In this document: one piece after another, positions 1 to 64,000 of the stretch
How positions within the stretch are numbered: the first letter of the stretch is position 1
Layout of the letters: each line of letters starts with the position of its first letter
Source of the DNA: an uncultured Planctomycetia bacterium
GTDB lineage: Bacteria > Omnitrophota > Gorgyraeia > Tantalellales > Tantalellaceae
Length of the DNA: 64,000 nucleotides
Direction: 5' to 3'
Assembly (NCBI GenBank): GCA_964572255.1
Contig: CAZNEE010000001.1
Location: forward strand, 459,587-523,586
Made by a program: the position numbers and the translations under genes
The notes under the pieces: model-generated
Told to the model about the DNA's origin: nothing
Database searches by the model: none
What the model saw: only the letters and a program-made list of their open reading frames with translations

Positions 1-309
1 TATTTTAAAGAACAGCATGGAGGTCAGGCTGAGATATTTTTCCTCACAGGTTCCGATTCGGCCGAGAGCCTTTCAATGTGGAAGGATATTGACGATATAT
101 TGAGCCTTACGAATTTTGTCATAGCGACACGGCCCGGGTGGGGCGAGAAAAGTTCTTATGAAGACCGCCTGACGCGTCTTGTCATGCCGAGCATTGAGAT
201 CTCCTCAAGCATGATACGCGAAAGAATAAAGAAACGTGAGCCGATCGATTTTCTTGTCCCGGCTTCAGTCGTCGGCTATATAAGAAATAAAGGTTTGTAC
301 AGAGAATAA
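1..309 (+). CDS. nadD: Nicotinate-nucleotide adenylyltransferase, C-terminal fragment. The gene begins upstream of the window; the reading frame is open from position 1.
   Basis: Translation from position 1 reads YFKEQHGGQAEIFFLTGSDSAESLSMW... and continues to ISSSMIRERIKKREPIDFLVPASVVGYI, which matches the NadD C-terminal region. The rsfS gene follows, as in many bacteria. Confidence 0.7.
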   Translation, partial: YFKEQHGGQAEIFFLTGSDSAESLSMWKDIDDILSLTNFVIATRPGWGEKSSYEDRLTRLVMPSIEISSSMIRERIKKREPIDFLVPASVVGYIRNKGLYRE

Positions 310-387
310 CTTGCACTTTAAAAAGCTATATGATACACTTAGTTTAACGTATTTAATATTAATATAATAAATAATAGGAGGATACCG

Positions 388-534
388 ATGGCAGAAGGTT
401 ATTGCGTAAAATGTAAAGCTAAGAAAGAAATGAAAGACGCGCAAGAAGTTACAATGAAGAACGGAAGAAAAGCCATGAAGGGCAAATGCCCCGATTGCGG
501 TACAGGAATGTACAAGATACTCGGTAACAAATAA
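388..534 (+). CDS. Small Cys4 zinc-ribbon protein of 48 aa. It is absent from the ORF track because it is shorter than 60 aa.
   Basis: ATG at 388 is preceded by a strong ribosome-binding site (AGGAGGAT, 374-381). The translation is MAEGYCVKCKAKKEMKDAQEVTMKNGRKAMKGKCPDCGTGMYKILGNK, with CxxC...CxxC pairs and a lysine-rich composition. The stop is TAA at 532-534. Confidence 0.55.
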   Translation: MAEGYCVKCKAKKEMKDAQEVTMKNGRKAMKGKCPDCGTGMYKILGNK

Positions 535-565
535 GTAAAAGCCTTTAAAAGTATATCAATATTAG

Positions 566-964
566 GTGAAAAAGCTCACATCGCGAGATAAAGCGGAACT
601 TATAGCGAAAATTTCGGCGGAGAAAAAAGGGCAAGATATTGTCCTTATGGATATGAGGCACGTTTCGGTCCTTTGTGACTGGTTCGTGCTTGTAAGTGCG
701 TCTTCTTCCCGTAGGCTCAATACGATCTCCAAAACGGTAGACAAAGAGTTATCCAAAAAGAAAATATCCTATCTTCATTTGGAAGGGAAGAATAATCCCT
801 ACTGGATACTGCTCGATTACGGTGATGTGATATTGCACCTTTTTCACACTGAAATGCGCGAATTTTACGGACTTGAAAGGTTATGGTCCGAAGCTAAAAT
901 AGAATATTTTGACGAAAAATGCTTGCCAAAGACGTCTCAAAAAGAATCTCCAAAATTCTCTTAG
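566..964 (+). CDS. rsfS: Ribosomal silencing factor RsfS (Iojap family).
   Basis: The motif DIVLMDMRHVSVLCDWFVLVSASSSRRLNTI is typical of RsfS. The start is GTG, and the gene overlaps the argS start. Confidence 0.7.
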   Translation: MKKLTSRDKAELIAKISAEKKGQDIVLMDMRHVSVLCDWFVLVSASSSRRLNTISKTVDKELSKKKISYLHLEGKNNPYWILLDYGDVILHLFHTEMREFYGLERLWSEAKIEYFDEKCLPKTSQKESPKFS

Positions 965-2613
965 AATCGGTCAAATCTTACTTTAAAGAAAATCGTCCCG
1001 AAGTATCCCTTCCCGCAGGGATGGATTTTCCCTTAAGCGTCACAAAAGACAAACAGCACGGTGACCTTAATTCGAATGTCGCCATGAGACTTGCCAAACT
1101 GGCAAAAGTTTCGCCTCAAGCGCTCGCCAAGGACCTCACAGCGATCCTTAAAAAAAATATCGAAAGATCTAACCTTGCGCTTTATGTGAAAAGGACCGAA
1201 GTGAAGGGAGGGTTCATCAATTTCTGGCTCTCTGACGAATCATACAGGCGCCTGCTTGTTAATATAAAGGAACTAGGCGGGAAGTTCGGAAGCTCCGACA
1301 TAGGTAAGGGAAAACGGGTGAATCTGGAGTTTGTCAGCGCTAATCCCACAGGCCCCTTAACGATAGCGCACGGAAGGCAGGCGGCGATAGGCGATGCATT
1401 ATCCCGCATCCTCAGGTTTTGCGGTTATCACGTGACAAATGAATATTATCTTAATGATCACGGCAGGCAGATCGATCTTCTCGGAAGGTCCGTGGAAAAC
1501 AGATACCGGGCCCTTTTCGGCAAAGATGAACCCATGCCTGAAGACGGTTACATGGGGGACTACATTATAGACATAGCCAAAGAAATAAAGGATAAAAAGA
1601 GCGATTCGCTCCTTGAGAAAAGACCCGGAACAGAAAGATTTTTTACCTCTTACGCCGTGGATTACATGATGCAGCTTATAAACGATGACCTTAAAAAGTT
1701 CGGGGTTAATTTTGACGAGGTAACAAGCCAGGCGAAGATAGAAGAAAGAAAAGATGTCGAGAAAATACTCAAAAAACTCCAGGAGAAAGAATTTATTTAT
1801 GAAAATGAGAGCGCAAGATGGTTCGCATCGACCCGTTTCGGTGATGATAAAGACCGTGTTGTGGTAAAAAGCGACGGCTCTTTTACTTATTTGGCGCCGG
1901 ATATCGCGTATCATAACGATAAATATTCAAGGGGATACGACAGGCTGATAGATCTTTTGGGGCCTGATCACCATGGCTACATCAAACGCATGAAAGCCGC
2001 GGTTCAGGCGTTAGGGCACGAGGCTAAATCCCTTGATATTCTTATCGTTCAGCTTGTAACGCTAATGCGGGGAGGGGAGACGCTTTCCATGTCCACCCGT
2101 AAAGGCGAATTTATCAGCCTTCGTGAAGTCCTCGATGAGATCGGGAAAGATGTGACTAGATTTTTCTTTTTGACCAGGCGCCTGGACAGCCATCTGGATT
2201 TTGATATTGAGCTTGCGAAGAAAGGATCACAGGACAATCCCGTATATTACATCCAGTACGCCCATGCCAGGATATGCAGCATAAAAAAATTCAGCCGCAA
2301 AAAAAGGTTGCAGCTTTTATTTAAAAAAAACAATTTGGGATTATTGAACACAACGCCGGAAATAGAACTTGTGAGGAAATTAAGCGAATTTCCGTTCGCG
2401 GTTGTCTCCAGCGCCGAAGTTCTGGAGCCTAATCGCCTTTTCGTGTACCTTAATGAACTTGCCAGGTCATTTCATTCTTTTTATACGGAATGCCGCGTCG
2501 TGTCAGATGACGCCGCTCTTTCCAAGGCGAGGCTTTATCTGGTTGAGTGTGTGCGGATTGTCCTTGCTAACGGTCTGGGACTTTTGAACATAACTTTGCC
2601 GGAGAAGATGTGA
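919..2613 (+). CDS. argS: Arginine--tRNA ligase.
   Basis: The 564-aa product contains the class I HIGH region (SANPTGPLTIAHGRQA) and KMSK-like region (TLSMSTRKGEF), plus a DALR anticodon-binding C-terminus. Confidence 0.9.
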   Translation: MLAKDVSKRISKILLESVKSYFKENRPEVSLPAGMDFPLSVTKDKQHGDLNSNVAMRLAKLAKVSPQALAKDLTAILKKNIERSNLALYVKRTEVKGGFINFWLSDESYRRLLVNIKELGGKFGSSDIGKGKRVNLEFVSANPTGPLTIAHGRQAAIGDALSRILRFCGYHVTNEYYLNDHGRQIDLLGRSVENRYRALFGKDEPMPEDGYMGDYIIDIAKEIKDKKSDSLLEKRPGTERFFTSYAVDYMMQLINDDLKKFGVNFDEVTSQAKIEERKDVEKILKKLQEKEFIYENESARWFASTRFGDDKDRVVVKSDGSFTYLAPDIAYHNDKYSRGYDRLIDLLGPDHHGYIKRMKAAVQALGHEAKSLDILIVQLVTLMRGGETLSMSTRKGEFISLREVLDEIGKDVTRFFFLTRRLDSHLDFDIELAKKGSQDNPVYYIQYAHARICSIKKFSRKKRLQLLFKKNNLGLLNTTPEIELVRKLSEFPFAVVSSAEVLEPNRLFVYLNELARSFHSFYTECRVVSDDAALSKARLYLVECVRIVLANGLGLLNITLPEKM

Positions 2614-2616
2614 TAA

Positions 2617-4533
2617 ATGTTCGAATCTATCAAGTTATACACCGGCGAGACAGTTGAGCTGGATGAGATCATCCGGAACCTTGAGCGGTACGACTATAAC
2701 AGGTGCCGGAAAGTCTCGATCGAAGGGGATTACAGCCTTCTCGGAGAGACCCTCATAATTTTTCCCGTCACATTTGAATACCCCGTAAGGATAGATCTTT
2801 CGGACGGCAAGGTAAATTCCATAAAAAGTGTCGATATAGTATCATTCCGCACGATCACGGACCATAAAGGCGTTATCGTTCTTCCCGCGAATATCCTGCG
2901 CCGCACAAAAGTAAAAAAACAGCAGATGGAGCTCGGGGAAAGCCCCATAGATTCTTTTGTGGATATCGAGCCGGGCGATTTTGTTGTCCATATAGATTAC
3001 GGTATAGGAAAATATCTGGGCATGCAGCGCATGCGGCGTGACGGGAAAGTGCAGGATTATTTTGTTATTGAATATGCCGGAGGGGATAAACTGTATGTTG
3101 AGCACGCTGACCTGCATAAACTTCAAAGGTATGTGTCATTTCACAGAAAACCGCATAAGCTCAACAGTCTTAAGGGTAAAAGGTGGCAGAGCGCCAAGAA
3201 CAGGGCGACGAAAGGCGCTGAAAAAATAGCCCGGGATTTTCTGCGCCTGCAGGCGATCAGGGAAAATACAAAAGCCTATGCGTTCAGCAAAGATACCGAC
3301 TGGCAAAAAGAGGTAGAAGATGCCTTCCCGTATAAAGAAACACCGGATCAGATTAAAGCGACCGGGGAAACCAAGCTTGACATGGAAAAGATGCGTCCGA
3401 TGGATAGGCTTCTGTGCGGTGATGTGGGATACGGAAAGACGGAAGTCGCCATGCGCGCGGCATTCAAAGCGGTCATGGATAATAAACAGGTGGCTTTCCT
3501 TGTTCCCACAACCATTTTGGCCGAACAGCACATGGAAACTTTCCAGAAGAGGATGAAGGATTATCCCGTTAACATACAGATGCTGAACCGCTTTAAGACC
3601 CCCTCGGAACAGGAAAAAATAGTCACGGGGGTCAGGGAGGGGAAGATCGATATCGTTATAGGCACGCACCGGCTCCTTTCAGATGATATAAAATTCAAAG
3701 ATCTGGGGCTTCTTATCATCGATGAAGAGCAGAGATTCGGCGTTAAACAAAAAGATAAAATAAAGAGGATGCGTGTTAATGTTGATATCCTTACGCTTAC
3801 TGCCACGCCCATACCCAGAACCCTTTATCTTGCTCTCATGGGGGGCAAAGACATTTCGATGATAGAGACGCCGCCTTTGGAAAGGATACCTGTTCATGCC
3901 AAGGTCATAGAATTTGACAAGAAGGTCATCAAAGAAGCCATCAGGAAGGAATTAGAGAGGAAGGGACAGGTTTATTTTGTGCACAACAGGGTCGAATCGA
4001 TAGACAGAATAGCCTCTGAAGTAAAAGCTCTTGTCCCGGAAGCCAGACTTATGGTGGGGCACGGCCAGATGAGCTCAAAAATGCTTGAAGAAACCATGGT
4101 AAAATTCATTAAAGGAGAAGTGGATATTCTGGTATGCACGACTATCATAGAATTCGGGATAGATATCCCTAATGCGAATACCATGATACTGAATCAGGCG
4201 GACAAGTTCGGTTTAGCGGATCTTTATCAGCTTAAAGGCAGGATAGGAAGATTTGACAGGCAGGCTTTCGCGTATCTCGTTGTCAGGGATTTTGGTTCAT
4301 TGACGGGCGAAGTAAGAAAACGATTGGAGGTTATACAGAAATACCATGAGCTGGGTTCCGGGTTTAAAATAGCCATGCGGGATCTTGAGATGAGAGGAGC
4401 CGGCAATATTCTGGGAATAGAACAGAGCGGCTTCATTGACTCGATCGGTTTTGATCTGTATTGCCGCCTGCTCCGGGAAGAAATCTCAAAGCTCAAGGGG
4501 GACGCCCCATTCGGGGACACCCTACATAGCTAA
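2617..4533 (+). CDS. mfd: Transcription-repair coupling factor Mfd, short form of 638 aa. It has an RNAP-interaction-like region followed by the superfamily 2 (SF2) translocase module. The UvrB-homology N-terminus and the D7 C-terminal domain are absent.
   Basis: The stretch FPYKETPDQIKATGETKLDMEKMRPMDRLLCGDVGYGKTEVAMRAAFKAV...LVPTTILAEQH matches the Mfd translocase module almost residue for residue. The helicase motif QLKGRIGRFDRQAFAYL and the TRG-like region (RDLEMRGAGNILGIEQSGFIDSIGFDLYCRLL) are present. The ORF ends inside a repeat element at 4497-4522. Confidence 0.8.
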   Translation: MFESIKLYTGETVELDEIIRNLERYDYNRCRKVSIEGDYSLLGETLIIFPVTFEYPVRIDLSDGKVNSIKSVDIVSFRTITDHKGVIVLPANILRRTKVKKQQMELGESPIDSFVDIEPGDFVVHIDYGIGKYLGMQRMRRDGKVQDYFVIEYAGGDKLYVEHADLHKLQRYVSFHRKPHKLNSLKGKRWQSAKNRATKGAEKIARDFLRLQAIRENTKAYAFSKDTDWQKEVEDAFPYKETPDQIKATGETKLDMEKMRPMDRLLCGDVGYGKTEVAMRAAFKAVMDNKQVAFLVPTTILAEQHMETFQKRMKDYPVNIQMLNRFKTPSEQEKIVTGVREGKIDIVIGTHRLLSDDIKFKDLGLLIIDEEQRFGVKQKDKIKRMRVNVDILTLTATPIPRTLYLALMGGKDISMIETPPLERIPVHAKVIEFDKKVIKEAIRKELERKGQVYFVHNRVESIDRIASEVKALVPEARLMVGHGQMSSKMLEETMVKFIKGEVDILVCTTIIEFGIDIPNANTMILNQADKFGLADLYQLKGRIGRFDRQAFAYLVVRDFGSLTGEVRKRLEVIQKYHELGSGFKIAMRDLEMRGAGNILGIEQSGFIDSIGFDLYCRLLREEISKLKGDAPFGDTLHS

Positions 4534-4604
4534 CAACATCATAACTTTTACAAAAATTTTATATTTATTTAATCTTATAGGGTGTCCCCGAATGGGGCGT
4601 CCCC
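4497..4604. repeat. MITE-like element, copy 1. It has perfect 25-bp terminal inverted repeats (GGGGACGCCCCATTCGGGGACACCC / GGGTGTCCCCGAATGGGGCGTCCCC) flanking about 57 bp of AT-rich interior.
   Basis: The inverted repeat can be read directly on both arms. The left arm encodes the last residues of Mfd (DAPFGDTLHS-stop). A second copy sits at 42931-43026. Confidence 0.6.
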
Positions 4605-4679
4605 AAATAAATCTTGCAGGCGTGGAAGGGTTCTGATAACATATACCCCATATTATAATTATTTAGGCGGTTTAATATA

Positions 4680-5552
4680 ATGCACAACAAAAATAAAATC
4701 ATCATTTCTTGTATTTTTACGGCGGTTTCGGTATCTTTGTTGGCTTTATTGACATCCGGGTGCGGGAGGTCAAGAGGCAAGGAGACTCTCGCTTTGATCG
4801 GCAACACCAAGATAACGGTTTCGGATTTCGATGAAAGGATATCGAACTTGCCCGAGAGATATCAAGCCGTAGTAAAGAAACGCAAAAATGAATTTCTTCA
4901 GAAGATCATAAACGATACCGTGCTTTATCAGGAAGCGGTGAGGGAAGGGCTGCACAAGGACAAGGATGTCCAGAAGGTGATAGAAGAAGCGAAGAAGAAG
5001 ATCCTGATCGCGCGCCTTTTAAAAGACAGGCTTGACGATTCCATCGAGATCACGGACGAAGAGATAATAGCCGATTACAGCCAGAACAGGGAAAGGTACA
5101 TGACGCCGGAGATCATGCGCGTTTCCCATATTCTTGTGCCCACAAGGGAAGAAGCCGAGAATGTTTTAAAGCAGCTGGATAAAGGTAAATCTTTCGAAGA
5201 TATGGCGAAGGCAAAATCTGTTGACCCGACCGCGCAAAGAGGAGGGGATATAGGTTATTTTCCCAAAGGGCAGCTGATGCCGGAATTTGAAGCGGCATGC
5301 ACACAACTCCAGATAGATCAGGTAAGCGGCGTTGTCGAGACGAAACTGGGTTATCATATAATAAAACTGACCGATAGAAGGCCTCCGGTACAACGTCCTT
5401 TGAATGAGGTAAAAGAAAAAATAAAATCCAGATTGCATAATATCGAAAGACAGAAACTGTTTAATGATCTTCTGAAAAATCTGCATGAAAAGACCAAGAT
5501 AAAGGTCAATGAAGAAGTCTTAAAAGCCGGCGGGGAGGATGAAAATAAATGA
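4680..5552 (+). CDS. Periplasmic peptidyl-prolyl isomerase lipoprotein of the SurA/PrsA-like parvulin family.
   Basis: The lipobox is LLTSGC. A SurA-N-like helical region is followed by a parvulin rotamase domain (VSHILVPTREEAE...GGDIGYFPKGQLMPEFE...GYHIIKL). Confidence 0.7.
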   Translation: MHNKNKIIISCIFTAVSVSLLALLTSGCGRSRGKETLALIGNTKITVSDFDERISNLPERYQAVVKKRKNEFLQKIINDTVLYQEAVREGLHKDKDVQKVIEEAKKKILIARLLKDRLDDSIEITDEEIIADYSQNRERYMTPEIMRVSHILVPTREEAENVLKQLDKGKSFEDMAKAKSVDPTAQRGGDIGYFPKGQLMPEFEAACTQLQIDQVSGVVETKLGYHIIKLTDRRPPVQRPLNEVKEKIKSRLHNIERQKLFNDLLKNLHEKTKIKVNEEVLKAGGEDENK

Positions 5553-6511
5553 AAAAAGACAGATGGGTAAAAAAAGCGAATTTTATTATTGTGATGCTTA
5601 GCGCGTTCAGTTTATGCGTTCCGGCATTCTCTGAAGTTCTTGATAAGGTTATTGTTGTCGTGAATGATGAAGTTGTCACGCAAAGGGAATTTGACAGGCA
5701 ATTCTCTGTCATCAAGAACAGGTATGAACAAAATTTGAAGGGGAAAGAGCTTGACGAACGTCTCGAAGAGGCGAGAAAGATGTTCCTGGAACAGATCATC
5801 GATTCCAAGATAGCCATAAGCGAGGCGAAGAAAAAGAACGTAAAAATAGATGAAGCGGCATTGCAGGATAAGATCGAAAAGATCAGGGCCCATTACGCGA
5901 CAGAGGAGGAGTTCTTAAAGGCATTAAGCGCGCAGGGTACCAATCTTACGGAATTCGAGCGTGAAATACGCGATCGTATGCTCGCGCAAAAAATAATCGA
6001 GAAAGAGGTCGCTTCAAAGATAAACATTACACCGGGAGATGTCAGGGACCTGTATGAGAAGAATAAGGAAAAATTAGTTGCGCCTCCAAGGGCGAAAGTA
6101 AGCACTATCATGATACGCAAGACCGGGGATCCTGCGGATGACAGGAAAAGGCTGAGTGTGGTGCAGGATAAGTTAAAGAAGGGCAGGGTTTTTACCGAAC
6201 TTGCTAAAGAACTTTCGGAAGGGCCGTATGCTTCCGAAGGCGGAGAAATGGGATATATTGCGCCCGGACAGACGATCGAGATAATCGATGAGACTATTTT
6301 TTCAATGAAAAAAGGAGAGGTATCAAAGCCGATAGAGACGGAAATAGGATACCATATCCTGAAAGTTGAAGATACAGAGGAACCGAAAAAGCTTGAACTG
6401 GCCGAAGTGAACGACTTTCTTAGAGCGCAGCTGTTTAACAAAAGATTTACGGACGAATTATCCGAATGGCTTAAAGAAAAAAGAAAGAATGCGTATATCT
6501 CCTACAAATAA
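5549..6511 (+). CDS. surA: SurA-like periplasmic chaperone / PPIase.
   Basis: The product has a signal peptide, a SurA N-terminal domain pattern and a parvulin domain (PYASEGGEMGYIAPGQTIE...GYHILKV). Its position upstream of pdxA-ksgA matches E. coli surA-pdxA-ksgA. Confidence 0.65.
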   Translation: MKKDRWVKKANFIIVMLSAFSLCVPAFSEVLDKVIVVVNDEVVTQREFDRQFSVIKNRYEQNLKGKELDERLEEARKMFLEQIIDSKIAISEAKKKNVKIDEAALQDKIEKIRAHYATEEEFLKALSAQGTNLTEFEREIRDRMLAQKIIEKEVASKINITPGDVRDLYEKNKEKLVAPPRAKVSTIMIRKTGDPADDRKRLSVVQDKLKKGRVFTELAKELSEGPYASEGGEMGYIAPGQTIEIIDETIFSMKKGEVSKPIETEIGYHILKVEDTEEPKKLELAEVNDFLRAQLFNKRFTDELSEWLKEKRKNAYISYK

Positions 6512-7499
6512 GCCGCAGATCTTCATAACCATGGGCGATCCGGCCGGTATAGGGCCGGAAGTTATCATGAAAACAATGGCAAGTCCGGCGATAAGACGGC
6601 TTGCCGTTTTTGTTATAATTGCCGATAGCGGCGTGATAAAGAAAAATCCGGCCGGCCTTTCTTTGGAAGAGGTGCTTTTTCATCCGAATGATCAAGAAGT
6701 GACTTTGGATGAGGAGCGCATCAATGTTCTTGATCCCGGGCCGGAACTTGGAGAGATCACACCGGGGCAACCTACCGATGAAGGCGCCCGAAAAGCTCTT
6801 GATTGCATCGATCTGGCCATTAGAGCTGCCGGCGATCCGGAGAATAATACACCAAAAGCAATAGTAACGGCTCCCGTGTGCAAAGAGGCAATAGCGAATA
6901 TTCATCCCGGTTTTATCGGGCACACGGAATATCTGCAGAACGCTTTCTCATCGGAACTTGTGACCATGGTGATGGTAGGGAAGACGTTCTCGGTCGTTCC
7001 CGTAACAAGACATATACCGCTTAAAGAAGTTCCTTCAGTACTGTCACTGGATCTTATATACGAAACCTTAAAGCAGGTCGTGGAGGGGCGTCATATCATA
7101 TCAGGCAAAGAAGATCCCCATATCAGCGTCACGGCATTAAACCCTCATTCCGGAGAAGGCGGCAGGATCGGACGGGAAGAGATCGATCTCATACGCCCGG
7201 CTGTCGATAAAGCAAGATCTTTATACGGGGAAATGGATGGCCCCGTTTCAGCCGATGTTGTTTTTTACCGGGCGATGCACGGAAAAACCGACATAGTAGT
7301 GGGCATGTATCATGATCAGTGCCTTGCGCCGTTCAAGATGGTGGAGTTCGATAAAGGGATAAACATGACGCTCGGGCTGGGCTGTGTCCGCACTTCTCCA
7401 GACCATGGTACAGCTTTTGATATAGCGGGCAAGGGCATCGCAAACCATGCTTCGATGGAAGAGGCGGTTAAATTGGCGATCCGAGCGGTTGTCGTATAA
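6489..7499 (+). CDS. pdxA: 4-hydroxythreonine-4-phosphate dehydrogenase.
   Basis: The motifs ITMGDPAGIGPEV, GHTEYL and ALNPHSGEGG are present. The start may instead be the ATG at 6531 (MGDPAG...). Confidence 0.85.
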   Translation: MRISPTNKPQIFITMGDPAGIGPEVIMKTMASPAIRRLAVFVIIADSGVIKKNPAGLSLEEVLFHPNDQEVTLDEERINVLDPGPELGEITPGQPTDEGARKALDCIDLAIRAAGDPENNTPKAIVTAPVCKEAIANIHPGFIGHTEYLQNAFSSELVTMVMVGKTFSVVPVTRHIPLKEVPSVLSLDLIYETLKQVVEGRHIISGKEDPHISVTALNPHSGEGGRIGREEIDLIRPAVDKARSLYGEMDGPVSADVVFYRAMHGKTDIVVGMYHDQCLAPFKMVEFDKGINMTLGLGCVRTSPDHGTAFDIAGKGIANHASMEEAVKLAIRAVVV

Positions 7500-7507
7500 A
7501 TAGATTT

Positions 7508-7653
7508 GATGTGTGAGCTGTTTCTGACAGGACATCAAATTGATGAGCGAGCATGGTGTCTTGCGTTTAAGAGCCGGACGAGCGAAGCAATTTTTGAGTC
7601 AAATTTTCTCGCTGGGAAAATTTGACGTTCCTGGAAGAAATAGCTCACACATC
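7508..7653. repeat. Structured palindromic intergenic element. An 18-bp inverted repeat, GATGTGTGAGCTGTTTCT / AGAAATAGCTCACACATC (one mismatch), encloses nested palindromes.
   Basis: Inverted repeat arms lie at 7508-7525 and 7636-7653. The inner palindrome CATCAAATTGATG sits at 7533-7545. GTCAAATTTT/AAAATTTGAC lie at 7598-7607 and 7617-7626. Confidence 0.45.
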
Positions 7654-7676
7654 GAATGTTTTCATATTAAATAACG

Positions 7677-8513
7677 ATGAATCTAACGCAATTAAAAACT
7701 CTCTGGCGGGAGCATGATTTCCGGCCCAATAAGAAGCTCGGCCAGAATTTCCTTATCGACAACAACGTCAGGGATAATATCCTCAAAACCCTTCCTGTTA
7801 CGGAAAATGATACCCTCATCGAGATAGGCCCGGGGTTCGGCGTTATGACCTTTGAGGCGGCCAGACTTTGCGGAAAACTTTACGCGGTCGAGAAGGACGA
7901 AAAGATATGCAGCATCATGAAACCGTTTTATGAAAAAAGCGCGAACATTGAGCTCATTTGCAAAGATGTATTAGATGTGGAGATAAGTTCATTTTCGAAA
8001 GAGGGGGGGAAGATATTGATCCTCGGGAACCTTCCGTATTACATAACCACACCCATTATCGAAAAGATCATAGAGAACAAAAAATTGATCAGGAATGCGT
8101 ATGTGGTCGTTCAGGATGAGCTTGCAGACCGTATAGTAGCGTCTCCCGGATCCAGGGTGTTCGGCTCTATAACCTGTTTTATCCAGTTCCATGCGAATGT
8201 GAAGAAATTATTCAAGATAAAAAAGAATTCATTTTATCCCCGCCCTAAGGTTGATTCATGTCTTCTGGCAATAGAGGTTTTGGAAGAGCCGTCGGTTTCG
8301 GTAAAAGATGAGAAGCTTATGTTCGATGTCATACATAAATGTTTTTCCCAGAGACGCAAGAAGATAATTAATCCGCTGAGCCATACGAATTTTTTAGGAT
8401 TTGACCGCGATAAGTGGAACGAAATAATCACATCGTGCGGCATCGATCCCTCGAGCCGCGCCGAACAACTTTCCCTAAAAGATTACGCAAAGATCACAAA
8501 TACAATAAGCTAA
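7677..8513 (+). CDS. rsmA: 16S rRNA (adenine1518/1519-N6)-dimethyltransferase.
   Basis: The SAM-binding motif LIEIGPGFGVMT, the GNLPYYITTPI motif and RsmA/KsgA-like length support the call. The position after pdxA matches the E. coli arrangement. Confidence 0.85.
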   Translation: MNLTQLKTLWREHDFRPNKKLGQNFLIDNNVRDNILKTLPVTENDTLIEIGPGFGVMTFEAARLCGKLYAVEKDEKICSIMKPFYEKSANIELICKDVLDVEISSFSKEGGKILILGNLPYYITTPIIEKIIENKKLIRNAYVVVQDELADRIVASPGSRVFGSITCFIQFHANVKKLFKIKKNSFYPRPKVDSCLLAIEVLEEPSVSVKDEKLMFDVIHKCFSQRRKKIINPLSHTNFLGFDRDKWNEIITSCGIDPSSRAEQLSLKDYAKITNTIS

Positions 8514-8600
8514 AGATATTGTCCCTGCTCAAAACAGCGCCGACACCCTTATTGTACTATTATTGACTTTACTATACTAATATGATAACTTAGTACCATC

Positions 8601-8909
8601 ATGTCCGAGGGATCCAGCAAAAAAACTATCACAGAAGACGTAGTACGGTATGTAGCTCAGCTTTCGAGACTCAGTTTTGATGATAAAGAAGTTAAAAAGT
8701 TCAAGTCTCAGCTTGCGGATATACTGGGTTATATTGAACAACTCACTGAGGTCGATACGAAAGATACCCCCCCTACATCTCATGTTCTGACTTCGATGAA
8801 AAATGTTTTCAGAGAAGATGAGCTTCAAAAATCTTTGCCGGTCGAAGAGGGGCTTAGTAACGCTCCCGAGAAAAAAGGCGATTTTTTCAAAGTACCGAAA
8901 GTTATTTAG
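8601..8909 (+). CDS. gatC: Glutamyl-tRNA(Gln) amidotransferase subunit C.
   Basis: The 102-aa product has VAQLSRLSFDDKEVKKFKSQLADILGYIEQL, typical of GatC. It precedes gatA. Confidence 0.85.
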   Translation: MSEGSSKKTITEDVVRYVAQLSRLSFDDKEVKKFKSQLADILGYIEQLTEVDTKDTPPTSHVLTSMKNVFREDELQKSLPVEEGLSNAPEKKGDFFKVPKVI

Positions 8910-8935
8910 ATATAAAGGTTTAAGAGAGATCAAGA

Positions 8936-10396
8936 ATGAAAGATATTTTATCCGGCATAAACACATACAAGGAATGGCTTAAAGAGCAGTCAGGATCCTT
9001 CGCGGATGCTGCTCTCTTCCTGACCAGCAGAATATCCAAGCTTGATAAAGATGTGAACGCTTTTATTGAGATTGACAAGGAAGGAATAACCAAAAATGCC
9101 GAAGAAATCGATGCCGCATCAGCCGAAGGCGTTTTAAGAGGCGTACCCGTAGGGATAAAAGATAATATTTGCATAAAGGGCCGGCTTACCACGTGCGGGT
9201 CGCATATTCTTGAAGGTTTCAGACCTCCTTATAACGCTACAGTAGTAGATAAACTTAGATTCGTAGGCGCGCTTTTAATAAACCGCGCTAACATGGATGA
9301 ATTCGCCTTCGGTTCTTCCTGCGAAACTTCTTATTACGGGCCGACAAAAAACCCGTGGGATACCAAACATATACCCGGGGGTTCAAGCGGCGGTTCTGCC
9401 GCGGCGGTAGCTGCCGGCGAGGTTGTTGCGGCTTTGGGTTCGGATACAGGCGGCTCCATACGTCAGCCTGCATCGCTTTGCGGGGTCGTCGGATTCAAAC
9501 CGACATACGGCCGGGTATCAAGATATGGCCTTATAGCTTTTGCGTCGAGTCTTGACCAGATAGGGCCCATTACGCGCAATATCGAAGATTGCGCTGTAAT
9601 GCTTGAAGCTATATCGGGATATGATGAGAAAGATTCAACTTCGGTCAATAGGGAAGTGCCCCGTTACACAGAAAGCCTTTCAAAAGATATTAAAGGAATG
9701 AAGGTAGGTATCCCGAAAGAGTATTTCATTGAAGGCATAGAGCCGGGCGTGAAAGCCCGCGTTGAAGAGTCGATAAATGTTTACAGGGATCTCGGCGCCG
9801 AGATAGTGGATATCTCGCTCCCGCATACCAAGTATGCGGTAAGCTGTTATTACATAATCGGCCCGGCTGAAGCGAGCTCTAATCTGGCCAGGTATGACGG
9901 CGTTCATTACGGATACAGGAACAGAAAAGCCAATGATATTATCGACATGTATATCGCCTCGCGCAATGACGGGTTCGGGGCGGAAGCGAAACGAAGGATA
10001 CTTCTTGGGACGTACGCTCTCAGTAGCGGATATTATGAAGCGTATTACCTGAAAGCGCTGAAGGTGCGCACGAAAATAGCCGATGATTTTAGTGATGCAT
10101 TTGAACAATGTAAAGTCATTCTTACTCCCACATCACCGACAACAGCGTTCAAAATAGGTGAAAAAGTGGAGGATCCGCTCCAGATGTATCTGTCGGACAT
10201 ATTTACGATCCCGGCGAACCTTGCGGGTCTTCCTGCGGTCTCTATGCCTTGCGGAGTTGACGAAAAAGATCTCCCGGTCGGGCTTCAGCTCATGGCTCAG
10301 CCTTTCGATGAGGAGACTTTAATAAAAGCAGCACATGCATTCGAACGCAGCACTGAGCATCATAAGCTTGTGGGGGAGAAAATTTTGAAAAAATAG
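8936..10396 (+). CDS. gatA: Glutamyl-tRNA(Gln) amidotransferase subunit A.
   Basis: The amidase signature GGSSGGSAAAVAAGE...GSDTGGSIRQPA is present in a 486-aa product. Confidence 0.9.
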   Translation: MKDILSGINTYKEWLKEQSGSFADAALFLTSRISKLDKDVNAFIEIDKEGITKNAEEIDAASAEGVLRGVPVGIKDNICIKGRLTTCGSHILEGFRPPYNATVVDKLRFVGALLINRANMDEFAFGSSCETSYYGPTKNPWDTKHIPGGSSGGSAAAVAAGEVVAALGSDTGGSIRQPASLCGVVGFKPTYGRVSRYGLIAFASSLDQIGPITRNIEDCAVMLEAISGYDEKDSTSVNREVPRYTESLSKDIKGMKVGIPKEYFIEGIEPGVKARVEESINVYRDLGAEIVDISLPHTKYAVSCYYIIGPAEASSNLARYDGVHYGYRNRKANDIIDMYIASRNDGFGAEAKRRILLGTYALSSGYYEAYYLKALKVRTKIADDFSDAFEQCKVILTPTSPTTAFKIGEKVEDPLQMYLSDIFTIPANLAGLPAVSMPCGVDEKDLPVGLQLMAQPFDEETLIKAAHAFERSTEHHKLVGEKILKK

Positions 10397-10406
10397 AGTG
10401 AATAGT

Positions 10407-10475
10407 GAGTAGCGGGTGTCTTTAGTGGGAGGATCCACACTGGGCGGAGGGGCCCACGAAAGGCACCCGGTACTC
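10407..10475. repeat. Intergenic hairpin element carrying the conserved 29-nt core GGGAGGATCCACACTGGGCGGAGGGGCCC (copy A; core at 10427-10455).
   Basis: The core matches 25141-25169 with one substitution and is the reverse complement of 37940-37968. The flanking arms GAGTAGCGGGTGTCTTTAGTGGG and CCCACGAAAGGCACCCGGTACTC are near-complementary. Confidence 0.5.
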
Positions 10476-10504
10476 GCATTTTTACTTTTTATAATAAAAT
10501 TGTT

Positions 10505-11947
10505 ATGGCTAAAAATTACGAGACTGTCATAGGATTGGAAGTTCACGTCCAGCTTTTAACAAAGACCAAAGCTTTCTGTGGATGCAGTACGGCTTTTGGA
10601 GCCAGGCCCAATTCACAGGTCTGTCCGGTCTGCCTCGGGCTTCCCGGGGTTCTTCCGGTACTTAACAGGAAAGCTTTCGAATATGCCATAAAAGTCGCTC
10701 TTGCGCTTGATTGCGATATACAGAAAACAGTAAAGTTTGACCGGAAAAATTATTATTACCCGGATCTTCCTAAAAATTACCAGATCAGCCAGTTCGACAT
10801 GCCGATCGCTTATAACGGCAAGATAGTGTTATACGCCGATACCGATAACCCGAAAGAGATCGGCGTGACACGCGCCCATCTTGAGGAGGATGCCGGCAAA
10901 CTCCTTCATGACGAGAACGCACCTTTCAGTTATGTCGATCTTAACAGGACCGGCACACCGCTTCTTGAGATAGTTTCCGAACCGGACATAAGAACTCCCC
11001 AGGAGGCGTACGATTACCTTGTTTCCTTAAAGAGGACGATAAAGTACCTTGAAGTGTCCGATTGCAACATGGAAGAAGGAAGCCTCAGATGCGACGCCAA
11101 TATCTCCATACGGGAAGAGGGGGATAAGAAGTTAGGGAGTAAGGTGGAAATAAAAAACCTCAATTCTTTTAAGGCCGTTAGGGAGGCGCTTGCGTACGAG
11201 CGCCAAAGGCAGATAGAGGCAATAGAAGACGGGGAGAAAATAATACAAGAGACTCGTTTATGGGATGAGAAAAAGAACATCACTTCATCCATGAGGACAA
11301 AAGAAGAGTCCCATGACTATAGGTATTTCCCGGAACCCGACCTTGTCCCTTTTGAGGTTAAACCGGAAGTGATCGATAGGGTACGCGAAACGATGCCCGA
11401 ACTCCCCGATAAAAAAGCTCAAAGGTTCATCAGAAAATATAAGTTGGATGAAAAAGATATCGAGGTGCTAATATCCGAAAAGGACATCGCTATCCTTTTT
11501 GAAGATGTGGCGGAAAAATTAAAAGATCCACAGTCTGCGTGTAATTGGATAAAAGGCGAAGTGATGAAGCACATCAATGAAAGAGGGACCGATGTAAAGG
11601 GTTTGCAACTTGACCCCGGACATCTTGCCGAAATCATAAAAATGGCCAAAGACGGCACTATCAGCGGACTTGCGGCGAAGGATGTCCTTAACAGTTGCAT
11701 TGACACGGGCAAATCTCCCGTTTCCATAGTAAAGGAAAAAGGACTCCAGCAGGTTTCTGACGAAGGCCAGCTGGATGAAATTGTCGTAAAGGTGATCGCC
11801 GAAAATGAAAAGTCGGCCAACGATTTTAAGGGCGGGAAAGAAAACGCTTTAAGCTTTCTTATAGGGCAGGTCATGAAGCATTCGGGAGGAAAGGCCAATC
11901 CTAAACTTGCCGGCGATATGCTTAAGAAAAAGATCCTGGGAGGATAA
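10505..11947 (+). CDS. gatB: Glutamyl-tRNA(Gln) amidotransferase subunit B.
   Basis: The N-terminus MAKNYETVIGLEVHVQLLTKTKAFCGC is diagnostic for GatB. The product is 480 aa with a GatB/YqeY C-terminal domain. Confidence 0.9.
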   Translation: MAKNYETVIGLEVHVQLLTKTKAFCGCSTAFGARPNSQVCPVCLGLPGVLPVLNRKAFEYAIKVALALDCDIQKTVKFDRKNYYYPDLPKNYQISQFDMPIAYNGKIVLYADTDNPKEIGVTRAHLEEDAGKLLHDENAPFSYVDLNRTGTPLLEIVSEPDIRTPQEAYDYLVSLKRTIKYLEVSDCNMEEGSLRCDANISIREEGDKKLGSKVEIKNLNSFKAVREALAYERQRQIEAIEDGEKIIQETRLWDEKKNITSSMRTKEESHDYRYFPEPDLVPFEVKPEVIDRVRETMPELPDKKAQRFIRKYKLDEKDIEVLISEKDIAILFEDVAEKLKDPQSACNWIKGEVMKHINERGTDVKGLQLDPGHLAEIIKMAKDGTISGLAAKDVLNSCIDTGKSPVSIVKEKGLQQVSDEGQLDEIVVKVIAENEKSANDFKGGKENALSFLIGQVMKHSGGKANPKLAGDMLKKKILGG

Positions 11948-11949
11948 AT

Positions 11950-13296
11950 ATGCGCAAGAAGATCCTTATTGTTTGTATGCTATTATCTTTAGGCATTAGT
12001 GGAATAACTTTTTTTGTGAATGCCGAAGAAAAAATCATCATCGATGACAGCAAAGAATTGTTCAAGCAGGTACAGCTGTTTGCCGATGCCATTACTCTTA
12101 TAAGCAAGGAGTACGTAAAGCCTATCGAGGTAAAAGACCTTATATACGGCGCGATAAAAGGGATGATGGGGACCCTTGACGGATACAGCCAGTTCCTTGA
12201 CCCTGACAGTTTCCGGGATATAACCGAGGAGACAAAAGGGGAATTCGGCGGTATCGGCATAGAGATCGGCATGAGAGAAGGCGTGCTTACGGTAATAGCT
12301 CCCATAGAAGATACCCCGGCGTTTAAAGCGGGCCTTCAGGCGGATGATAAAATAGTGAAGATCGATGATGAGATAACGCGTGAGATGACGCTTGATGATG
12401 CCGTGAAAAAACTGCGCGGCGAACCGGGAACGGACGTTAAGATCACCGTTATACGTGAAGGTGCAGACAAGCTGTTGGATTTCACGCTCACCCGGGCCAT
12501 AATAAAACTCGAAAGCATCAAGGAATCGAAGATCATAGAAGAGGACATCGCTTACATCAAGCTTGTTGAGTTCCAGGAAAGGACCGCGCGCGATCTAAGG
12601 CAGGAGATAAAAAACCTTAAGGCGGAAGGAGCAAAGAGCCTGATCATTGATCTTAGGAATAATCCGGGAGGGCTTCTCAATTCCTCGATCGATGTTGCGG
12701 ATCAATTTCTGGAGCCCGGCGCGTTGATCGTGTACACTGAAGGAAGGGATCCAAAAAAACGTGTTGATTACACGGCAAAACGTAAAACAGATTTCCATGA
12801 CATGAATATGGCCGTGCTGGTCAACAAGGGTTCGGCGAGCGCTTCAGAGATCTTGGCCGGGGCGATAAAGGATAATAAACGGGGCATAATAATAGGAACG
12901 CCTACTTTCGGGAAAGGCTCGGTGCAGACAGTCATGCCGCTTAAGGACAGGTCGGCTCTACGTCTCACTACAGCGGCTTATTACACTCCGTCCGGCAAGA
13001 ACATATCGGATAAAGGTATTGAACCCGATATCGTGGTGGAAAGAAAGAAGACGGAAGAAAAAGAAGAAGATAGCGAGAAGGAAAAAATAGAAGAAAAGAA
13101 GAAAGAGCTTTTCCGGAAAGTTAAAAAAGATAAGAAAGATGATGAGCAAGAAGAAAAGGAAAAGACGGAAGAGAAAAAAGAGATCTATGACAACCAGCTC
13201 CGGACAGCCGTAAATGTGCTTAAAGGCATAAATATATTCGAAGGGTACAAGACGCAAGTTGTTGAGGTAGAAGTCGAAGAAAAAGTTGCAGAATGA
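11950..13296 (+). CDS. ctpA: Carboxyl-terminal processing protease (S41) with a PDZ domain and a Lys/Glu-rich insertion.
   Basis: The product has a signal peptide and a PDZ region (GGIGIEIGMREGVLTVIAPIEDTPAFKAGLQADDKIVKID). The S41 catalytic motifs are VLVNKGSASASEILAGA...GTPTFGKGSVQ. A K/E low-complexity stretch lies at roughly 13020-13190. Confidence 0.85.
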   Translation: MRKKILIVCMLLSLGISGITFFVNAEEKIIIDDSKELFKQVQLFADAITLISKEYVKPIEVKDLIYGAIKGMMGTLDGYSQFLDPDSFRDITEETKGEFGGIGIEIGMREGVLTVIAPIEDTPAFKAGLQADDKIVKIDDEITREMTLDDAVKKLRGEPGTDVKITVIREGADKLLDFTLTRAIIKLESIKESKIIEEDIAYIKLVEFQERTARDLRQEIKNLKAEGAKSLIIDLRNNPGGLLNSSIDVADQFLEPGALIVYTEGRDPKKRVDYTAKRKTDFHDMNMAVLVNKGSASASEILAGAIKDNKRGIIIGTPTFGKGSVQTVMPLKDRSALRLTTAAYYTPSGKNISDKGIEPDIVVERKKTEEKEEDSEKEKIEEKKKELFRKVKKDKKDDEQEEKEKTEEKKEIYDNQLRTAVNVLKGINIFEGYKTQVVEVEVEEKVAE

Positions 13297-14096
13297 CCAA
13301 AAGAGCGGTATTTACAACAATAGTCATACTCGCCGCTATCGCGGCGCTTCTTTTGAAGTTCGGCCCCTTTTATGAAAGAAGAGAACGGGAAGGGATCATC
13401 GAGGGCAAGCCGGACATCGCGTATAAACCTGCCGTAGCCATTGTTCTGGATGATTTCGGATATACCGAAAAAAACCTGAAAGACCTCAAGAGGATCAACG
13501 CGCCTGTGACCATAGCGGTCCTTCCCAACACTCCTTACTCTGAAAAGGTGAGCTCTTTTGCCGGGGATAACGGCATGGAAGTGATACTTCACCTTCCGAT
13601 GGAACCCATGGATCAAAGAGAAGCTCTTGAGGAGGATACCATCAGAGCGGATATGAGCGAGAGGGAGGTAAAACATATTATCGATAATTCGCTTAGATCT
13701 GTCCCTGGGGCTGTAGGCGTTTCAAATCATATGGGGTCCAAGGCCACAAAAGATAAAAAAATAATGGGGATCGTTCTGGATGATATCTACGGAAGGGGAA
13801 TGTTCTTTCTGGACAGCCGCACCTCTAAAGGATCTGTTTGCGGATATATTGCTGAGAAAAAAGGCATGCAGATCGCCGAAAGGGATATTTTTATAGATAA
13901 CGTAATGGATAAAAAAGAAATAGCTGAGAGATTAAAAGACCTGGAGAAAGAAGCCGTATCAAAAGGGTTTTGTGTGGCAATAGGCCATGACAGAAGCCTT
14001 ACCATTGAGGTTTTAAAGAGGATCGTACCCGAGATGCAGGAAAAAGGAATAAAGTTTGTCAAACTGTCGGAACTGGTCAAGGGGCGCGGCCGATGA
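13293..14096 (+). CDS. Divergent polysaccharide deacetylase family protein (YibQ-like).
   Basis: A TM/signal N-terminus is followed by AIVLDDFGY...AVLP...HLPMEP...GVSNHMGS, a motif set typical of the YibQ/divergent polysaccharide deacetylase family. Confidence 0.6.
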   Translation: MTKRAVFTTIVILAAIAALLLKFGPFYERREREGIIEGKPDIAYKPAVAIVLDDFGYTEKNLKDLKRINAPVTIAVLPNTPYSEKVSSFAGDNGMEVILHLPMEPMDQREALEEDTIRADMSEREVKHIIDNSLRSVPGAVGVSNHMGSKATKDKKIMGIVLDDIYGRGMFFLDSRTSKGSVCGYIAEKKGMQIAERDIFIDNVMDKKEIAERLKDLEKEAVSKGFCVAIGHDRSLTIEVLKRIVPEMQEKGIKFVKLSELVKGRGR

Positions 14097-15112
14097 AAAA
14101 AATGATCACGCTCGGGATCGAGACATCTTGCGATGAAACCGCTGTAGCGGTAGTAAAAGACGGGAAGATCCTTTCCAGTGAGGTCTCCTCGAGCATCCAT
14201 TTGCATTCTCAATACGGCGGTGTGATCCCTGAGATCGCCTCAAGGTATCATGTCGAGTATATCTACCCGGCATTAAAGAAAGCGCTTAGCGACGCTAATG
14301 TCGGGATGGCTGATATTGATCTTGTATCCGTGACAAAAGGTCCCGGGCTTCCTGGTTCTTTGCTTGTCGGCATAGCGTTCGCAAAAGCTTTAAGCTATGC
14401 TTTGGATATACCGATCATCGGGGCGGATCATCTGAAAGCGCATATTTTTTCATGTTTTATAAACGGCAAACACGAGTGCGAAATAGACGGCAAATTTCCG
14501 TTTTTGGGAATGGTCATATCAGGAGGGCATACCAGTATATTCTATTGCCGCGATATGGATAATTTTGACCTTATAGGACGTACTAAAGATGACGCGGTAG
14601 GTGAAGCATTTGACAAGGTCGCCAAGATCATGGACCTGGGTTATCCCGGCGGCCCCATAATCGAGAAAAGAGCCGGAGAATATATGGGGGAAGACCTAAT
14701 AGATTTCCCGAGGGCGCTTCTCCAGGACTCCAATGATATCGATTTCAGTTTCAGCGGGATAAAAACGGCTGTTTTATACCACTGGCGGGATTCCGCTAAA
14801 GACGAATCGGAAAAGACAAAAGTCTGCCGGTCTTTTCAGGATGCCGTGATCGATGTCGTGATAAAAAAGATAAAAAGAGCGCTCGAGATAAAAAATACGA
14901 AGAGACTTGCGGTCGGGGGCGGCGTAATAAATAACGAAGCATTACGTCGGAGGATAATGGAAGAGGCTCAAACCCTGGAGGTCGAGCTTTTTCTCCCCGA
15001 AAAAGAATTCTGCACTGACAATGCGGCAATGATAGCGGCTATCGGCGAGAAAATGTTTAAGAGCGGTAAAAGGTCAGATCTTTCTCTTAACGCCGAACCC
15101 GTATTTTTGTAA
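14093..15112 (+). CDS. tsaD: tRNA N6-adenosine threonylcarbamoyltransferase.
   Basis: The N-terminus ITLGIETSCDETAVAVV matches the Kae1/TsaD family. Two His metal ligands occur in a 339-aa product. Confidence 0.9.
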   Translation: MKKMITLGIETSCDETAVAVVKDGKILSSEVSSSIHLHSQYGGVIPEIASRYHVEYIYPALKKALSDANVGMADIDLVSVTKGPGLPGSLLVGIAFAKALSYALDIPIIGADHLKAHIFSCFINGKHECEIDGKFPFLGMVISGGHTSIFYCRDMDNFDLIGRTKDDAVGEAFDKVAKIMDLGYPGGPIIEKRAGEYMGEDLIDFPRALLQDSNDIDFSFSGIKTAVLYHWRDSAKDESEKTKVCRSFQDAVIDVVIKKIKRALEIKNTKRLAVGGGVINNEALRRRIMEEAQTLEVELFLPEKEFCTDNAAMIAAIGEKMFKSGKRSDLSLNAEPVFL

Positions 15113-15192
15113 TAATATTAATAAATAAATCCTTTATAAATTAAACAAAAAGTTATATAATAAACAATGGGGATAAAGTAGAAGGAGTAAGT

Positions 15193-15846
15193 ATGTCGCC
15201 TGTCATTATAGCCGCAAGAATATTGATCTCAGCTTTATTCGGCGGACTTGTTGGATTTGAGAGGGAAATACACGGCAGGGCAGCCGGTCTTAGAACGCAC
15301 ATTCTTGTCTGCGTGGGATCCACACTCTTCATGTTAACTTCAATACTTATCGCGCAGCATTACGGGCATATCGGGGGAGTTGACCCGTCACGTATAGCTT
15401 CGGGGGTTGTTACAGGGATAGGATTTTTGGGCGCGGGAGCCATTATCAGGTTCGGCGCGTCAGTGAAAGGCCTGACCACAGCGGCAAGCATATGGGCTGT
15501 TTCTGCGATCGGGCTGGCCGCAGGGGCCGGTTTTTTTCTTGCGGCCGCGATCACTACAGGTCTTGTCATTCTTGTTCTTTTTCTTTCACGCATAGAAGAA
15601 AGAATGGAGCTGAAAGGATGCCAGCGCAAACTCAAGCTTGAGATAAGTTCAGCGAACAGGGACGCGATCGATGAAGCAAAAAGGATCATTGATGATTACG
15701 GCGTTAAAATATCAAGAATAACCACGGACAAAGAAGATGATAAAGTAAAAGTCGATATAGATCTTCTCTTGAGCCGAAGAAAGTCGGAAGATTTTATTTC
15801 CGAGATATCAGCGCTGCCCGGTGTTATCGGCGCTGAATTAGAGTGA
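15193..15846 (+). CDS. MgtC/SapB family membrane protein.
   Basis: The product has four TM helices with the MgtC signature (HILVCVGSTLFML...GVVTGIGFLGAGAII...AASIWAVSAIGLAAGAG) and a C-terminal ACT-like soluble domain. Confidence 0.7.
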   Translation: MSPVIIAARILISALFGGLVGFEREIHGRAAGLRTHILVCVGSTLFMLTSILIAQHYGHIGGVDPSRIASGVVTGIGFLGAGAIIRFGASVKGLTTAASIWAVSAIGLAAGAGFFLAAAITTGLVILVLFLSRIEERMELKGCQRKLKLEISSANRDAIDEAKRIIDDYGVKISRITTDKEDDKVKVDIDLLLSRRKSEDFISEISALPGVIGAELE

Positions 15847-15890
15847 TTGATCTTTTAGATTGCCTAAAGAATTGAAAAAGGAGGGATAGG

Positions 15891-16442
15891 ATGAGAAAGA
15901 GAAAAGAGGAACCGAAAGTTCAGCCCGTCGAGGAAAAATTCCTTGATGTGAACGCGACGATGCAAGGTACGCTTCGTTTTGATGATCCGGTCAATCTTAG
16001 GATCAACGGTAAATTTGAAGGTACGCTTGATACCAAAGGCAAGCTCATGATCGGAGAAAAGGCCAACATAAGGGCTAATATTAATGGCGAAATCGTTTCG
16101 ATCGCGGGAAACGTAACAGGCAATATAAAAGCCACTTCTTCGCTTAGGCTAGACAATACAGCAAAACTTACAGGCGACATTGAAACGCCCCAGATAGCTA
16201 TACAGCAGGGAGCTCTATTGAACGGACAGGTCAACATGGGCGCAAGTTCCTCCGCAGGAGGATCGGGCAGGAATGATATGTTAAATGTCAGCCAGGTAGC
16301 GGATTACCTGGAAGTGGACACGAATAAAGTCAACGAATGGGCGAACAGCGGGATGCTGCCGGGTTCGAAAGAGAACGGTTCATGGGTGTTCGAAAAGAAC
16401 AAGCTTGATCAGTGGGTAGCACAGGGAAAAGTTAAAGCCTAA
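15891..16442 (+). CDS. Bactofilin-domain protein with a C-terminal excisionase-type helix-turn-helix (HTH) segment.
   Basis: Beta-helical bactofilin repeats are present (LRINGKFEGTLDTKGKLMIGEKANIRANINGEIVSIAGNVTGNIKA...). The C-terminus MLNVSQVADYLEVDTNKVNEWANSGMLPGSKENGSWVFEKNKLDQWV resembles an HTH_17/excisionase DNA-binding domain. Confidence 0.65.
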   Translation: MRKRKEEPKVQPVEEKFLDVNATMQGTLRFDDPVNLRINGKFEGTLDTKGKLMIGEKANIRANINGEIVSIAGNVTGNIKATSSLRLDNTAKLTGDIETPQIAIQQGALLNGQVNMGASSSAGGSGRNDMLNVSQVADYLEVDTNKVNEWANSGMLPGSKENGSWVFEKNKLDQWVAQGKVKA

Positions 16443-16459
16443 TGAAATAAGGTGAAGTT

Positions 16460-16825
16460 ATGCCGGAAAAACTTCTTACATTGAGAGAGTTGTCCGAATA
16501 TTTGGGTGTAACCGAAGAGAAAATAAATGAACTGGTAAGAGCTGGCGTTATATCAGCTTACAGACTTGGCGGTGAACTTCTAAGATTTCGGAAAGATCAG
16601 ATCGATGCTATTCGTTCGGAAATAGATGCGCGTGTCACGGAGACGGATAGAGTGGACACCAGCGAGATGCGCACCAGTTTTAAAGAGCGGCTTCAGGCCT
16701 TAAGAAGCGAAAGCAACTCAAGCTTCAAGGAACGCATGAACGATTTTTTCTACTTCAATGATTTTTATATTGTTTCGACAGTGCTGATAGCCGTTCTTCT
16801 TATAGCGATATTCCGGACGTTATAA
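16460..16825 (+). CDS. Excisionase-type HTH DNA-binding protein with a C-terminal transmembrane anchor.
   Basis: The N-terminus LLTLRELSEYLGVTEEKINELVRAGVISAYRLGGELLRFRKDQIDAI has an HTH_17-like pattern. The C-terminus FYFNDFYIVSTVLIAVLLIAIF is hydrophobic. Confidence 0.5.
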   Translation: MPEKLLTLRELSEYLGVTEEKINELVRAGVISAYRLGGELLRFRKDQIDAIRSEIDARVTETDRVDTSEMRTSFKERLQALRSESNSSFKERMNDFFYFNDFYIVSTVLIAVLLIAIFRTL

Positions 16826-16918
16826 GGTTTTACAGGAATGTTTGATTTTTGGGGGGTCTCTCCCTTTTGGCGAGCAGGGTCAATTTGGGGAAAGGCCCCT
16901 TATTTTTGTGAGGGAAAG

Positions 16919-17884
16919 ATGACGAAAATTTTCAAAAAGACATATTTAATTCTTATTTTTTCGCTTCTTTTAAGCGTATTTTTCTCGTTACTGCTTACGG
17001 CGGATACTGTGAATCTTAAAAGCGGCGAGAAGATAAAAGGGCTCATAGTGGATGATTATAAGGACAGGGTCACACTTTCCACGGTAAACGGCGAGATCAC
17101 TATCCTGAAAAGCGATATCAGATCGACCATATACGACACAAAGGAGAAGGAACTTCTTAAAAAAGCGCAGAATTTCCAAAGAAGAGGAAAACCCATACAG
17201 GCGTATTACGCTTATCAGGAGGTCCTTGAGCTGAACCCCGATCTTGACCAGGCGCGCGAACGGCTGGATTACCTGAGAAGCTTTATTGAGACAAAATTGA
17301 GGAAGGACCTAAGAACGCGGCTGGGGATGAAGAATAATCTGCATAACGATTTTAAGATCAAGAACTCAACGGAATTATTGTCCGAAGAATTGGGGCTTAT
17401 GCTTTCCCGGGGAGATAAATATATAGTTGTGGAAGACGTAAAAAAGAGAACGAGGACGATAATAGAAGCGGGCATCAAACCGGGGGACAAAATAGTTTCC
17501 ATATGGCGTGAAAATGTGGCGTATATGGATGTTGATGAAGTGGCGGGCAAGCTGGTCGAACCGAAAGAAATAAGACTCGTGATCGAAAGAGACGCGGAAG
17601 CCGAACTGAAAAACGGCCAATTATTCAACGGTTATACCGACATTATTGACGGAAAACTTAAGCTTACACGGGAAGGCGTTGTGGTTGATAATGCGGAAGA
17701 AGGAGGCGCTTTCGATTCGGCGGGCATCCGGGAGGGCGATCTTTTATGGATGATAAACGGAAGGGAAACAAAATACATGCCGATGGACGAGATCATTGAT
17801 ACAATTAAGGATAACCGGGGAAAAGCGATCGATATTGTCATACGGCGCAATATTGCTTTTTGGAAGGAGAAAGACAGGATATGA
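16919..17884 (+). CDS. Secreted protein with TPR-like and PDZ-like regions. The start was moved to the ATG at 16919.
   Basis: The signal peptide is MTKIFKKTYLILIFSLLLSVFFSLLLTA. PDZ-like segments include GIKPGDKIVSIW and GIREGDLLWMINGRE...IDIVIRR. Confidence 0.5.
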   Translation: MTKIFKKTYLILIFSLLLSVFFSLLLTADTVNLKSGEKIKGLIVDDYKDRVTLSTVNGEITILKSDIRSTIYDTKEKELLKKAQNFQRRGKPIQAYYAYQEVLELNPDLDQARERLDYLRSFIETKLRKDLRTRLGMKNNLHNDFKIKNSTELLSEELGLMLSRGDKYIVVEDVKKRTRTIIEAGIKPGDKIVSIWRENVAYMDVDEVAGKLVEPKEIRLVIERDAEAELKNGQLFNGYTDIIDGKLKLTREGVVVDNAEEGGAFDSAGIREGDLLWMINGRETKYMPMDEIIDTIKDNRGKAIDIVIRRNIAFWKEKDRI

Positions 17885-18453
17885 ACAAGATTAAAAGCCG
17901 CAGCAAACTTTTCGTTCTAAAGCGGTTTCAGGTCCGCTACATAACCATGATACTGATCTTTACGTTCGTTATCGCCTTGATCTCCGGTTACACCGTTTAT
18001 GTTACCACCTGGATCATATTCGGCGAAAAACTTGCCGCGGTATACCCTCAAGGGCTTCTATTGGACATAGTCAAGAAAGTCAACACGGTTTTGCTGCTGC
18101 GGCTTTTATTCCTGACCCCCCTTGTGGCGTTAATAGGTCTTTTTCTGTCCAATAAGATAGCCGGCCCGATCTACAGGATAAAAAAATCCGTCAAATCAGT
18201 AAAAGCCGGTAATTATGACAGCATGATAAAGCTGAGAGAGAAAGATGAGCTGCATGACCTTGCGGACGAAATAAACTCTCTGGTGTATAAATTGAAGGAT
18301 GAAAGGACCCTTTTAAGGGGGAAACTGGATGAACTCAAGAAAGAGACCATGGAGCTTGAGGAATACATAAGCAGCAAAACTTCCAAAAGGGAAGATCTAC
18401 TGATAAAAGTCCGGGATATGAGGCAGCGCCTCGAGACCCTTGGCAGTGGATAG
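17881..18453 (+). CDS. Membrane protein with two TM helices and a C-terminal coiled coil (hypothetical).
   Basis: ATG at 17881 follows the ribosome-binding site GGAGA. TM segments are ITMILIFTFVIALISGYTVYV and LLLRLLFLTPLVALIGLFL. The coiled coil is LKDERTLLRGKLDELKKETMELEEY. Confidence 0.4.
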   Translation: MNKIKSRSKLFVLKRFQVRYITMILIFTFVIALISGYTVYVTTWIIFGEKLAAVYPQGLLLDIVKKVNTVLLLRLLFLTPLVALIGLFLSNKIAGPIYRIKKSVKSVKAGNYDSMIKLREKDELHDLADEINSLVYKLKDERTLLRGKLDELKKETMELEEYISSKTSKREDLLIKVRDMRQRLETLGSG

Positions 18454-18471
18454 GAAATATTATCTTTTTTC

Positions 18472-18500
18472 TTGACATCCATATAATATTATTATATATT
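18472..18500 (+). promoter_or_regulatory. Putative sigma-70 promoter upstream of polA (TTGACA-17 nt-TATATT).
   Basis: A consensus -35 TTGACA at 18472-18477 and a -10-like hexamer 17 nt downstream lie in the ~200 bp AT-rich intergenic region. Confidence 0.3.
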
Positions 18501-18657
18501 CTAATACGGTTGTAATTACTCACCAAAAACAATTTCCTTACAGTTTAAGTATAATTAACCCAAAATATAAGTGTTTAAGCTTGAAAATTTAACAAATTTA
18601 CAAAAACTCACACCTTAAAAACCAAAAAGTGTCCAACCCTTATCGATTCAATATTTT

Positions 18658-21069
18658 ATGAAAAAAAAGGAAAATGATATTTACCTGATCGATGGCAATT
18701 CTTTATGCTACAGGGCTTTTTATGCAATAAAGGGCCTCTCGACATCTAAAGGTATACCGACTAATGCCATATACGGCGTTTTAAACATGCTTCGTAAGCT
18801 TGTCAAAGAACACAGCCCTAAGATGTTGACGTTTGTATTCGACATGAAAGGCCCGACAACCCGACATGAGAAATTCAAAGAATACAAGGTGCACCGCCAA
18901 CCGATGCCGGATGACCTTATTGATCAGATGGACAGCATTAAAGAATTCATCTCTGCTTACAATATACCGATCTTCCAAAAGGAAGGTTATGAGGCCGATG
19001 ATATCATAGCTACATTGGCCGAGAAGGCGAAAGATAAAGGGCTGAGTGTGACAATAGTGACAGGGGACAAGGACGCTCTTCAATTAGTGGATAAGTTTAC
19101 CAAAGTGCTTAGTCCGCATACAACAAGCGACAAACTTTATGATCCAAAAGGGGTTCATGAAAAATACGGGATAGGCCCGGATCAGATGGTGGAATTGATG
19201 GCGCTTATGGGCGATTCAACCGACAATATTCCCGGAGTCAAGGGTGTCGGTCAGGTAACCGCTCTAAAGCTCGTAACAAAGTACGGCAGTGTTGAAAATA
19301 TATATAAAAATATAGAAAAAATAGAACCGGAATCACTAAGAAAGAAATTAAAAGAAAACAGGAAAATGGCGGAATTGAGCAGAGAACTTGTTGAGCTTGA
19401 CAGAAAAGTTCCCGTAAAATTTGATATTAAGGAAGCGCAGGTTGGTGAGCCCGATTGGGAAAAACTTGCCGAACTTTGCAGAAAATTTGAATTTAACAAG
19501 CTGCTTAAGGAAATCATGTTTAGAGGTGAAGAGCAGCCAGAACTTTTTGCAGAGAAAAGCAAAAAAGGCGTTAGTAATATAGTAGAAGTGAACGAAGGCG
19601 GAAGAACTATCAAAGTGGGGCTTGATGTTAAGTCTCTTTTGGCTTCCTCCGGGGATGGCTCAAGCAAAGCGGGAAAAGATTTTTTTGACATTATGATAGC
19701 CGATTATCTTTTGGATCCCTCACGTCCGGGACGTGATCTTACTGAGATTGTTCTTAAACCGGAATATAATATTTCACCGGGAGAAGAAAACGACACCATC
19801 TTAAAGTTATACAATAAATTAAGATCTCTTTTAGAAGAAAAAGAGCTTATTCAGCTTTTTCAGGATGTTGAAATGCCTCTTGTAAAAGTTATCGCGGATA
19901 TGGAAAAAGAAGGAGTGGGCATAGATGTACCTTGCCTTAAGGAACTTTCACAGCAGATGGAGAAAAATCTCGCGAAGACAACTAAAAAGATATATAGTCT
20001 TGCCGGGGAAGAGTTTAACATAAATTCTCCCAAGCAGCTTCAAGTTATACTTTTTGACAAGCTTGGGCTTCCGAAGGTCAAAAAAACTAAAACAGGTGCC
20101 TCTACCGACGAATCCGTATTACGTAAATTGGCAAAAAGTCATGAACTTCCGGCTGTTCTTCTGGAATACAGGGTGATGAACAAGCTTAAGACGGGATATT
20201 ATGATTCAATACTTCAGCTGGTCGATAAAAAAACACATAGGTTACACGCTAAATTTAATCAGGCGGTAACCGCGACGGGACGGTTATCGTCCAGTGAACC
20301 GAACCTGCAGAATATTCCGGTAAAGACCGATATGGGTAAAGAAATAAGACGCGCTTTTATTCCCGGGGAAAAAGACATGCTTATCCTTGCAGCGGATTAT
20401 TCACAGATAGAACTCAGGATACTGGCGCACCTCTCAGGCGATATGGAGCTTATAAAGGCGTTCGAAAAAGAAGAGGACGTTCACAGTTTCACAGCTTCCA
20501 AGATATATGGATGCAAAATGGATGAAGTTACCGGCGAGATGAGGCGCGCGGCAAAGACAATAAATTTCGGAATAATTTATGGAATGGGCCCGTTCCGCTT
20601 AGCAAAAGATCTCGAAATAGAACTCTCGGAAGCTAAGCTTTTTATTGATTCATACTTCAAACAATATGCCGGCGTTAAAGCTTTTATTGATAAGACGATC
20701 AAGGAGGCGCGCAAGAGGGGATACGTAACGACGCTTTTAAACAGAAGGCGTTACATACCGGAGATCACCAGTTCCAATGAGCGCATGAAAAGCTTTGCCG
20801 AGAGAGTGGCTGTTAACACTCCCGTTCAGGGGTCTGCTGCGGATCTTATAAAGCTGGCAATGATAGCTTGTCATGACGAGCTTTTGGAGAGTGAAACGAA
20901 AATGGTGATTCAGGTGCACGATGAACTTGTTTTTGAAGTGCCCGAGAAAGAACTGAAGAATACATCCGGCAAGATAAAAGAAATAATGGAAAGTGTTATA
21001 AAGCTGGAAGTCCCGCTTAAAGTCGACATCGAAGCCGGTAAAAATTGGCTTGATATGAAAAATATATGA
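18658..21069 (+). CDS. polA: DNA polymerase I.
   Basis: The 5' nuclease N-terminus (LIDGNSLCYRAFYA), polymerase motif A (LILAADYSQIELRILAHLSGD), motif B (RRAAKTINFGIIYGM) and motif C (QVHDELVFEV) are all present. Confidence 0.9.
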   Translation: MKKKENDIYLIDGNSLCYRAFYAIKGLSTSKGIPTNAIYGVLNMLRKLVKEHSPKMLTFVFDMKGPTTRHEKFKEYKVHRQPMPDDLIDQMDSIKEFISAYNIPIFQKEGYEADDIIATLAEKAKDKGLSVTIVTGDKDALQLVDKFTKVLSPHTTSDKLYDPKGVHEKYGIGPDQMVELMALMGDSTDNIPGVKGVGQVTALKLVTKYGSVENIYKNIEKIEPESLRKKLKENRKMAELSRELVELDRKVPVKFDIKEAQVGEPDWEKLAELCRKFEFNKLLKEIMFRGEEQPELFAEKSKKGVSNIVEVNEGGRTIKVGLDVKSLLASSGDGSSKAGKDFFDIMIADYLLDPSRPGRDLTEIVLKPEYNISPGEENDTILKLYNKLRSLLEEKELIQLFQDVEMPLVKVIADMEKEGVGIDVPCLKELSQQMEKNLAKTTKKIYSLAGEEFNINSPKQLQVILFDKLGLPKVKKTKTGASTDESVLRKLAKSHELPAVLLEYRVMNKLKTGYYDSILQLVDKKTHRLHAKFNQAVTATGRLSSSEPNLQNIPVKTDMGKEIRRAFIPGEKDMLILAADYSQIELRILAHLSGDMELIKAFEKEEDVHSFTASKIYGCKMDEVTGEMRRAAKTINFGIIYGMGPFRLAKDLEIELSEAKLFIDSYFKQYAGVKAFIDKTIKEARKRGYVTTLLNRRRYIPEITSSNERMKSFAERVAVNTPVQGSAADLIKLAMIACHDELLESETKMVIQVHDELVFEVPEKELKNTSGKIKEIMESVIKLEVPLKVDIEAGKNWLDMKNI

Positions 21070-21641
21070 AGAAGATTATAGGTATTACAGGAGGGCTGGC
21101 AACAGGCAAAACTACCGTTGCGGACATGTTCGTCCAAAAAGGCGCTGTTAAAATTGACGCGGATCGTATTGCGCACGGTCTCCTGAAAGAAGACCAAAAG
21201 ATCAGGGATAAAGTTATTGATGCCTTCGGAGAAGGAATATTGACCGGAGGAAAGATCGACAGAAAAAAACTGGCAAATATAGTTTTCAAGGATAAGGATA
21301 AGCTCAAGAAACTTACGAATATCCTTCATCCGAGGATCATTGAAAATATAAAAGAAAGGATAGAAAAGGAGGGGGATAAAATAATCGTGATAGACGCGCC
21401 GCTTCTTATGGAAGCGGGTCTTGAGGAAATGATGGACGTAATTATTGTTGTAAAAGCAGAGCGCCACACACAGATAAAAAGAGCTGTAAACCGCGGTATT
21501 TCTGAAGAAGAGGCGGAAGCGATAATAAAAAATCAGATGCCTCTTTCGGAGAAGATAAAAAAAGCCGATTATGTCATAGATAATGAAGAAAAAATAGAAA
21601 AAATAAAAGAAGGAGTGGAAAGGATATGGCAAAACGTGTAG
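21066..21641 (+). CDS. coaE: Dephospho-CoA kinase.
   Basis: The P-loop [19 protein letters not shown] is present in a 191-aa product. Confidence 0.8.
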
Positions 21642-22921
21642 ACAATAAAAAAACAAGCGACAAGCAAGAGCTGGATATCGTTCAGCTGAAGAACATGAAT
21701 ATATCCGAGCTGACGGATCTGGCAAAAAAACTTAACATCAACGGCATAAGCACGCTGAAAAAACACGATCTTATTTTCAAGATACTCCAGGCAAAGATCG
21801 AGAAGAACGGCCTTGCTTACGGGGAAGGAGTGCTTGAGGTCCTTGAAGACGGATTCGGTTTCTTGAGAAGTCCGGATTATAATTACCTTCCGTGCCCTGA
21901 CGATATTTACGTATCGCCTTCGCAGATACGCAGGTTCAATCTGAAGACAGGCGATACAGTGAGCGGCCAGATCAGGCCTCCGAAAGAAGGGGAAAGATAT
22001 TTCGCTCTTCTTAAGGTAGAGGCCGTAAACTTTGAAAATCCGGAAGTGGCCAAGAATAAGATCTTTTTCGAGAACCTGACACCGCTTTATCCGGAGGACC
22101 GGTTTGTGCTCGAAACCGCGCCGGATGAAATATCGATGAGGGTCATGGATCTTCTCACTCCCGTGGGGAGAGGGCAGAGGGGGCTGATCGTTGCGCCTCC
22201 TTACAGCGGGAAGACCGTTTTTCTCCAGAAATTCGCCAACAGCATCACGACGAATTGTCCGGATGTAAAACTTTTTATCCTCCTTATAGATGAGCGTCCG
22301 GAAGAGGTCACTGACATGCAAAGGTCTGTTAATGCGGAGGTTATCAGCTCAACATTTGATGAACCGGCACAGCGCCATACGCAGGTAGCGGAAATGGTCC
22401 TTGAAAAAGCGAAAAGGCTTGTAGAGCATCAGTACGATGTTGTTATCCTTCTGGATTCCATTACACGTCTTGCCCGCGCATACAACACTGTTCAGCCCCA
22501 TTCCGGCAAGATACTTACAGGCGGCGTTGATTCAAATGCGCTTCATAAGCCTAAGAGGTTCTTCGGAGCTGCCAGGAATGTCGAAGAAGGAGGCAGTCTC
22601 ACAATAGTCGCTACGGCTTTGGTTGACACCGGCAGCCGCATGGATGAAGTTATATTCGAAGAGTTCAAAGGCACGGGTAACATGGAAATGCAGCTTGACA
22701 GGTCTCTCTTCCAGAGGAGGATATATCCGGCAATAGACATAAAGAGGTCTAATACCCGCAAGGAAGAGCTTCTTGTCGACCAGGATGAGCTCCAGAGAAT
22801 ATGGCTTATGCGTAAGGCATTGAGCGATCTTGATTCGGTTGAAGCCATGCAGCTGTTGATAGACCGCCTTAGGAAGACAAAAACGAACAAGGAGTTCCTC
22901 GAGAACATGAACAAGGAATAA
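21626..22921 (+). CDS. rho: Transcription termination factor Rho.
   Basis: The product has an N-terminal OB-fold RNA-binding domain, the Walker A motif APPYSGKT, and Q/R-loop conservation. It is 431 aa. Confidence 0.9.
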
Positions 22922-22993
22922 TGCTTGATATTTCTATAATATATAGTAAAATAATTACTCTTTTGTATTTTTAATAATTAAGGAGGGTTAAAA

Positions 22994-23314
22994 GTGAAAA
23001 AAGGTATACATCCTGAATACAAGGAAACGACAATTGTATGTGCCTGCGGTAATGTATTGCACACACGTTCAACAAAAGAAAACATTCACGTAGAAATATG
23101 CTCAAATTGTCATCCTTTCTTTACGGGAAAGCAAAAACTTATTGATTCAGCCGGGATGGTGGAAAAGTTCAAAAAACGTTACGAAGGCAAGAAAGCCGCC
23201 AAGCCAAAACCTGAGAAAAAAGAGTCTCAAGGTAATGCAAACAAAGAAGTTAAGAAAGATCTCGGCTCGCTCAAGATAGAAGATACTGACCAGAAGACAG
23301 AAGACAAAAGTTAA
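22994..23314 (+). CDS. rpmE: 50S ribosomal protein L31 with a Lys/Glu-rich C-terminal extension.
   Basis: The N-terminus [21 protein letters not shown]...[13 protein letters not shown] is typical of L31. The start is GTG after the ribosome-binding site AAGGAGGG. Confidence 0.8.
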
Positions 23315-23337
23315 CTTAAATTCAACGAAAACATCTG

Positions 23338-24408
23338 ATGTTTGAAGAACTTAAGAGAAAAAAAGAGCTTTACCATAAGCTCGAGAAAGATCTGTCTTCT
23401 CCCGAATGTCTTTCCGATCGTGAGCAGTACAAGAAGAAGTCTAAGGAGTATGCTGACCTAAAAGAGCTTATTGCTGAATACGACAGGTATCTCATGCTCG
23501 AGAGAGAAAAAGAGTCTCTGGCGAAGATGCTTGAAGATGAAGCCGAGAACAGCGAATACGCCCAGCTGGCGCAAAAAGAGCTGGAAGGCGTGCTCCAGGC
23601 AATAGAAAAGAAGACCAAGCAGCTTGAAGATCTTTTGCTTCAAGAGGACACGCCGGAATACAAACGAAATGCCATCATGGAAATAAGGGCCGGTACCGGC
23701 GGCACGGAAGCGAGTCTATTTGCCGCGGATCTTTATAAGATGTACACGAAATATGCCGCTAACAAGGGCTGGAAAACATCCGTCATCAGTTCCAGCGGAT
23801 CGGAATTAGGCGGCATAAAAGAGATCATATTTTCTGTTGAAGGACATAGCGTATTTAAGCACCTTAGATTTGAAATGGGAACTCACAGGGTACAGCGTGT
23901 TCCGGAAACAGAAGCAAGCGGACGCATACATACTTCCGCGGCGACGGTAGCTGTTCTGCCGGAGGCGGAAGATGTTGATGTGGAGATCAATCCACAGGAT
24001 CTGAGAATTGATGTTTATAGAGCTTCGGGAGCCGGCGGTCAGCATGTAAATGTGACCGATTCGGCGGTGAGGATAACTCACGAACCCACAGGGATCGTGG
24101 TGAGCTGCCAGGATGAACGCAGCCAGCATAAAAATAAAGCGAAAGCCATGCGCGTTCTAAAAGCGCGCATTTTAGAAGAGATGACCAGGAGACAGCAGCA
24201 GGAGATCTCTGAAAAAAGAAAAAAACAGGTAGGATCGGGCGACAGGTCAGAAAAGATACGCACGTATAATTTCCCCGAGAACAGGGTTACTGATCACAGA
24301 ATAAACCTTTCCCTGTACAATCTCGCGAATATTATTGAAGGCGATCTTGACGAATTGATAGATTCGCTTGAAGAAGAAGACAGAAACTTAAAGCTTAAGA
24401 GCGTGTAA
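23338..24408 (+). CDS. prfA: Peptide chain release factor 1.
   Basis: The GGQ motif ([11 protein letters not shown]) and the RF1-type PxT motif region are present in a 356-aa product. Confidence 0.9.
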
Positions 24409-25103
24409 TGAGAATTTATTCCGAAACAGTTCCGGTGCAGTACGAAGAAGGCAGAACTCACTTTTGCGGAATGGATATCCTGGTCGATGAAAGGGTATTT
24501 ATCCCGCGGCCGGAAACGGAACTGGTGGTATCAACAGTTATCGATCTTTGTCAGAAAAAAAGTTTAAAGGATCCGTTCATACTTGATGTGTGTACGGGAA
24601 GCGGGGCGATATCGATAGCGCTGGCTAAGCATGTTCCCTCATCCCGGGTGATAGCCGTGGATATCTCGGAAGATGCCCTGCAAGTTGCCCGGGCAAATGC
24701 AGTCAGAGCGGGAGTTGAGAAAAGCATAACTTTTTTCCGTTCCGATATGTTCGGCGCTTTATGTCCGGATTATAAAGGGATGTTTGATGCAGTGGTTTCA
24801 AATCCGCCTTATGTATCAGCCGGTGATTATCAAAAAGCGGATGCCTGGGTCAAGGCGGAACCCGAAATAGCTCTATTGGCAGGCGATGAGGGCATGGATC
24901 ACTTGAATATTTTGGCTGAGGAAAGCGGAGACTTTCTTAAAGCGGGAGGATTTCTGGCGGTCGAGATCGGGTACGACCAGTCAGAAAAGGTCAAAAGAGC
25001 TTTTTTATCCGCGGGCTATGAAAATATAAGCCCGCACAAGGATTTCAACGGTTACGAACGTGTTATAACCGGAGAAAAGCCTCAGCGGAAAGAGATATAT
25101 TAA
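24408..25103 (+). CDS. prmC: Release factor glutamine methyltransferase.
   Basis: The SAM-binding motif ILDVCTGSGAISIALA and the NPPY motif (VVSNPPYVS) are present. The gene follows prfA. Confidence 0.8.
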   Translation: MRIYSETVPVQYEEGRTHFCGMDILVDERVFIPRPETELVVSTVIDLCQKKSLKDPFILDVCTGSGAISIALAKHVPSSRVIAVDISEDALQVARANAVRAGVEKSITFFRSDMFGALCPDYKGMFDAVVSNPPYVSAGDYQKADAWVKAEPEIALLAGDEGMDHLNILAEESGDFLKAGGFLAVEIGYDQSEKVKRAFLSAGYENISPHKDFNGYERVITGEKPQRKEIY

Positions 25104-25118
25104 ATTAGGATTTGTGGA

Positions 25119-25191
25119 TTTGCTTGTTATGTTTCGTACAGGGAGGATCCACACCGGGCGGAGGGGCCCTGGTAGAAATATAACAAGCAAA
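25119..25191. repeat. Intergenic hairpin element carrying the conserved 29-nt core (copy B; core at 25141-25169, GGGAGGATCCACACCGGGCGGAGGGGCCC).
   Basis: The 12-bp flanking stem TTTGCTTGTTAT / ATAACAAGCAAA encloses the core. The core differs from copy A by a single T to C change. Confidence 0.5.
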
Positions 25192-25208
25192 TTGAGAGAT
25201 GCGAATTT

Positions 25209-26474
25209 ATGGATAAATTATTAGTAGAGGGCGGCAGGAGATTAAAGGGAAGCATAAAGGTGAGCGGCGCTAAGAACGCTTGTCTTCCGATAATGGCGGC
25301 GTCACTTTTGACCGGCGAATCCTGCACGATAAGGAACATCCCGGACCTTAAAGATGTCTCTACAATGATAGAGATATTGGCGGCTTTAGGGCGCAAGGTC
25401 AAACGTGAAGGTGACGTGCTTCGCATTGAAGAAGGCGAGGCAACCAGCCAGACAGCTCCTTATGAACTGGTAAGCACAATGCGCGCTTCCATCGTTGTTT
25501 TGGGGCCGCTCCTTTCGAGGTACGGAAAAGCAAGGGTTTCTTTCCCGGGCGGATGCGTGATCGGCCCAAGGCCGATCGATCTGCATTTAAAGGGATTGAG
25601 AGCGCTCGGTGCCGATATCCGGATCGATGAAGGATACATTGTTGCCGGCGCGAAGAAGCTCAAGGGGACCAGAATTTATCTGGGCGGGCATTTCGGATCA
25701 AGCGTTCTTGCGACAGCAAACACGCTCATGGGGGCGGTTCTGGCAGAAGAAGAGACTGTCATAGAAAATGCCGCATGCGAACCCGAGGTAGTGGACCTGG
25801 CGAATTTTCTGATCGCAATGGGAGCGTACATAAAAGGCACCGGAACGCCGACGATCAGGGTTAAAGGAGTGGATAAATTAAGAGGTGTTGATTATTCCAT
25901 CGTTCCGGACAGGATTGAAGCCGGAACTTATATGATAGCCGGTGTTTTGACTGACGGAAGGCTCTTTCTTGAAAATGCAAGATTGGAGCATAACCTTGCT
26001 TTGGTGGACAAACTTCAGGAATGCGGCGCGGCGGTTGAAGAGAAGGAGAACGGGCTGGATGTCTACAGGAACACCAGAACCGTCCGGCCTACGGATATAA
26101 CGACTCTTACATATCCGGGGTTCCCGACCGATCTGCAGGCGCAGATAATGAGTCTATTGACATTAAGTGACGGCATCAGCGTAATTACGGAAAAAGTATA
26201 TCCTGAAAGATTTATACATATAAGCGAGCTCAACAGGATGGGAGCGAACATCATCCTTGAAGGTTCAACCGCTATTATCAAGGGCGTCAAGAGATTAAGC
26301 GGCGCGCCGGTAATGGCATCGGACCTAAGGGCCTCCGCGGCGCTTATACTTGCCGGCCTTGTTGCCGAAGGCGCTACCGAGATCTCCAGGATATATCACT
26401 TAGACAGAGGTTACGAGCATATAGAAGACAAACTATCGGCTGTAGGAGCAAAGATAGAAAGAATAAAAGAGTAA
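25209..26474 (+). CDS. murA: UDP-N-acetylglucosamine 1-carboxyvinyltransferase.
   Basis: The N-terminus LLVEGGRRLKGSIKVSGAKNA is typical of MurA. The product is 421 aa. Confidence 0.9.
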   Translation: MDKLLVEGGRRLKGSIKVSGAKNACLPIMAASLLTGESCTIRNIPDLKDVSTMIEILAALGRKVKREGDVLRIEEGEATSQTAPYELVSTMRASIVVLGPLLSRYGKARVSFPGGCVIGPRPIDLHLKGLRALGADIRIDEGYIVAGAKKLKGTRIYLGGHFGSSVLATANTLMGAVLAEEETVIENAACEPEVVDLANFLIAMGAYIKGTGTPTIRVKGVDKLRGVDYSIVPDRIEAGTYMIAGVLTDGRLFLENARLEHNLALVDKLQECGAAVEEKENGLDVYRNTRTVRPTDITTLTYPGFPTDLQAQIMSLLTLSDGISVITEKVYPERFIHISELNRMGANIILEGSTAIIKGVKRLSGAPVMASDLRASAALILAGLVAEGATEISRIYHLDRGYEHIEDKLSAVGAKIERIKE

Positions 26475-26488
26475 AAGGAGGAAAGCGA

Positions 26489-26728
26489 ATGTCAGTTGTT
26501 ATAAGGCTGAAAAGATTTGGTTCCATAAAAAAACCTTTTTACCGCATAGTGGCGGCGGATAAATCAGCGAAAAGGGACGGAAGGTTCCTTGAAGAGCTGG
26601 GCCACTATGATCCGAAAAAGGGCCAGGACAATATCGCTCTTGATAGAGAACGTGTTGAATATTGGCTGAAAAATGGAGCTAAACCGTCTGAGACGGTAAA
26701 AAGTATCCTTAAAAAACTTGAAATATAA
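26489..26728 (+). CDS. rpsP: 30S ribosomal protein S16.
   Basis: The N-terminus [42 protein letters not shown] is typical of S16. Confidence 0.9.
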
Positions 26729-26745
26729 CAAGTAAGAATCTCAAG

Positions 26746-27489
26746 ATGAAGATAGACATTTTGACATTGTTCCCGGAGATGTTCAAAGGCGTTTTCAGCG
26801 AGTCGATGATAAAGATCGCCCGCAAAAAAGGTCTTGCTGATATCGAGATCCATGATCTCCGAAAGTGGACTTTTGATAACCACAGAACGGCTGATGATAA
26901 GCCGTTTGGAGGAGGTCCGGGCATGGTCATGAAAGTAGAGCCGGTCGATCTTGCTCTTGGCCAGATAAGAGGCAAAGCCGGAGGTAAAAAGACGAGGGTC
27001 ATACTTCTTACCCCGCAGGGCAGGAAATTCGACCAGTCCGCCGCAAGAGATCTTTCCGCGCTCGAACACATTATACTGATCTGCGGACATTATGAGGGAG
27101 TGGACGAGAGAGTGCGTGAATTGGTCGATATGGAATTATCGATAGGAGATTACATTTTAACTTGCGGAGAGATACCGGCCATGGTCTTATGCGATGCGGT
27201 GATCCGTCTTATCCCCGGAGTACTCGGAGACGAAGAGTCGCTTTTGGACGAATCTTTTGAGAACGGAATTTTGGAGTATCCGCAATATACAAGGCCCGCG
27301 GTATACAAACAGATGAAAGTCCCGGAGATCCTTTTAAGCGGTGATCATGACAAAATAGAGGCCTGGAGGAAAGAAGAGGCCCTCAAAAGAACTAAAGAAA
27401 GAAGACCGGACCTATTATCAATTGGGGGACAGTCCCCCAGGGGACAGGCCTCGTATTTAAAAGGAGAGAAAAATGAACCAAAAAGTTAA
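26746..27489 (+). CDS. trmD: tRNA (guanine37-N1)-methyltransferase.
   Basis: The N-terminus [13 protein letters not shown] and the motif GGGPGMVMK are present. The rpsP-trmD-rplS order is conserved. Confidence 0.9.
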
Positions 27490-27820
27490 GGACCTTGAGA
27501 AAAGATATACCAGAAGCGATATCCCGAAGTTTAATATAGGGGATAATATCGATGTTCATTTTCGTATCAAAGAAGAGAACAAGGTGCGTGTTCAGGTATT
27601 CAGCGGCATAGTTATCGGCCAAGGCGGAAGAGGAGTGAACAGGTCTTTCACGGTAAGAAGAATATCTTACGGGGAAGGCGTGGAAAGGACTTTTCCGTTC
27701 AATTCGCCGCTTATCGATAAGGTAGAACTTAAGAAAAAGGGTAAGGTCAGACGCGCCAAGCTTTATTATCTCAGAGGGAGAAAAGGTAAAAGAGCCACCA
27801 AGGTCAGGGAAAAAGTCTGA
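27473..27820 (+). CDS. rplS: 50S ribosomal protein L19.
   Basis: The stretch [48 protein letters not shown] is typical of L19. Confidence 0.9.
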
Positions 27821-27874
27821 GAGACTGCGAAGACTTTTCCCCGTATTGGCTTTTAAAAGGGGTCAGGGAGAAGA

Positions 27875-28510
27875 TTGGCCAGAAAAACAACGCCGAATAA
27901 CCGCAAGATCAATTTGCATTACGAAAGAAAAGCGGCGGACGACGGGTATAAACTCGTGGCCGGCATTGATGAAGCCGGCAGAGGCTGTCTTGCCGGTCCG
28001 GTCGCGGCAGCGGCGGTGATCGTCCTTGATGCGGGTTTTGAAGAACGGATAGACGATTCCAAAAAGCTCACCTCCAGGATGAGGGAAAAGGCATATATAG
28101 ATATCCTTAAAAGGTGTCATGTCGGGATCGGAATAGCAAGCATTGAGGAAATAGACAGACTTAATATTTTAAATGCGACGCTTTTGGCGATGAAACGCGC
28201 CATAAACGAGCTTGATAAAAGGCCGGATTACCTGTTAATTGACGGTAAAATGGATATTCATACTTCACATGACAGAACTTACCTGGTGGGGGGAGAAGCA
28301 AAAAGCGCATCAATAGCCTGTGCATCGATCATAGCCAAAGTTTTTCGTGACAAGCTTATGACAGAGATGGATAAAAAATATCCGCAGTACGGTTTTAAAA
28401 AACATAAAGGATACGGTACGGCCGAACATATGGAAGCTATAAGAAGGCACGGCCTTTCTTCCGTGCACCGCCAGACATTCGGCCCTTTCGGAAGTAAATC
28501 TTCAAAATAA
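27875..28510 (+). CDS. rnhB: Ribonuclease HII.
   Basis: The motif AGIDEAGRGCLAGPV and catalytic DGK/DSK residues are present. Confidence 0.85.
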   Translation: MARKTTPNNRKINLHYERKAADDGYKLVAGIDEAGRGCLAGPVAAAAVIVLDAGFEERIDDSKKLTSRMREKAYIDILKRCHVGIGIASIEEIDRLNILNATLLAMKRAINELDKRPDYLLIDGKMDIHTSHDRTYLVGGEAKSASIACASIIAKVFRDKLMTEMDKKYPQYGFKKHKGYGTAEHMEAIRRHGLSSVHRQTFGPFGSKSSK

Positions 28511-28529
28511 TAAAAAAGGAGCAATTCTT

Positions 28530-30236
28530 ATGAGTTATAGTTACGATGTAAAAGCGGCATCCGAGGTCAAGCTGAAAGATATCGCCGATATCGCCAGAAA
28601 GATCGGCATTCCGGCAAAAGAAATAACAAAGTACGGGAATCACATTGCTAAAGTTTCCGCTGATCTTCTGAAAAGCAAACTAAAAAGCCGCAAAAACGGA
28701 AAACTTATCATGGTGACATCGATAACTCCGACGCATCTTGGCGAAGGTAAGACTGTCAATACTATCGGACTCTCCATGGCCTTGAACAAACTGAATAAAA
28801 AGGCGATCGCGTGTGTAAGGCAGCCTTCCATCGGACCGGTTTTCGGGCTTAAAGGAGGAGCTGCCGGAGGAGGTTATTCCCAGATTTTACCGGCTGAGAA
28901 CATCAATCTTCATCTTACGGGGGATTCCTACGCGGTCACTGCCGCCCAGAACCTTTGCGCGGCCTTTCTTGACAACGGCCTTTTCTGGGGAAGCAAGCAC
29001 GGAATGGATAAAGAAAATGTTACGTGGAAAAGGGTCCTGGATATAAATGATCGTTCTCTAAGGAACGTTACCATAGGCGGAGGGGGCAAACTTCACGGTA
29101 TAAGCCGCAGGACGAGTTTTGATATAACTCCCGCCGGTGAATGTATGGCGGTTCTTTCGCTTGCTGAGGACCTTAAAAAACTTCGCGCACGCATCGGCAA
29201 GATTGTCGTAGGTTTTGACAAAAGCGGCAAGCCGGTCACTACAGAGGATATCGGTGTTGCCGGTGCCATGACGGTACTCTTGAAAGACGCACTCAATCCT
29301 AATCTTCTTCAGACGATTGAACATACGCCATGCTTTGTGCATACAGGCACATTTGCCAATGTTTCGCACGGCTCAAGTTCGGTAGTCGCCGATCTCATGG
29401 CGCTGAAACTCGCCGATTATGCGATAACTGAGACAGGTTTCGGCGCGGATCTGGGCGCTGAAAAATTTTTCGATATCAAGTGCCGTCAATCCGGGGTGAA
29501 ACCCGATGTAGCGGTTATCAACTGTTCCGTAAGGGCGTTAAAAGTACACAGCGGCGATTATGATTTTAAAGGGTCATTGGTCCCGGCCAGCCTGAAGAAA
29601 GAAGATCTTTCCGCTGTTGACAGAGGCTGTTCGAATCTGGAAAAACAGGTTGAAAACCTGAAGATGTTCGGAGTTCCCATCGTGGTATGCATAAACAGGT
29701 TCGATCAGGATACAAAGAAGGAGCTGGATATAGTCATAAATCGCGCCAAGGCGTTGGGGGTAAACGGCATAGCGATCAGTGAAGTATATAAGAACGGAAG
29801 CAAGGGAGGGGTCGAACTTGCCAAGGCAGTAATGGAAGCGTCTAAAGAAAAATCAAAGTTCCGTTATCTTTATCCGTTGGATATGAGCATCAAAAATAAA
29901 ATAGAGCGGATAGCCAAGTCCATGTACGGCGCAAGTGAAGTAAAATATTCGGAAACAGCGGAAGGGCAGGTAGAAAGAATAGAAAAAGCGGGATATGGCG
30001 ATGACCTGTCGATATGCATGGCAAAAACGCATCTTTCGCTTTCGAATAATCCCAACAAGAAAGGCCGCCCGAGAGGCTTTAAGCTCGGCGTGGAAGAGGT
30101 GGAGCTTGAGGCCGGAGCGGGATACGTTACGGTTAAATGCGAGGGTGTTAACACAATGCCGGGGCTTCCCAAGAACCCGCGCGGCATGAATATTAACGTT
30201 GAAGTTAAAACAGGAGAGATAAAGGGGCTGATATGA
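28530..30236 (+). CDS. fhs: Formate--tetrahydrofolate ligase.
   Basis: The 568-aa product has the motifs TPTHLGEGKTVNTIGL and GFGADLGAEKFFDIKCR. Confidence 0.9.
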   Translation: MSYSYDVKAASEVKLKDIADIARKIGIPAKEITKYGNHIAKVSADLLKSKLKSRKNGKLIMVTSITPTHLGEGKTVNTIGLSMALNKLNKKAIACVRQPSIGPVFGLKGGAAGGGYSQILPAENINLHLTGDSYAVTAAQNLCAAFLDNGLFWGSKHGMDKENVTWKRVLDINDRSLRNVTIGGGGKLHGISRRTSFDITPAGECMAVLSLAEDLKKLRARIGKIVVGFDKSGKPVTTEDIGVAGAMTVLLKDALNPNLLQTIEHTPCFVHTGTFANVSHGSSSVVADLMALKLADYAITETGFGADLGAEKFFDIKCRQSGVKPDVAVINCSVRALKVHSGDYDFKGSLVPASLKKEDLSAVDRGCSNLEKQVENLKMFGVPIVVCINRFDQDTKKELDIVINRAKALGVNGIAISEVYKNGSKGGVELAKAVMEASKEKSKFRYLYPLDMSIKNKIERIAKSMYGASEVKYSETAEGQVERIEKAGYGDDLSICMAKTHLSLSNNPNKKGRPRGFKLGVEEVELEAGAGYVTVKCEGVNTMPGLPKNPRGMNINVEVKTGEIKGLI

Positions 30237-30862
30237 CGGATAAAAAGGATTTTTATCTCAAAGAACCTATCAATAGATATTTAAAAGACCTTTCGGCCCG
30301 GACCATAGTTCCGGGGGGCGGAAGCGCTTCGGCTGTCTGCGCCGCTATCGGTACCGCATTGAATCTCATGGTCATAAACTATACTTTCAAGGAAGGAGAA
30401 AGCCTTGCTGACAGCGACATGATGATCGTCGCCAAAGCCCAGCAGGAGGAGACCCTTGAAAGGTTATCAAAGCTCATAGATGAGGACTGCAGGGTCTTTA
30501 GCGAACTCATGGAGGCGATACAGAAAAAAGAGGACGCCCAGAAAAAATACATTGCCGCCAGCAAAATTCCCATGAAGATCTGCCACGAATGTCATGCTTC
30601 CATGGGCATCGCGGCTTTTATTTCCAAATCGGGCAATAGAAATCTTATTTCCGATGTGGGGTGCGCCGGACATACCCTGAGAGCGGCTTTTGATTCGGCA
30701 AGGCTCAACGTAGAGATAAATCTTGCGCGGATCGAGGACAGATCGTTCGTTGACCAGATGCAGGCGGATCTTGCGGATCTAGTTGAAGGTTTTAAAAGCG
30801 CCGAGCAGGAGATCGAGATAAACGTGGAGAATGTAATACAGGAAGGTAAAAAAAGTGCCTGA
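30233..30862 (+). CDS. fchA: Methenyltetrahydrofolate cyclohydrolase (formiminotransferase-cyclodeaminase-like).
   Basis: A ~209-aa cyclodeaminase-domain protein (VPGGGSASAVCAAIGTALNLMVINYT) lies between fhs and folD. Confidence 0.65.
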   Translation: MTDKKDFYLKEPINRYLKDLSARTIVPGGGSASAVCAAIGTALNLMVINYTFKEGESLADSDMMIVAKAQQEETLERLSKLIDEDCRVFSELMEAIQKKEDAQKKYIAASKIPMKICHECHASMGIAAFISKSGNRNLISDVGCAGHTLRAAFDSARLNVEINLARIEDRSFVDQMQADLADLVEGFKSAEQEIEINVENVIQEGKKSA

Positions 30863-31718
30863 ACTTATTAACGGTAAAGATATAGCCAAGAGGATAATGC
30901 TTTCTGTGGCAAGTGAGCTGGGAGAACTTAAAGCTTCTTTGGGGCATATCCCCAAGCTTGTTTCCATATCTGTAGGAAAACATCATGATGCTGAAATATA
31001 CATAAATATGCAGCAGAAAGCGGCGGATGAGATCGGTATTGAGTTCGAAAGGCTAAAGCTTAATAAGAACATATCCCAAAATGAGCTGATAGCAAAAATA
31101 GAAGAGCTGAATAAAGATAAAACGGCTACCGCCGTTATCGTCCAGCAGCCGCTTCCTGAAGGCATCGACCATTACAGGGTTACCTCACATATCACGCCGA
31201 GAAAAGACGCTGAAGGCATACATCCTTATAATTTAGGCAAGATATTCCGTCGGGATGCGGATATTGTCCCGTGTACTCCCGGGGCCGTGATGAAGATTGT
31301 GGATGTTCTGGGGACCGGCCTTTACGGAAAAGAAGTCGTGATAGTAGGGCACTCGGATATCGTCGGCAAACCGCTTTCGCTCATGATGCTTAATGAAACA
31401 GCTACAACTACGGTATGCCATATAGGAACCAGCGAGAAAGGCGACATCAAGGCGCATACCAGAAGAGCCGATATACTTGTAGTTGCTGTGGGCAAGGCAG
31501 AAATGGTCAAGGCCGATTGGGTCAAGCATGGCGCCGTCGTGGTCGATGTCGGCATAAACAAGGCGGGCGGAAAGATCGTGGGCGACGTGGATTTTAATGA
31601 GGTTTCGAAAAAAGCGGGAGCCATAACGCCTGTACCTGGCGGGGTAGGGCCTATCACCGTATCCATACTCATGCGGAACATAATGAGGGCCTACAAAACC
31701 CAGGTCAGTAAACCATAA
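30855..31718 (+). CDS. folD: Bifunctional methylene-THF dehydrogenase / methenyl-THF cyclohydrolase.
   Basis: The motifs PCTPGAVMK, VVIVGHSDIVGKPL and PVPGGVGPITVSIL are present. Confidence 0.9.
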   Translation: MPELINGKDIAKRIMLSVASELGELKASLGHIPKLVSISVGKHHDAEIYINMQQKAADEIGIEFERLKLNKNISQNELIAKIEELNKDKTATAVIVQQPLPEGIDHYRVTSHITPRKDAEGIHPYNLGKIFRRDADIVPCTPGAVMKIVDVLGTGLYGKEVVIVGHSDIVGKPLSLMMLNETATTTVCHIGTSEKGDIKAHTRRADILVVAVGKAEMVKADWVKHGAVVVDVGINKAGGKIVGDVDFNEVSKKAGAITPVPGGVGPITVSILMRNIMRAYKTQVSKP

Positions 31719-31730
31719 GGTGCGGATAGA

Positions 31731-32471
31731 ATGGGAAGAGTATCGCTTGAATTAGTTCCGAGAAGTGTGGAATCGTTTGATGAAGAGTTGAAAGTCACGA
31801 CAAGACTCTTTCCCTGCATTGATACGCTGAATATCCCCGATATCCTTAAATTTGATGTGCGTATACCCGAGGCCTGTGAAGTAGCGGTCAATTATTACGA
31901 TAATGTTATCCCGCATATTCGCGCCGTTTCGATCAACAAGGAAGAGCCTTTTCCGTATATAGGATTTTTCCAAAAGAACAAGATCAAGGAGATCCTGGTT
32001 GTCCTCGGAGATAATCCCGAGATAGTTTCAAAAAGTGAAAACCCGTGCACGTCTATCGAATTAATACAGAAATTAAAAAAGGAAATGCCCGGTCTGAAGG
32101 TTTATGCCGCGCTGGATCAGTGGAGGACCACTTTTGAGGAAGAAATGGAATATGTTAACCAGAAGAAAGACGCCGGTGCGGACGGGTTTTTCACTCAGCC
32201 TTTCTTCTCTTTTGACTTAATGGAAAAATATGCCAAAGAACTTAAAAATGAAGAGGTTTTCTGGGGATTGGCTCCTGTTATCAGGGAATCGTCCAAACAT
32301 TATTGGGAGACGAAAAACAACGTGATATTCCCGAAGGATTTTAAGTGCACGATGGATTGGAATAAAGAGTTCGCCAGAGGAGCTCTTAAGTGGGCAAGCG
32401 CAGATAACCACCATCTTTATTTCTGTCCCATAACCGTGGATTTCGTGGAATACTTAGAAGGAATATTCTAA
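31731..32471 (+). CDS. metF: Methylenetetrahydrofolate reductase-like protein (short, 246 aa).
   Basis: The N-terminus SLELVPRSVESFDEEL fits the MetF S[FL]E[FL]xPP[RK] pattern. The gene immediately follows fhs-fchA-folD. Confidence 0.5.
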   Translation: MGRVSLELVPRSVESFDEELKVTTRLFPCIDTLNIPDILKFDVRIPEACEVAVNYYDNVIPHIRAVSINKEEPFPYIGFFQKNKIKEILVVLGDNPEIVSKSENPCTSIELIQKLKKEMPGLKVYAALDQWRTTFEEEMEYVNQKKDAGADGFFTQPFFSFDLMEKYAKELKNEEVFWGLAPVIRESSKHYWETKNNVIFPKDFKCTMDWNKEFARGALKWASADNHHLYFCPITVDFVEYLEGIF

Positions 32472-32475
32472 TTTT

Positions 32476-33291
32476 ATGGAAAAAAATAAGTTTACCGTTC
32501 TTGATTTCGGAAAGAAGAAAACGAGCGGACAGAAAATAACAATGCTGACCGCGTACGATTATCCCATGGCTCAGCTTGTGGATAAAGCCGGTATTGATGC
32601 AATACTGGTCGGCGATTCATTGGCCATGGTCGTGCTCGGTTATGATTCAACGACGCAGGTAACAATGGATGAGATGATACACCACTCAAAAGCTGTTTGC
32701 CGGGGATGTAAACACGCGTTTGTCATAGGCGACATGCCTTTCATGTCGTATCAGGTAAGCGATGAAGAGGCCATACGCAATGCCGGCAGGTTCATAAAAG
32801 AAGCCGGATGTGATGCGGTCAAGATCGAAGGCGGAGCCGAAGCGTGCGGACGTGTAGAGGCGATAATCGCTGCCGGCATACCGGTTTTGGGGCATATCGG
32901 GCTTACTCCCCAGAGCGTAAGCAAGCTCGGAGGATATAAAGTGCAGGGGAAGGACGCGAAATCCGCAGGGAAACTCTTAAAAGACGCGAAAGCGCTTGAA
33001 GAGTCAGGCTGTTTTGCCGTCGTCCTTGAATGCATACCGAAAAGCCTTGCCGAGGAGATCACGGGCAAGCTGAAGATCCCGACCATCGGTATAGGCGCAG
33101 GCGCGGGTTGTGACGGACAAGTGCTTGTTACCCATGATGTTGTCGGATATTTTGACAGATTCACGCCTAAATTCGTCAAACAATATGCGGATATTAAAGA
33201 GGAAATACTGAGAGCCGTAAAAACTTTTAAAGATGAAACCGAATCGGGGACTTTTCCCGATAAAGAACATTCCTATGAGATCATACCTTGA
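32476..33291 (+). CDS. panB: 3-methyl-2-oxobutanoate hydroxymethyltransferase.
   Basis: The motifs ITMLTAYDYPMAQL and GHIGLTPQSV are present. Confidence 0.85.
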   Translation: MEKNKFTVLDFGKKKTSGQKITMLTAYDYPMAQLVDKAGIDAILVGDSLAMVVLGYDSTTQVTMDEMIHHSKAVCRGCKHAFVIGDMPFMSYQVSDEEAIRNAGRFIKEAGCDAVKIEGGAEACGRVEAIIAAGIPVLGHIGLTPQSVSKLGGYKVQGKDAKSAGKLLKDAKALEESGCFAVVLECIPKSLAEEITGKLKIPTIGIGAGAGCDGQVLVTHDVVGYFDRFTPKFVKQYADIKEEILRAVKTFKDETESGTFPDKEHSYEIIP

Positions 33292-34414
33292 TATTTGGAA
33301 AAAGGTATTTGGCCCAAAACCCGCCAGACGCATTTTTATTGCCGCGACCCGTCAGAATGTCGGTAAGACCACTGTGTCTTTAGGGCTCATTGCTTCGATG
33401 AAAAAACGGTTCAATGAGATCGGTTTCATTAAACCCGTGGGGCAGAGGTACCTGATCGAAGACGGCCATAAAGTGGATGAAGACGCGGTTCTCATGGACC
33501 GCATCTTCGGGTTTAACCAGCCATTGGAAGACATGTCGCCGGTAGCGGTCGAAAGGGGTTATACGGAAAAGTTTCTGGACGGGAGTCCCATACACGACGC
33601 TTCAAGCCAGATCAGGGATGCTTTCAGCCGCATAATAGAATCTAAAGATATTGTCATTATCGAAGGTACGGGGCACGCGGGCGTGGGATCGGTTTTTGAC
33701 CTTTCCAACGCGACCGTTGCCAAGCTTTTATCCTCAAAAGTCATTCTTGTTTCATCCGGCGGGATAGGTAATCCTATAGATGAAATAATGCTCAACAAAT
33801 CTCTTTTTGATAACAGCGGGGTGGAATTGGCGGGAGTTATTGTAAACAAGGTCCGCATGAAAAAATACGACAAGATAAACAAATATATACGAAAAGGACT
33901 GGCCCGGAAAGGTGTGCCGGTTCTGGGCGTCGTGCCTTATGTCGAGCTTTTGGATATGCCGACCATGTGGGATATAAAGGATGAATTGGGCATGCATATT
34001 TTGTGCGGTGAAGATTATTTGGGTATGCATATAAAGAAGGTGCTCGTCGGCGCCATGGAAGTTAAAGATGCCCTGCCGTATTTTGAGGATGATTGCGTTG
34101 TTATCACGCCCGGGGACCGTTTAGACCTTATAAATCTTGCCGTGAATATTCATAAAGGAAAAGGCGGGTATAAGAAACGTATCGCGGGAGTGATCCTTTC
34201 AGGCGGCCAGGCGCCTTCGCCGAGGGTATACAGGGCTCTTAAAAACAGCAACATACCGACACTGGTCACATATCACGACACGTACAGGGTAACCTCACAG
34301 GTTCACGACCTGACCGTAAAAATAAAATCACGCGATAAAGCTAAAGTAGACATTGCGATGGACCTGATCGAAAGATATGTCGATATGGATGCCGTGATGA
34401 GAATCCTGGGCTGA
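33233..34414 (+). CDS. P-loop (CobQ/BioD-like) plus DRTGG domain protein. It resembles the N-terminal half of phosphotransacetylase but lacks the PTA_PTB catalytic domain. The alternative start is ATG at 33275.
   Basis: The P-loop is AATRQNVGKTTVSLGLIASM. The stretch IIEGTGHAGVGSV and the downstream pattern match the Pta N-terminal / DRTGG architecture. Confidence 0.5.
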   Translation: MKPNRGLFPIKNIPMRSYLDIWKKVFGPKPARRIFIAATRQNVGKTTVSLGLIASMKKRFNEIGFIKPVGQRYLIEDGHKVDEDAVLMDRIFGFNQPLEDMSPVAVERGYTEKFLDGSPIHDASSQIRDAFSRIIESKDIVIIEGTGHAGVGSVFDLSNATVAKLLSSKVILVSSGGIGNPIDEIMLNKSLFDNSGVELAGVIVNKVRMKKYDKINKYIRKGLARKGVPVLGVVPYVELLDMPTMWDIKDELGMHILCGEDYLGMHIKKVLVGAMEVKDALPYFEDDCVVITPGDRLDLINLAVNIHKGKGGYKKRIAGVILSGGQAPSPRVYRALKNSNIPTLVTYHDTYRVTSQVHDLTVKIKSRDKAKVDIAMDLIERYVDMDAVMRILG

Positions 34415-34419
34415 CGTTT

Positions 34420-35427
34420 ATGAGAAAGATCCTTCCCCTGATAATATCACTTTTAATTTTAACGGGATGCGCTCGGGAGAAAATGAGCAGCGTCTATACT
34501 CAGACAAAACCTGTCATGAACACATTCGTGCAGGTAAAGGTCGTTCTTTCTCGAGGACAGTCTAAATTAAAGACGAAACTCATAACAAATAAAGCATTCC
34601 TTCTGGCTGAAGATCTTGATAAAAGGATCAGCGTATTTAATCCCAAGAGCGAAGTCAATGCGTTAAATATCTCTAAAAAAAGAAAAGTATCGAATGAACT
34701 TTTCAGTTTATTGCGTGAAGCTAACCGCATCAGTGACATGACCGGAGGGAAGTTTGATATAACCGTAGCCCCTATTCTAAAAAGAGAAGGTTTTTATAAG
34801 GACATGCCTAAAGAAATACTGGGAAGAATACCCTCAGGTAGTAGTGGTGTTGGCTGGGAGAATGTGGTCTTATCGGATGACGGGAAAACAGTATCCCTGA
34901 AGAAGGGTGCGTGGATAGATCTCTCGGGCATAGCCAAGGGATATATTGTTGATGAGTTGGCGGGTTTTCTTGAAAAAGAGGGAATAGAAAAATTCCTCAT
35001 AAATGCCGGGGGAGATATATATTGCTCCGAAAAAGCGAGCGGCGAGGCATGGAATGTGGGCATCAGGCAGCCCGGGGCGCAATTTGTTCTTGCCGAAATG
35101 CCGATCAAAAATGCGGCCATTGCGACCAGCGGCGATTATGAAAATACCGTTCTGGATATTTCGACGGGCGAAGCGGTCTCCCACATAGTGGATCCCGCAA
35201 GGAAAGAGGCCATAAAAGAAAAGTCTTCAAGTGTAACTGTTATAGCCTCTACCTGCGCTGAAGCGGATGCGCTCGCCACGGCTTTCATGGTAACGCAAAC
35301 TGAAGAAGTGAGGGAAATAGCTGAAAAACTCGGTAATGTAACGGTGATAACTGCCTATAAGACCCAGGAAGGGGAGATTGTCACGGACTCTTTCGGGCCC
35401 ATGTCGGGACATTTTAAGGGGAAATAA
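34420..35427 (+). CDS. apbE: FAD:protein FMN transferase (ApbE family lipoprotein).
   Basis: The lipobox is LILTGCA. The motifs GGKFDITVAP, GIAKGYIVD and ATSGDYEN are present. Confidence 0.8.
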   Translation: MRKILPLIISLLILTGCAREKMSSVYTQTKPVMNTFVQVKVVLSRGQSKLKTKLITNKAFLLAEDLDKRISVFNPKSEVNALNISKKRKVSNELFSLLREANRISDMTGGKFDITVAPILKREGFYKDMPKEILGRIPSGSSGVGWENVVLSDDGKTVSLKKGAWIDLSGIAKGYIVDELAGFLEKEGIEKFLINAGGDIYCSEKASGEAWNVGIRQPGAQFVLAEMPIKNAAIATSGDYENTVLDISTGEAVSHIVDPARKEAIKEKSSSVTVIASTCAEADALATAFMVTQTEEVREIAEKLGNVTVITAYKTQEGEIVTDSFGPMSGHFKGK

Positions 35428-35430
35428 AAA

Positions 35431-36519
35431 ATGAGAGTTCTTGTTGCCATGTCAGGAGGGGTAGATTCCAGTGTAGCCGCTTATGAGCTTAAGAGGCAGG
35501 GGCACGATGTTATAGGAGTCACAATAAAGACATGGCCTAAAGAAGAATGCGGCCAGACCGGCGAGAAATTATGCTGTTCTCTTGAGGCGGTACAGTTTGC
35601 CAGAAGCGTCGCTGAGGACCTGGGGATACGGTATTATGTTACCGATCTTTCGGAAGAATTCGCTAAAGAGATCAAGACTTATTTCGCGCAAGAATATTCG
35701 CGCGGAAGGACGCCAAACCCCTGCATTTACTGTAACAGCAAGATCAAGTTCGGTTATCTCCTTAATAAAGCCAGAATGCTTGGAGCCGAAAAATTAGCGA
35801 CCGGGCATTATGCACGGATCATCCGGGCGGACGGTAATTATTATCTCGCGGAAGGCGTTGACAAGAAGAAAGACCAGTCCTATTTTCTTTACGATATTCC
35901 CCGGGATGTGCTATCTTCGATCGAGTTTCCGTTAGGGGGATACACGAAGGAAAAGGTAAGAAAAATAGCCCTGGAACAGGGCTTAATGACGGCCCAGAGG
36001 CCTTCGAGCCAGGATATCTGTTTTACCTCTGCCGGCGGGGATTACAGGGAATATTTGCATGAGAGAGGTATCAAAGCTTTTATCCAGGGGGATATTCTGG
36101 ATACAGAAGGCAGTGTAGTCGGTAAACACATGGGGATAGCCAACTATACTGTCGGGCAAAGAAAAGGTTTAGGCCTGTCATTCCCTGAACCTGTTTATGT
36201 GTTAAAGATAGATCCCGAACGCAACATTATCGTCGTCGGAAGTAAAGAACAGGCAATGCATAAAAAAATAAGGATAGGCGGTATAAACCGCTTAACATTG
36301 GATAAATTCAGCAAAGAAGAAGAACTTGACGTGAAGATAAGGTATGCTACAGCCAAATCTCCCGCGATAGTCACTTCAAAAGGTAAGGATGAAGCGATAG
36401 TCGAGTTCAAAGACCCTCAATTCGCTCCCACGCCCGGCCAGGCGGCGGTTTTTTACCGCGAAGAGATCGTGGTAGGCGGAGGATGGATAGAGGAAGTGAT
36501 GGAGATCGGTTCTAAATAG
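35431..36519 (+). CDS. mnmA: tRNA-specific 2-thiouridylase.
   Basis: The PP-loop is VLVAMSGGVDSSVAAY. The product is 362 aa. Confidence 0.9.
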   Translation: MRVLVAMSGGVDSSVAAYELKRQGHDVIGVTIKTWPKEECGQTGEKLCCSLEAVQFARSVAEDLGIRYYVTDLSEEFAKEIKTYFAQEYSRGRTPNPCIYCNSKIKFGYLLNKARMLGAEKLATGHYARIIRADGNYYLAEGVDKKKDQSYFLYDIPRDVLSSIEFPLGGYTKEKVRKIALEQGLMTAQRPSSQDICFTSAGGDYREYLHERGIKAFIQGDILDTEGSVVGKHMGIANYTVGQRKGLGLSFPEPVYVLKIDPERNIIVVGSKEQAMHKKIRIGGINRLTLDKFSKEEELDVKIRYATAKSPAIVTSKGKDEAIVEFKDPQFAPTPGQAAVFYREEIVVGGGWIEEVMEIGSK

Positions 36520-36545
36520 TCTGGTTTTAAAAGAGGAGTTTTATC

Positions 36546-36848
36546 ATGGCTGAGAGAAGAAGAGTAATAGGGAGTATACTAAAAGCGATAGGAACGCTTT
36601 TGATCCTTCCTGGAGTATTGCTTTTAGCTTACCAGGTGGTTATCTGGCTGAGGGACGGGGTATGGATCGCTTTTTCCATACAGGAGACCATCAATATAAT
36701 ATTCGGTGAAGTAGCCTGGCTCAATGATACGCGGAGCATGGGCAAAATACACGCGTACATAGTCTGGTTCTTATCAATTTTCCCTATTTCATTCCTGCTG
36801 ATAATGATAGGGGTCTGGTTAAGCGGGCGCGGAAACAGGATGAGATAA
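36546..36848 (+). CDS. Small membrane protein (hypothetical) with three predicted TM helices.
   Basis: The hydrophobic segments are ILKAIGTLLILPGVLLLAY and IVWFLSIFPISFLLIMIGVWL. Confidence 0.35.
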   Translation: MAERRRVIGSILKAIGTLLILPGVLLLAYQVVIWLRDGVWIAFSIQETINIIFGEVAWLNDTRSMGKIHAYIVWFLSIFPISFLLIMIGVWLSGRGNRMR

Positions 36849-36982
36849 GCGTCAAATAATCCTTCTAAAATTCCATTCAAATTATAATAAAAAATATGTA
36901 CACAACTATTGTTAAGAGAACAAAAATTGACATCAATCAGTTTTTCTGATACAATATTTAAGTTGGTTTAGTTTTTCGGACA

Positions 36983-37174
36983 ATGAAAGGAGCATTCGTG
37001 AAATTTTTATGTCCCGTTTGTGGAAAATTATTTCGCAGAGACCTAATGCTTATAATACGTCATACAGAAAAGCATATCATAGACGCGATAAAGAAAAGCC
37101 ACCCCGAATGGAAGGACACCGAAGAACTTGATCGGAAGTGTTATGAATATTATAGAAGTCAACTCCACTTTTAA
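36983..37174 (+). CDS. Small CxxC protein (hypothetical, 63 aa).
   Basis: A CPVCG motif sits near the N-terminus. The gene is flanked by long AT-rich intergenic regions. Confidence 0.3.
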   Translation: MKGAFVKFLCPVCGKLFRRDLMLIIRHTEKHIIDAIKKSHPEWKDTEELDRKCYEYYRSQLHF

Positions 37175-37301
37175 CCCCCGCAAGTAAGATCATACATTTT
37201 TATTTTTATCATTTCCTGTTTTCCGCAATCTACGTTATAATCATATAGTCATTTTCTGAAATATCAGTGCATATGATCCGAGCTATCAGAGGGAGGGCTA
37301 T

Positions 37302-37904
37302 ATGAGAAAGATCCTGGGAGTGTTGCTTACAGCACTTATTGCGGTTTCTTCGATCGCATTTGCCGATGAATGGAAGGACCTGATAAACGAGGCATATAAG
37401 CAGATGCCTTCAAAATCAAAAAGGAAGACCAGATCGGGCAGGAGGATCCTTCAGGAAAAAGTGAACAGGATACAGGATATCGACAGGCGTATCCCTCAGC
37501 TTATAAGGGGAGGCGACTATTCCCGGGCTGAAGATCTGTTAAAGGAATCTTTGAGCCTTACCATAGAATATTACGGCGGGATGAACCATATCCATGTAGC
37601 CGAAAGGTTCCTCTCACTCGGCATTGTGTACATGGAAGCGGGGAATCCTCAAAAAGCCGAGGAAGCTTTTACCTGGTGCTTAAACATCGGCGAGAAGATC
37701 CTGGGTAAAGGCAGTTACCAACTCTCGAATGTTTACAAATTTTTAGCCATTGCCTATTATGAACAGGACAAATATACGCGGGCAGCCGAGATGGCGGATT
37801 TTCTCCTGTCGATCTATGTGAGCAAGTTCGGGCCTAACAGCGCGCAGGCAGAAGAGGCAAAAGCTCTCTTAAAAACAATTTATCAAGCACAGGGTAAACG
37901 ATGA
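37302..37904 (+). CDS. Secreted TPR-repeat protein.
   Basis: The signal peptide is MRKILGVLLTALIAVSSIAFA. TPR-like repeats include AEDLLKESLSLTIEYYG and KAEEAFTWCLNIGEKILG. Confidence 0.55.
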   Translation: MRKILGVLLTALIAVSSIAFADEWKDLINEAYKQMPSKSKRKTRSGRRILQEKVNRIQDIDRRIPQLIRGGDYSRAEDLLKESLSLTIEYYGGMNHIHVAERFLSLGIVYMEAGNPQKAEEAFTWCLNIGEKILGKGSYQLSNVYKFLAIAYYEQDKYTRAAEMADFLLSIYVSKFGPNSAQAEEAKALLKTIYQAQGKR

Positions 37905-37917
37905 TATTTGTATTATA

Positions 37918-37990
37918 CAGAGTAATATATTTCCTACCAGGGCCCCTCCGCCCAGTGTGGATCCTCCCTGTACGGAAACATATTGCTCTG
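37918..37990. repeat. Intergenic hairpin element carrying the conserved 29-nt core in reverse orientation (copy C; core at 37940-37968).
   Basis: GGGCCCCTCCGCCCAGTGTGGATCCTCCC is the exact reverse complement of the copy A core. The flanking arms CAGAGTAATAT and ATATTGCTCTG are near-complementary. Confidence 0.5.
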
Positions 37991-38055
37991 TTAAAAACAT
38001 CCTTCATTGACAAACCATCGTTGATAAATTATAATTAACATTCACTTTGATTTGC

Positions 38056-38132
38056 GGCGGGGTAGCTCAGCTGGTTAGAGCGCACGGCTCATACCCGTGT
38101 TGTCGACGGTTCGAGTCCGTCCCCCGCTACCA
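38056..38132 (+). tRNA. tRNA with a CAU anticodon. It is elongator Met or the lysidine-modified Ile2 type; the initiator type is unlikely.
   Basis: The cloverleaf is acceptor GGCGGGG/CCCCGCT (G1.U72), D-arm GCTC-AGCTGGTTA-GAGC, anticodon stem CACGG/CCGTG with loop CTCATAC, and T-arm GACGG-TTCGAGT-CCGTC followed by A-CCA. The anticodon stem lacks the three consecutive GC pairs of initiator tRNA. Confidence 0.8.
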
Positions 38133-38150
38133 AACTATGAGGACTCGCGC

Positions 38151-38615
38151 ATGGACTTAAAAGAATTGAACACACAGGCGATAGAACTTCTTGCGCAGCA
38201 CGAAGAAGCCATAAGCGGACTGTACAAGACCTTTTCCAAATTGGACCCCGATCACAAGTCTTTATGGAATGAACTTTCATGGGATGAGATCGCGCATGCC
38301 GGATGGATCCGTAAATTGCATCCCAGGGTCAAGGACGGTACCATCTCTTTTGCGAAGAACAGATTTGGCGAAGATCAGATAAACAAAAGCACCGATTATA
38401 TGAAAGGTCAGCTCGCTCTTGCCGAAGCGGAAGGCATTTCGCCCGGCCAGGCTTTAGCTATCGCCTTCAACATCGAGAATAACATGCTTGAAAATAAATT
38501 TTTCGAGGTATTTAAGGGAGACCATGTAGAACTGGAGCGGACATTGTTATTTTTGTCATCAAGTACGAAGGAACACCGTGATGCGGTGAAAAAAGCGCTT
38601 GATGAAGCGATTTAA
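38151..38615 (+). CDS. Ferritin-like/four-helix-bundle protein (hypothetical). The start was moved to the ATG at 38151, beyond the tRNA.
   Basis: The 154-aa product has ExxH-type motifs (DEIAHAGW, TKEHRDAV). The ORF track start at 38097 lies inside the tRNA gene. Confidence 0.35.
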   Translation: MDLKELNTQAIELLAQHEEAISGLYKTFSKLDPDHKSLWNELSWDEIAHAGWIRKLHPRVKDGTISFAKNRFGEDQINKSTDYMKGQLALAEAEGISPGQALAIAFNIENNMLENKFFEVFKGDHVELERTLLFLSSSTKEHRDAVKKALDEAI

Positions 38616-38633
38616 ATAAAGGGAGGATATATT

Positions 38634-39638
38634 ATGGATGATTTCAGGTCACCCGATGATCTTTTCAAGGAAGAAGTGAAAAAAATGCAAAAATTCGGCA
38701 AGGATTATTCTAAATACTTACCCGTAGCAATACTTGCCCTTATTCTTCTTTTAGGCTTACCGACCCTTATCTATTCGATAGGTCCGGATGAAGTGGGCGT
38801 TGTCCAGAGGTTCGGGAAATACACAGGGCTCACGGAATCGGGCCTGCATGTCAAACTGCCTTTCGGGATAGACAAGGTGACGCCGGTCAAGGTAAAAAAG
38901 ATATTCAAGGAAGAGTTCGGTTTCAGGACCGCGGTCGCCGGGGTAAAAAGCGTTTACGCAAAAAAACAGTATCTCGATGAATCGCTCATGCTTACTGGAG
39001 ACCTCAACATTCTTGATGTGAGGTGGATCATGCAGTACAGGGTGAACGACCCGGTAAAACTTCTCTTTAAGACAAGAAATCCCCGCGACAATGCAAGAGA
39101 CATGTCGGAAGTCGTAATGCGCCGTTTGTGCGGCGATTACACGGTGGACGAGGTTCTTACCACGAAAAGGGAAGAGATAGCCGCTAAAGCCCAGGTTGCG
39201 CTTCAGGAGTTAATGGATAGATACCAAACGGGGATATATATCGTCACGGTGAAACTTTTGGACGTTAACCCTCCTGATGAAGTAAAACCGGCTTTCAACG
39301 AAGTGAACGAAGCCAAACAGGAGAGGGAACAGCTTATAAACCAGGCGTGGGAAGAATACAATAAAGCCATTCCGCGCGCAAAAGGTGAAGCTCAAAGAAC
39401 GATCCGTCAGGCGGAAGGTTATATGCTCGACAGGGTGAACCGCGCAAAAGGCGAAGCCGACAGGTTCACCGCTACATGGCTGGCCTATAAGGACGCGCCT
39501 GATGTTACGAAAAAGAGGTTATATCTTGAAACAATGACAGAGGTCATACCGGTTTCAAAGAATAAATATATAATAGATCCCGAACAGAAATCCATACTTC
39601 CGTTTCTGTCACTTGATAAAAAAGGGGAGGCAAGATAA
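38634..39638 (+). CDS. hflK: Band-7 (SPFH) family protein HflK.
   Basis: An N-terminal TM segment is followed by an SPFH domain (VGVVQRFGKYTGLTESGLHVKLPFGIDKV). Confidence 0.85.
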   Translation: MDDFRSPDDLFKEEVKKMQKFGKDYSKYLPVAILALILLLGLPTLIYSIGPDEVGVVQRFGKYTGLTESGLHVKLPFGIDKVTPVKVKKIFKEEFGFRTAVAGVKSVYAKKQYLDESLMLTGDLNILDVRWIMQYRVNDPVKLLFKTRNPRDNARDMSEVVMRRLCGDYTVDEVLTTKREEIAAKAQVALQELMDRYQTGIYIVTVKLLDVNPPDEVKPAFNEVNEAKQEREQLINQAWEEYNKAIPRAKGEAQRTIRQAEGYMLDRVNRAKGEADRFTATWLAYKDAPDVTKKRLYLETMTEVIPVSKNKYIIDPEQKSILPFLSLDKKGEAR

Positions 39639-40591
39639 TGAAGAGCGCAATCAGATTAATAGTTGCTTTAGCGGTAATAATCACTATAGCTTTTATAACA
39701 GGCACGATATACATAGTAAGCGAGATACAGCAAGTTGTTATTACGCAATTCGGCAAACCTGTCGGTGCGCCTGTAACGGCGGCGGGTCTGCATCTCAAGC
39801 TTCCGTTCGTACAACAGGCACATTACTTTGATGAAAGACTTTTGGATTGGGACGGCGACCCGAACCAGATACCGACAAGAGATAAGAAATATATCTGGGT
39901 GGATACGACCGCACGATGGAGGATCGTTGATGCCTTGAAATTCCTGCAGTCGGTCGGCAACGAAAGGGGAGCTCATGCCCGCTTGGATGATATTGTCAAT
40001 TCAGCTACGAGAGACGTCATAACCGGCCACATGCTTGTCGAGACAATAAGGGACACCAACCGCATTCTTGAAACTGAAATTAAAGAGGGAGCGATAGCCC
40101 TTGCTGAAGAGGCTTTGGAGAAGATCTATTCCGGCCGTGAAAAGCTTGAAAAGGGGATACTCGACAGGGCCGAAGTGATCGCGCCTCAGTATGGTATTGA
40201 AATCATTGATGTGCGCATAAAACGTATAAGTTATATTGAAGATGTAAGAAAGAAGGTCTATGACCGCATGATCTCTGAAAGAAAACGCGCCGCTGAACAG
40301 TATCGCTCCGAAGGCCGCGGGAAAAGCGCCGAGATAAAAGGACAGATGGAGAAAGAACTGAAACTCATAACGTCGGATGCTTACAGGCAGGCCCAGGGGA
40401 TAAGAGGGCAGGCTGACGCTGAAGCGACATCAATATATGCCGGAGCTTACAATCAGGATCCCGAATTTTATTCTTTCATGAAAACGCTTGAAACTTACAG
40501 GAATACCGTTGACGAAAGTACGACACTTATACTTACAACTGACGGGGATTATTACAAGTACCTGAAAAAACTTAACGTTTCCGGGAGATAA
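39638..40591 (+). CDS. hflC: Band-7 (SPFH) family protein HflC.
   Basis: An N-terminal TM segment is followed by an SPFH domain (QQVVITQFGKPVGAPVTAAGLHLKLPF). The gene directly follows hflK with an ATGA overlap. Confidence 0.85.
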   Translation: MKSAIRLIVALAVIITIAFITGTIYIVSEIQQVVITQFGKPVGAPVTAAGLHLKLPFVQQAHYFDERLLDWDGDPNQIPTRDKKYIWVDTTARWRIVDALKFLQSVGNERGAHARLDDIVNSATRDVITGHMLVETIRDTNRILETEIKEGAIALAEEALEKIYSGREKLEKGILDRAEVIAPQYGIEIIDVRIKRISYIEDVRKKVYDRMISERKRAAEQYRSEGRGKSAEIKGQMEKELKLITSDAYRQAQGIRGQADAEATSIYAGAYNQDPEFYSFMKTLETYRNTVDESTTLILTTDGDYYKYLKKLNVSGR

Positions 40592-40620
40592 TTCAAGGAT
40601 ATATTGCCAGAATAAAAAAT

Positions 40621-40649
40621 AGCCCGCCGTGAAAGGCGGGCTATTTTTT
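40621..40649. terminator. Bidirectional intrinsic terminator between convergent hflC (+) and lpxD (-).
   Basis: AGCCCGCC-GTGAAA-GGCGGGCT is a perfect 8-bp GC-rich stem. It is flanked by an A-run on the 5' side and a T-run on the 3' side. Confidence 0.6.
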
Positions 40650-41661
40650 ATTCATCAGAAACTTCTCTTAATAATTTTCTCAGCTTTTTGGAGTGTTTCT
40701 CAAGCCAGGATAGAAAAGCCAGTTCACTTTTAGATTTTTTTGCGTCTTTGGCCGGATAGCCGAAGATGGTCTCATTGTCCCTGATAAGGCCTATGACTCC
40801 GGACTGCGCGCCTATTTTAACATTACTGCCTATTTTTACGTGATCCGCCACGCCGACTTGTCCTCCTACCAGGGTTCCGTCGCCTACGCTTGAACTTCCC
40901 GCGATGCCGGTTTGGGCGGCGACCATGACGTTCCTGCCGATCTTATCGTTATGGGCGATCTGGACAAGATTATCCAGTTTCGATCCTTTTCCTATGACCG
41001 TGGTTGTGAATGTACCTCTGTCTATACAGGTATTCGCGCCGATCTCTACTTCATCTTCTATGACTACATTGCCCAGCTGAGGCACTTTATAGACTTTGCC
41101 TTCACGGCTGACATACCCAAAACCGTCAGCGCCTATGACAGAACCGGAGTGGATGCCGACTTTATTTCCGATCACGGTAAGATCGTAGATGGTAACGTTC
41201 GGATAAATTTGCGTTGAGGCGCCGATCTTCACGTTTTTTCCTATTACGCAATTTGCCCCGATAGAGGAGTTGTCGCCTACAGTCGTATTTTTTCCGACGA
41301 TAGCATAAGGCCCTATTGAAACGTTTTTACCGAGCTTTACATTCCCGGCTAGAACCGCTGTTTTGTGTATTGTGCCTTTTGCAGGGGGCTTATTATTCTC
41401 TATGATGTTATAAAGCATCGTTACGGCTAATTTCATGTCCTTAACCAGGATGGCTGTTTTAGCAAGATCCGGCGCTTCACCGGCAGTGAGCACGCATGAA
41501 GCCGCGCTTTTACCGGCTTCTTCAAAGTTTTTTTCGTCCGCAATAAATGTTATTTCGCCTTCTTTCGCGAAAGAAGGGGCGGACATGCCGTGTATTTGCG
41601 CGTTACCGTCTCCGACGACTTTCCCGTCCAGCAATTTTGCTATCTCATTTACAGTTATCAT
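40648..41661 (-). CDS. lpxD: UDP-3-O-acylglucosamine N-acyltransferase.
   Basis: The N-terminus [15 protein letters not shown]...IHGMSAP is followed by a left-handed beta-helix with hexapeptide repeats. The product is 337 aa. Confidence 0.85.
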
Positions 41662-41815
41662 TAAATACCTCCGAAGATATTTTGAGAGTCCAGAAATTAA
41701 CTATAATATCCTAACACAATTATAAAATTTGACAATGTTTAACTTGCAAATCATCTGATATGGTATTATTATAATATCTATTATCATATCCTTATAATAT
41801 AAAGGGAGGCGGAAC

Positions 41816-41998
41816 ATGGCTGCAAAAAAGAAAAATCTGAAAAAAGTTTCCAAAGCGCAAGTCAAGACATTCAAGATCAAGAACCGAAAAGGCTATGCGG
41901 CAGTTTGCATGAATAACGTAACGGAGGGTTCTTCGGTGTCCCTGGCGCTTGACAGGATGAATAAAGCGCTCAAGAGATCGGGATACACTCTCGGCTGA
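41816..41998 (+). CDS. Small lysine-rich basic protein of 60 aa (hypothetical).
   Basis: A strong ribosome-binding site AAAGGGAGG precedes the start. The translation is MAAKKKNLKKVSKAQVKTFKIKNRKGYAAVCMNNV.... Confidence 0.4.
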   Translation: MAAKKKNLKKVSKAQVKTFKIKNRKGYAAVCMNNVTEGSSVSLALDRMNKALKRSGYTLG

Positions 41999-42004
41999 TA
42001 AGAA

Positions 42005-42970
42005 GTGAAAATATTAGTTACAGGCGCGACAGGTTTTATCGGTCAAAGATTTGTCGAAAGTATCCTGCCGGAGGGAAATGAGATCTTCTCGCTTGTGAGA
42101 AAAACAAGCAAGGTTGATTTTTTAAAAAAGGCGGGAATTTCTCTCATTACTGCGGATATAGCAGACCGGGAGGAAGTGGAGAAAGTCTTTTCCGAGGTTC
42201 GGCCCGATGTTACGGTGCATTGTTCCGCCAGCGTCACTTCAGGTGATGAAGATGAGCTTTATAAAGCTAATGTGGTCGGAACCGAAAATATTTGCTCTGC
42301 GTGCTTGAAATATTGCACGGATCGCCTTGTATATCTAAGTTCGGTTTCGGTGGTAAGCGGAAATACCGAAACTCCCCTAAGGGATGATATGCCGTATAAA
42401 GCCACAAGCGCTTACGGCCGGTCAAAAATAGAAGCTGAAAAAAAAGTTTTAAGATACAGGGACAAAGGGCTGCGCGCGGTCGTACTCAGGCCGTGCATGG
42501 TTTACGGGGAAGAAGAACCGCATGCACTTGATAAAATACTCCGGAGGGTATCAAAAAGACTGGTTCCGGTGATCTCCATGCCGGGAGTGAAGGACAAGCT
42601 GCATCTGGCATATATTGATAATGTTGTAGATGCGATGCGGCTTGCCATGGGAAAGCCTCAAGCGCTTTCGGGTACGTTTATCATCGCCGACAGGGAGATA
42701 ATATCGATAAGAAAATTTATTGAGATCCTCTCCGATGAGCTTGGCGCGGGAAAACCTTTCGTGATACCGGTTTTTTTAGTTAAGACCGCTCTTATAGTCC
42801 CGTTTATAAGGAAAAAATTCAACAGGATATTTAAAGACAGGATATATGATATAAGCCGGGCAGTTAGCGAGCTTGGCTATGACCCAAAGATCTCGACCGA
42901 AGAGGCTTTAAGAAAAACCGCTCGGTATTGGGGGACGCCCCATTTGGGGACACCCCACAAGGGAGAATAA
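42005..42970 (+). CDS. NAD-dependent epimerase/dehydratase (extended SDR).
   Basis: The Rossmann motif ILVTGATGFIG and a YxxxK catalytic motif are present. The C-terminal residues (WGTPHLGTPHKGE) are encoded by the MITE-like element. Confidence 0.75.
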   Translation: MKILVTGATGFIGQRFVESILPEGNEIFSLVRKTSKVDFLKKAGISLITADIADREEVEKVFSEVRPDVTVHCSASVTSGDEDELYKANVVGTENICSACLKYCTDRLVYLSSVSVVSGNTETPLRDDMPYKATSAYGRSKIEAEKKVLRYRDKGLRAVVLRPCMVYGEEEPHALDKILRRVSKRLVPVISMPGVKDKLHLAYIDNVVDAMRLAMGKPQALSGTFIIADREIISIRKFIEILSDELGAGKPFVIPVFLVKTALIVPFIRKKFNRIFKDRIYDISRAVSELGYDPKISTEEALRKTARYWGTPHLGTPHKGE

Positions 42971-43026
42971 GCATAAAAAATTATACTTGGTTAGCTATAT
43001 GGGGTGTCCCCAAATGGGGCGTCCCC
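42931..43026. repeat. MITE-like element, copy 2. It has perfect 26-bp terminal inverted repeats (GGGGACGCCCCATTTGGGGACACCCC / GGGGTGTCCCCAAATGGGGCGTCCCC).
   Basis: The terminal repeats can be read directly. They match copy 1 except for one position (C versus T at the centre). The interior is the approximate reverse complement of copy 1's interior. Confidence 0.6.
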
Positions 43027-43037
43027 CTTCAAATGAT

Positions 43038-43949
43038 ATGTCGAGAATAACTATAACTATACTTGGAACGACAGCGGGCGTTCCGACAAGAGAAAGAGCT
43101 CACACGGCTATTCATCTTAATTATGATGATGGTGAGCAGTTCAATTATCTTTTTGACTGCGGTGAAGGCGCTCAAAGACAGATGATGATAGCCGGTCTCA
43201 ATATCATGAAGTTGGAAGGCGTATTCATAACGCACTGGCATGGCGATCATTGCCTGGGCTTACCGGGGATGGTAGACACAATGGGATTTGAGTCAAGAGA
43301 ACGACCTTTGGATATTTTTGCCCCGGAAGCAAAAAGGATAAAAAAAGCTTTAAGCGTTACTTATTCAATGGGGAATTTTAAGATCATCCCGCACGATGTC
43401 CCTCTAAGAGGAGAGAAGGAATTCAAGGTATTGGACGAGGAAAGGTTCAGTATAATCTCTTTACCCATGAAGCATAGCGTTCCCACGGTCGCTTATGCGC
43501 TGGTTGAAAAAAATAAGACGCAGATCGATCTTAAAAAAGCTACAGCGTTGGGGCTTCCCGAAAAAGGTGAGATATATAACGAGATAAAGACCAGAGGCAT
43601 GGCATCTTTTGAGGGCAGAAAAATCGCTTTAGAGGATATTTCATCGACCAGGAAAGGCAAAAGATTTGTTTTCTCCGGAGATACCGAAGTTTCTGAAAAT
43701 CTCAAAAAGTTAGTCAGGGATGCGGATCTATTGGTGCAGGATTGCACGTATTTTGAGGATCTTAAGGACAAGCCTCATCAACATGCGACGTTGCCGGAGG
43801 TGCTGGATATGGTGGAGAAGGAAAATGTCAAAAAAACTGTTCTTACGCATATAAGCCGCAAATACCAGGATCCCGAAGAGCTTGAAAGGCTAGTCAGTAA
43901 TTATCCCAATGTTGGAGTCGCAAAAGACTTTAAGAGGATAGAGATATGA
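43038..43949 (+). CDS. rnz: Ribonuclease Z / metallo-beta-lactamase-fold tRNA 3' processing enzyme. The start was moved to the ATG at 43038, outside the repeat element.
   Basis: The stretch ITILGTTAGVPTRERAHTAIHLN...ITHWHGDHCLGLPG contains the HxHxDH metallo-beta-lactamase motif and resembles short-form RNase Z. Confidence 0.7.
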   Translation: MSRITITILGTTAGVPTRERAHTAIHLNYDDGEQFNYLFDCGEGAQRQMMIAGLNIMKLEGVFITHWHGDHCLGLPGMVDTMGFESRERPLDIFAPEAKRIKKALSVTYSMGNFKIIPHDVPLRGEKEFKVLDEERFSIISLPMKHSVPTVAYALVEKNKTQIDLKKATALGLPEKGEIYNEIKTRGMASFEGRKIALEDISSTRKGKRFVFSGDTEVSENLKKLVRDADLLVQDCTYFEDLKDKPHQHATLPEVLDMVEKENVKKTVLTHISRKYQDPEELERLVSNYPNVGVAKDFKRIEI

Positions 43950-44488
43950 AGGTCCTATTGCACATATGCTGCGGCGTGTGCGCAACGGCAGTCGCTGAAA
44001 AACTCTTGATCGAGGGGTACGAGCTAACAGGTTTTTTTTATAATCCCAACATACATCCCGAAGATGAATACAAGCGGCGGCTCGATTCGGCAAAAAAAGT
44101 TGCGGAACATCTGAAATTTGAACTTATAGAAGGCATTTACGACAGAGAAAACTGGTTCCCGCAAGTTAAAGGCTTGGAGTATGAACCTGAAGGCGGCAAG
44201 CGCTGCATCGCTTGTTTCCGCATGCGCCTCTCTAAAACGTATGAAGTAATGAGGAAGAAGAATTTCGACAGGTTCACGACCACTTTAAGCGTAAGTCCCT
44301 TGAAAGACGCCACTTACATAAACAAGATAGGAATGGAGATAGGCGGTGAGAAGTTCATCGTAGATGATTTTAAGAAAAAAGGCGGTTTCCAAAGAGCTGT
44401 GGAACTTTCCAAGGAGTGGGGATTATACAGGCAGGATTACTGCGGATGTATTTACAGCAAGGAAGAATCCCTTAAGAAAAGAAAATGA
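43946..44488 (+). CDS. queH: Epoxyqueuosine reductase QueH (DUF208).
   Basis: The N-terminus MKVLLHICCGVCA, additional conserved Cys residues (CIACFRMR, YCGCIYS) and a ~180-aa length support the call. Confidence 0.65.
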   Translation: MKVLLHICCGVCATAVAEKLLIEGYELTGFFYNPNIHPEDEYKRRLDSAKKVAEHLKFELIEGIYDRENWFPQVKGLEYEPEGGKRCIACFRMRLSKTYEVMRKKNFDRFTTTLSVSPLKDATYINKIGMEIGGEKFIVDDFKKKGGFQRAVELSKEWGLYRQDYCGCIYSKEESLKKRK

Positions 44489-45501
44489 AAAGTATAACAA
44501 GATCGACATTCTTGAAACGCGTACACGATACTATCAAACATTACGATATGTTAAAAAAAGGCGACAAGGTGCTTGTTGCTGTATCGGGCGGTCCGGACTC
44601 TGTATGCCTCTTGGACGCGCTTTTAAATCTTAAGAAAAAACTTGGCATAGAACTTGTTGTTGCGAACATGGATCATGGGATAAGAGGGATCGAATCGCGC
44701 GGGGACTCCGATTTTGTAAGGGATTTAGCGAAAAAAACAAATCTGAAGTTTATCCATAAAAGGATCGCCCTGAAAGGCACAAAAAGAAGCAAGCTCTCGC
44801 TTGAGGAGCGCGCAAGAGAAAAAAGATACACCTTTTTAAAAGATGCAGCCAAGAAAAACAGCTGCAATATTATCGCAACAGGGCACACGCTTGATGATCA
44901 GGCGGAGACTGTTCTTATGAGAATTATTAGCGGGACATCTTTTTTCTCTATTGCGGGAATACCCCCTGCAAGAAATGACGGTAAGGTGAAGATCATAAGG
45001 CCGCTGATCAGGACAAGCAAAGACGATATCTTAAAATATCTGAAAAAAGAAAAATTGACCTTCGTTAAAGATAAGACCAATCGCGATACGAATATTTTAA
45101 GGAACGCTGTAAGGCTTAAAATGATCCCTTTTCTTGAAGGGTATAACCCGAGGCTGAAAAGGGTTCTTGTGAATTTTGCGGATACGGCAAGAGAAGATGC
45201 CGCCTTCTTGAACGAACTTAAGAGGGAAGCAAAGGGCTCTTTAACGGCAAAAAAAGGAAAGGGCGAAGTATCAATAAAGTTGGCAGACTTGGTGATACAG
45301 CCGCGCGCGTTAAGAAAAGAAGTTTTCAAGGAAGCGATAGACCGCTCCGGCGGGAATATCAAAAAGCTCACGCATAGGCACTGGATGGAGGCGGATTACC
45401 TCCTTAGAAAGGGCACAAGCGGCAAATCCCTTGATTTCCCGGGGGATATACGTGTGACTAGATATAAAGATAAAATAGTTTTTAAAAAACGTCAAACTTG
45501 A
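44485..45501 (+). CDS. tilS: tRNA(Ile)-lysidine synthetase.
   Basis: The PP-loop is VLVAVSGGPDSVCLL. The motif ATGHTLDDQAETVLMR is present. Confidence 0.8.
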   Translation: MKSITRSTFLKRVHDTIKHYDMLKKGDKVLVAVSGGPDSVCLLDALLNLKKKLGIELVVANMDHGIRGIESRGDSDFVRDLAKKTNLKFIHKRIALKGTKRSKLSLEERAREKRYTFLKDAAKKNSCNIIATGHTLDDQAETVLMRIISGTSFFSIAGIPPARNDGKVKIIRPLIRTSKDDILKYLKKEKLTFVKDKTNRDTNILRNAVRLKMIPFLEGYNPRLKRVLVNFADTAREDAAFLNELKREAKGSLTAKKGKGEVSIKLADLVIQPRALRKEVFKEAIDRSGGNIKKLTHRHWMEADYLLRKGTSGKSLDFPGDIRVTRYKDKIVFKKRQT

Positions 45502-45535
45502 CTTATTGGTGCTAATAATATAAATTATACATAAT

Positions 45536-47482
45536 ATGGACGGCAAGAATCTAAAAAACAATCAGAAAAAACGGCCCGGTATGCCGAAAAAACCGCCTGT
45601 TAAAGAAGGCAAAAATCTCTTTATATGGCTGCTTGTCATAATGGCGCTGTTTTATATTTTCCAGTGGGTGTTCACATCCCTGGAAGGCACTTCCACGCAA
45701 ATGACATATAAAGAGTTCTACCAGATGGTGGAGGACAATAATCAGACCGGGCATATCATCCAGGCGGTAAAGGTCAATGACAGGGTGAGCGGGAAACTGG
45801 CTGACGGCAAGACTTTTACCATTCATATGCCCGAAGACGACCAGAAGCTTATCGCGCTCATGCGTACCAATATACCCGATTTTGACGTTAAACCGCCTCA
45901 GACGTTCCTTTCCAATCTTTTTTATTCGCTGGGACCGATGCTTCTTTTTATCTTCTTCCTCTGGTTTTTTATCTACAGGGGGGCATCTGCCGGAGGCGGA
46001 AGGATGATGGCGTTCGGCAAATCAAGAGCGAGACTTGCTTCAAAAGATAAAATGAAGATCACTTTCAACGATGTCGCGGGGATAGAAGAGGCCAAGGAAG
46101 AGCTGAAAGAGGTCATAGAGTTTTTAAAGGATCCGCGTAAGTTCCAAAAACTCGGCGGTAAAATGCCTAAGGGGATTCTTCTTATGGGCCCTCCGGGAAC
46201 GGGCAAGACCCTGCTTGCAAAAGCGGTTGCGGGTGAAGCGGACGTGCCGTTCTTCAGTATTTCAGGATCGGACTTTGTTGAGATGTTCGTCGGTGTCGGG
46301 GCGTCCCGCGTAAGAGACCTTTTTGAACAGGCGAAAAAGTCTTCTGTGCTGAGCAAGAAGGGATGCATTATTTTCATGGATGAGATCGATGCTGTCGGCA
46401 GACAGCGTTTTGCCGGCATAGGCGGCGGCCATGATGAAAGGGAACAGACGCTTAATGCTCTTTTAGCGGAGATGGACGGTTTTGATACAGGAACAGGCGT
46501 TATTTTAATAGCGGCTACCAACAGGCCCGATGTGCTTGACCCGGCGCTTTTAAGACCGGGCCGTTTTGACAGGCAGATAGTTGTAGACAGGCCCGATATA
46601 GCCGGAAGAGAAGCTATTCTTAAAGTTCATGCCAGAAACGTAAAACTTGATAAAGAAGTTGATTTCGGCACGGTGGCAAAACAGACAGCGGGTTTTTCGG
46701 GGGCTGATCTTGCCAACCTTATAAACGAAGCCGCGCTTCTCGGCGCAAGAAGGGATAAAAAGGCCGTAGGGATGTCCGAGCTTCAGGAATCCATGGAACG
46801 TGTCATGGCGGGGCCTGAAAGAAGATCCCGGAAAATAAGCGAAGAAGAAAAGAAAACGATAGCGTATCATGAATCAGGCCACGCGCTCATGTCGTATCTG
46901 ATAGAAGAAGTGGACCCTCTTCATAAGGTGACTATCGTATCAAGAGGCATGGCGCTTGGATATACCATGCACCTGCCTCAAAAAGACAGGTACCTGCGTA
47001 AGAGAAGCCAGTATCTGGGAATAATAACAAGCCTTTTGGGAGGCAGGGTAAGCGAAGAGCTGGTGTTTAATGAGATCTCTGACGGAGCGCAGGATGATAT
47101 AAAGCGAGCGACCGCGCTTGCAAGGGACATGGTGACCATGTACGGTATGAGCGATAAACTGGGGCATCTTACTTTCGGCAAACGTCACGACCAGGTTTTT
47201 CTCGGACGCGATATTACTGAAGAGAGGAATTACAGCGAAGATACCGCGAAAGTGATCGATGAAGAAGTTAAAAAAATAGTGGATTCCTGCTATGAAAAGG
47301 CAAAAGAAAAACTCACGGCAAACAGGGATAAACTGGATCTTCTTGCGAATAAGTTGATAGAGAAGGAAACGCTTGATGAATCAGAGGTTTGTAAGCTTTT
47401 AGGTTTTGATAAAAAAAGCCCGCAGGAAAAATTAGAAGAAAGGCATCTGCAGCAAGAGGATAAAGAAAAACTTGAAAGTTAA
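45536..47482 (+). CDS. ftsH: ATP-dependent zinc metalloprotease FtsH.
   Basis: Two TM segments are followed by an AAA module ([17 protein letters not shown]) and an HEXXH motif (HESGHAL). Confidence 0.9.
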
Positions 47483-48302
47483 AGCTTACGATATCTCTCT
47501 TGGAGAACGAACATGCATCATGGGCGTACTCAATATCACGCCCGACTCTTTCAGCGACGGAGGAAAATACTTAGATAAAGAAAAAGCCGTCCAAAGAGCA
47601 ATGGAGATGGCCCGAGGCGGCGCGGATATCATTGATATAGGCGGAGAATCTTCCAGGCCAGGCGCAGTGAGTATAAGCGCCGCTGAAGAGATAGAAAGGG
47701 TCATACCGGTAGTAGAGGCATTAATAGGTAAGATAGAAGTGCCCATTTCGGTTGATACCCGAAAAAGCGAAGTCGCAAAAGAAGCTCTTTCAAAAGGCGC
47801 AAGTTTCATTAACGACATCACGGCTTTAAGAGCGGACGGCGATATGGCGAAAGTGATCGCCGATTTTGATGCCGGCTGTATCCTGATGCACATGAAGGGC
47901 GATCCGGAAAACATGCAGGATGCGCCGCATTATGATGATGTGATAGGTGAGATCTCGGCATATCTGGCCGAGTCGATAAAACTGGCCGAAGATTCCGGTA
48001 TTGATCCCGGGAAGATCATTATCGATCCCGGAATAGGTTTTGGAAAAACTTTGGAACACAATCTTTTGATCTTGAAGAACTTAGAAAGGTTCAAAGAGTT
48101 AGATAAGCCTATTATGGTGGGAACAAGCAGGAAATCTTTTATCGGGAAACTCACGGGTAAAGAAGCTGATGAGCGCATTTTCGGAACAGCCGCATCTATT
48201 GCGGCTGCGATATTGAACGGAGCGGATATTGTAAGAGTTCATGACGTGCCCCAGATGCGGGAAGTCTCTACAATTGCAGATTCAGTAAAGAGAGCAGGAT
48301 AA
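47472..48302 (+). CDS. folP: Dihydropteroate synthase.
   Basis: The motifs IMGVLNITPDSFSDGG and DIIDIGGESSRPG are present. Confidence 0.85.
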   Translation: MKVKAYDISLGERTCIMGVLNITPDSFSDGGKYLDKEKAVQRAMEMARGGADIIDIGGESSRPGAVSISAAEEIERVIPVVEALIGKIEVPISVDTRKSEVAKEALSKGASFINDITALRADGDMAKVIADFDAGCILMHMKGDPENMQDAPHYDDVIGEISAYLAESIKLAEDSGIDPGKIIIDPGIGFGKTLEHNLLILKNLERFKELDKPIMVGTSRKSFIGKLTGKEADERIFGTAASIAAAILNGADIVRVHDVPQMREVSTIADSVKRAG

Positions 48303-48304
48303 GA

Positions 48305-49129
48305 ATGGAATTTTTTCTGGGATATTGGGAAACCATACTCGAGATCATTATTCTCTGGGGGGTATATTACGCGATATTCCTGCTCTTAAAAGATACCGCC
48401 GCGGAACAGGTCCTCAAAGGCCTCATCATAATAACCGTGATCGTTATGCTTACCGGCGGGTTGAACCTGGTAGTCATAAACTGGCTTCTTACAAGACTTC
48501 TCGCCATATCCGTTATAGCATTTATTATTATTTTTCATCCTGAGATCAGAAGGGGTCTTGCCAGGATTGGCAGGATGGGCGTCTTTACCGCGGAGAGGGC
48601 TACAATAGACGAGATAACAAAAGCTGCCGGGGTATTGTCCAAGAAAAAGACCGGCGCGCTTATCGCCATCCAGCGGGAAACCGGCCTGAGGCGTTACGTG
48701 GAAAGCGGCGTTAATATAGATGCCGGGGTAACGAGCGAGCTGATAAACACGATATTCATGCCTAACACTCCTTTACATGACGGGGGGATAATTATTGCCG
48801 AGCAGCACATAGAGGCGGCGGCATGCCTATTTCCGTTAACACAGAACCCTAATATCCCGAAAACTACAGGCACAAGGCACAGGGCGGCTATAGGATTGAC
48901 CGAAGAGACCGATGCGATCGTTGTGGTCGTCAGCGAAGAGACCGGTGAGATCTCAGTGGCGGTAGCAGGAAAACTTACAAAAGATATTGACCTAAAAGAA
49001 CTCCCGAAAGTTCTTGAAAAGGCTTTCAGGCCGAAACGGAAGAAAGGGTCTTTTTCCAGGCTGTTAAAAAGTGTTATGGCGAGACGTTTATTCGGGGGAA
49101 TAAAGCTGACCCGAGATAAGGTTTCATGA
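48305..49129 (+). CDS. cdaA: Diadenylate cyclase (c-di-AMP synthase), membrane-anchored CdaA type.
   Basis: Three N-terminal TM helices are followed by a DAC domain (GALIAIQRETGL...LHDGGIII...GTRHRAAIGLTEETDAIVVVVSEETGEIS). Confidence 0.8.
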   Translation: MEFFLGYWETILEIIILWGVYYAIFLLLKDTAAEQVLKGLIIITVIVMLTGGLNLVVINWLLTRLLAISVIAFIIIFHPEIRRGLARIGRMGVFTAERATIDEITKAAGVLSKKKTGALIAIQRETGLRRYVESGVNIDAGVTSELINTIFMPNTPLHDGGIIIAEQHIEAAACLFPLTQNPNIPKTTGTRHRAAIGLTEETDAIVVVVSEETGEISVAVAGKLTKDIDLKELPKVLEKAFRPKRKKGSFSRLLKSVMARRLFGGIKLTRDKVS

Positions 49130-49578
49130 TGAGAATAAAAAACATGATCGTTAATAATTTCTGGTTAAAAGTTTTTTCGCTCATACTTGCGGTAGCGACC
49201 TGGTTTTATGTTTTTGATATCGTGAACAAGGATTCTCATCTTAAAAAGGATGAAACCGCTGAGGAGATCTTCCAGCGCTATAAATACAGCGTGAAAGAGG
49301 TGCCTGTTAAGCCTGTTTTCACGGGAAGAAGCCCCGAGGGATACAGAATAAATTTTGAGAAGGTGAAGATCGAACCCGCAACCATGCATGTTTTCGGCCC
49401 TGAAGAAGTGATCAAAGATGCCGAGGAACTCACAACTGAGCGGATCGACTTGAACGAATATACCCGAAGCTCCCATATTCAGGTGGGGGTGGAGTCAGAT
49501 ATAAAATTCCTGAAATTCGACGAGAAGCTGATCGATGTTTATCTTCCCGTTGAGACCGTTAACGGGGATAAGAAGTAG
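49126..49578 (+). CDS. cdaR: YbbR/CdaR-like protein with a single YbbR-like domain.
   Basis: An N-terminal TM segment, its position immediately after cdaA, and a YbbR-like beta-rich region support the call. Confidence 0.45.
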   Translation: MMRIKNMIVNNFWLKVFSLILAVATWFYVFDIVNKDSHLKKDETAEEIFQRYKYSVKEVPVKPVFTGRSPEGYRINFEKVKIEPATMHVFGPEEVIKDAEELTTERIDLNEYTRSSHIQVGVESDIKFLKFDEKLIDVYLPVETVNGDKK

Positions 49579-49592
49579 AAGAGAACAAATAA

Positions 49593-50309
49593 ATGCCGAA
49601 ACTTGGTGTTAATATAGATCACGTAGCAACTTTGAGAGAAGCGCGCAAGACTTTCGAACCGGATCCGCTCGAAGCCATGCGGAGTTGCGAAAAAGCCGGT
49701 TGTGACGGGATCGTATGTCACTTAAGAAAAGACAGGCGCCATATACTTGATGCGGATGTAGAAAAATTAAGAAAAGAAGTAAAGACACATCTCAACTTGG
49801 AGATGTCGGTCGATCCTGAAATAGTCGATATCGCATGCCGCGTAAAGCCCGACCAGGCAACGATCGTTCCCGAAAACAGGCAGGAGATTACCACCGAAGG
49901 CGGGCTTGATGTTGTGGGGAATTTAGGGAGAGTAAAAGAAGTTGCCGAGCGGCTTTCTAAAGAGGGGATAAAGGTAAGTCTTTTTATTGACCCGGAGGAG
50001 AAGCAGGTAGCATCTTCCAAGGAAGCCGGCGTATCAATGGTTGAGTTTCACACAGGACGGTATGCGGAAGCCTTTAATGCCGGAGGCGATTATAAAAAAG
50101 AGCTGGAAGATCTTATTAAGATGACGGAACTGGGGATAGATAAAGGTCTTACCGTATGCGCGGGGCATGGTCTTAATTATAAAAATGTTACTTTGGTTGC
50201 CCAAATAAAAGGCATGCATGAACTTAACATAGGCCATTCAATTATATCAAGATCGATATTTACAGGGATCGGTCTCGCCGTAAAAGAGATGAAGGACTTA
50301 ATATCATGA
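49593..50309 (+). CDS. pdxJ: Pyridoxine 5'-phosphate synthase.
   Basis: The N-terminus is MPKLGVNIDHVATLREAR. The motifs VCHLRKDRRHI and VEFHTGRYA are present. Confidence 0.9.
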   Translation: MPKLGVNIDHVATLREARKTFEPDPLEAMRSCEKAGCDGIVCHLRKDRRHILDADVEKLRKEVKTHLNLEMSVDPEIVDIACRVKPDQATIVPENRQEITTEGGLDVVGNLGRVKEVAERLSKEGIKVSLFIDPEEKQVASSKEAGVSMVEFHTGRYAEAFNAGGDYKKELEDLIKMTELGIDKGLTVCAGHGLNYKNVTLVAQIKGMHELNIGHSIISRSIFTGIGLAVKEMKDLIS

Positions 50310-50692
50310 ACGTTGCCGGGATAGGGATAGATGCTGTTGAAATAGACCGCTTCGCTAGCGCTGTTGAGATGTGGGGGGATAATTTTATCGATAAAGTCTT
50401 CACTCCGAAGGAAAGAGAATATTTCGAGTTCAAGAAACTAAACCCCATAAACATGGCGGGTAAATTCGCGGCCAAAGAAGCCGTTAAAAAAGCGTTACCC
50501 GACGGGGCGGAGATAGGCCTAAGGTGGTCCGATATAGAGATCCTTAACGGTTCCGACGGAAAACCTTACGCATGCCTCCACGGCCAGGCCAAAAAAATAA
50601 TGGATAAGTTCAACCTTGCTGAAGTATTTGTAAGTATTTCACATACAAAAAATATAGCGACCGCAAACGCAATGGTGGTGAAAAATGGTTAA
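50306..50692 (+). CDS. acpS: Holo-[acyl-carrier-protein] synthase.
   Basis: The N-terminus GIGIDAVEIDRF and the motif AAKEAVKKAL are present. The product is 128 aa. Confidence 0.8.
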   Translation: MNVAGIGIDAVEIDRFASAVEMWGDNFIDKVFTPKEREYFEFKKLNPINMAGKFAAKEAVKKALPDGAEIGLRWSDIEILNGSDGKPYACLHGQAKKIMDKFNLAEVFVSISHTKNIATANAMVVKNG

Positions 50693-51545
50693 AGAACACA
50701 TAAAGAAACTGCCTCAAAGAGAAGAAGATACACATAAAGGCGATTACGGGAAAGTCCTTGTTGTCGCGGGTTCCCGGGGGATGACAGGAGCGGCTTACCT
50801 TACTTCACAAGGCGCATTAAAGTCAGGCAGCGGCTTGGTAACCTGCGCTATCCCGGAATCACTAAACGAGATCATGGAGGTAAAACTTACCGAAGTCATG
50901 ACGCTGGCTCTTCCCGATAAAGGGACAAATTCTTTAGGCATAGAGTCAAAAAAAGCGATACTTGATTTTGCGTCCAAGTGTGATGTGGTTGCATTGGGTC
51001 CGGGCCTTGGGCAGAAGGATGAGACACAAAGTCTTGTTAAAGAACTAATAGAAAAAATAGAAAAACCTCTTGTCATTGATGCTGACGGGATCAACGCGCT
51101 TGGCGGACAGCTGGATATCTTACGGAACAGAAAGGGAAGAACCGTTCTCACACCGCATCCCGGAGAAATGGCACGTCTTTTAGGTAAAGATATTGATTCG
51201 ATAAGAAAAGACAAGGAAGAAGTCGCAAAAAGCGTCGCTGAAATTACAAGTGCAGTAGTATGCCTCAAAGGACACCGTACGGTTGTGGCAAGCCCTGAAG
51301 GCCAGATCTATGTGAACGAGACCGGTAATTCCGGCATGGCGACAGGCGGCATGGGCGATGTTCTGACCGGCATGATAGCTTCTTTTATAGGCCAGGGCGT
51401 TGAAGATTACAGCGCCTCGATAATTTCGGTGTATTTGCATGGCCTGGCAGGCGATATAGCCGCTGAGAAAGAAGGCGTTTTTTCGATGACAGCGACAGAT
51501 GTTCTCAGTAATTTACACCTTGCTTTCGAAAGAGCCGGGATTTAA
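50685..51545 (+). CDS. nnrD: ADP-dependent NAD(P)H-hydrate dehydratase (YjeF C-terminal domain only).
   Basis: The motifs HKGDYGKVLVVAGSRGMTGAAYL and GNSGMATGGMGDVLTGMIA are present. Confidence 0.75.
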   Translation: MVKEHIKKLPQREEDTHKGDYGKVLVVAGSRGMTGAAYLTSQGALKSGSGLVTCAIPESLNEIMEVKLTEVMTLALPDKGTNSLGIESKKAILDFASKCDVVALGPGLGQKDETQSLVKELIEKIEKPLVIDADGINALGGQLDILRNRKGRTVLTPHPGEMARLLGKDIDSIRKDKEEVAKSVAEITSAVVCLKGHRTVVASPEGQIYVNETGNSGMATGGMGDVLTGMIASFIGQGVEDYSASIISVYLHGLAGDIAAEKEGVFSMTATDVLSNLHLAFERAGI

Positions 51546-51619
51546 TAAAAATTTAAATATCTGTAAATAAATAACTTACAAGTCAAACATCCTGCCTTAA
51601 AAAGATAATCCCCAAAGGT

Positions 51620-51648
51620 TTGCCAATCAAGACAAAATATGATATACT
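51620..51648 (+). promoter_or_regulatory. Sigma-70-type promoter (TTGCCA-17 nt-TATACT) for PEP-CTERM gene 1.
   Basis: The -35 hexamer TTGCCA lies at 51620-51625 and the -10 hexamer TATACT at 51643-51648, with exact 17-nt spacing. The same promoter is duplicated at 52856-52884. Confidence 0.45.
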
Positions 51649-51737
51649 TTAGGTGATAGTAAAGTAAGCTCAAACCGGGGAAATATTTTATAAAGGGGCG
51701 CACCATTCGGGAGAATGGGGTGCGAATTGAAATGGAA

Positions 51738-51765
51738 ACCCAACCTTCCAATGGTTGGGTTTTTT
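51738..51765 (+). terminator. Intrinsic-terminator-like hairpin inside the 5' leader of PEP-CTERM gene 1 (attenuator candidate).
   Basis: ACCCAACC-TTCCAAT-GGTTGGGT is followed by TTTTTTGTTTT. It ends 9 nt before the ribosome-binding site AGGAGG (51774-51779). Upstream of it is a second conserved hairpin, GCGCACCATTC...GAATGGGGTGCG (51698-51724). Confidence 0.45.
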
Positions 51766-51787
51766 GTTTTAAAAGGAGGTGAGAAGA

Positions 51788-52420
51788 ATGAAGATGAAAA
51801 TTTTAATGATTTCTTTGATTATGACAATTGCTGTTTGCGGAGCCAGCACAGCGGATGCGGCACAAACGACGTTTGAAAATGAAATATATGATTGGACATC
51901 GTATCCTTTTTACTATGATGGCACCTGGGGTCCTTACCACGATGGCCCGATGACCCCCTTTGAACTTCCGAATAATATCGACCCGAACTATGAGGGGCCT
52001 TTTGATGTGATCCAGTTTTCTTATACGCCCCCGCTTTATGGGGAAATGGTCGAAGTTCTTTTTCATTCCGATGCAGCGACGCTAGTATACATAACCACTG
52101 ATATCACGCTGTACTATTACGGCACCTATACAAATGGCGGGTGGTGGGATTACACCGCGACGTTTGCCGAAGCGACTGACCTTACAGGATCTTCCGCTGT
52201 TTTTGACGGCGCGTTCGATTTTCGTATCGATACGAGCAACGGTCCTCCGGAGGGCGAGAGAACATATTTTGGAACTGGGTACTATTCCGGGCCTAATGCC
52301 GGCGGTACGATCACGTACGAAGCTTCTGGCGGCGGACCTGCACCAGTACCGGAACCGGCAACAATGACAATATTCGGTCTTGGGATATTGGGGTTGGCTG
52401 TAAAGAGGTTTCGTAAATAA
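51788..52420 (+). CDS. PEP-CTERM sorting-domain protein 1 (start moved to ATG at 51788).
   Basis: The signal peptide is MKMKILMISLIMTIAVCGASTADA. The C-terminus VPEPATMTIFGLGILGLAVKRFRK is a canonical PEP-CTERM signal (PEP motif, TM helix, basic tail). Confidence 0.8.
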   Translation: MKMKILMISLIMTIAVCGASTADAAQTTFENEIYDWTSYPFYYDGTWGPYHDGPMTPFELPNNIDPNYEGPFDVIQFSYTPPLYGEMVEVLFHSDAATLVYITTDITLYYYGTYTNGGWWDYTATFAEATDLTGSSAVFDGAFDFRIDTSNGPPEGERTYFGTGYYSGPNAGGTITYEASGGGPAPVPEPATMTIFGLGILGLAVKRFRK

Positions 52421-52422
52421 TA

Positions 52423-52454
52423 GGGACGGTTATAAGAGGAAATAAAACCGTCCC
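52423..52454 (+). terminator. Conserved 3' hairpin immediately after the PEP-CTERM 1 stop codon.
   Basis: GGGACGG-(18-nt loop)-CCGTCCC overlaps the stop codon TAG. Counterpart GGGACG...CGTCCC at 53681-53714 follows PEP-CTERM 2. No T-tract follows, so it may be a stabilising or processing hairpin rather than a terminator. Confidence 0.3.
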
Positions 52455-52855
52455 TAAAGGGCAAAGTTATGCAAGCTTATGTGTTCTTTGTCTTTTTCTT
52501 TTTTAATCCCTTCAGTATTTCATCTCCATTTATTGATAATATGATTCCGAAAGCTTTCTTTGTTCAAATGCTTTTCTTGACGCTTTTTTTCTAACATTTT
52601 GAGGGGTGTTAAATAAACTCCTCGCCCTGTAGGGCTCGTCGAACATATTTAACACTTTTTCCCTCAAAAGTTATAAAAAAAGCTGAAAAGCATGATTCAC
52701 TCAGAAAACTTCCGGAATCATTTCGTAAATGACAGGGGCGATTCTTAATAAGGAAGAAAGTCCCTGTAGGACAACCGGGAAAATTTTTAAGTATTTCAAA
52801 CAAATAACTTACAAATTATTTGATCCTGCCTTAAATTGAAATAATTCCTGAAGGT

Positions 52856-52884
52856 TTGCCGATCAAGACAAAATATGATATACT
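52856..52884 (+). promoter_or_regulatory. Sigma-70-type promoter (TTGCCG-17 nt-TATACT) for PEP-CTERM gene 2; duplicate of 51620-51648.
   Basis: The spacer ATCAAGACAAAATATGA and the -10 hexamer are identical to copy 1. Confidence 0.45.
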
Positions 52885-52973
52885 TTAAGTGATAATAAAG
52901 TAAGCTCGAATCGGGAAAAATATTTTATAAGGGGCGCACCATTCGAAGGAATGGGTAGCTGAAAAATATGTTA

Positions 52974-53002
52974 ACCCAACCTTCCGATGGTTGGGTTTTT
53001 TA
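52974..53002 (+). terminator. Intrinsic-terminator-like hairpin in the leader of PEP-CTERM gene 2 (duplicate attenuator candidate).
   Basis: ACCCAACC-TTCCGAT-GGTTGGGT is followed by TTTTTTATTTT. Only one loop base differs from copy 1. The ribosome-binding site AGGAGG lies at 53012-53017. Confidence 0.45.
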
Positions 53003-53024
53003 TTTTGGAAAGGAGGTGAGAAGA

Positions 53025-53681
53025 ATGAAGAAACTATTAGCAATATTGCTCGTGGCCTTAGTGATGGGCTTATCAATGCCCTCAAGTGCTTTTGCCCAGT
53101 GGCATATTGGAGGTATTGACGAACCTAATCATGGTGTTGCTGATTTCACTGTTCCTAGCATAACAGGTGACCCAGGTGATTCTAACAACGTAGGCCTCGT
53201 ACTTGCGAGCTTTTGGAGCGATGATTATATGCAGCCCGTAACGGGTGTGTATTTGCACCATAGTGTTCACCAAACCCCATTTACGGTACCAACTGGCACC
53301 ACTTTTGCTTTAGCTTTACCAGGCATTGGTGGAACAACCTTTGTTGAGGAAGATGCCAATCAGACTGCAACAGGTGATAATGGTACTAATTTCTTTCTTA
53401 TGGCTGATGTCGGGGATTTCAGTTCTTATTATGTGGGTCCGGTTGGCGACGAAGGTATTCATGTTGGAACACTTATTGCCTATCCGGGTTGGGGTGAGTG
53501 GAGCTTTCCTGATCCTGTTCAACAGACTGACTTGAGTGTAGCTTCGTTGGACTCGTTACCTAGTGACGAAATCTGGTTTAATAGTGGGCTTCCTGAGGCT
53601 GGGGGGGTAATCCCGGAACCCGCAACAATGGCGATTTTAGGCATCGGTATTTTTGGGCTGGCTTTAAAACACCGCAAATAG
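53025..53681 (+). CDS. PEP-CTERM sorting-domain protein 2 (start moved to ATG at 53025).
   Basis: The signal peptide is MKKLLAILLVALVMGLSMPSSAFA. The C-terminus IPEPATMAILGIGIFGLALKHRK is a PEP-CTERM signal. The mature region is unrelated to protein 1. Confidence 0.8.
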   Translation: MKKLLAILLVALVMGLSMPSSAFAQWHIGGIDEPNHGVADFTVPSITGDPGDSNNVGLVLASFWSDDYMQPVTGVYLHHSVHQTPFTVPTGTTFALALPGIGGTTFVEEDANQTATGDNGTNFFLMADVGDFSSYYVGPVGDEGIHVGTLIAYPGWGEWSFPDPVQQTDLSVASLDSLPSDEIWFNSGLPEAGGVIPEPATMAILGIGIFGLALKHRK

Positions 53682-53828
53682 GGACGTTTCCAAAAATAAT
53701 CCCGGAAGCGTCCCTAAGGTCAAAGCCAGACCTGTCCCCATCACGGGGGAGAATTATTTTTGTCTTTTTTTTATACCCTCACCACTTACTTCAAATTCTT
53801 TTTTTAATAAAGATAGTTTTATATTGCT

Positions 53829-54039
53829 CACGGGAAAGATGAGCTTTTGGAGTGAATACGATTTTTAGGCATTTATTTGGTTTTTTAAGGTAAATTACCT
53901 ATTTTTGCAACTGTTTGAGCCGGATGAGCTAATAATATGGAAATGATCAGCGAAGCAGGCGAGTTTTGCAAAACCTTAAAAAGGCAAATAAATGGCGTTA
54001 AGAAAATCGTCTGAACGGGAAAAGCTCATCTTTCCCGTG
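53829..54039. repeat. Roughly 210-bp long palindromic element (MITE-like or structured RNA). A perfect 20-bp terminal inverted repeat, CACGGGAAAGATGAGCTTTT / AAAAGCTCATCTTTCCCGTG, encloses nested complementary segments.
   Basis: The terminal repeats lie at 53829-53848 and 54020-54039. The inner pairs are CATTTATTTG/CAAATAAATG, TTAAGG/CCTTAA and TTTTGCAA/TTGCAAAA. Confidence 0.5.
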
Positions 54040-54130
54040 TACTATAAAAAACTTGACTTATCTCACCTTATAATGTAATCTTTTACTAAGGATGGATAGT
54101 TAACAAAAATGTTAATTATGTATATTTAGC

Positions 54131-54718
54131 ATGGATTACGATAAACTGCAAAAATTAAGAAAGAGGCTGTATTTTTCAGTTGAAGACGCGGCGGAGCTTC
54201 TGGATGTAAAGCGCGCCTCCGCGCGCGTTCTGTGCAATAGGAACGCCAAAAAGGGGATATTTATAAGGATTAAGAAAGACCTTTACGTTCTGGAGCAGAA
54301 TTGGAAGAATTATTCAAGGGAGGGGTTTTTTATGATCTCTAATATCCTGCAGGTCCCTTCGTATATCTCTCTCTTGACCGCCTTATCATATTTTGAAGTG
54401 ACCACCCAGGTCCAGAAAGATTTTTACGAGAATATTTCCCTGAAACGTTCGGTGAATTTTAACGCGAAAGGCGTTACATTCACCTACAGCAAGCTGAACA
54501 AAGCGCTTTATTTCGGTTTCGCGAGGAAGGACAATATATTCATAGCCACGAAGGAAAAGGCGTTTGTTGATGCGGTCTACCTTTATTCATACGGGAAATA
54601 CAGTTTGGATTTCAGCTCGCTGGATCTTAACAAACTGGAGAAGGGGAATTTGAAGAAAATAGTCTCAAAATTCCCCCAAAAAACAAAGGATATAGTAGGT
54701 GAAAAATGCGGGATCTGA
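54131..54718 (+). CDS. AbiEi-like antitoxin / transcriptional regulator (type IV toxin-antitoxin, N-terminal winged-helix).
   Basis: The N-terminus LQKLRKRLYFSVEDAAELLDVKRASARVLCNRNAKKGIFIRIKKDLYVL fits the AbiEi N-terminal domain pattern. The gene overlaps the downstream nucleotidyltransferase gene. Confidence 0.65.
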   Translation: MDYDKLQKLRKRLYFSVEDAAELLDVKRASARVLCNRNAKKGIFIRIKKDLYVLEQNWKNYSREGFFMISNILQVPSYISLLTALSYFEVTTQVQKDFYENISLKRSVNFNAKGVTFTYSKLNKALYFGFARKDNIFIATKEKAFVDAVYLYSYGKYSLDFSSLDLNKLEKGNLKKIVSKFPQKTKDIVGEKCGI

Positions 54719-55374
54719 TCAAGCAGGAACAGTTCGAGTTGGAAGTCCTGGACAAACTGAACAGCGGCAAGCTCCTCCCCAGGCTTGTCTTCGGCGGAGG
54801 GACAATGCTGAGGCTTTGCCATGGGCTTAACAGGTATTCCGTGGATCTTGATTTCTGGATCGATAAAAAGATCGACAAGAAGAAACTGTTCAACGGCCTG
54901 AAAGATCTTTTGTCGCGATCTTACAAGATCAAAGACGCGGCGTATAAATTCAACACGATACTTTTTGAAATACGCTCAGGGTCTTATCCCAGGAGCCTTA
55001 AGATAGAGATAAGGAAGAAAATAAAGAAGGTTGCTACCGAACAGGTGATCGCCTACAGCGGTCATTCCAATATGCAGGTTGTTCTCAGAAGCGTGTCTCT
55101 TGCCGATATGATGAAAGCCAAAATAGAGGCGTTCCTTAACAGGAAAGAAATAAGGGATGCTTTCGACATGGAATTTTTGGTGAAAAAGGGGATCGGACTG
55201 GAAGCGCCGAAAGGCGATCTTGAGAGGCTGCTTAAGAACCTTGATGCGCTTACTAAGAATGATTACGCTGTAAAGCTTGGTTCTCTTTTGGATGAAAGCC
55301 AAAGACGGTATTATGTCAAAGAGAATTTCAAGATCCTCAGGTCAAAGATCCTTGAAAAACTAAAAAAATATTGA
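54706..55374 (+). CDS. AbiEii/AbiGii-family nucleotidyltransferase toxin (DUF1814).
   Basis: The stretch LLPRLVFGGGTMLRLCHGLNRYSVDLDFW has the GGT...R...GxxRxSxDLDF signature of the AbiEii nucleotidyltransferase family. Confidence 0.7.
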   Translation: MRDLIKQEQFELEVLDKLNSGKLLPRLVFGGGTMLRLCHGLNRYSVDLDFWIDKKIDKKKLFNGLKDLLSRSYKIKDAAYKFNTILFEIRSGSYPRSLKIEIRKKIKKVATEQVIAYSGHSNMQVVLRSVSLADMMKAKIEAFLNRKEIRDAFDMEFLVKKGIGLEAPKGDLERLLKNLDALTKNDYAVKLGSLLDESQRRYYVKENFKILRSKILEKLKKY

Positions 55375-55420
55375 CTGTTGCATAAAAATTTTCTTATGAT
55401 ATACTTAACTTTGTTTTACT

Positions 55421-55495
55421 GCCGGCGTAGCTCAGTGGTAGAGCAGGGGTTTTGTAAACCTCTGGTCGGGGGTTCAAATCCCTCCGCCGGCTCCA
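55421..55495 (+). tRNA. tRNA-Thr (anticodon UGU).
   Basis: The cloverleaf is acceptor GCCGGCG/CGCCGGC, D-arm GCTC-AGTGGTA-GAGC, anticodon stem GGGGT/ACCTC with loop TTTGTAA, and T-arm GGGGG-TTCAAAT-CCCTC followed by T-CCA. Confidence 0.85.
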
Positions 55496-55502
55496 TATCC
55501 GT

Positions 55503-55588
55503 GGGGAGATGGCGGAGTGGTCAATCGCAACAGACTGTAAATCTGTCGGCTTATGCCTACGGAGGTTCAAATCCTCCTCTCCCCACCA
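55503..55588 (+). tRNA. tRNA-Tyr (anticodon GUA) with a long variable arm.
   Basis: The cloverleaf is acceptor GGGGAGA/TCTCCCC, anticodon stem ACAGA/TCTGT with loop CTGTAAA, variable arm CGGCTTATGCCTACG, and T-arm GGAGG-TTCAAAT-CCTCC followed by A-CCA. Confidence 0.85.
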
Positions 55589-55598
55589 TAAATCAGGG

Positions 55599-55892
55599 AT
55601 GAATATGAAGAGATTGATATGTTCAATTCTACTGGTTTCATTCGCTGTTTTTCTCTCTTTTATCAGTAATGCCGAAGATTATTTGACTGACTCAGGTGAG
55701 GTAAAAGAAGAAATTGATACTGAAGACTATATGACAGATTCCGGCGAGATCAGGCAAAGCGTAGAGGGTGAGTATATGACAGATTCCGGCGAGCTTGAAG
55801 AGGGATATGATGTTTTTCCCCAGCCTGATGTAAGCGGAGAAATAGAGCAGGACCTGCAAGAAGAAGGCCTGAGCGAAGAAGAGGAAGAATAA
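55599..55892 (+). CDS. Small secreted acidic protein with three DYMTDSGE repeats (hypothetical). The start was moved outside tRNA-Tyr.
   Basis: The translation is MNMKRLICSILLVSFAVFLSFISNAEDYLTDSGEVKEEIDTEDYMTDSGEIRQSVEGEYMTDSGELEEGYD...EEGLSEEEEE. It has a signal peptide plus a tandem acidic repeat. Confidence 0.45.
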   Translation: MNMKRLICSILLVSFAVFLSFISNAEDYLTDSGEVKEEIDTEDYMTDSGEIRQSVEGEYMTDSGELEEGYDVFPQPDVSGEIEQDLQEEGLSEEEEE

Positions 55893-55904
55893 CACGCCAT
55901 TAAT

Positions 55905-55978
55905 GCGAGCGTAGCACAGTGGTAGTGCAGTGGCCTTCCAAGCCACCTACGTGGGTTCGATCCCCATCGCTCGCTCCA
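55905..55978 (+). tRNA. tRNA-Gly (anticodon UCC).
   Basis: The cloverleaf is acceptor GCGAGCG/CGCTCGC, D-arm GCAC-AGTGGTA-GTGC, anticodon stem GTGGC/GCCAC with loop CTTCCAA, and T-arm GTGGG-TTCGATC-CCCAT followed by T-CCA. Confidence 0.85.
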
Positions 55979-55982
55979 GTTT

Positions 55983-56012
55983 AAAAGGGCTCAAAAATGA
56001 GCCCTTTTATTA
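55983..56012 (+). terminator. Intrinsic terminator after the tRNA cluster.
   Basis: AAAGGGCTC-AAAAAT-GAGCCCTTT is followed by TAT. Confidence 0.45.
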
Positions 56013-56150
56013 TGCCCTGAAAATTAAGATATAAAATAGTTATATTAATTATAATTGACATATTTGCTCCTATATGTTAACATAATAAAAAGCTATTTTT
56101 AGCTAAATTTAACTATAATTAATATATTATATTAATTGGGTTGGCGCACA

Positions 56151-64000: not shown

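What the first reader, a model, noticed from the sequence alone, without database searches (positions are those of the whole stretch)
4497..4604. MITE-like element with perfect 25-bp terminal inverted repeats that supplies the C-terminus of Mfd
GGGGACGCCCCATTCGGGGACACCC ... GGGTGTCCCCGAATGGGGCGTCCCC flank about 57 bp of AT-rich DNA. The mfd reading frame runs into the left inverted repeat, so the last 10 residues (DAPFGDTLHS) and the stop are element-encoded. The protein ends exactly where the Mfd C-terminal autoinhibitory domain (D7 in E. coli numbering) would begin. Either the lineage has a naturally short Mfd and the element landed at its 3' end, or insertion truncated the gene.
Basis: partly seen in the sequence, partly recalled or inferred. 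Interest (0 to 1): 0.6.

Follow-up and report, generated by a model that had tools for sequence, protein, structure and literature searches.

The report
Transposase-linked hairpin repeat at mfd's end
A 107-bp hairpin-forming mobile repeat, whose ends match those flanking a tyrosine transposase gene in what appears to be the same genome, landed two codons before the stop of mfd and gave it a 10-residue tail; it did not truncate the gene, because the whole phylum has this short Mfd.

Summary
A perfect 25-nt inverted repeat (4498-4522 / 4580-4604) brackets 57 AT-rich bp, and mfd (2617-4533) reads through the left arm, so residues 628-638 and the stop are element-encoded.

The truncation idea is refuted. 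More than 100 Candidatus Omnitrophota Mfd proteins are 613-647 aa (bar two fragments) and all but one fragment end at the same motif. Deleting exactly 4498-4604 restores ...KLK-K-TAA (628 aa), followed by a promoter-like sequence that relatives also have.

The element is one of a small dispersed family. A second doublet lies at 42930-43027, with others in other MAGs. Its arms match the inverted repeats that flank a single-context Y1/HUH transposase gene of the RAYT (TnpAREP-like) class, in the same samples and probably on the same 527-kb contig.

The single arm is not a GTAG-tagged REP hairpin. It carries the GGGGWSAS motif of the published 'TIRtron/TIRYT' variant. So this is a REPIN-like, TIRYT-associated non-autonomous element: a new member of a known kind, of modest interest.

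The more interesting by-product is the lineage-wide mini-Mfd (D2-RID-translocase, no D1/D3/D7).

The parts
4498..4522 (+). Left arm (25-nt terminal inverted repeat GGGGACGCCCCATTCGGGGACACCC). Its inner half GGGGACAC fits the TIRYT motif GGGGWSAS.
   Evidence: motif from PMC3733652
4523..4579 (.). 57-bp AT-rich spacer, itself partly palindromic. The left subterminal ACATAGCTAA is identical to the sequence next to the transposase-proximal repeat in L007. It contains the present mfd stop codon TAA at 4531-4533.
4580..4604 (-). Right arm, exact reverse complement of the left arm.
2617..4533 (+). mfd (638 aa): D2-like UvrB_inter 5-92, RID 118-173, DEAD and Helicase_C translocase. No D1a/D1b/D3/D7.
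4498..4533 (+). Element-encoded codons 628-638 (G DAPFGDTLHS) plus the TAA stop.
4605..4610 (+). Inferred ancestral last codon and stop (AAA TAA), now displaced downstream of the element. Joining 4497 to 4605 gives ...EEISKLKK*, 628 aa.
   Evidence: inference from the sequence and from relatives' C-termini
4614..4642 (+). Promoter-like TTGCAG-17 nt-TAACAT for the downstream PPIase gene (4680-5552). It is positionally conserved in relatives (TTGAAG-17-TATGAT/TATCAT) and left intact by the insertion.
   Evidence: by eye from the printed sequences; it falls below the threshold of the consensus scan
42930..43027 (-). Second doublet of the same family: arms 42931-42955 and 43002-43026 with the paired ATTT/AAAT variant, 46-bp spacer. 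Orientation is opposite to the mfd copy, judged by subterminal homology.
42005..42970 (+). NAD-dependent epimerase gene whose tail (W)GTPHLGTPHKGE* is encoded by the second doublet. Relatives end ...RYWK plus 3-20 variable residues.
27424..27450 (+). Possible degenerate relic of the same repeat (GGGGGACAGTCCCCCAGGGGACAGGCC) inside the C-terminal tail of trmD. Membership is uncertain.

Best explanation
The feature is a ~107-bp non-autonomous mobile element of the REPIN type. It consists of two inverted copies of a 25-nt repeat, each with about 12 nt of subterminal sequence, around a short AT-rich spacer. As single-stranded DNA or RNA it folds into a 27-bp hairpin.

The same repeat, in inverted orientation, flanks a single-context Y1/HUH tyrosine transposase gene of the RAYT/TnpAREP class (P0162) in what is probably the same genome. 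The inferred mechanism is mobilisation in trans by that enzyme through single-strand cleavage and joining. That mechanism is established for IS200/IS605 TnpA; for E. coli TnpAREP only REP binding and cleavage have been shown in vitro. Transposition would leave no target-site duplication.

This copy inserted between codon 627 and the last codon of mfd, in the poorly conserved C-terminal tail. It replaced K-stop with G-DAPFGDTLHS-stop and left the downstream gene's promoter-like sequence intact. Mfd was already short: the whole phylum lacks D7, so nothing functional was cut off.

Shown: the repeat structure, family membership, transposase association, the lineage-wide short Mfd, and the empty-site reconstruction. 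Inferred: mobilisation by the RAYT, near-neutrality of the tail, and any effect of the hairpin on the mfd mRNA.
For: - Repeat and hairpin.
- Family: a second doublet lies in the window. Further doublets and solo arms occur in other Omnitrophota MAGs or contigs and in one 'Planctomycetia' bin.
- Transposase link, L006: a 211-aa Y1_Tnp ORF is bracketed by the repeat at 2337-2361 (+, variant) and 3150-3174 (-, exact).
- Transposase link, L007: P0162 at 10001-10591 is followed 12 nt after its stop by the repeat (1 mismatch, 10604-10628, minus strand). It is preceded by a degenerate copy at 9858-9882.
- Same genome: P0162 and the window's Mfd (P0001) come from the same samples and share the same longest contig length, 526,890. 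G+C is 0.45 for both stretches.
- Subterminal homology: ACATAGCTAA is shared by the mfd copy and the transposase-proximal repeat.
- RAYT class, residues: invariant H60/H62 (HUH), Y120-IERNP (the Y---NP signature) and S140/S141.
- RAYT class, profile searches: the best solved structure is E. coli TnpAREP 4er8 (5e-6), ahead of ISDra2 (3e-3) and IS608 (0.26). NCBIfam REP_Tyr_transpos scores 61-75 bits against 19 bits or less for the IS200 model.
- Other Omnitrophota homologues are also flanked by inverted repeats of related form.
- Paired variation: arms of a doublet share the C or the T variant at position 15, as described for REPINs (PMC3116915).
- Short Mfd is lineage-wide.
- Empty site, synteny and promoter-like sequence.
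- Published TIRtron/TIRYT class with the GGGGWSAS motif: PMC3733652 and PMC6006769.
Against: - A single 25-mer is not a significant hairpin (DNA fold z = -0.9) and has no 5' GTAG. It therefore fails the strict REP definition.
- NCBIfam RAYT scores are below the curated cut-off of 80 bits.
- A single-sequence PDB search found nothing.
- The left repeat beside P0162 has 7 mismatches, so the system may no longer be active.
- Copy number looks low: 2 doublets, the transposase flanks and 1 possible relic in about 94 kb sampled. The exact 25-mer is rare in public collections.
- Repeat identity does not track transposase similarity: the L006 and L007 enzymes are 49% identical yet share the repeat.
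It was not seen directly.
- No mobility was observed.
Confidence: 0.8

Rival explanations
1. Classical MITE: an internally deleted derivative of a DDE-transposase insertion sequence, like Neisseria Correia elements, moved by cut-and-paste with a target-site duplication.
For: It has perfect 25-bp terminal inverted repeats, is about 100 bp long, has an AT-rich interior and is dispersed. If the boundaries are shifted by 1 nt, three of five doublets have the same dinucleotide on both sides: AA/AA at mfd, TT/TT at 42930-43027 and AA/AA in L005.
Against: L003 and L004 show no duplication. For the second window copy, removing a TT duplication would fuse the epimerase ORF to the next gene without a stop (read from the sequence). 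The flanks are AT-rich, so matching dinucleotides are expected fairly often by chance. The only transposase gene found flanked by these repeats, in two independent loci, is a Y1/HUH enzyme. No DDE transposase carrying these ends was seen, although the search was not exhaustive.
Confidence: 0.07
2. A locally evolved regulatory hairpin, acting as a terminator or mRNA 3' stabiliser between mfd and the PPIase gene, rather than inserted DNA.
For: The stem is very stable and sits right at the gene end. REP-type hairpins are known to stabilise upstream mRNA and to affect translation when close to stop codons (stated in PMC6006769; Liang et al. 2015 from memory).
Against: The same 25-mer, with homologous subterminal sequence, occurs at unrelated loci and in other genomes. 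Three syntenic relatives have a 58-100-bp mfd-PPIase spacer without it. There is no U-tract, and the terminator scan found nothing. No Rfam family reached threshold; the only hits were sub-threshold plant miRNA hairpins. A secondary regulatory effect of the inserted element is not excluded.
Confidence: 0.03
3. The insertion truncated a once full-length Mfd, removing the autoinhibitory domain D7.
For: The protein ends at the residue that aligns with E. coli 988, the D6/D7 boundary.
Against: All 120 best homologues, down to 59% identity, are short: 613-647 aa apart from two fragments (539 and 583 aa), and all but one fragment end at ...GFDLYCRLLxxEIxxLK plus 0-17 residues. Excision restores an in-frame stop one codon later. 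The 75 bp between the element and the next gene carry a promoter-like sequence shared with relatives, not D7 remnants.
Confidence: 0.01
4. Same kind of element, but a fossil: the family is no longer mobile in this genome, and the copy at mfd is a fixed relic.
For: The left repeat of the transposase locus is degenerate, with 7 of 25 mismatches. The right one has 1 mismatch. Copy density is low. The insertion is present in every assembly that carries this mfd allele, and its 90% protein cluster has a single member sequence, so no empty allele is on record.
Against: Both window doublets have perfect arms of 25-28 bp with no decay. The transposase ORF is intact, with its catalytic residues conserved.
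Confidence: 0.35

Closest known systems
TIRtron / TIRYT systems (Di Nocera et al. 2013, PMC3733652; about TnpAREP subclass 2.1 of Quentin et al. 2018, PMC6006769)
   Same: A RAYT-like Y1 transposase gene is flanked by long terminal inverted repeats instead of GTAG-tagged REP hairpins. The repeat contains GGGGWSAS (here GGGGACAC). Moderately abundant copies are dispersed as singles and dimers. The protein has HUH, Y---NP and the downstream Ser motif.
   Different: The host phylum, Omnitrophota, is not named in the parts of either paper that were checked; a term search of PMC6006769 found no mention. The protein is short (196 aa), with no Pfam-detectable C-terminal HTH or DnaA-like domain, which is said to mark subclass 2.1. 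Each arm is a tandem of two GGGGAC(G/A)CCC units 15 nt apart.
REPIN-RAYT systems (Pseudomonas fluorescens, E. coli; Bertels & Rainey 2011, PMC3116915)
   Same: The replicative unit is an inverted doublet of a short repeat plus a spacer, and it forms a hairpin. The spacer is less conserved than the arms, with paired changes across the stem. Solo repeats also occur. The same repeat flanks a transposase gene seen in only one genomic context, which fits single copy. There is no consistent target duplication.
   Different: The single repeat is not itself an imperfect palindrome and lacks the 5' GT[AG]G guide tetranucleotide. Copy number appears to be far lower than the hundreds seen in Pseudomonas or E. 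coli.
Correia/NEMIS elements of Neisseria and other DDE-derived MITEs
   Same: About 100-150 bp, about 26-bp terminal inverted repeats, insertion next to or into gene ends, and long RNA hairpins that can affect mRNA fate (own knowledge).
   Different: Correia elements duplicate a TA target. Here there is no consistent duplication, and the associated enzyme is a Y1/HUH transposase.
Rickettsia palindromic elements and intragenic REPs (PMC3733652)
   Same: Palindromic repeats are tolerated inside coding sequence and translated as extra peptide. That paper notes that many intragenic REPs lie in replication and repair genes (uvrA, uvrB).
   Different: Those are in-frame internal insertions. Here the element replaces only the last codon and the stop, and it is read in different frames in different genes (GDAPFGDT versus GTPH[L/S]GTP).
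Canonical Mfd/TRCF (E. coli, 1148 aa; PDB 2eyq, 6x26)
   Same: RID, translocase domains D5/D6 and a D2-like UvrB-interaction domain are present. The alignment E-value is 4e-171.
   Different: D1a, D1b, D3 and D7 are absent in the whole phylum. In E. coli, D2 and D7 form the autoinhibitory clamp, and deleting D7 or the UvrB homology module derepresses the motor (PMC3488230).

Membership tests
REPIN / RAYT (REPtron) | Unit is two inverted copies of a short repeat with a short spacer, predicted to fold as one hairpin | tested here: met
   25-28-bp perfect stems, z about -11. Five doublets were seen (window x2, L003, L004, L005).
REPIN / RAYT (REPtron) | The same repeat flanks, in inverted orientation, a Y1/HUH transposase gene in the same genome | tested here: met
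   L007 and L006. 'Same genome' is inferred from shared samples and the identical longest contig length of 526,890.
REPIN / RAYT (REPtron) | The transposase is of the RAYT/TnpAREP class (HUH, catalytic Y in Y---NP, closer to TnpAREP than to IS200 TnpA) | tested here: met
   However, NCBIfam REP_Tyr_transpos scores of 61-75 bits are below its cut-off of 80, so equivalog status is not established.
REPIN / RAYT (REPtron) | The single repeat is an imperfect palindrome (20-40 nt) with a 5' GT[AG]G guide tetranucleotide | tested here: not met
   the 25-mer folds no better than shuffles (z = -0.9 and -0.6), with only 4-bp mini-stems. No GTAG is adjacent.
REPIN / RAYT (REPtron) | Transposase is single-copy and the repeats are highly abundant genome-wide | tested here: inconclusive
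   P0162 is always found in one genomic context. Only about 94 kb of the genome was readable: 2 doublets, the transposase flanks and 1 possible relic.
TIRtron / TIRYT | RAYT-like gene flanked by long terminal inverted repeats, not REP hairpins, that contain GGGGWSAS | tested here: met
   GGGGACAC fits the consensus given in PMC3733652.
TIRtron / TIRYT | The flanking repeats belong to a dispersed family of singles, dimers or clusters | tested here: met
TIRtron / TIRYT | Protein of TnpAREP subclass 2.1 with a C-terminal HTH/DnaA_C-like domain | tested here: not met
   Pfam finds only Y1_Tnp at E<=0.1 in the 196-aa protein. The roughly 55-aa C-terminal extension is conserved in the family but unassigned. 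Six of the 26 published TIRYTs also fall outside subclass 2.1.
Classical (DDE-derived) MITE | Terminal inverted repeats and a size below about 300 bp | tested here: met
Classical (DDE-derived) MITE | Target-site duplication of fixed length | tested here: inconclusive
   no consistent duplication. Boundaries are ambiguous by 1-2 nt because of the terminal G/C runs. 3 of 5 doublets could carry an AA or TT duplication, 2 of 5 cannot, and for one of the three the duplication model gives an implausible ORF.
Classical (DDE-derived) MITE | Parent insertion sequence with a DDE transposase and the same ends | not testable with these tools
   The complete genome is not available. None was seen in the loci fetched.
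Intrinsic terminator | GC-rich hairpin followed by a U-tract | tested here: not met
   none found. The stem is followed by AAATAAAT.
Mfd / TRCF | RID (RNAP-interacting domain) plus an SF2 translocase that aligns along its length with solved Mfd structures | tested here: met
Mfd / TRCF | Full UvrB homology module (D1a-D2-D1b), D3 and the C-terminal D7 clamp | tested here: not met
   Only D2 is present, and the protein ends at E. coli residue 988. This holds for all 120 listed relatives.

The most novel reading that the evidence does not exclude
In the compact genomes of Omnitrophota these transposase-linked doublets may not be random junk. They could be preferentially targeted to, or retained at, the last codons of genes, where they would serve as portable gene-end modules: stop codons shortly inside the spacer plus a 27-bp RNA hairpin. 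They would then be maintained by a domesticated single-copy transposase. Four of the five doublets seen overlap the 3' end of the upstream ORF. The identical 25-mer is also kept next to transposases that are only 49% identical.
Probability: 0.1. Interest if true: 0.55.

Novelty: new member of a known kind. Interest (0 to 1): 0.3.

Why it matters
For the finding itself the result is mainly a clean-up. The apparent loss of D7 by insertion is not real, and the C-terminal tail is a harmless by-product of a mobile repeat. Annotators of Omnitrophota MAGs should expect short repeat-encoded tails such as GDAPFGDT or GTPHLGTP on otherwise conserved proteins.

It also extends the RAYT/TIRYT-plus-repeat association to a poorly studied, uncultured phylum. 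It offers a compact test case (a 196-aa enzyme and a 25-nt bipartite site) for how TIR-type, non-hairpin repeats are recognised by Y1 transposases, which the literature leaves open.

Separately, the lineage-wide Mfd that keeps the UvrA-binding D2 but has no D7 clamp is a natural experiment on Mfd autoinhibition.

Tried and rejected
- A single-sequence PDB search with P0162 found nothing. A family profile was needed.
- The viral-contig scan for the 25-mer gave no hits. The metagenome scan gave only two contigs, so no large population of copies could be analysed.
- Rfam gave only sub-threshold plant miRNA-precursor hits, which reflect a generic long hairpin.
- The terminator/promoter consensus scan found nothing at the element.
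- CGTC-tagged REP idea: the arm's complement reads GGGGCGTCCCC. This was rejected because published CGTC REPs are 8-9-bp-stem hairpins with the tag at the very end and no dedicated transposase.
- Epimerase relatives' C-termini were used to try to fix the element boundaries and settle the duplication question. The tails are too variable for that. The conserved W codon even overlaps the terminal G run, so boundaries stay ambiguous by 1-2 nt.
- An alternative genetic code was considered because argS and mfd lie in the same frame, separated by TGA TAA. It was rejected: TAA is a stop in all the codes considered, and argS and mfd are separate genes in relatives too.
- About 9.4 kb more of the genome upstream was sampled for further copies; none were found.
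Full report
**1. Observation**

The sequence is as described. GGGGACGCCCCATTCGGGGACACCC lies at 4498-4522, and its exact reverse complement lies at 4580-4604. They are separated by 57 AT-rich bases.

The whole 107 bp is close to one long palindrome: 52-nt arms, 77% complementary. The 25-mer has no match in 100 dinucleotide shuffles of the window, whereas four arms are found. The region folds at -62.1 kcal/mol as RNA (z = -10.95) and -35.2 kcal/mol as DNA (z = -10.8).

The ORF 2617-4533 reads through the left arm. Codon 628 (GGG) begins at 4498, and the tail is G-DAPFGDTLHS. The TAA stop at 4531-4533 lies 9 nt into the spacer. The same locus, with an identical element, is found in independent assemblies from other samples (L011, L012, L013, L021). 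It is therefore not an assembly artefact.

**2. The gene**

The ORF upstream (919-2613) is argS. The mfd gene starts 3 nt after the argS TGA-TAA stops.

The 638-aa protein has these domains:
- a UvrB-interaction (D2-like) domain at residues 5-92;
- the RNAP-interacting domain (RID) at 118-173;
- the DEAD and Helicase_C translocase.

It aligns with E. coli Mfd at E = 4e-171. The alignment stops at query residue 628, which corresponds to E. coli residue 988, the end of D6.

**3. Was it truncated? No.**

- The 120 best homologues range from 77% down to 59% identity (besides the 100% self-match), and all those that carry a name are from Candidatus Omnitrophota. They are 613-647 aa, apart from two fragments (539 and 583 aa). 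All start with MF(E/D)S(L/I)K, and all but one fragment end with ...GFDLYCRLLxxEIxxLK followed by 0-17 variable residues.
- Gene order rsfS-argS-mfd-PPIase-surA-pdxA is conserved in the relatives examined. Their mfd-PPIase spacers are 58, 100 and 86 bp and carry no such element.
- Deleting exactly 4498-4604 joins AAG (K627) to AAA-TAA. The result is ...EEISKLKK*, 628 aa, one of the two commonest lengths among the relatives.
- The recovered TAA (4608-4610) is followed 3 nt later by TTGCAG-17 nt-TAACAT (4614-4642). This matches in position the TTGAAG-17-TATGAT/TATCAT found after the stop codon in the relatives.
- A model with a 2-bp AA duplication gives ...KLK* (627 aa) and recovers the same stop.

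Either way, the insertion displaced only the last one or two codons.

**4. What the element is**

*A dispersed family.* A second copy lies at 42930-43027. Its arms differ from the mfd copy at one position, and the change is paired (ATTT with AAAT). Its spacer is 46 bp, and its orientation is opposite, as judged by subterminal homology. It too is overlapped by the end of the upstream ORF, an epimerase with the tail W-GTPHLGTPHKGE*. Relatives of that epimerase end ...RYWK plus 3-20 residues.

The exact 25-mer is rare elsewhere but present:
- a doublet with a 138-bp spacer (L004) and a solo arm (L002) in one Omnitrophota MAG;
- a solo arm in another MAG (L001);
- an 85-bp doublet in a bin labelled Planctomycetia (L003);
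- a doublet plus a solo arm in a JGI contig (L005);
- nothing in viral contigs.

*Two distinct ends.* Beyond the 25-mer, arms fall into two subterminal classes: YRCRTRSNTAAA and YRYAAG... In three of the five doublets (both window copies and L005) the two arms are clearly one of each class; L003 and L004 are less clear. The element therefore has distinct left and right ends.

*Link to a transposase.*
- In L006 the 25-mer sits at the 3' end of a 211-aa ORF with a Y1_Tnp domain, and a variant copy lies 183 nt upstream in inverted orientation.
- A homologue, P0162 (196 aa), occurs in the same samples as the window's Mfd. Both proteins report the same longest contig, 526,890 bp.
- In L007 this gene is followed, 12 nt after its stop, by the repeat on the minus strand (one mismatch). 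It is preceded by a degenerate copy with 7 mismatches.
- The 10 nt next to the transposase-proximal repeat (ACATAGCTAA) are identical to those next to the left arm of the mfd copy.
- P0162 is always found in one genomic context, between a Na/Pi cotransporter gene and an aspartate dehydrogenase gene.

*Class of the transposase.* The family has an invariant HUH motif (H60, H62), Y120-IERNP and S140/S141. Its profile hits E. coli TnpAREP (4er8, 5e-6) ahead of ISDra2 (3e-3) and IS608 (0.26). The NCBIfam REP-associated tyrosine transposase model scores 61-75 bits, below its 80-bit cut-off. The IS200 model scores 19 bits or less.

Two other Omnitrophota homologues (L017, L019/L020) are likewise bracketed by inverted repeats of related form, GGGACGTGTCAAAAAGGGACAC.

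**5. Comparison with what is known**

The architecture matches the REPIN-RAYT scheme of Bertels & Rainey (PMC3116915) in four respects:
- an inverted doublet forms a hairpin;
- the spacer is less conserved than the arms, with paired changes across the stem;
- solo copies also occur;
- the same repeat flanks a transposase gene found in only one genomic context.

One defining feature of REPs is not met. A single arm is not a significant hairpin (z = -0.9) and has no 5' GTAG.

Exactly this variant has been described. Di Nocera et al. (PMC3733652) named RAYT-like genes flanked by long terminal inverted repeats 'TIRtrons' and their enzymes 'TIRYTs'. They noted that many such repeats share GGGGWSAS, and that some form moderately abundant families of singles and dimers. 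The inner half of the arm here, GGGGACAC, fits that consensus.

Quentin et al. (PMC6006769) place most TIRYTs in TnpAREP subclass 2.1, which carries a C-terminal HTH. The Omnitrophota protein shows the class 2 Y---NP signature and the Ser motif, but no detectable HTH.

A classical DDE-type MITE is unlikely. There is no consistent target duplication, and the only transposase found with these ends is a Y1 enzyme. An intrinsic terminator is excluded, since there is no U-tract. Rfam has nothing above threshold.

**6. How it most likely works**

*Shown:* the structure, family, transposase association, insertion point and intact neighbours.

*Inferred from established IS200/IS605 biochemistry and from TnpAREP REP cleavage in vitro:* the Y1 enzyme recognises the arms on single-stranded DNA, cleaves through its catalytic tyrosine, and moves the doublet without duplicating the target.

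The doublet was tolerated at this site because the last residues of Omnitrophota Mfd are variable (0-17 residues after KLK). The 10-residue tail is therefore probably neutral.

The 27-bp RNA stem that encloses the stop codon could stabilise the mfd 3' end, impede termination or attract RNase III. That is speculation by analogy with REPs and Correia elements.

Whether the family is still mobile is open. Both window doublets have perfect arms, but the left repeat of the transposase locus is decayed. Only two doublets were found in about 94 kb sampled.

**7. Unexplained**

- The same 25-mer accompanies transposases that are only 49% identical, while an equally distant homologue has a different repeat.
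- The L003 right arm has its central four bases apparently flipped.
- Four of the five doublets overlap the last codons of an upstream ORF, in two different reading frames (GDAPFGDT and GTPH[L/S]GTP). This may reflect tolerance in compact genomes or targeting.

**8. Verdict**

- The element is a REPIN-like doublet of a TIRYT-type transposase system, a new member of a known kind in an unstudied phylum. Interest is modest (0.3).
- The lineage-wide clamp-less mini-Mfd (D2-RID-D5-D6) is the more intriguing biology, given that deleting D7 or the UvrB homology module derepresses E. coli Mfd (PMC3488230). It is independent of the element and was not pursued.

Noticed in passing
window 2617-4533, and P0002-P0120: Every listed Candidatus Omnitrophota Mfd is a 'mini-Mfd' of 613-647 aa (bar two fragments): an N-terminal D2-like UvrB-interaction domain, RID and translocase, with no D1a/D1b/D3/D7. 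It keeps the UvrA-binding domain but lacks its D7 clamp partner, so it may be constitutively derepressed.
   Followed up: partly
window 27424-27450 (trmD 26746-27489, rplS 27473-27820): The trmD tail (...[25 protein letters not shown]) runs through GGGGGACAGTCCCCCAGGGGACAGGCC. This looks like a decayed copy of the same repeat, and the tail overlaps the rplS start.
   Followed up: partly
L007 9930-10000; L017 1440-1500; L019 1420-1500: The leaders of the RAYT-like genes share GAAAGAAAATCCCTCTTTT, which can pair with AAAGGAGGGATTTT at the ribosome-binding site. The predicted Shine-Dalgarno-sequestering stem has some compensatory changes, but only four sequences were compared.
   Followed up: partly
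L006 3150-3179; P0122; P0247: The transposase ORF of L006 and P0122 itself reads into its right repeat (tail GCPQMGRPQ). An epimerase homologue from another genome ends ...HLKGDTPLYT, which looks repeat-encoded. Repeat-derived C-terminal tails may be common in this phylum.
   Followed up: no
L006 versus L007 versus L017 (P0121, P0162, P0125): All pairwise transposase identities are 47-55% (apart from the near-duplicate pair P0121/P0122, 87%). Yet P0121 and P0162 carry the same 25-mer, while P0125 carries a different one. Repeat identity does not track enzyme similarity.
   Followed up: partly
window 53815-54053, 25101-25209, 7495-7666, 17886-18114: Four other long imperfect inverted repeats (20-51-nt arms, 77-90% complementary, 23-189 nt apart) of unrelated sequence were listed by the repeat finder.
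   Followed up: no
window about 55900-64000 (+): No complete ORF of 150 aa or more is listed on the + strand over the last ~8 kb. This suggests one very large gene that runs off the end of the window.
   Followed up: no
L003 2607-2631: The right arm of this doublet reads CCCATTTTGGGG where CCCCAAATGGGG is expected, as if the central four bases had been inverted.
   Followed up: no

What the first reader, a model, noticed from the sequence alone, without database searches (positions are those of the whole stretch)
10407..10475. Family of intergenic hairpins with an invariant 29-nt apex (GGGAGGATCCACAC[T/C]GGGCGGAGGGGCCC), three copies
The same 29-mer occurs at 10427-10455 (gatA/gatB spacer), at 25141-25169 (prmC/murA spacer, one substitution) and as the reverse complement at 37940-37968 (upstream of tRNA-CAU). 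In each case the flanks differ in sequence but are self-complementary, so each forms a different stem with the conserved core at the top. The core is G-rich and not itself palindromic. A core conserved at 28-29 of 29 nt with stems kept complementary but different in sequence implies selection on the core. Possibilities include a protein-binding site, a small structured RNA motif, or a REP/BIME-like repeat with a non-palindromic core. It is not a CRISPR array, since the copies are 12-15 kb apart.
Basis: seen in the sequence. Interest (0 to 1): 0.6.

Follow-up and report, generated by a model that had tools for sequence, protein, structure and literature searches.

The report
Mobile hairpin repeat with invariant apex
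The three hairpins are copies of a previously undescribed selfish palindromic repeat that has spread through genomes of the uncultured phylum Omnitrophota, even into protein-coding genes, and whose 29-base tip stays almost identical while its stems change freely.

Summary
The 29-mer occurs three times in the window (0 expected by chance), each time at the tip of a 73-77 nt hairpin.

It belongs to a large family. There are at least 126 copies in 35 genome assemblies, almost all Candidatus Omnitrophota. The tip is nearly invariant. The arms are only about 41% identical between copies but 89% base-paired, with massive compensatory change.

The copies behave as insertions:
- gatA/gatB and prmC/murA abut or overlap in relatives that lack the hairpin.
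- Other genomes carry copies where the window's genes overlap.
- Some copies lie in-frame inside real genes (CCA-adding enzyme, CobQ, MiaB-like), as Rickettsia palindromic elements do.
- Near-identical copies within single genomes indicate recent bursts.

Orientation is random with respect to genes and GC skew. The element itself is strand-specific: it has conserved G·A internal loops, and G·T outnumbers A·C 151:63 whichever way the host genes run.

Best reading: a non-autonomous mobile hairpin, recognised through its tip and copied via a single-stranded form of the G-rich strand. The mobilising enzyme is unknown.

I found no Rfam match, no literature match, no clear target-site duplication and no linked gene. 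I class it as a new variant of the REP/MITE/RPE kind, of moderate interest.

The parts
10405..10477 (+). Copy 1. A 73-nt hairpin of degenerate type B, inserted between gatA (8936-10396) and gatB (10505-11947).
   Evidence: Fold energy is -46.3 kcal/mol, z -6.35. In relatives with 66-67% GatB identity (L114, L143), gatA and gatB abut with no spacer.
10427..10455 (+). Invariant 29-nt apex of copy 1 (GGGAGGATCCACACTGGGCGGAGGGGCCC).
   Evidence: Exact pattern match.
25117..25193 (+). Copy 2. A 77-nt type A hairpin with a GUA/GUA internal loop, inserted between the prmC-like gene (24408-25103) and murA (25209-26474).
   Evidence: Fold energy is -40.2 kcal/mol, z -6.29. In L052 the orthologous prmC-like and murA genes overlap by 8 nt.
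25141..25169 (+). Apex of copy 2, with C at core position 15.
37917..37991 (-). Copy 3. A 75-nt type A hairpin with its G-rich strand on the minus strand, between a TPR gene (37302-37904) and the promoter of tRNA-Met (38056-38132).
   Evidence: Fold energy is -35.9 kcal/mol, z -5.61. It shares 41 nt with copy 2. The tRNA was called and its promoter.
37940..37968 (-). Apex of copy 3.

Best explanation
The three hairpins are copies of a non-autonomous, selfish palindromic repeat family of Candidatus Omnitrophota.

Shown:
- The copies are insertions. They are dispersed in either orientation, lie between genes and sometimes in-frame within them, and have multiplied recently within single genomes.
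- The hairpin shape is kept by compensatory change.
- The 29-nt tip, plus a G·A-type internal loop five base pairs below it, is kept in sequence.

Inferred:
- The element is copied through a single-stranded form (ssDNA or RNA) of its G-rich strand.
- That strand folds into the hairpin.
- A trans-acting protein, conserved across the phylum, recognises the invariant tip and the non-canonical loop. The arms only have to pair.

The enzyme and the chemistry are not identified. Candidates are an HUH/RAYT-like nuclease, a hairpin-specific recombinase, or reverse transcription.

In the window, copies 1 and 2 have pushed apart gene pairs that abut or overlap in relatives. They place a stable hairpin (-40 to -46 kcal/mol) inside the gatCAB and prfA-prmC-murA transcripts. 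Any effect on the host (uncoupling of translation, RNase III cutting, mRNA stability) is speculative.
For: This gives 123 copies in 35 assemblies, including a single-cell genome.

Tip versus arms:
- Pairwise identity is 99% for the tip and 41.5% for the arms.
- When type A copies are found by the arm motif CGTAC..GGTAG instead, 64 of 69 still carry the exact 22-mer and the rest differ at 1-2 positions.
- On 65 type A copies, 89.3% of cells are paired, against 41-56% when partners are slid.
- On the same copies, 301 cells changed on both sides and 18 of 19 outer pairs show double changes, with 0 of 500 shuffles reaching this.

Insertion evidence:
- Copy 1 is absent from L114, L143 and L122, where the two genes abut.
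- Copy 2 is absent from L052, where the genes overlap by 8 nt.
- The copies in L095 and L102 sit where the window's genes overlap or abut, at 14093-14096 and about 33272-33275.

In-frame copies in real genes: CCA-adding enzyme, CobQ, MiaB-like, cytochrome c assembly and YfhO. Against PDB 3wfo_A, the element-encoded stretch is an extra ~28 aa between domains.

Recent bursts: 93-97% identical ~195-nt units in JBDRFA01, and 8 near-identical type B copies in JBFZAV01.

Intrinsic strandedness:
- Arm mismatches are G·T 151 versus A·C 63, p 1.6e-9.
- The bias holds for copies sense (42:16) and antisense (25:7) to host genes.
- G·A/U·U/A·G or tandem G·A loops are conserved in both subtypes.
- The G-rich strand folds better in 96 of 120 copies.

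Orientation is random with respect to genes (27 sense vs 21 antisense) and GC skew (47 of 108).
Against: No mobilising protein has been found. No protein family recurs within 1.5 kb of copies.

There is no clear target-site duplication. The eight type B copies have none. The TA flanks of the 195-nt variant could simply extend the inverted repeat.

Movement itself is inferred only from presence/absence between relatives at 66-75% identity and from near-identical paralogous copies. It has not been seen in a population.

The copies are related, so the mismatch statistics overstate independence. All copies outside the window come from loci chosen because they contain an exact 22-mer, so tip conservation is somewhat inflated. 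Of 17 secondary copies in those loci, 12 are exact and 5 differ by 2-6 bases (my tally).

An invariant centre with variable ends is the reverse of what transposase-bound MITEs or REPs show. A host function for the tip therefore cannot be excluded.
Confidence: 0.62

Rival explanations
1. A host-functional structured RNA module. When transcribed, the hairpin would bind a conserved RNA-binding protein or nuclease through its tip and G·A loop. It would act as an mRNA stabiliser, a processing site or a regulator, with its spread being secondary.
For: The motifs look RNA-like: tandem sheared-type G·A pairs, a purine-rich 4x4 loop, G·U intermediates at covarying pairs such as columns 15-66 (GC 27, AU 12, GU 10), and an excess of G·T over A·C. 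Copies 1 and 2 are sense to their operons. The tip carries two GGAGG/GGA motifs (read directly from the sequence).
Against: There is no orientation preference relative to flanking genes (27 vs 21). The G·T bias is the same in copies antisense to the host genes (25:7), so it is not set by host transcription. Six of the seven in-gene copies examined are antisense to the mRNA. Copies are lineage-specific insertions rather than conserved features of particular genes. No Rfam family matches, even at E<=10. No promoter or terminator is associated with the window copies.
Confidence: 0.15
2. An ordinary MITE moved by a DDE transposase of the IS630/mariner type. The arms would be its terminal inverted repeats and the tip a passive leftover.
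For: In JBDRFA01 the hairpin is the centre of a ~195-nt unit with ~27-bp terminal inverted repeats. The unit is mostly flanked by TA. The window also holds a classical MITE family with perfect 25-bp ends.
Against: Ends differ completely between copies in one genome (window copies 1-3). The arms average 41% identity, while the centre is invariant. Eight fresh type B copies have sharp ends and no duplication. TA is self-complementary, so it is ambiguous evidence. A transposase acting on dsDNA does not explain the strand-specific mismatch pattern.
Confidence: 0.1
3. A double-stranded DNA binding site for a nucleoid or topology protein, as IHF and gyrase bind at BIMEs. The palindromic arms would be incidental.
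For: The asymmetric 29-bp sequence is invariant across genomes whose sampled loci range from about 40% to 69% GC. Orientation is random.
Against: Strong compensatory evolution of about 20 bp of stem and strand-specific wobble and purine mismatches indicate a folded single strand. In-frame copies inside genes look like tolerated selfish insertions rather than placed sites.
Confidence: 0.08
4. Intrinsic transcription terminators, or a chance or assembly artefact.
For: Copy 1 is followed by TTTTTACTTTTT.
Against: Copies 2 and 3 have no T-run. The terminator scan finds none at any of the three sites. Copy 1 lies inside the gatCAB operon. Chance expectation is 0. The family occurs in 35 independent assemblies, including a single-cell genome.
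Confidence: 0.02

Closest known systems
Rickettsia palindromic elements (RPE; Ogata et al. 2000, cited from my own knowledge)
   Same: Both are palindromic repeats of about 100 nt. Both are dispersed between genes and inserted in-frame into protein-coding genes, at positions the protein tolerates. Neither has an encoded or identified transposase or an obvious target duplication.
   Different: The phylum and the sequence are different. RPE families are conserved along their whole length. Here only the tip (plus a small internal loop) is conserved, and the arms covary freely.
REP / REPIN elements mobilised by RAYT tyrosine transposases (PMC3733652, PMC3337134)
   Same: Both are high-copy extragenic palindromes. 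Some copies lie inside genes. [quoted passage not shown] Type A carries GGTAGG in a non-Watson-Crick loop.
   Different: REPs are 20-40 bp with a conserved stem and an unpaired GTAG or CGTC tag at one end, and REPINs are inverted pairs of such units. Here there is a single 73-100 nt hairpin with variable stems and an invariant 29-nt apex. No RAYT was found in the sampled DNA. The tip is shared across many species, whereas REPs are often species-specific.
Bacterial MITEs such as Neisseria Correia elements (from my own knowledge; review PMC10969869 listed but not read)
   Same: Both are small non-coding foldback repeats that get inserted in operons and co-transcribed. The 195-nt JBDRFA01 variant has terminal inverted repeats with TA flanks and a functional-looking centre.
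   Different: MITE ends are conserved and their centres are variable, as in the other family in this window at 4498-4604 and 42930-43027. Here it is the reverse. A target duplication is not demonstrated.
Replication-origin hairpins of geminiviruses, circoviruses and rolling-circle replicons, and integron attC sites (from my own knowledge)
   Same: In both, the stem sequence varies but stays paired. Recognition depends on a folded single strand, with either an invariant loop (origins) or strand-specific unpaired bases (attC). This is the closest analogy for how the tip might be read.
   Different: Those loops are about 9-13 nt and belong to replicons or cassette arrays. Here the tip is 29 nt with its own internal structure. 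Copies are scattered among housekeeping genes with no Rep or integrase gene nearby.

Membership tests
REP/REPIN (RAYT-associated) | A short (20-40 bp) palindromic unit with a conserved stem, often in inverted pairs. | tested here: not met
   The element is a single 73-100 nt hairpin. The arms are not palindromic on their own and are only 41% identical between copies.
REP/REPIN (RAYT-associated) | An unpaired GTAG or CGTC tag at one end (PMC3733652). | tested here: inconclusive
   Type A has a conserved GGTAGG on the 3' arm, opposite CCGTAC, forming a G·A/U·U/A·G internal loop rather than a terminal tag. Type B and window copy 1 have none.
REP/REPIN (RAYT-associated) | A RAYT (Y1 transposase) gene in the same genome, flanked by copies. 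| not testable with these tools
   Only fragments of 8 kb or less around copies are available. No recurrent neighbouring protein was found. A tblastn with an IS200 TnpA sequence recalled from memory found nothing; this is a weak test.
MITE (DDE transposase-derived) | Terminal inverted repeats whose sequence is shared by the copies. | tested here: not met
   The outer arms of window copies 1-3 are unrelated. Family-wide arm identity is 41.5%. The exception is the JBDRFA01 195-nt subfamily.
MITE (DDE transposase-derived) | A direct target-site duplication. | tested here: inconclusive
   Eight near-identical type B copies show none. The TA on both sides of the 195-nt variant is self-complementary and may be part of the repeat. 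No closely related empty site is available.
MITE / selfish repeat in general | Multi-copy, non-coding, and variable in presence or absence at orthologous sites. | tested here: met
Rickettsia palindromic elements | A palindromic repeat found in-frame inside protein-coding genes. | tested here: met
   Copies lie in L012 (CCA-adding enzyme), L055 (CobQ) and L041 (MiaB-like), with Pfam domains on both sides in one frame. The element-encoded stretch is an extra ~28 aa relative to PDB 3wfo_A.
Rickettsia palindromic elements | Sequence membership in RPE families 1-8. | not tested
   No RPE sequences were compared. The host phylum is different.
Any Rfam 15 RNA family | A covariance-model score at or above the gathering threshold. 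| tested here: not met
   No hit overlaps any copy in the window or in 17 loci. At E<=10 the only matches are generic hairpin matches to miRNA precursors, far below threshold.
CRISPR array | Direct repeats at regular spacing of about 60-80 nt, separated by unique spacers. | tested here: not met
   The window copies are 12.7-14.7 kb apart and one is inverted.
Intrinsic terminator | A GC-rich stem with a short loop followed by a T-run, oriented with the upstream gene. | tested here: not met
   The scan finds none at the three sites. Family-wide orientation is random.

The most novel reading that the evidence does not exclude
The element may be the first example of a 'tip-recognised' mobile hairpin. 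In this reading it is a strand-specific folded RNA or ssDNA module: a 29-nt apex, a sheared G·A loop, and a stem of any sequence. A still-unknown protein conserved across Omnitrophota would copy it by a mechanism unlike that of REP/RAYT, DDE MITEs or known retroelements. One possibility is reverse transcription or nicking primed from the loop. The invariant tip could also have been co-opted by the host as a protein-binding RNA site.
Probability: 0.2. Interest if true: 0.8.

Novelty: new variant of a known kind. Interest (0 to 1): 0.55.

Why it matters
Omnitrophota are uncultured and mostly ultra-small bacteria with compact genomes. In this window most intergenic gaps are under 30 nt. A repeat that still wedges itself between overlapping genes and into coding sequences shows strong selfish drive or tolerated function.

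The architecture is the mirror image of ordinary MITEs and REPs, with an invariant asymmetric tip, covarying stems and strand-specific non-canonical pairs. This points to recognition of a folded single strand by a conserved factor. Finding that factor could reveal a new mobilisation mechanism or a new RNA/ssDNA-binding protein.

There are practical uses too. The 29-mer is a phylum-level sequence marker for binning and for tracking Omnitrophota. The element also needs to be masked in searches for structured RNAs and when annotating proteins that carry element-derived inserts.

Tried and rejected
- Rfam at gathering threshold on the window and on 17 loci, and at E<=10 on copy 1, gave no family.
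- A viral-contig scan for the 22-mer gave 0 hits.
- A full-text search for the sequence, and for Omnitrophota together with repeat or hairpin terms, found nothing relevant.
- Clustering ORFs within 1.5 kb of copies, to find a linked transposase or other partner, showed no family present in more than 4 loci.
- A tblastn with an IS200 TnpA sequence recalled from memory against all fetched DNA gave no credible hit. This is a weak test.
- A metagenome scan for GatB relatives, meant to supply close empty sites, returned nothing closer than 67% identity. None of the 80 loci carries a copy.
- The terminator and promoter explanation was rejected.
- Orientation bias relative to genes or GC skew, as expected for cis-acting RNA or for IS200/IS605-like insertion into the lagging-strand template, was not seen.
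- The idea that the core inserts into pre-existing palindromes was rejected, because the whole spacer, arms included, is absent from relatives.
- K-turn, T-loop, G-quadruplex, SRP, RNase P, 5S and anti-Shine-Dalgarno resemblances of the tip were considered by eye only. None was convincing and none was tested.
- A first fuzzy-regex scan timed out and was replaced by a Hamming scan.

Full report
**Observation**

The 29-mer GGGAGGATCCACACYGGGCGGAGGGGCCC occurs at 10427-10455 (+), 25141-25169 (+) and 37940-37968 (-). No other match appears at up to 3 mismatches, and none is expected by chance. A small-word BLAST finds no diverged copy elsewhere in the window.

Each copy caps a long hairpin:

| Copy | Span | Energy (kcal/mol) | z-score |
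|---|---|---|---|
| 1 | 10405-10477 | -46.3 | -6.35 |
| 2 | 25117-25193 | -40.2 | -6.29 |
| 3 | 37917-37991, minus strand | -35.9 | -5.61 |

Copies 2 and 3 share 41 nt, not just 29. Copy 1 lies between GatA (Amidase) and GatB. Copy 2 lies in the order RF-1, PrmC-like methyltransferase, hairpin, MurA-type enzyme. Copy 3 lies between a TPR protein and tRNA-Met.

**The family**

I scanned one genome per prokaryotic species for the 22-nt sub-pattern GGATCCACACNGGGCGGAGGGG. These hold 123 copies from 35 assemblies.

Most are labelled Candidatus Omnitrophota, including a single-cell genome. A few are labelled Planctomycetia, Deltaproteobacteria, Bdellovibrionota or simply 'bacterium'. GC content of the loci I measured ranges from about 0.40 to 0.69. 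One MAG (JBDRFA01) alone supplies 31 loci with at least 39 exact-core copies. The pattern is absent from 2.9 million viral contigs and from the searchable literature.

Two main subtypes appear:
- **Type A** reads ...CCGUAC-N-GGGA[core]CCC-N'-GGUAGG... Window copies 2 and 3 are type A.
- **Type B** reads GCGGGUGAC...GA-R-Y-GGGA[core]CCC-R-Y-GAG...RCAGGNCCCGC. Window copy 1 is a degenerate form.

In both, five base pairs below the purine-rich loop of the apex, there is a conserved non-Watson-Crick loop. It is G·A/U·U/A·G in type A and tandem G·A in type B.

**Tip versus arms**

In a 108-copy alignment, mean pairwise identity is 99% for the tip and 41.5% for the arms. That tip figure is inflated, because the copies were found with a tip pattern. 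Two checks reduce the concern:
- A Hamming scan of the same 785 kb at up to 8 mismatches found only five copies outside the pattern, differing by 2-6 bases.
- When type A copies are found through the arm motif CGTAC...GGTAG, 64 of 69 carry the exact 22-mer and the other five differ at one or two positions.

One variant changes GGAU to GCCU. This would turn two purine-purine oppositions (positions 6 and 7 against G24 and G23) into C-G pairs, which fits the predicted register of the apex.

The arms show strong covariation on 65 type A copies:
- 89.3% of cells are paired, against 41-56% when partners are slid by 1-3 columns.
- 301 cells have changes on both sides.
- 18 of 19 outer pairs show double changes.
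- No shuffle out of 500 reaches the observed score.

**The copies are insertions**

- *Copy 1.* In the closest available relatives (66-67% GatB identity; L114, L143, L122), gatA and gatB abut, with no room for the 108-nt spacer seen in the window.
- *Copy 2.* In L052 the orthologous prmC-like and murA genes overlap by 8 nt (ATGGATAA). The window has a 105-nt spacer filled by the hairpin.
- *Conversely,* L095 has a copy between two genes that overlap (ATGA) at window 14093-14096. L102 has one where the window's genes are adjacent, near 33272-33275.
- *Density.* The window genome is very compact. Most gaps are under 30 nt or negative, and 57 of 60 ORFs are on one strand. Two of its few gaps over 100 nt are due to this element.
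- *Recent amplification.* Within genomes there are near-identical copies: ~195-nt units at 93-97% identity in JBDRFA01, and eight type B copies with sharp common ends in JBFZAV01.

**Copies inside genes**

Several copies lie deep inside long ORFs that are real genes, with Pfam domains on both sides in the same frame:
- a CCA-adding enzyme (L012)
- CobQ (L055)
- a MiaB-like radical SAM enzyme (L041)
- a cytochrome c assembly protein (L036)
- YfhO (L043)

They occur in all three frames, and six of the seven I examined are antisense to the mRNA. The tip has no stop codon in any of its six frames (direct reading). Against the solved homologue 3wfo_A, the CCA-enzyme alignment breaks at query residues 267-313 versus chain residues 288-306. 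The element-encoded peptide is therefore an extra ~28 residues between domains. This is the behaviour described for Rickettsia palindromic elements.

**Strandedness**

Orientation is random relative to flanking genes: 27 copies sense and 21 antisense between co-directional genes, 14 between divergent genes and 10 between convergent genes. It is also random relative to local GC skew (47 of 108).

The element itself is not symmetric:
- The G-rich strand folds better in 96 of 120 copies.
- Arm mismatches are G·T 151 versus A·C 63, binomial p 1.6e-9. The copies are not independent.
- Purine-purine oppositions dominate.
- The G·T excess holds equally for copies sense (42:16) and antisense (25:7) to their host genes.

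Host transcription therefore does not set the asymmetry. It is a property of the element, as expected if a single-stranded intermediate of fixed polarity must fold for the element to propagate.

**What it is not**

- No Rfam family matches.
- It is not a CRISPR array.
- It is not a terminator by the scan used.
- No protein family recurs beside copies.
- A weak tblastn for IS200-type transposases found nothing.
- No direct target duplication is seen for fresh type B copies.
- The TA on both sides of the 195-nt variant is self-complementary and therefore ambiguous.

The REP definition is 20-40 bp with a terminal GTAG/CGTC tag (PMC3733652), and it is not met, although type A keeps GGTAGG in its non-canonical loop. 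The MITE definition requires shared terminal repeats and a duplication. It is not met either, except possibly by the JBDRFA01 subfamily.

**Mechanism, with steps marked**

Shown: the family is dispersed and inserted, has amplified recently, is kept as a hairpin by compensatory change, has a near-invariant tip and G·A loop, and is intrinsically strand-asymmetric.

Inferred: it is mobilised in trans, and a conserved protein recognises the folded G-rich single strand through the tip and loop. The closest functional analogies are rolling-circle origin hairpins (invariant loop, variable stem) and integron attC sites (folded single strand with strand-specific unpaired bases).

Not resolved: whether the intermediate is ssDNA or RNA, which enzyme acts, and whether the host has co-opted the tip.

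For the window, the likely consequence is only that stable hairpins now sit inside the gatCAB and prfA-prmC-murA transcripts and just upstream of the tRNA-Met promoter.

**Verdict**

This is a real and abundant repeat family that appears to be undescribed. It is of the selfish palindromic kind (REP/MITE/RPE) but has an inverted architecture, with a conserved tip and free stems. Interest is moderate (0.55). The most novel reading still allowed is a new tip-recognised mobilisation mechanism or a co-opted RNA/ssDNA-protein module, at about 20%.

Noticed in passing
window 4498-4604 and 42930-43027: A second, unrelated palindromic repeat family with the classical MITE layout. It has perfect 25-nt terminal inverted repeats (GGGGACGCCCCATT[CT]GGGGACACCC; 4 matches, 0 expected) around a variable AT-rich centre. 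This is the opposite arrangement to the finding.
   Followed up: partly
window 38007-38035: A perfect sigma-70 consensus promoter (TTGACA, 17 nt, TATAAT) lies 20 nt upstream of tRNA-Met (38056-38132). Copy 3 ends 16 nt before its -35 box.
   Followed up: no
window 56136-63998: A giant open reading frame of at least 2,621 codons runs off the end of the window. Giant genes are reported for Omnitrophota (title of bioRxiv 10.1101/2023.11.21.568195, listed, not read).
   Followed up: no
window, whole: The genome is very compact and one-sided. 57 of 60 greedy ORFs are on the + strand, many gene pairs overlap by 4-8 nt, and GC and AT skew are positive throughout. ORF-free gaps at 310-918, 36849-37301, 52421-52967 and 53682-54130 have no Rfam hit.
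   Followed up: no
window 40610-40653: A perfect 19-bp inverted repeat (GAATAAAAAATAGCCCGCC / GGCGGGCTATTTTTTATTC) lies between convergent genes. It looks like a bidirectional terminator.
   Followed up: no
L016 (minus strand, about 2390-2560) and L100 6673-6850: In two copies with different left arms, the right arm is replaced by another ~150-nt palindromic repeat (…GATCCGTGAATAGTTTATGGTGAATGG…). The junction is at exactly the same point, after GGAGGGGC. The same repeat elsewhere (L027, L097) is also preceded by GGAGGGGCAG. This suggests recombination or targeted insertion at the tip.
   Followed up: partly
L010 5459-6120: Three copies with identical left flanks lie 209 and 431 nt apart. They form part of a local tandem segmental repeat in MAG CAYQUS01.
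   Followed up: no
L109 3264-3532: Here the hairpin sits in a larger ~260-nt unit bounded by inverted TTAGGTTCTTGATGGCC sequences. Next to it is a GTCATTCCAGCGAAAGCTGGAATCC palindrome whose reverse translation gives ...PAFAGMT..., another widespread small repeat.
   Followed up: no
L012 1-112: A group II intron D1-D4 fragment (Rfam RF01999, 86 bits) lies 1.5 kb from the copy in the CCA-adding enzyme gene. No link between the two was established.
   Followed up: no

What the first reader, a model, noticed from the sequence alone, without database searches (positions are those of the whole stretch)
42931..43026. Second copy of the same MITE-like element, fusing the epimerase C-terminus and overlapping the rnz start
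The terminal inverted repeats are 26 bp and perfect, GGGGACGCCCCATTTGGGGACACCCC, with one centre position differing from copy 1. The interior is the approximate reverse complement of copy 1's interior. The epimerase ORF ends ...YWGTPHLGTPHKGE inside the element. The ORF track's rnz start (MVSYMGCPQMGRPPSNDM...) is also element-encoded, and the likely true start is ATG at 43038. Two independent insertions at gene 3' ends that create in-frame C-terminal tails (both contain GTPH) suggest either target preference for stop-codon regions or tolerance of this tail.
Basis: seen in the sequence. Interest (0 to 1): 0.55.

Follow-up and report, generated by a model that had tools for sequence, protein, structure and literature searches.

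The report
REP doublet served by tyrosine transposase
The 96-bp perfect hairpin between the epimerase and RNase Z genes is a REPIN-type element: a pair of inverted REP repeats whose matching single-copy tyrosine transposase (RAYT) sits on the same Omnitrophota contig. This is an ordinary kind of bacterial selfish DNA, landed here one to two codons before a stop codon.

Summary
The sequence is as described. Window 42931-43026 is a perfect 26-bp inverted repeat (27 bp counting one flanking G/C pair) around a 44-nt AT-rich spacer. A second copy lies at 4498-4604. Neither is expected by chance, and five independent assemblies carry the identical sequence.

It is not a classical DDE-type MITE. None of 7 doublets has a target-site duplication. 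The only gene found flanked by the 26-mer is a Y1/HUH tyrosine transposase of the RAYT type. One such gene, P0042, lies on the same 526,890-bp Candidatus Omnitrophota contig as the window. Its 3' flank carries the same 26-mer plus the same ACATAGCTAA extension seen in the window doublets. Its predicted fold best matches the E. coli RAYT bound to a REP hairpin (4ER8).

The element is therefore a REPIN, or in Di Nocera's terms a "TIR-repeat dimer" of a TIRtron. It lacks the canonical GTAG tag.

Homologue C-termini show that both window copies inserted 1-3 codons upstream of the native stop codons, leaving AAATAA and TTCAAATGA as relics. The insertions gave Mfd a GDAPFGDTLHS tail and the epimerase a GTPHLGTPHKGE tail. 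The rnz start at ATG 43038 is supported.

Verdict: new member of a known kind, of modest interest.

The parts
42931..42956 (+). Left REP unit (26-mer GGGGACGCCCCATTTGGGGACACCCC), made of two GGGGACRCCCC half-sites 15 nt apart. The epimerase ORF reads it as GTPHLGTP.
42957..43000 (.). AT-rich 44-nt spacer. It supplies the epimerase's present stop codon (TAA 42968-42970). Its right end, TTAGCTATAT, is the 'A-side' extension shared with copy 1 and with the RAYT 3' REP.
43001..43026 (-). Right REP unit, the perfect reverse complement of the left unit. It contains the spurious in-frame ATG 43014 that some gene callers use as the rnz start.
42930..43027 (.). Maximal hairpin (REPIN): 27-bp perfect stem, -71.4 kcal/mol as RNA.
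42932..42970 (+). Element-encoded C-terminal tail of the epimerase (GTPHLGTPHKGE plus stop). It replaces the short variable basic tail that follows the conserved ...RYW(K/R) in homologues.
43028..43036 (+). Relic of the native epimerase end (TTC AAA TGA). Removing the element restores ...RYWFK* with a stop 1 nt before the rnz ATG.
   Evidence: for homologue ends
43038..43949 (+). rnz (RNase Z) with its probable true start, ATG 43038, 11 nt after the hairpin foot.
4498..4604 (.). Copy 1 of the same REPIN: arms 4498-4523 and 4579-4604 (GGGGACGCCCCATTCGGGGACACCCT) and a 55-nt spacer, in the opposite spacer orientation to copy 2. The Mfd ORF reads in and ends GDAPFGDTLHS* at 4533.
4605..4610 (+). 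Relic of the native Mfd end (AAA TAA). Removing copy 1 restores ...EEISKLKK*, matching Omnitrophota Mfd homologues.

Best explanation
The element is a REPIN. It is a doublet of two inverted copies of a 26-nt REP-like repeat (two GGGGACRCCCC half-sites 15 nt apart) around a poorly conserved AT-rich spacer. It is non-autonomous DNA belonging to a REP/RAYT system of Candidatus Omnitrophota.

Its partner is a tyrosine (Y1, HUH) transposase of the RAYT type, seen at a single locus. This protein, P0042 (196 aa), is encoded on the same 526,890-bp contig and is itself bracketed by the same repeat.

By analogy with E. coli TnpA-REP and IS200/IS605 elements, the RAYT is inferred to recognise the folded single-stranded repeat. 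It would then cut and rejoin it without duplicating the target, spreading doublets to new sites.

In this gene-dense genome the surviving copies sit at gene ends. This copy landed two codons before the epimerase stop and 11 nt before the rnz start. That swapped the epimerase's last residues for 12 repeat-encoded ones and put a very stable hairpin between two formerly abutting genes.

Shown:
- The repeat family exists and is dispersed in the same genome.
- A RAYT-type gene lies on the same contig and is flanked by the repeat.
- There is no target-site duplication.
- The insertion points relative to the native stop codons.

Inferred:
- Mobilisation by the RAYT through single-stranded DNA.
- Any effect on mRNA stability or on translation of the epimerase and rnz.
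For: Same-genome family:
- Three doublets from one genome (window 4498-4604, window 42931-43026, L009 361-469) align along their whole length, spacer ends included. There is also one singlet.
- L009's LptF/LptG and the window's QueH, Mfd and SurA-like proteins all share the same longest contig of 526,890 bp.

Cognate enzyme:
- In L013 the 26-mer brackets, in inverted orientation, a 211-aa ORF that hits Pfam Y1_Tnp at 50 bits (cut-off 23). It scores 66 bits against NCBIfam REP-associated tyrosine transposase versus 19 bits against IS200.
- Its homologue P0042 also has a longest contig of 526,890 bp and co-occurs in the same samples as the window's genes.
- The P0042 gene (L028 3001-3591) is followed 11 nt after its stop by GGGGTGTCGCCGAATGGGGCGTCCCC, with the inner extension ACATAGCTAA identical to the window doublets' A side. 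A degenerate copy lies 117 nt upstream of the start codon.
- All six places shown for P0042 have the same neighbouring genes, so it occupies one locus.
- HUH (H60/H62), Y120 and N124 are invariant in 46 homologues and align to the E. coli TnpA-REP HUH motif and Y115/N119 (residue numbers from PMC6006769).
- The AF2 model has pLDDT 91. Its best PDB fold match is 4ER8 (RAYT bound to a REP hairpin), E = 6.7e-9, TM 0.74 over 163 of 165 columns, ahead of the IS200/IS608/ISDra2 TnpA structures.

Lineage pattern:
- Related Omnitrophota RAYTs are bracketed by related GGGAC-containing inverted repeats: L023 42 nt at 98%, L038 19 nt at 100%, L035 22 nt at 91%.
- So 5 of the 6 loci examined are bracketed in this way.

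Other features:
- None of 7 doublets has a target-site duplication of 3 bp or more.
- Both arm differences between the two window copies are compensated in the opposite arm.
- The architecture matches the published REPIN definition (PMC3116915).
- The inner half-site GGGGACAC fits the GGGGWSAS motif reported for TIRs flanking RAYT-like 'TIRYT' genes (PMC3733652).
Against: - The repeat lacks the 5' GT[AG]G tag of canonical RAYT-associated REPs.
- A single 26-mer is not predicted to fold better than shuffled sequence (-5.8 kcal/mol, z about -1).
- The RAYT scores 61-75 bits against the NCBIfam equivalog, below its 80-bit cut-off.
- Across genomes, arm-to-arm covariation is not significant (34-68 of 500 shuffles do as well). 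In a second species the central 4-5 nt of the arms do not pair.
- Copy number could be sampled in only about 100 kb of the genome (3 doublets, 1 singlet), so high abundance is not shown.
- No empty-site allele or excision product was seen, so mobility is inferred.
- One RAYT homologue (P0007, L036) has no detectable flanking repeat and sits among integrase, Fic and TIR genes.
Confidence: 0.8

Rival explanations
1. It is a classical MITE: a deletion derivative of a DDE-transposase insertion sequence, mobilised by cut-and-paste through its terminal inverted repeats.
For: - Small size, perfect terminal inverted repeats, an AT-rich non-coding core and at least 3 copies in one genome.
Against: - None of 7 doublets has a target-site duplication of 3 bp or more.
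- The repeat also occurs as lone units.
- The only genes bounded by it are Y1/HUH transposases.
- No DDE transposase was seen next to any copy in about 250 kb of fetched loci.
- The repeat is absent from plasmid, phage and viral collections.
Confidence: 0.04
2. The transposase-plus-flanks unit is an active IS200/IS605-like insertion sequence, and the doublets are its palindrome-associated deletion derivatives. On this reading it is not a domesticated single-copy RAYT with REPINs.
For: - The gene is bracketed by inverted repeats like an insertion sequence, 42 nt at 98% in L023.
- The doublet's A side equals the gene's 3' flank.
- The repeat lacks the GTAG tag.
- One homologue lies in a mobile-looking island.
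Against: - P0042 is seen at one locus only, among housekeeping genes (dapB, nadA and panC on one side, a phosphate transporter and IMPDH on the other), across all samples.
- Its 5' repeat is degenerate at 7 mismatches, so the unit looks immobile.
- The protein is 196 aa with a C-terminal extension. It scores far better against the RAYT model than the IS200 model, and its fold is closest to 4ER8.
- No TnpB partner is present.
Confidence: 0.1
3. The hairpins are primarily host regulatory structures kept by selection rather than mobile DNA. Possible roles are an mRNA 3'-end stabiliser, a decoupler of adjacent genes, a protein-binding site, or a ribosome-stalling signal at stop codons.
For: - The stems are extremely stable and sit exactly at gene 3' ends and operon junctions.
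- The 26-mer is almost invariant between genomes whose RAYTs are only about 48% identical.
- E. coli REPs near stop codons are reported to stall ribosomes (as cited in PMC12306157).
Against: - The host genes at the sites are unrelated (Mfd, epimerase, ComF/LptG, LeuC/D, TrpB).
- Dozens of orthologous Omnitrophota Mfd and epimerase genes lack the element.
- No U-tract terminator is present and there is no Rfam family.
- The association with a transposase explains the dispersal. This reading is compatible with secondary co-option, not an alternative origin.
Confidence: 0.06

Closest known systems
REPINs with RAYTs (Pseudomonas fluorescens SBW25, E. coli BIMEs and TnpA-REP; PMC3116915, PMC5581495, PMC3479197)
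   Same: - Two inverted short repeats around a less conserved spacer, forming a long hairpin.
- Doublets predominate, with occasional singlets.
- Changes between arms are compensated.
- No target-site duplication.
- A Y1/HUH transposase seen at one locus, flanked by the same repeat.
- Location at gene ends.
   Different: - The repeat has no 5' GT[AG]G tag.
- The repeat is built from two GGGGACRCCCC half-sites rather than one clear imperfect palindrome.
- The host is Candidatus Omnitrophota rather than Proteobacteria.
- The RAYT falls just below the NCBIfam equivalog cut-off.
- Abundance appears moderate, at roughly one per 30-45 kb sampled.
TIRtrons, TIRYTs and their dispersed TIR-repeat dimers (Di Nocera et al. 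2013, PMC3733652)
   Same: - A RAYT-like gene flanked by long inverted repeats unrelated to GTAG REPs.
- The repeats share a GGGGWSAS-type motif; GGGGACAC fits it.
- The same repeats are dispersed in the genome as dimers.
   Different: - TIRtrons were described in Acidobacteria, Stenotrophomonas and others, not in Omnitrophota.
- Here the RAYT's own 5' repeat is decayed, while the dispersed doublets are perfect.
Rickettsia palindromic elements (RPE) and intragenic REPs (e.g. in Opitutus terrae uvrA; PMC3733652)
   Same: - Palindromic repeats that end up inside ORFs and are translated as short extra peptides, often in DNA-repair genes. Here Mfd is one host.
   Different: - RPEs insert in-frame in the middle of proteins and have no known transposase.
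- Here the insertions are in the last 1-3 codons, terminate the ORF within the spacer, and have a candidate transposase.
DDE-type MITEs (e.g. Neisseria Correia elements, cyanobacterial Nezha)
   Same: - About 100-bp non-coding elements with terminal inverted repeats, sitting at gene boundaries and able to alter the expression of neighbours.
   Different: - Those create target-site duplications and derive from DDE insertion sequences.
- Neither feature is found here.

Membership tests
REPIN / REP-RAYT system | Two REP units in inverted orientation, separated by a short spacer and able to form one hairpin | tested here: met
   26-27 bp perfect arms and a 44-nt spacer, -71.4 kcal/mol, z = -9.3. 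The same holds for copy 1 and for L009.
REPIN / REP-RAYT system | Dispersed multi-copy family within one genome, with doublets as the conserved unit | tested here: met
   3 doublets and 1 singlet on the same 526,890-bp contig. The doublets align through the spacer ends. The genome-wide number is not obtainable here.
REPIN / REP-RAYT system | A RAYT (Y1/HUH transposase) in the same genome, flanked by the same REP | tested here: met
   P0042 shares the window's contig. A REP with the same ACATAGCTAA extension lies 11 nt after its stop, and a degenerate copy lies upstream. It hits Pfam Y1_Tnp, the HUH motif and Tyr are conserved, and 4ER8 is the top fold hit.
REPIN / REP-RAYT system | RAYT present as a single copy, unlike insertion-sequence transposases | tested here: inconclusive
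   Every place found for P0042 is the same locus. The whole genome could not be searched.
REPIN / REP-RAYT system | Canonical 5' GT[AG]G tetranucleotide at the foot of the REP | tested here: not met
   There is no GTAG or GTGG on either strand of the 26-mer (read directly). It is therefore a non-canonical REP.
REPIN / REP-RAYT system | Each REP unit is itself an imperfect palindrome (stem-loop) | tested here: inconclusive
   The unit can be drawn as GGGG-ACG-CCCC-ATTT-GGGG-ACA-CCCC or as two 4-bp mini-hairpins. The DNA fold is only -5.8 kcal/mol, z about -1. Between-genome variation concentrates in the central 4-5 nt.
REPIN / REP-RAYT system | RAYT protein reaches the NCBIfam equivalog NF047646 cut-off | tested here: not met
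   Scores are 61-75 bits against a cut-off of 80. This is still far above the IS200 model at 16-19 bits.
REPIN / REP-RAYT system | Demonstrated mobility (excision products, or presence/absence polymorphism) | not testable with these tools
   All 5 assemblies covering the site carry the element. The only polymorphism seen is a 23-nt tandem duplication.
TIRtron / TIRYT (PMC3733652) | RAYT-like gene bracketed by long inverted repeats unrelated to GTAG REPs, with a GGGGWSAS-type motif, and the repeats also dispersed as dimers | tested here: met
   Flanking inverted repeats are present at L013, L028, L023, L035 and L038. GGGGACAC fits GGGGWSAS (definition). Dimers occur in the window and L009.
MITE (DDE-transposon derived) | Target-site duplication flanking the element | tested here: not met
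   None of 7 doublets has a direct repeat of 3 bp or more, even allowing offsets of up to 3 nt.
MITE (DDE-transposon derived) | Terminal inverted repeats shared with an autonomous DDE insertion sequence | tested here: not met
   The only genes bounded by the repeat are Y1 transposases. The repeat gave no hit in plasmid, phage or viral collections.
Rho-independent terminator | GC-rich stem followed directly by a U tract | tested here: not met
   The terminator scan of 42000-44000 did not flag the element. The stem is followed by CTTCAAATG.
Any Rfam RNA family | Covariance-model match at the gathering threshold | tested here: not met
   Only 4 tRNAs were found in the window.

The most novel reading that the evidence does not exclude
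This Omnitrophota RAYT/REPIN family may insert with a real preference for the last few codons or stop-codon context of genes, rather than merely surviving there.

- Both window copies lie 1-3 codons upstream of the native stop, with AAAT[AG]A just downstream.
- In at least 7 of about 13 distinct sites across four genomes, an ORF terminates inside the element.

If the preference is real, the element systematically rewrites C-termini. It would also place a hairpin of about -70 kcal/mol at translation-termination sites and operon junctions, where it could have been co-opted to tune ribosome termination, tmRNA tagging or translational coupling, for example of rnz.
Probability: 0.12. Interest if true: 0.55.

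Novelty: new member of a known kind. Interest (0 to 1): 0.3.

Why it matters
- It extends REP/RAYT (REPIN) systems to Candidatus Omnitrophota, an uncultured PVC-related phylum. None of the REP/RAYT papers found or checked in the held library mentions that phylum.
- It gives a clean example of a non-GTAG repeat paired with its RAYT. The same 26-mer is kept almost unchanged in genomes whose RAYTs are only about 48% identical.
- For annotation, it explains odd C-terminal tails (GTPHLGTPH..., GDAPFGDT...) and false upstream start codons (MGRPP...) in Omnitrophota gene calls. These should be masked or corrected.
- It does not reveal a new mechanism.

Tried and rejected
- **Rfam scan of the whole window:** only tRNAs.
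- **Terminator and promoter scan around the element:** nothing at the element.
- **Scan of viral contigs for the 26-mer, and BLAST of the element against plasmids and phages:** no hits.
- **RAYT search inside the window by tblastn:** none found. The only 'hits' are translations of the repeat itself.
- **Target-site duplication search:** none.
- **Covariation of the two arms across 9 doublets from several genomes:** not significant. The central 4-5 nt are unpaired in one species. I therefore rely only on the two compensated differences within the window genome.
- **Folding of a single 26-mer:** no better than shuffles.
- **Search for a conserved insertion target in the flanks:** the flanks are AT-rich with no consistent motif, and there are too few sites.
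- **In-silico excision at L003, L014 and L004:** excision at the exact repeat ends gives read-through into the next gene. At L003 and L014 this is an in-frame fusion. The true boundaries there are uncertain, and only the two window sites gave a robust reconstruction.
- **CGTC-tagged REP superfamily (the outer end reads ...GGGGCGTCCCC):** rejected, because the defining 8-9 bp stem and 4-5 nt loop are absent (definition).
- **Protein search in the PDB by sequence:** gave only a weak hit to 4ER8 (E = 0.24). This was superseded by the fold search.
Full report
**1. The observation**

Window 42931-42956 reads GGGGACGCCCCATTTGGGGACACCCC, and 43001-43026 is its exact reverse complement. With one more G/C pair the stem is 27 bp (42930-43027), and the spacer is 44 nt.

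A search for the 26-mer allowing three mismatches finds four sites in the window: these two and 4498-4523 / 4579-4604. Shuffled sequence gives 0.00 on average. As RNA, the two elements fold at -71.4 and -62.1 kcal/mol, with z-scores of -9.3 and -10.4.

The same element, base for base in the arms, is present in five independently assembled contigs of the same organism from JGI, ENA and Logan data. G/C-run sequencing errors are therefore excluded.

The epimerase ORF (42005-42970) does end ...RYWGTPHLGTPHKGE* inside the element. The longest rnz ORF does begin inside it.

Three details in the finding need correction:
- Copy 1 differs from copy 2 at two arm positions (T15C and C26T), each mirrored in the other arm.
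- The spacer similarity to copy 1 in reverse complement is only marginal overall (81 of 2000 shuffles score as well). It rests mainly on a 10-of-11 match, AYATAGCTAAC, next to one arm.
- The Mfd ORF reads copy 1 in a different frame and ends ...KLKGDAPFGDTLHS*. The two tails therefore do not share GTPH.

**2. Where the repeat occurs**

Exact-pattern scans of genome and metagenome collections found the 26-mer in several low-GC Candidatus Omnitrophota MAGs and metagenome contigs. One of the records is labelled Planctomycetia. A few high-GC hits look like chance matches.

The repeat occurs both as lone units and as inverted pairs. Spacers range from 33 to 137 nt, and in one case the pair is 786 nt apart.

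That last pair (L013 2337-2362 and 3149-3174) brackets a 211-aa ORF. The ORF matches Pfam Y1_Tnp at 50 bits against a cut-off of 23. It scores 66 bits against the NCBIfam REP-associated tyrosine transposase model and only 19 bits against the IS200 model.

The repeat is absent from viral contigs, plasmids and phages. It matches no Rfam family.

**3. The cognate enzyme of the window's own genome**

There is no such gene in the 64-kb window. A homologue search with the L013 protein returned more than 1,300 relatives, mostly 194-196 aa proteins from Omnitrophota.

One of them, P0042, is the window genome's RAYT:
- It is found in the same samples as the window's genes.
- Its longest contig, 526,890 bp, is the same as for the window's QueH, Mfd and SurA-like proteins and for the LptF/LptG proteins of locus L009.

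In L028 the P0042 gene (3001-3591) is followed, 11 nt after its stop, by GGGGTGTCGCCGAATGGGGCGTCCCC. The inner extension is ACATAGCTAA, the same as on one side of the window doublets. A degenerate copy lies 117 nt upstream of the start codon.

Every place found for P0042 has the same housekeeping neighbours, so it occupies a single locus.

The catalytic residues are conserved:
- The HUH histidines, Y120 and N124 are invariant in 46 homologues.
- They align with the HUH motif and Y115/N119 of E. coli TnpA-REP (residue numbers from PMC6006769).

An AlphaFold model (pLDDT 91) has as its best PDB match 4ER8, the E. coli RAYT bound to a REP hairpin. The match has E = 6.7e-9 and TM 0.74 over 163 of 165 columns, ahead of the IS200, IS608 and ISDra2 transposases.

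Related RAYTs in other Omnitrophota, 47-59% identical to P0042 and to each other apart from one 73% pair, are bracketed by related GGGAC-containing inverted repeats:
- 42 nt at 98% in L023.
- 19 nt at 100% in L038.
- 22 nt at 91% in L035.
- One homologue, in L036, has none.

**4. Anatomy of the family in this genome**

In about 100 kb sampled from the window's genome there are three doublets, one singlet and the RAYT flanks.

The three doublets align over their whole length once oriented by the spacer. One side carries REP plus AYATAGCTAA (also the RAYT's 3' flank). The other carries REP plus AYAAG...ATAAG. This points to the doublet, not the single repeat, as the copied unit.

The two window copies lie in opposite spacer orientations. 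None of seven doublets has a target-site duplication of 3 bp or more.

Within the genome, both arm differences between copies are compensated. Across genomes, arm covariation is not significant, and in a second species the central 4-5 nt of the arms do not pair. A single 26-mer does not fold better than shuffles.

The repeat has no GTAG or GTGG tag. Its inner half-site GGGGACAC fits the GGGGWSAS motif that Di Nocera et al. reported for inverted repeats flanking RAYT-like "TIRYT" genes. Those repeats also occur dispersed as dimers (PMC3733652).

**5. Effect on the neighbouring genes**

*Epimerase.* More than 40 Omnitrophota epimerase homologues end at a conserved ...R(Y/H)W(K/R) followed by a short variable tail, typically 3-10 residues. 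In the window the repeat starts within the W codon. Removing 42932-43027 restores ...RYWFK*. The TGA at 43034-43036 then lies 1 nt before the rnz ATG at 43038.

*Mfd.* Omnitrophota Mfd proteins are uniformly 625-647 aa (ignoring a few shorter, probably partial entries) and end ...EEIxxLK plus a few residues, typically 0-5. Removing 4498-4604 restores ...EEISKLKK*.

These reconstructions hold when the element ends are shifted by -1 to +2 nt. Both insertions are therefore 1-3 codons upstream of the native stop, whose relics (AAATAA and TTCAAATGA) remain just downstream.

The tails arise because the 26-mer has no stop codon in any frame on either strand (read directly from the sequence). The next stop comes from the AT-rich spacer.

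*rnz.* B. subtilis and E. coli RNase Z residues 3-4 align to residue 23 of the long ORF, and the ATG at 43038 is residue 18. This supports 43038 as the start. Gene callers that start at 42987 or 43014 are reading the repeat.

**6. Location bias**

The window is about 86% coding by a crude ORF count, with a median gap of 18 nt.

Across the distinct sites in all genomes, an ORF of at least 100 codons terminates inside the element in at least 7 of about 13 sites. In four more, the stop lies 14 nt or less from the element's edge. One doublet (L009) lies in a divergent 5' region.

REPs close to or overlapping gene ends, REPs supplying stop codons, and intragenic REPs in repair genes have all been described (PMC3733652). 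REPs near stop codons are reported to stall ribosomes in E. coli (cited in PMC12306157).

With so few sites, a true target preference cannot be separated from survival of harmless insertions.

**7. Interpretation and verdict**

The best explanation (confidence about 0.8) is a REPIN-type doublet of a non-GTAG REP. In the alternative nomenclature it is a TIR-repeat dimer of a TIRtron. It is served in trans by the RAYT P0042, seen at a single locus.

*Shown:*
- The family exists in this genome.
- The RAYT shares the window's 526,890-bp longest contig and is flanked by the repeat.
- Its fold and catalytic motifs are those of a RAYT.
- There is no target-site duplication.
- The insertion points relative to the native stops.

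*Inferred from the E. coli TnpA-REP and IS200/IS605 paradigm:*
- Recognition of the folded single-stranded repeat.
- Cleavage and rejoining by the catalytic tyrosine.
- Copying to new sites.

Any role of the hairpin in mRNA stability, ribosome stalling at the epimerase and Mfd stops, or coupling of rnz translation is speculative.

*Rivals:*
- A DDE-type MITE is essentially excluded.
- An active IS200/IS605-like element with deletion derivatives remains possible, at about 0.1.
- A primarily host-regulatory origin is unlikely, though secondary co-option is not excluded.

The finding is a new member of a known kind. It is useful for annotating Omnitrophota genomes and as an example of a non-canonical REP/RAYT pair, but it is not mechanistically new. 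Interest 0.3.

Noticed in passing
L017 3547-3600 and L018 3520-3573 (equivalent to window 43012-43034): Two strain variants carry a 23-nt tandem duplication, CAAATGGGGCGTCCCCCTTCAAA. It spans the outer half of the right arm and the flank, and adds a third GGGGCGTCCCC half-site between the hairpin and the rnz ATG. They also have one spacer SNP. This is the only polymorphism seen at the site.
   Followed up: partly
window 2617-4533: The Mfd (transcription-repair coupling factor) here and in about 120 Omnitrophota homologues is compact, mostly 625-647 aa versus about 1150 aa in E. coli. Pfam finds UvrB_inter, CarD_TRCF_RID, DEAD and Helicase_C but no C-terminal TRCF domain. The short form is native and was not caused by the repeat insertion.
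   Followed up: partly
window 7495-7666, 25101-25209, 53815-54053: Three other long imperfect inverted repeats (38-, 43- and 51-nt arms, 77-82% complementary). The first two fill intergenic gaps that begin right at a stop codon; the gene context of the third was not examined. They are not the same family as the REP. The first two share a ...GCT(T)GTT..TTTC..ACAGG motif and may be another repeat family.
   Followed up: partly
window 40610-40653: A perfect 19-bp palindrome, GAATAAAAAATAGCCCGCC / GGCGGGCTATTTTTTATTC, with A/T runs on both sides. It lies between the convergent Band_7 gene and lpxD and looks like a bidirectional intrinsic terminator.
   Followed up: no
L003 2547-2631, L008 509-593, L010 4439-4532: In a second REP-bearing species the two arms are not exact inverses. 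The central 4-5 nt read ATTT on the same strand in both arms, so they cannot pair in the long hairpin. This hints that the centre of the 26-mer is a loop or spacer with strand-specific sequence.
   Followed up: partly
L013 3149-3179; L014 4687-4832; L003 2547-2631: The L013 RAYT ORF itself reads into its 3' REP (...KRAGCPQMGRPQ*). In L014 and L003 the doublet sits between leuC/leuD and between an upstream ORF and a trpB-like gene. It separates an apparent Shine-Dalgarno sequence (GAGGAGG, TAGGAG) from, or places it next to, the downstream start. Exact excision at the repeat ends would fuse the two genes in frame.
   Followed up: partly
L023 and L038 versus L040/L041: In two other Omnitrophota, the RAYT (P0005, P0003) lies between an FBP-aldolase gene and lptF/lptG, near metK and ahcY. 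In the window's genome the related metK-ahcY-pfk-lptF-lptG region has only a lone REP after lptG, and the RAYT is elsewhere. This may be a trace of an older RAYT position or of a rearrangement.
   Followed up: no
window 41816-41998: A 60-aa lysine-rich ORF just upstream of the epimerase is called as a gene in all strain contigs but has no Pfam match.
   Followed up: no

What the first reader, a model, noticed from the sequence alone, without database searches (positions are those of the whole stretch)
51568..53720. Tandem PEP-CTERM cassette: near-identical promoter, leader, signal tail and 3' hairpin around two unrelated mature domains
Two adjacent genes (51788-52420 and 53025-53681) share about 200 bp of almost identical upstream DNA. 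The shared region includes the AAATAACTTACAA box, a TTGCCR-17-TATACT promoter, a structured leader and the ribosome-binding site. They also share the C-terminal PEP-CTERM tail plus a GGGACG...CGTCCCTAA(A)GG hairpin that overlaps the stop codon. The roughly 170-aa mature regions have no detectable similarity to each other. Conserved ends with variable middles suggest cassette exchange or recombination-driven diversification of exosortase substrates, rather than simple duplication and divergence. No exosortase gene lies in the window.
Basis: seen in the sequence. Interest (0 to 1): 0.75.

Follow-up and report, generated by a model that had tools for sequence, protein, structure and literature searches.

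The report
PEP-CTERM gene pair with riboswitch-derived leaders
Two neighbouring genes for secreted, cell-surface-sorted proteins share a promoter, a leader that is a cut-down relic of a c-di-GMP riboswitch, a sorting tail and a 3' hairpin, and comparison of strains shows these shared ends being swapped by recombination while the unrelated protein bodies stay in place.

Summary
Genes 51788-52420 and 53025-53681 both carry a Pfam PEP-CTERM tail. About 249 bp upstream of each gene is 83% identical. The protein bodies are no more alike than shuffled sequence, and the stop codon of each gene sits inside a TAGGGACG...CGTCCCTA hairpin.

The "structured leader" is explained. In a sister strain (L005) the ortholog of gene 2 is preceded by a true c-di-GMP-I (GEMM-I) riboswitch (57 bits; Rfam's gathering threshold is 35) followed by the same terminator. 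The window's leaders align along that riboswitch leader but lack the second aptamer hairpin (P3, 46 nt). They fail every Rfam threshold, and their folding favours the terminator by 2-10 kcal/mol. They are most likely riboswitch-derived attenuators that no longer sense the ligand.

Recombination at the shared ends is supported. L005 has a different leader before the same gene 2. L006 has gene 2 (99.9% identical) joined, inside the PEP-CTERM tail, to a unit-1-type tail and hairpin, and it lacks the AbiE island.

No swapping of bodies and no cassette machinery was seen. Shared upstream DNA before diverse PEP-CTERM genes, and c-di-GMP riboswitches before tandem PEP-CTERM genes, are both already described. 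I rate this a new variant of a known kind, of moderate interest.

The parts
51547..51619 (+). Unit 1 upstream conserved block, including the AAATAACTTACAA box (51569-51581)
   Evidence: It is homologous to 52780-52855. The box is found only in the two units. Its function was not tested.
51620..51648 (+). Unit 1 sigma-70-type promoter, TTGCCA-17-TATACT with an extended -10 TG
   Evidence: It matches 10 of 12 consensus positions in the promoter scan and sits at the same position in unit 2. The start of transcription near 51655 is inferred.
51655..51787 (+). Unit 1 leader: 5' hairpin P0 (51659-51691), aptamer-remnant hairpin H1 (51698-51723), intrinsic terminator with U tract (51734-51771), ribosome-binding site AAAGGAGGTGA (51772-51782)
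   Evidence: It folds at -39.3 kcal/mol, z -3.8. The terminator was found. H1 gives a weak partial match to c-di-GMP-I-GGC (19.1 bits; the threshold is 59). The leader is collinear with the L005 riboswitch leader.
51788..52420 (+). Gene 1, a 210-aa PEP-CTERM protein: signal peptide (51788-51859), orphan body, PEP-CTERM tail (52343-52420)
   Evidence: Pfam PF07589 scores 30.4 bits. The only relatives found are the protein itself and an 82%-identical strain variant. dN/dS is 0.25 against L005.
52421..52456 (+). Unit 1 hairpin overlapping the stop codon, TAGGGACGGTT...AACCGTCCCTA
   Evidence: It folds at -17.9 kcal/mol, z -5.8. It was found as an inverted repeat. Its 11 pairs are kept in 4 sequences, one through changes on both sides.
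52484..52505 (+). T-rich tract downstream of unit 1 (TTTGTCTTTTTCTTTTTT). It is shared with unit 2 and L005 and is a possible end of transcription.
   Evidence: It is aligned. No stem directly precedes it, so its function is inferred.
52780..52855 (+). Unit 2 upstream conserved block, including the AAATAACTTACAA box (52802-52814)
52856..52884 (+). Unit 2 promoter, TTGCCG-17-TATACT with an extended -10 TG
52891..53024 (+). Unit 2 leader: P0 (52895-52928), H1 remnant (52933-52960), terminator with U tract (52973-53003), ribosome-binding site (53009-53019)
   Evidence: It folds at -35.9 kcal/mol, z -3.4. The terminator was found. Against the L005 riboswitch leader it lacks 46 nt (P3) and three further stretches of 13, 12 and 52 nt. 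It gives no c-di-GMP match in Rfam even at E up to 10.
53025..53681 (+). Gene 2, a 218-aa PEP-CTERM protein: signal peptide (53025-53096), orphan body, tail (53607-53681). The recombination breakpoint seen in L006 lies at about 53632.
   Evidence: Pfam PF07589 scores 27.4 bits. It has no relatives beyond strain variants. The chimeric tail in L006 is shown.
53679..53716 (+). Unit 2 hairpin overlapping the stop codon, TAGGGACGTTTCC...GGAAGCGTCCCTA
   Evidence: It folds at -21.8 kcal/mol, z -6.3.
53735..53773 (+). Small hairpin (TCCCCATCACGGGGG) followed by a T-rich tract. It is the probable terminator of unit 2.
   Evidence: It is a terminator-like site. Its function is inferred.

Best explanation
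These are two paralogous single-gene transcription units for PEP-CTERM (exosortase-substrate) proteins.

Each unit has a sigma-70 promoter and a leader of about 135 nt. The leader descends from a c-di-GMP-I (GEMM-I) riboswitch leader that has lost the second aptamer hairpin (P3) and the ligand pocket. It keeps a 5' hairpin, the first aptamer hairpin (H1), the intrinsic terminator and the ribosome-binding site. After the leader come a signal peptide, an orphan body of about 170 aa, the PEP-CTERM sorting tail, and a hairpin that contains the stop codon.

In the intact relative (L005, before gene 2), the loop and 3' arm of H1 can instead pair with the 5' arm of the terminator. That fold and the terminator fold have equal energy. 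I infer that bound ligand holds H1 closed and causes termination, which would make it an OFF switch.

In the window's leaders H1 sits next to the terminator, and in unit 1 extra base pairs close the former ligand-binding loop. The terminator fold therefore wins. The leaders most likely act as ligand-independent attenuators behind a strong promoter. This step is inferred, not shown.

The shared ends stay similar for two reasons. They are functional modules, and homologous recombination or gene conversion between paralogous units moves them. Sister strains carry a different leader, or a different tail with a different downstream island, on the same gene body.
For: PEP-CTERM identity
- Both genes match PF07589 above its cut-off.
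- Gene 1 is under purifying selection: dS 0.36, dN/dS 0.25.

Origin of the leader
- L005:949-1035 scores 57.1 bits on RF01051 c-di-GMP-I, whose threshold is 35. It lies before the gene-2 ortholog.
- That riboswitch is followed by a terminator 92% identical to the window's and by an identical ribosome-binding site.
- Upstream of the terminator the window leaders are collinear with it through P0 and H1. The alignment score was reached by 0 of 1000 shuffles for unit 1 and 9 of 1000 for unit 2.
- A gapped alignment shows unit 2's leader equals the riboswitch leader minus 46 nt of P3 and three shorter stretches. Aligned columns are 87% identical.
- H1 of unit 1 aligns to the first hairpin of the c-di-GMP-I-GGC model.

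Loss of sensing
- No Rfam family reaches its threshold on either leader.
- The junction nucleotides AAA/GAC are replaced.
- The H1 loop is GGGA, GAAG or GGAG in the three leaders, so it is no longer a conserved GNRA tetraloop.
- The H1 3' arm and linker differ at 8 of 27 positions between orthologs, close to the synonymous rate of 0.285. The terminator differs at only 3 of 36, two of them compensatory.

Energetics
- Terminator and antiterminator folds are -44.9 and -45.5 kcal/mol in the true riboswitch.
- The terminator is favoured by 7.8, 2.1 and 10.3 kcal/mol in the three truncated leaders.
- Antiterminator complementarity is strong only in the true riboswitch (0 of 2000 shuffles) and in unit 2 (p 0.0135).

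Recombination
- L005 shows the leader replaced and L006 shows a chimeric tail with its breakpoint at about 53632.

Literature
- PEP-CTERM genes are typically single-gene operons with large upstream regions that share DNA, and their bodies are diverse (PMC1569441).
- Three adjacent PEP-CTERM genes about 1 kb apart each have an annotated c-di-GMP riboswitch in Methylophaga GP59 (PMC12530212).
- c-di-GMP is read by G20 and C92 of the aptamer (PMC6140456). The strand that carries C92 is missing here.
Against: - Only three truncated leaders from very close strains are available, so conservation and covariation statistics are weak.
- The 5' arm of H1 is invariant, and the P0 hairpin, terminator and ribosome-binding site are conserved well below the synonymous rate. 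The leader is therefore not simply decaying and may keep a regulated function.
- Unit 2's two folds differ by only 2.1 kcal/mol.
- Gene 1 is under purifying selection, so it must be expressed despite a favoured terminator.
- The Rfam similarity to c-di-GMP-I is weak for unit 1 (19 bits) and absent for unit 2. The link rests mainly on one sister-strain contig.
- No transcript data exist.
- The role of the 3' hairpin is unknown.
- The rest of the genome could not be searched for an exosortase or for more units.
Confidence: 0.68

Rival explanations
1. The short leader is still a working regulated switch. It could be a new minimal variant that senses a ligand. It could instead be bound by a protein or small RNA that tips the balance between H1 plus terminator and the antiterminator.
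For: - P0, the 5' arm of H1, the terminator and the ribosome-binding site are conserved well below the synonymous rate.
- Unit 2's two folds differ by only 2.1 kcal/mol, and its antiterminator complementarity is significant (p 0.0135).
- Gene 1 is under purifying selection, so some read-through must occur.
- The leader module persisted in, or was copied to, a second gene.
Against: - P3 and the 3' strand that carries C92 are missing.
- The loop and junction nucleotides are not conserved among the three copies.
- The H1 3' arm changes at the neutral rate, and pairs are broken in L005.
- No Rfam family reaches its threshold.
- No further copies turned up in the genome or metagenome scans.
Confidence: 0.2
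2. A dedicated cassette-exchange system, like an integron or a shufflon, swaps protein bodies between fixed 5' and 3' adaptor sequences to diversify surface proteins.
For: - The ends are conserved around unrelated bodies.
- Mosaic junctions between strains lie exactly at the edges of the conserved segments.
- Contigs from two independent assemblies end at 53044, just inside gene 2, and a third starts at 53056.
Against: - The same bodies sit in the same order in all strains seen. Only the flanks differ.
- No integrase, invertase or recombinase was found among the window's genes.
- Each unit has its own promoter and terminator.
- The repeats are direct, and the shared ends already have ordinary functions.
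- Look-ups of gene 2 and of AbiEii found no other contexts.
Confidence: 0.06
3. This is a plain tandem duplication followed by very fast divergence of the bodies. Selection alone, without recombination, keeps the flanks alike.
For: The units are adjacent, in the same orientation and of similar length. PEP-CTERM proteins are known to be highly diverse (PMC1569441).
Against: - The bodies are at shuffle-level DNA identity (47.9% against 47.8%) and give 0.1% hhalign probability. Meanwhile about 250 bp of non-coding flank keeps 80-83% identity, including positions that vary freely between orthologs.
- The replaced leader in L005 and the chimeric tail in L006 are direct evidence of exchange.
Confidence: 0.06

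Closest known systems
c-di-GMP-I (GEMM-I) riboswitch, Rfam RF01051, with an intrinsic-terminator expression platform. An example is Bc2 before the collagen-adhesin gene of Bacillus thuringiensis (PMC4933901).
   Same: The leader sits before a secreted or surface protein gene. It has the first aptamer hairpin (ACCAUUCG..GAAUGGG), a terminator directly before the ribosome-binding site, and H1/terminator complementarity. The orthologous gene in strain L005 has a bona fide member (57.1 bits).
   Different: The window leaders lack P3 (46 nt), the tetraloop-receptor contact, the conserved junction nucleotides and the strand that carries C92. They score 19 bits or nothing in Rfam, and the terminator fold is favoured by 2-10 kcal/mol.
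PEP-CTERM/exosortase (EpsH) protein-sorting system with cis-regulatory DNA shared among paralogs (Haft et al. 2006, PMC1569441)
   Same: The genes are single-gene operons with upstream regions longer than 200 nt. They have a signal peptide, diverse bodies with no known homologs, and a PEP motif followed by a membrane helix and a basic tail. Upstream DNA is shared among paralogs.
   Different: The shared upstream DNA is a sigma-70 promoter with a riboswitch-derived leader, not the proteobacterial PrsR/sigma-54 site. No exosortase could be located, because only the window was available. A conserved hairpin overlapping the stop codon is not part of the published description.
Tandem PEP-CTERM genes, each preceded by an annotated c-di-GMP riboswitch, in Methylophaga nitratireducenticrescens GP59 (PMC12530212, Table 4)
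   Same: The PEP-CTERM genes are adjacent, about 1 kb apart, and each has its own cyclic-dinucleotide riboswitch-type leader.
   Different: There the riboswitches are annotated as intact. Here both copies in the window are truncated, and only the sister strain keeps an intact one.
Integron gene cassettes (attC/IntI)
   Same: Short conserved ends flank unrelated coding bodies in a tandem array.
   Different: There is no integrase and no attC-type site. Each unit has its own promoter. The 3' hairpin has a perfect stem of 11-13 bp that includes the stop codon. The exchanges seen fit ordinary homologous recombination.
REP/BIME-type intergenic palindromes at gene 3' ends
   Same: The element is a G+C-rich hairpin right after, or overlapping, the stop codon, without a U tract. 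The same outer GGGACG/CGTCCC hexamers occur in two longer palindromes at other gene ends in the window.
   Different: Only four instances were seen in 64 kb. The PEP-CTERM hairpins continue the homology of the tail and vary with it. No RAYT-type transposase was seen.

Membership tests
PEP-CTERM proteins (PF07589 / exosortase substrates) | A C-terminal PEP motif followed by a hydrophobic helix and a basic cluster at the very end of the protein | tested here: met
   PF07589 scores 30.4 and 27.4 bits against a cut-off of 20.7. The tails are VPEPATMTIFGLGILGLAVKRFRK and IPEPATMAILGIGIFGLALKHRK.
PEP-CTERM proteins (PF07589 / exosortase substrates) | An N-terminal signal peptide | tested here: met
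   This was judged by inspection only. MKMKILMISLIMTIAVCGASTADA|AQ and MKKLLAILLVALVMGLSMPSSAFA|QW each show a basic start, a hydrophobic core and an A-x-A site. No predictor was run.
PEP-CTERM proteins (PF07589 / exosortase substrates) | An exosortase (EpsH/Xrt) gene in the same genome | not testable with these tools
   None was found among the 47 window proteins surveyed with Pfam.
c-di-GMP-I riboswitch (RF01051 and its variants) | A covariance-model score at or above Rfam's gathering threshold | tested here: not met
   Unit 1's best match is c-di-GMP-I-GGC at 19.1 bits against a threshold of 59. Unit 2 gives no c-di-GMP match at E up to 10. The whole-window scan found none. The sister-strain leader L005:949-1035 does pass, at 57.1 bits against 35.
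c-di-GMP-I riboswitch (RF01051 and its variants) | Two aptamer hairpins, with a GNRA loop on the first docking into the second (P3) | tested here: not met
   P3 is absent: 46 nt are missing relative to L005. The H1 loops are GGGA, GAAG and GGAG.
c-di-GMP-I riboswitch (RF01051 and its variants) | The ligand-contacting nucleotides G20, A47 and C92 (PMC6140456) | tested here: not met
   A G is present at the position equivalent to G20. The junction AAA/GAC is replaced by GCA/GGU or GUA, and the 3' strand that carries C92 is missing.
c-di-GMP-I riboswitch (RF01051 and its variants) | Binding of c-di-GMP or cGAMP | not testable with these tools
   This needs in-line probing, ITC or transcription assays.
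Intrinsic terminator / transcription attenuator in a 5' leader | A G+C-rich stem followed by a U tract, between the promoter and the ribosome-binding site | tested here: met
   Stems at 51734-51764 and 52973-52997 are each followed by TTTTTT. The stem is kept in L005 through a C-G to U-A double change.
Intrinsic terminator / transcription attenuator in a 5' leader | A competing antiterminator fold | tested here: inconclusive
   One is present and equal in energy in the true riboswitch. The terminator is favoured by 2.1 kcal/mol in unit 2, 7.8 in unit 1 and 10.3 in L005 unit 1. Duplex significance is 0/2000, 0.0135, 0.165 and 0.18.
Integron-type gene cassettes | attC recombination sites, a linked tyrosine integrase, and cassettes without their own promoter | tested here: not met
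   No integrase or recombinase domain was found in the window survey. Each unit has its own promoter and leader.

The most novel reading that the evidence does not exclude
The P3-less leader is not a fossil. It is a new, mobile regulatory module made of promoter, 5' hairpin, half an aptamer and a terminator. Either it responds to a signal other than direct c-di-GMP binding, such as a protein or small-RNA antiterminator, or its abundant terminated transcript of about 115 nt acts in trans as a riboswitch-derived small RNA. Recombination then spreads it, together with the tail and hairpin, among exosortase substrates to rewire their control.
Probability: 0.15. Interest if true: 0.65.

Novelty: new variant of a known kind. 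Interest (0 to 1): 0.4.

Why it matters
If the reading holds, this locus is a natural before-and-after pair for riboswitch loss. The same surface-protein gene is preceded by an intact cyclic-dinucleotide riboswitch in one strain. In a sister strain it is preceded by a version that has lost its second hairpin and whose former ligand-dependent hairpin is partly locked by base pairs. That gives a concrete, testable case of how riboswitch control is converted into ligand-independent attenuation or handed over to another regulator.

The locus also shows that the conserved regulatory and sorting ends of PEP-CTERM genes act as portable homology. Recombination at these ends reshuffles control regions, and in one case it exchanged a segment that includes an AbiE toxin-antitoxin island. 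The general pattern of shared flanks, diverse bodies and c-di-GMP riboswitches before PEP-CTERM genes is already known, so the advance is incremental.

Tried and rejected
- Rfam at gathering thresholds found only tRNAs in the window.
- An exact-pattern scan for the leader in genome contigs found nothing.
- The same kind of scan in metagenome contigs gave two hits, both chance matches inside coding sequences for a transporter and a penicillin-binding protein. No further copies of the leader were obtained.
- AlphaFold2 models of both proteins were made without alignments and were unusable (pLDDT 34 and 33). No fold search was run, so remote structural homology of the two bodies remains untested.
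- A full HMMER scan with the body of gene 1 gave only two weak repeat-motif hits in unrelated large proteins.
- PDB sequence searches gave nothing below E 0.1.
- A tail-only protein search meant to find paralogs failed. The first query was too short, and the second found no candidate sharing enough words.
- Attenuation by a leader peptide was rejected. The small ORFs inside the leaders (ATG at 51715, ATG at 52968) are not conserved between units or strains.
- I looked for covariation supporting an antiterminator in the short leaders. There is one possible compensatory change in L005, but duplex energies are not significant for the unit-1-type leaders.
- Look-ups of AbiEii and gene 2 found only the same arrangement.
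- Syntenic loci of the nearest species in the genome collection (at most 53% identity for the neighbouring Carb_kinase gene, unclassified MAGs) hold no PEP-CTERM gene, no GGGACG hairpin and no riboswitch.
- An integron-like reading was rejected for lack of an integrase or attC sites.


Full report
**1. The observation**

The region holds two + strand ORFs, 51788-52420 (210 aa) and 53025-53681 (218 aa). Both match Pfam PF07589 PEP-CTERM above its cut-off, at 30.4 and 27.4 bits against 20.7. Both start with a typical signal peptide, judged by inspection.

A nucleotide alignment and BLASTN show that 51552-51794 and 52786-53031 are 83.1% identical over 249 nt. Identity by segment is:

| Segment | Identity | Shuffled mean |
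|---|---|---|
| Box and promoter | 79.8% | 49% |
| Leader | 82.8% | 46.5% |
| Signal peptide | 51.3% | 45.6% |
| Body | 47.9% | 47.8% |
| Tail | 66.7% | 45.2% |
| Hairpin | 66.7% | 42.9% |

The bodies are therefore no more alike than shuffled sequence. BLASTP aligns only the tail, and hhalign on the mature regions gives 0.1% probability.

The promoters TTGCCR-17-TATACT, each with a TG extended -10, lie at 51620-51648 and 52856-52884. The hairpins TAGGGACG...CGTCCCTA at 52421-52456 and 53679-53716 contain the stop codons. They are far more stable than shuffles, with z -5.8 and -6.3.

No exosortase was found among the 47 window proteins surveyed with Pfam. The neighbourhood is housekeeping: folP, a DAC/YbbR pair, pdxJ, acpS and a Carb_kinase gene upstream, and a tRNA cluster downstream.

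**2. What the leader is**

Each leader folds into a 5' hairpin (P0) and a second hairpin (H1: GCGCACCAUUC-loop-GAAUGGGGUGCG). It then forms a canonical intrinsic terminator (AACCCAACCUUCC.AUGGUUGGGUUUUUU) that ends 1-5 nt before the ribosome-binding site AAAGGAGGTGA.

Rfam finds no family at gathering thresholds. At permissive thresholds, unit 1's H1 aligns to the first hairpin of c-di-GMP-I-GGC, but at only 19.1 bits against a threshold of 59. Unit 2 shows no such match.

The key came from other strains. Both proteins are orphans, known only from this lineage. Their close variants lie on two short metagenome contigs:

- **L005:** gene 1 is 82% identical at the protein level and gene 2 is 94% identical at the nucleotide level. 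It has the same short leader before gene 1. Before gene 2 it has a different promoter and a bona fide c-di-GMP-I riboswitch (RF01051, 57.1 bits, threshold 35; L005:949-1035). The same terminator and an identical ribosome-binding site follow.
- **Collinearity with that riboswitch leader:** upstream of the terminator, the window leaders follow it through P0 and H1. The local alignment score was reached by 0 of 1000 shuffles for unit 1 and 9 of 1000 for unit 2.
- **What is missing:** a gapped alignment shows that unit 2's leader equals the riboswitch leader minus 46 nt, which is essentially the P3 hairpin. Three further stretches of 13, 12 and 52 nt are also missing. Aligned columns are 87% identical.

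The leader is therefore a P3-less derivative of a GEMM-I leader.

**3. Does it still sense?**

Published structures show c-di-GMP read by G20 and C92 at the junction of the aptamer helices (PMC6140456). In the window leaders:

- P3 and the 3' strand that carries C92 are gone.
- The junction nucleotides AAA/GAC are replaced.
- The H1 loop is GGGA, GAAG or GGAG in the three available copies, so it is no longer a constrained GNRA loop.

Between the orthologous unit-1 leaders of the window and L005, the H1 loop, 3' arm and linker differ at 8 of 27 positions. That is close to the synonymous rate of the adjacent gene (pS 0.285, dS 0.36). The H1 5' arm differs at 0 of 14 positions. The terminator differs at 3 of 36, and two of those form a compensatory C-G to U-A change.

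Thermodynamic folding shows how the intact switch probably works. In L005's riboswitch leader, the loop and 3' arm of H1 (GAAAGGAUGGG) pair with the terminator's 5' arm (CCCAACCUUUC).

| Leader | Fold energies or terminator advantage | Antiterminator complementarity vs shuffles |
|---|---|---|
| L005 gene-2 riboswitch | antiterminator -45.5, terminator -44.9 kcal/mol | 0 of 2000 |
| Window unit 2 | terminator favoured by 2.1 kcal/mol | p 0.0135 |
| Window unit 1 | terminator favoured by 7.8 kcal/mol | p 0.165 |
| L005 unit 1 | terminator favoured by 10.3 kcal/mol | p 0.18 |

I infer that ligand-stabilised H1 lets the terminator form, which would make the intact element an OFF switch. In unit 1 the former ligand-binding internal loop is closed by base pairs.

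The best reading is a riboswitch-derived attenuator that is largely locked in the terminating fold and no longer reads the ligand directly. The step from structure to function is inferred. Conservation of P0, the H1 5' arm and the terminator, together with purifying selection on gene 1 (dN/dS 0.25), means a residual or new regulated function cannot be excluded.

**4. Recombination at the shared ends**

Four other contigs (L001-L004) are identical or nearly identical to the window. Two strains differ:

- **L005:** it differs in the leader of gene 2, as described above. Homology to the window resumes at 53008, the ribosome-binding site.
- **L006:** it matches the window at 99.9% from 52612 to 53632. 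Inside the PEP-CTERM tail (...GCAACAATGGC|AATATTCGG...) it switches to a unit-1-type tail and hairpin, 91% identical to 52349-52456. It rejoins the window at 55375, so it lacks tail 2, hairpin 2, a 240-nt palindrome and the AbiEi/AbiEii pair.
- **Assembly artefact is unlikely for L006:** the exact matches between the two tails are much shorter than assembly k-mers, and L006's tail is not identical to the window's unit-1 tail.

The conserved ends therefore do act as crossover points. What moves in the events seen is the flank, not the body. Gene order and gene bodies are the same in all strains, and look-ups of gene 2 and AbiEii gave no other contexts. No recombinase is nearby.

**5. The 3' hairpin**

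Its 11 outer pairs (UAGGGACGNUU/AANCGUCCCUA) are kept in four sequences, one pair through changes on both sides. Unit 2 extends the stem with different inner pairs. No U tract follows directly.

A T-rich tract shared by the units lies 30-50 nt downstream. In unit 2 a small hairpin precedes it, making a terminator-like site. Since the leader terminator shows that this organism uses canonical U-tract terminators, the stop-codon hairpin is more likely a 3' stabiliser, a processing site or a protein-binding site than the terminator itself. This is inference only.

The same outer hexamers, GGGACG and CGTCCC, close two long palindromes at other gene ends in the window. This hints at a genome-wide family of 3' hairpins.

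**6. Comparison with what is known**

- Haft et al. (PMC1569441) described PEP-CTERM genes as mostly single-gene operons with upstream regions longer than 200 nt. They have a signal peptide, highly diverse bodies, and in Proteobacteria a shared upstream DNA motif (a sigma-54/PrsR site).
- In Methylophaga GP59, three adjacent PEP-CTERM genes about 1 kb apart each carry an annotated c-di-GMP riboswitch (PMC12530212).
- Shared flanks, diverse bodies and cyclic-dinucleotide riboswitch control of tandem PEP-CTERM genes are therefore not new.
- Three things are new here: the naturally truncated riboswitch present in two copies, its intact counterpart on the same gene in a sister strain, and the mapped recombination junctions in leader and tail.
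- By Rfam score and by architecture, the window leaders are not members of the c-di-GMP-I family. They are derived from it.

**7. Limits**

- The organism is an unclassified lineage. Its nearest genome-collection relatives share at most 53% identity for the neighbouring gene, and they lack the locus.
- Collection scans for more leaders found none.
- Structure prediction failed.
- The comparative sample is three short leaders and one intact riboswitch.

**8. Verdict**

The finding is real and is now largely explained: an ordinary PEP-CTERM gene pair whose shared ends are a riboswitch-derived attenuator module and a sorting-tail/hairpin module, reshuffled by homologous recombination. It is a new variant of a known kind, of moderate interest (0.4).

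Noticed in passing
window 4497-4604 and 42930-43026: Two long inverted repeats, GGGGGACGCCCCATT(C/T)GGGGACACCC ... GGGTGTCCCC(G/A)AATGGGGCGTCCCC, have arms about 50 nt apart. Each straddles the 3' end of a + strand gene: the helicase/TRCF-like ORF 2617-4533 and the epimerase ORF 42005-42970. Their outer GGGACG/CGTCCC hexamers are the same as in the PEP-CTERM 3' hairpins. They may belong to a genome-wide family of REP-like 3' hairpins.
   Followed up: partly
window 52532-52730 and 53815-54053: Two imperfect palindromes of about 200-240 nt lie just downstream of each unit and are unrelated to each other. The first falls in a stretch that has no counterpart in L005, and the second lies in the segment missing from L006. 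They look like insertion polymorphisms, possibly MITE-like. Their only Rfam hits are spurious matches to microRNA precursor families.
   Followed up: partly
window 54131-55374: An AbiEi-like and AbiEii (PF08843) toxin-antitoxin pair lies between unit 2 and the tRNA cluster. It is absent in strain L006, where gene 2 is followed directly by the tRNA promoter. The left junction of this strain-variable segment lies inside the PEP-CTERM tail.
   Followed up: partly
window 56151-64000 (runs off the end): A giant + strand ORF of at least 2,616 aa has a low-molecular-weight phosphotyrosine phosphatase domain (PF01451) at residues 190-303 and no other Pfam match.
   Followed up: no
L005:949-1035: The intact c-di-GMP-I riboswitch of the sister strain has an A where the Rfam consensus has the G that corresponds to Vc2 G20 (consensus aGGC, sequence UAGU). 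That is the substitution typical of cGAMP-sensing or bispecific GEMM-Ib riboswitches (PMC6140456). The truncated leaders have G at that position.
   Followed up: partly
window about 55605-55892, between tRNA-Tyr and tRNA-Gly: A small ORF has a signal-peptide-like start and a very acidic body with repeats of the form Y(L/M)TDSGE(V/I/L). It sits inside the tRNA-Thr/Tyr/Gly cluster and is also called as a gene in L006.
   Followed up: no
window 53044-53056: Contigs from two independent assemblies (L003, L004) end at 53044, and another from one of the same samples (L017) starts at 53056, just inside gene 2. This suggests co-existing strain variants at this point in natural populations.
   Followed up: partly
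window 48305-49578: A diadenylate cyclase (DAC) gene and its YbbR partner lie about 2 kb upstream of the PEP-CTERM units. A c-di-AMP synthase therefore sits close to genes with leaders derived from a cyclic-dinucleotide riboswitch. This is probably coincidental.
   Followed up: no
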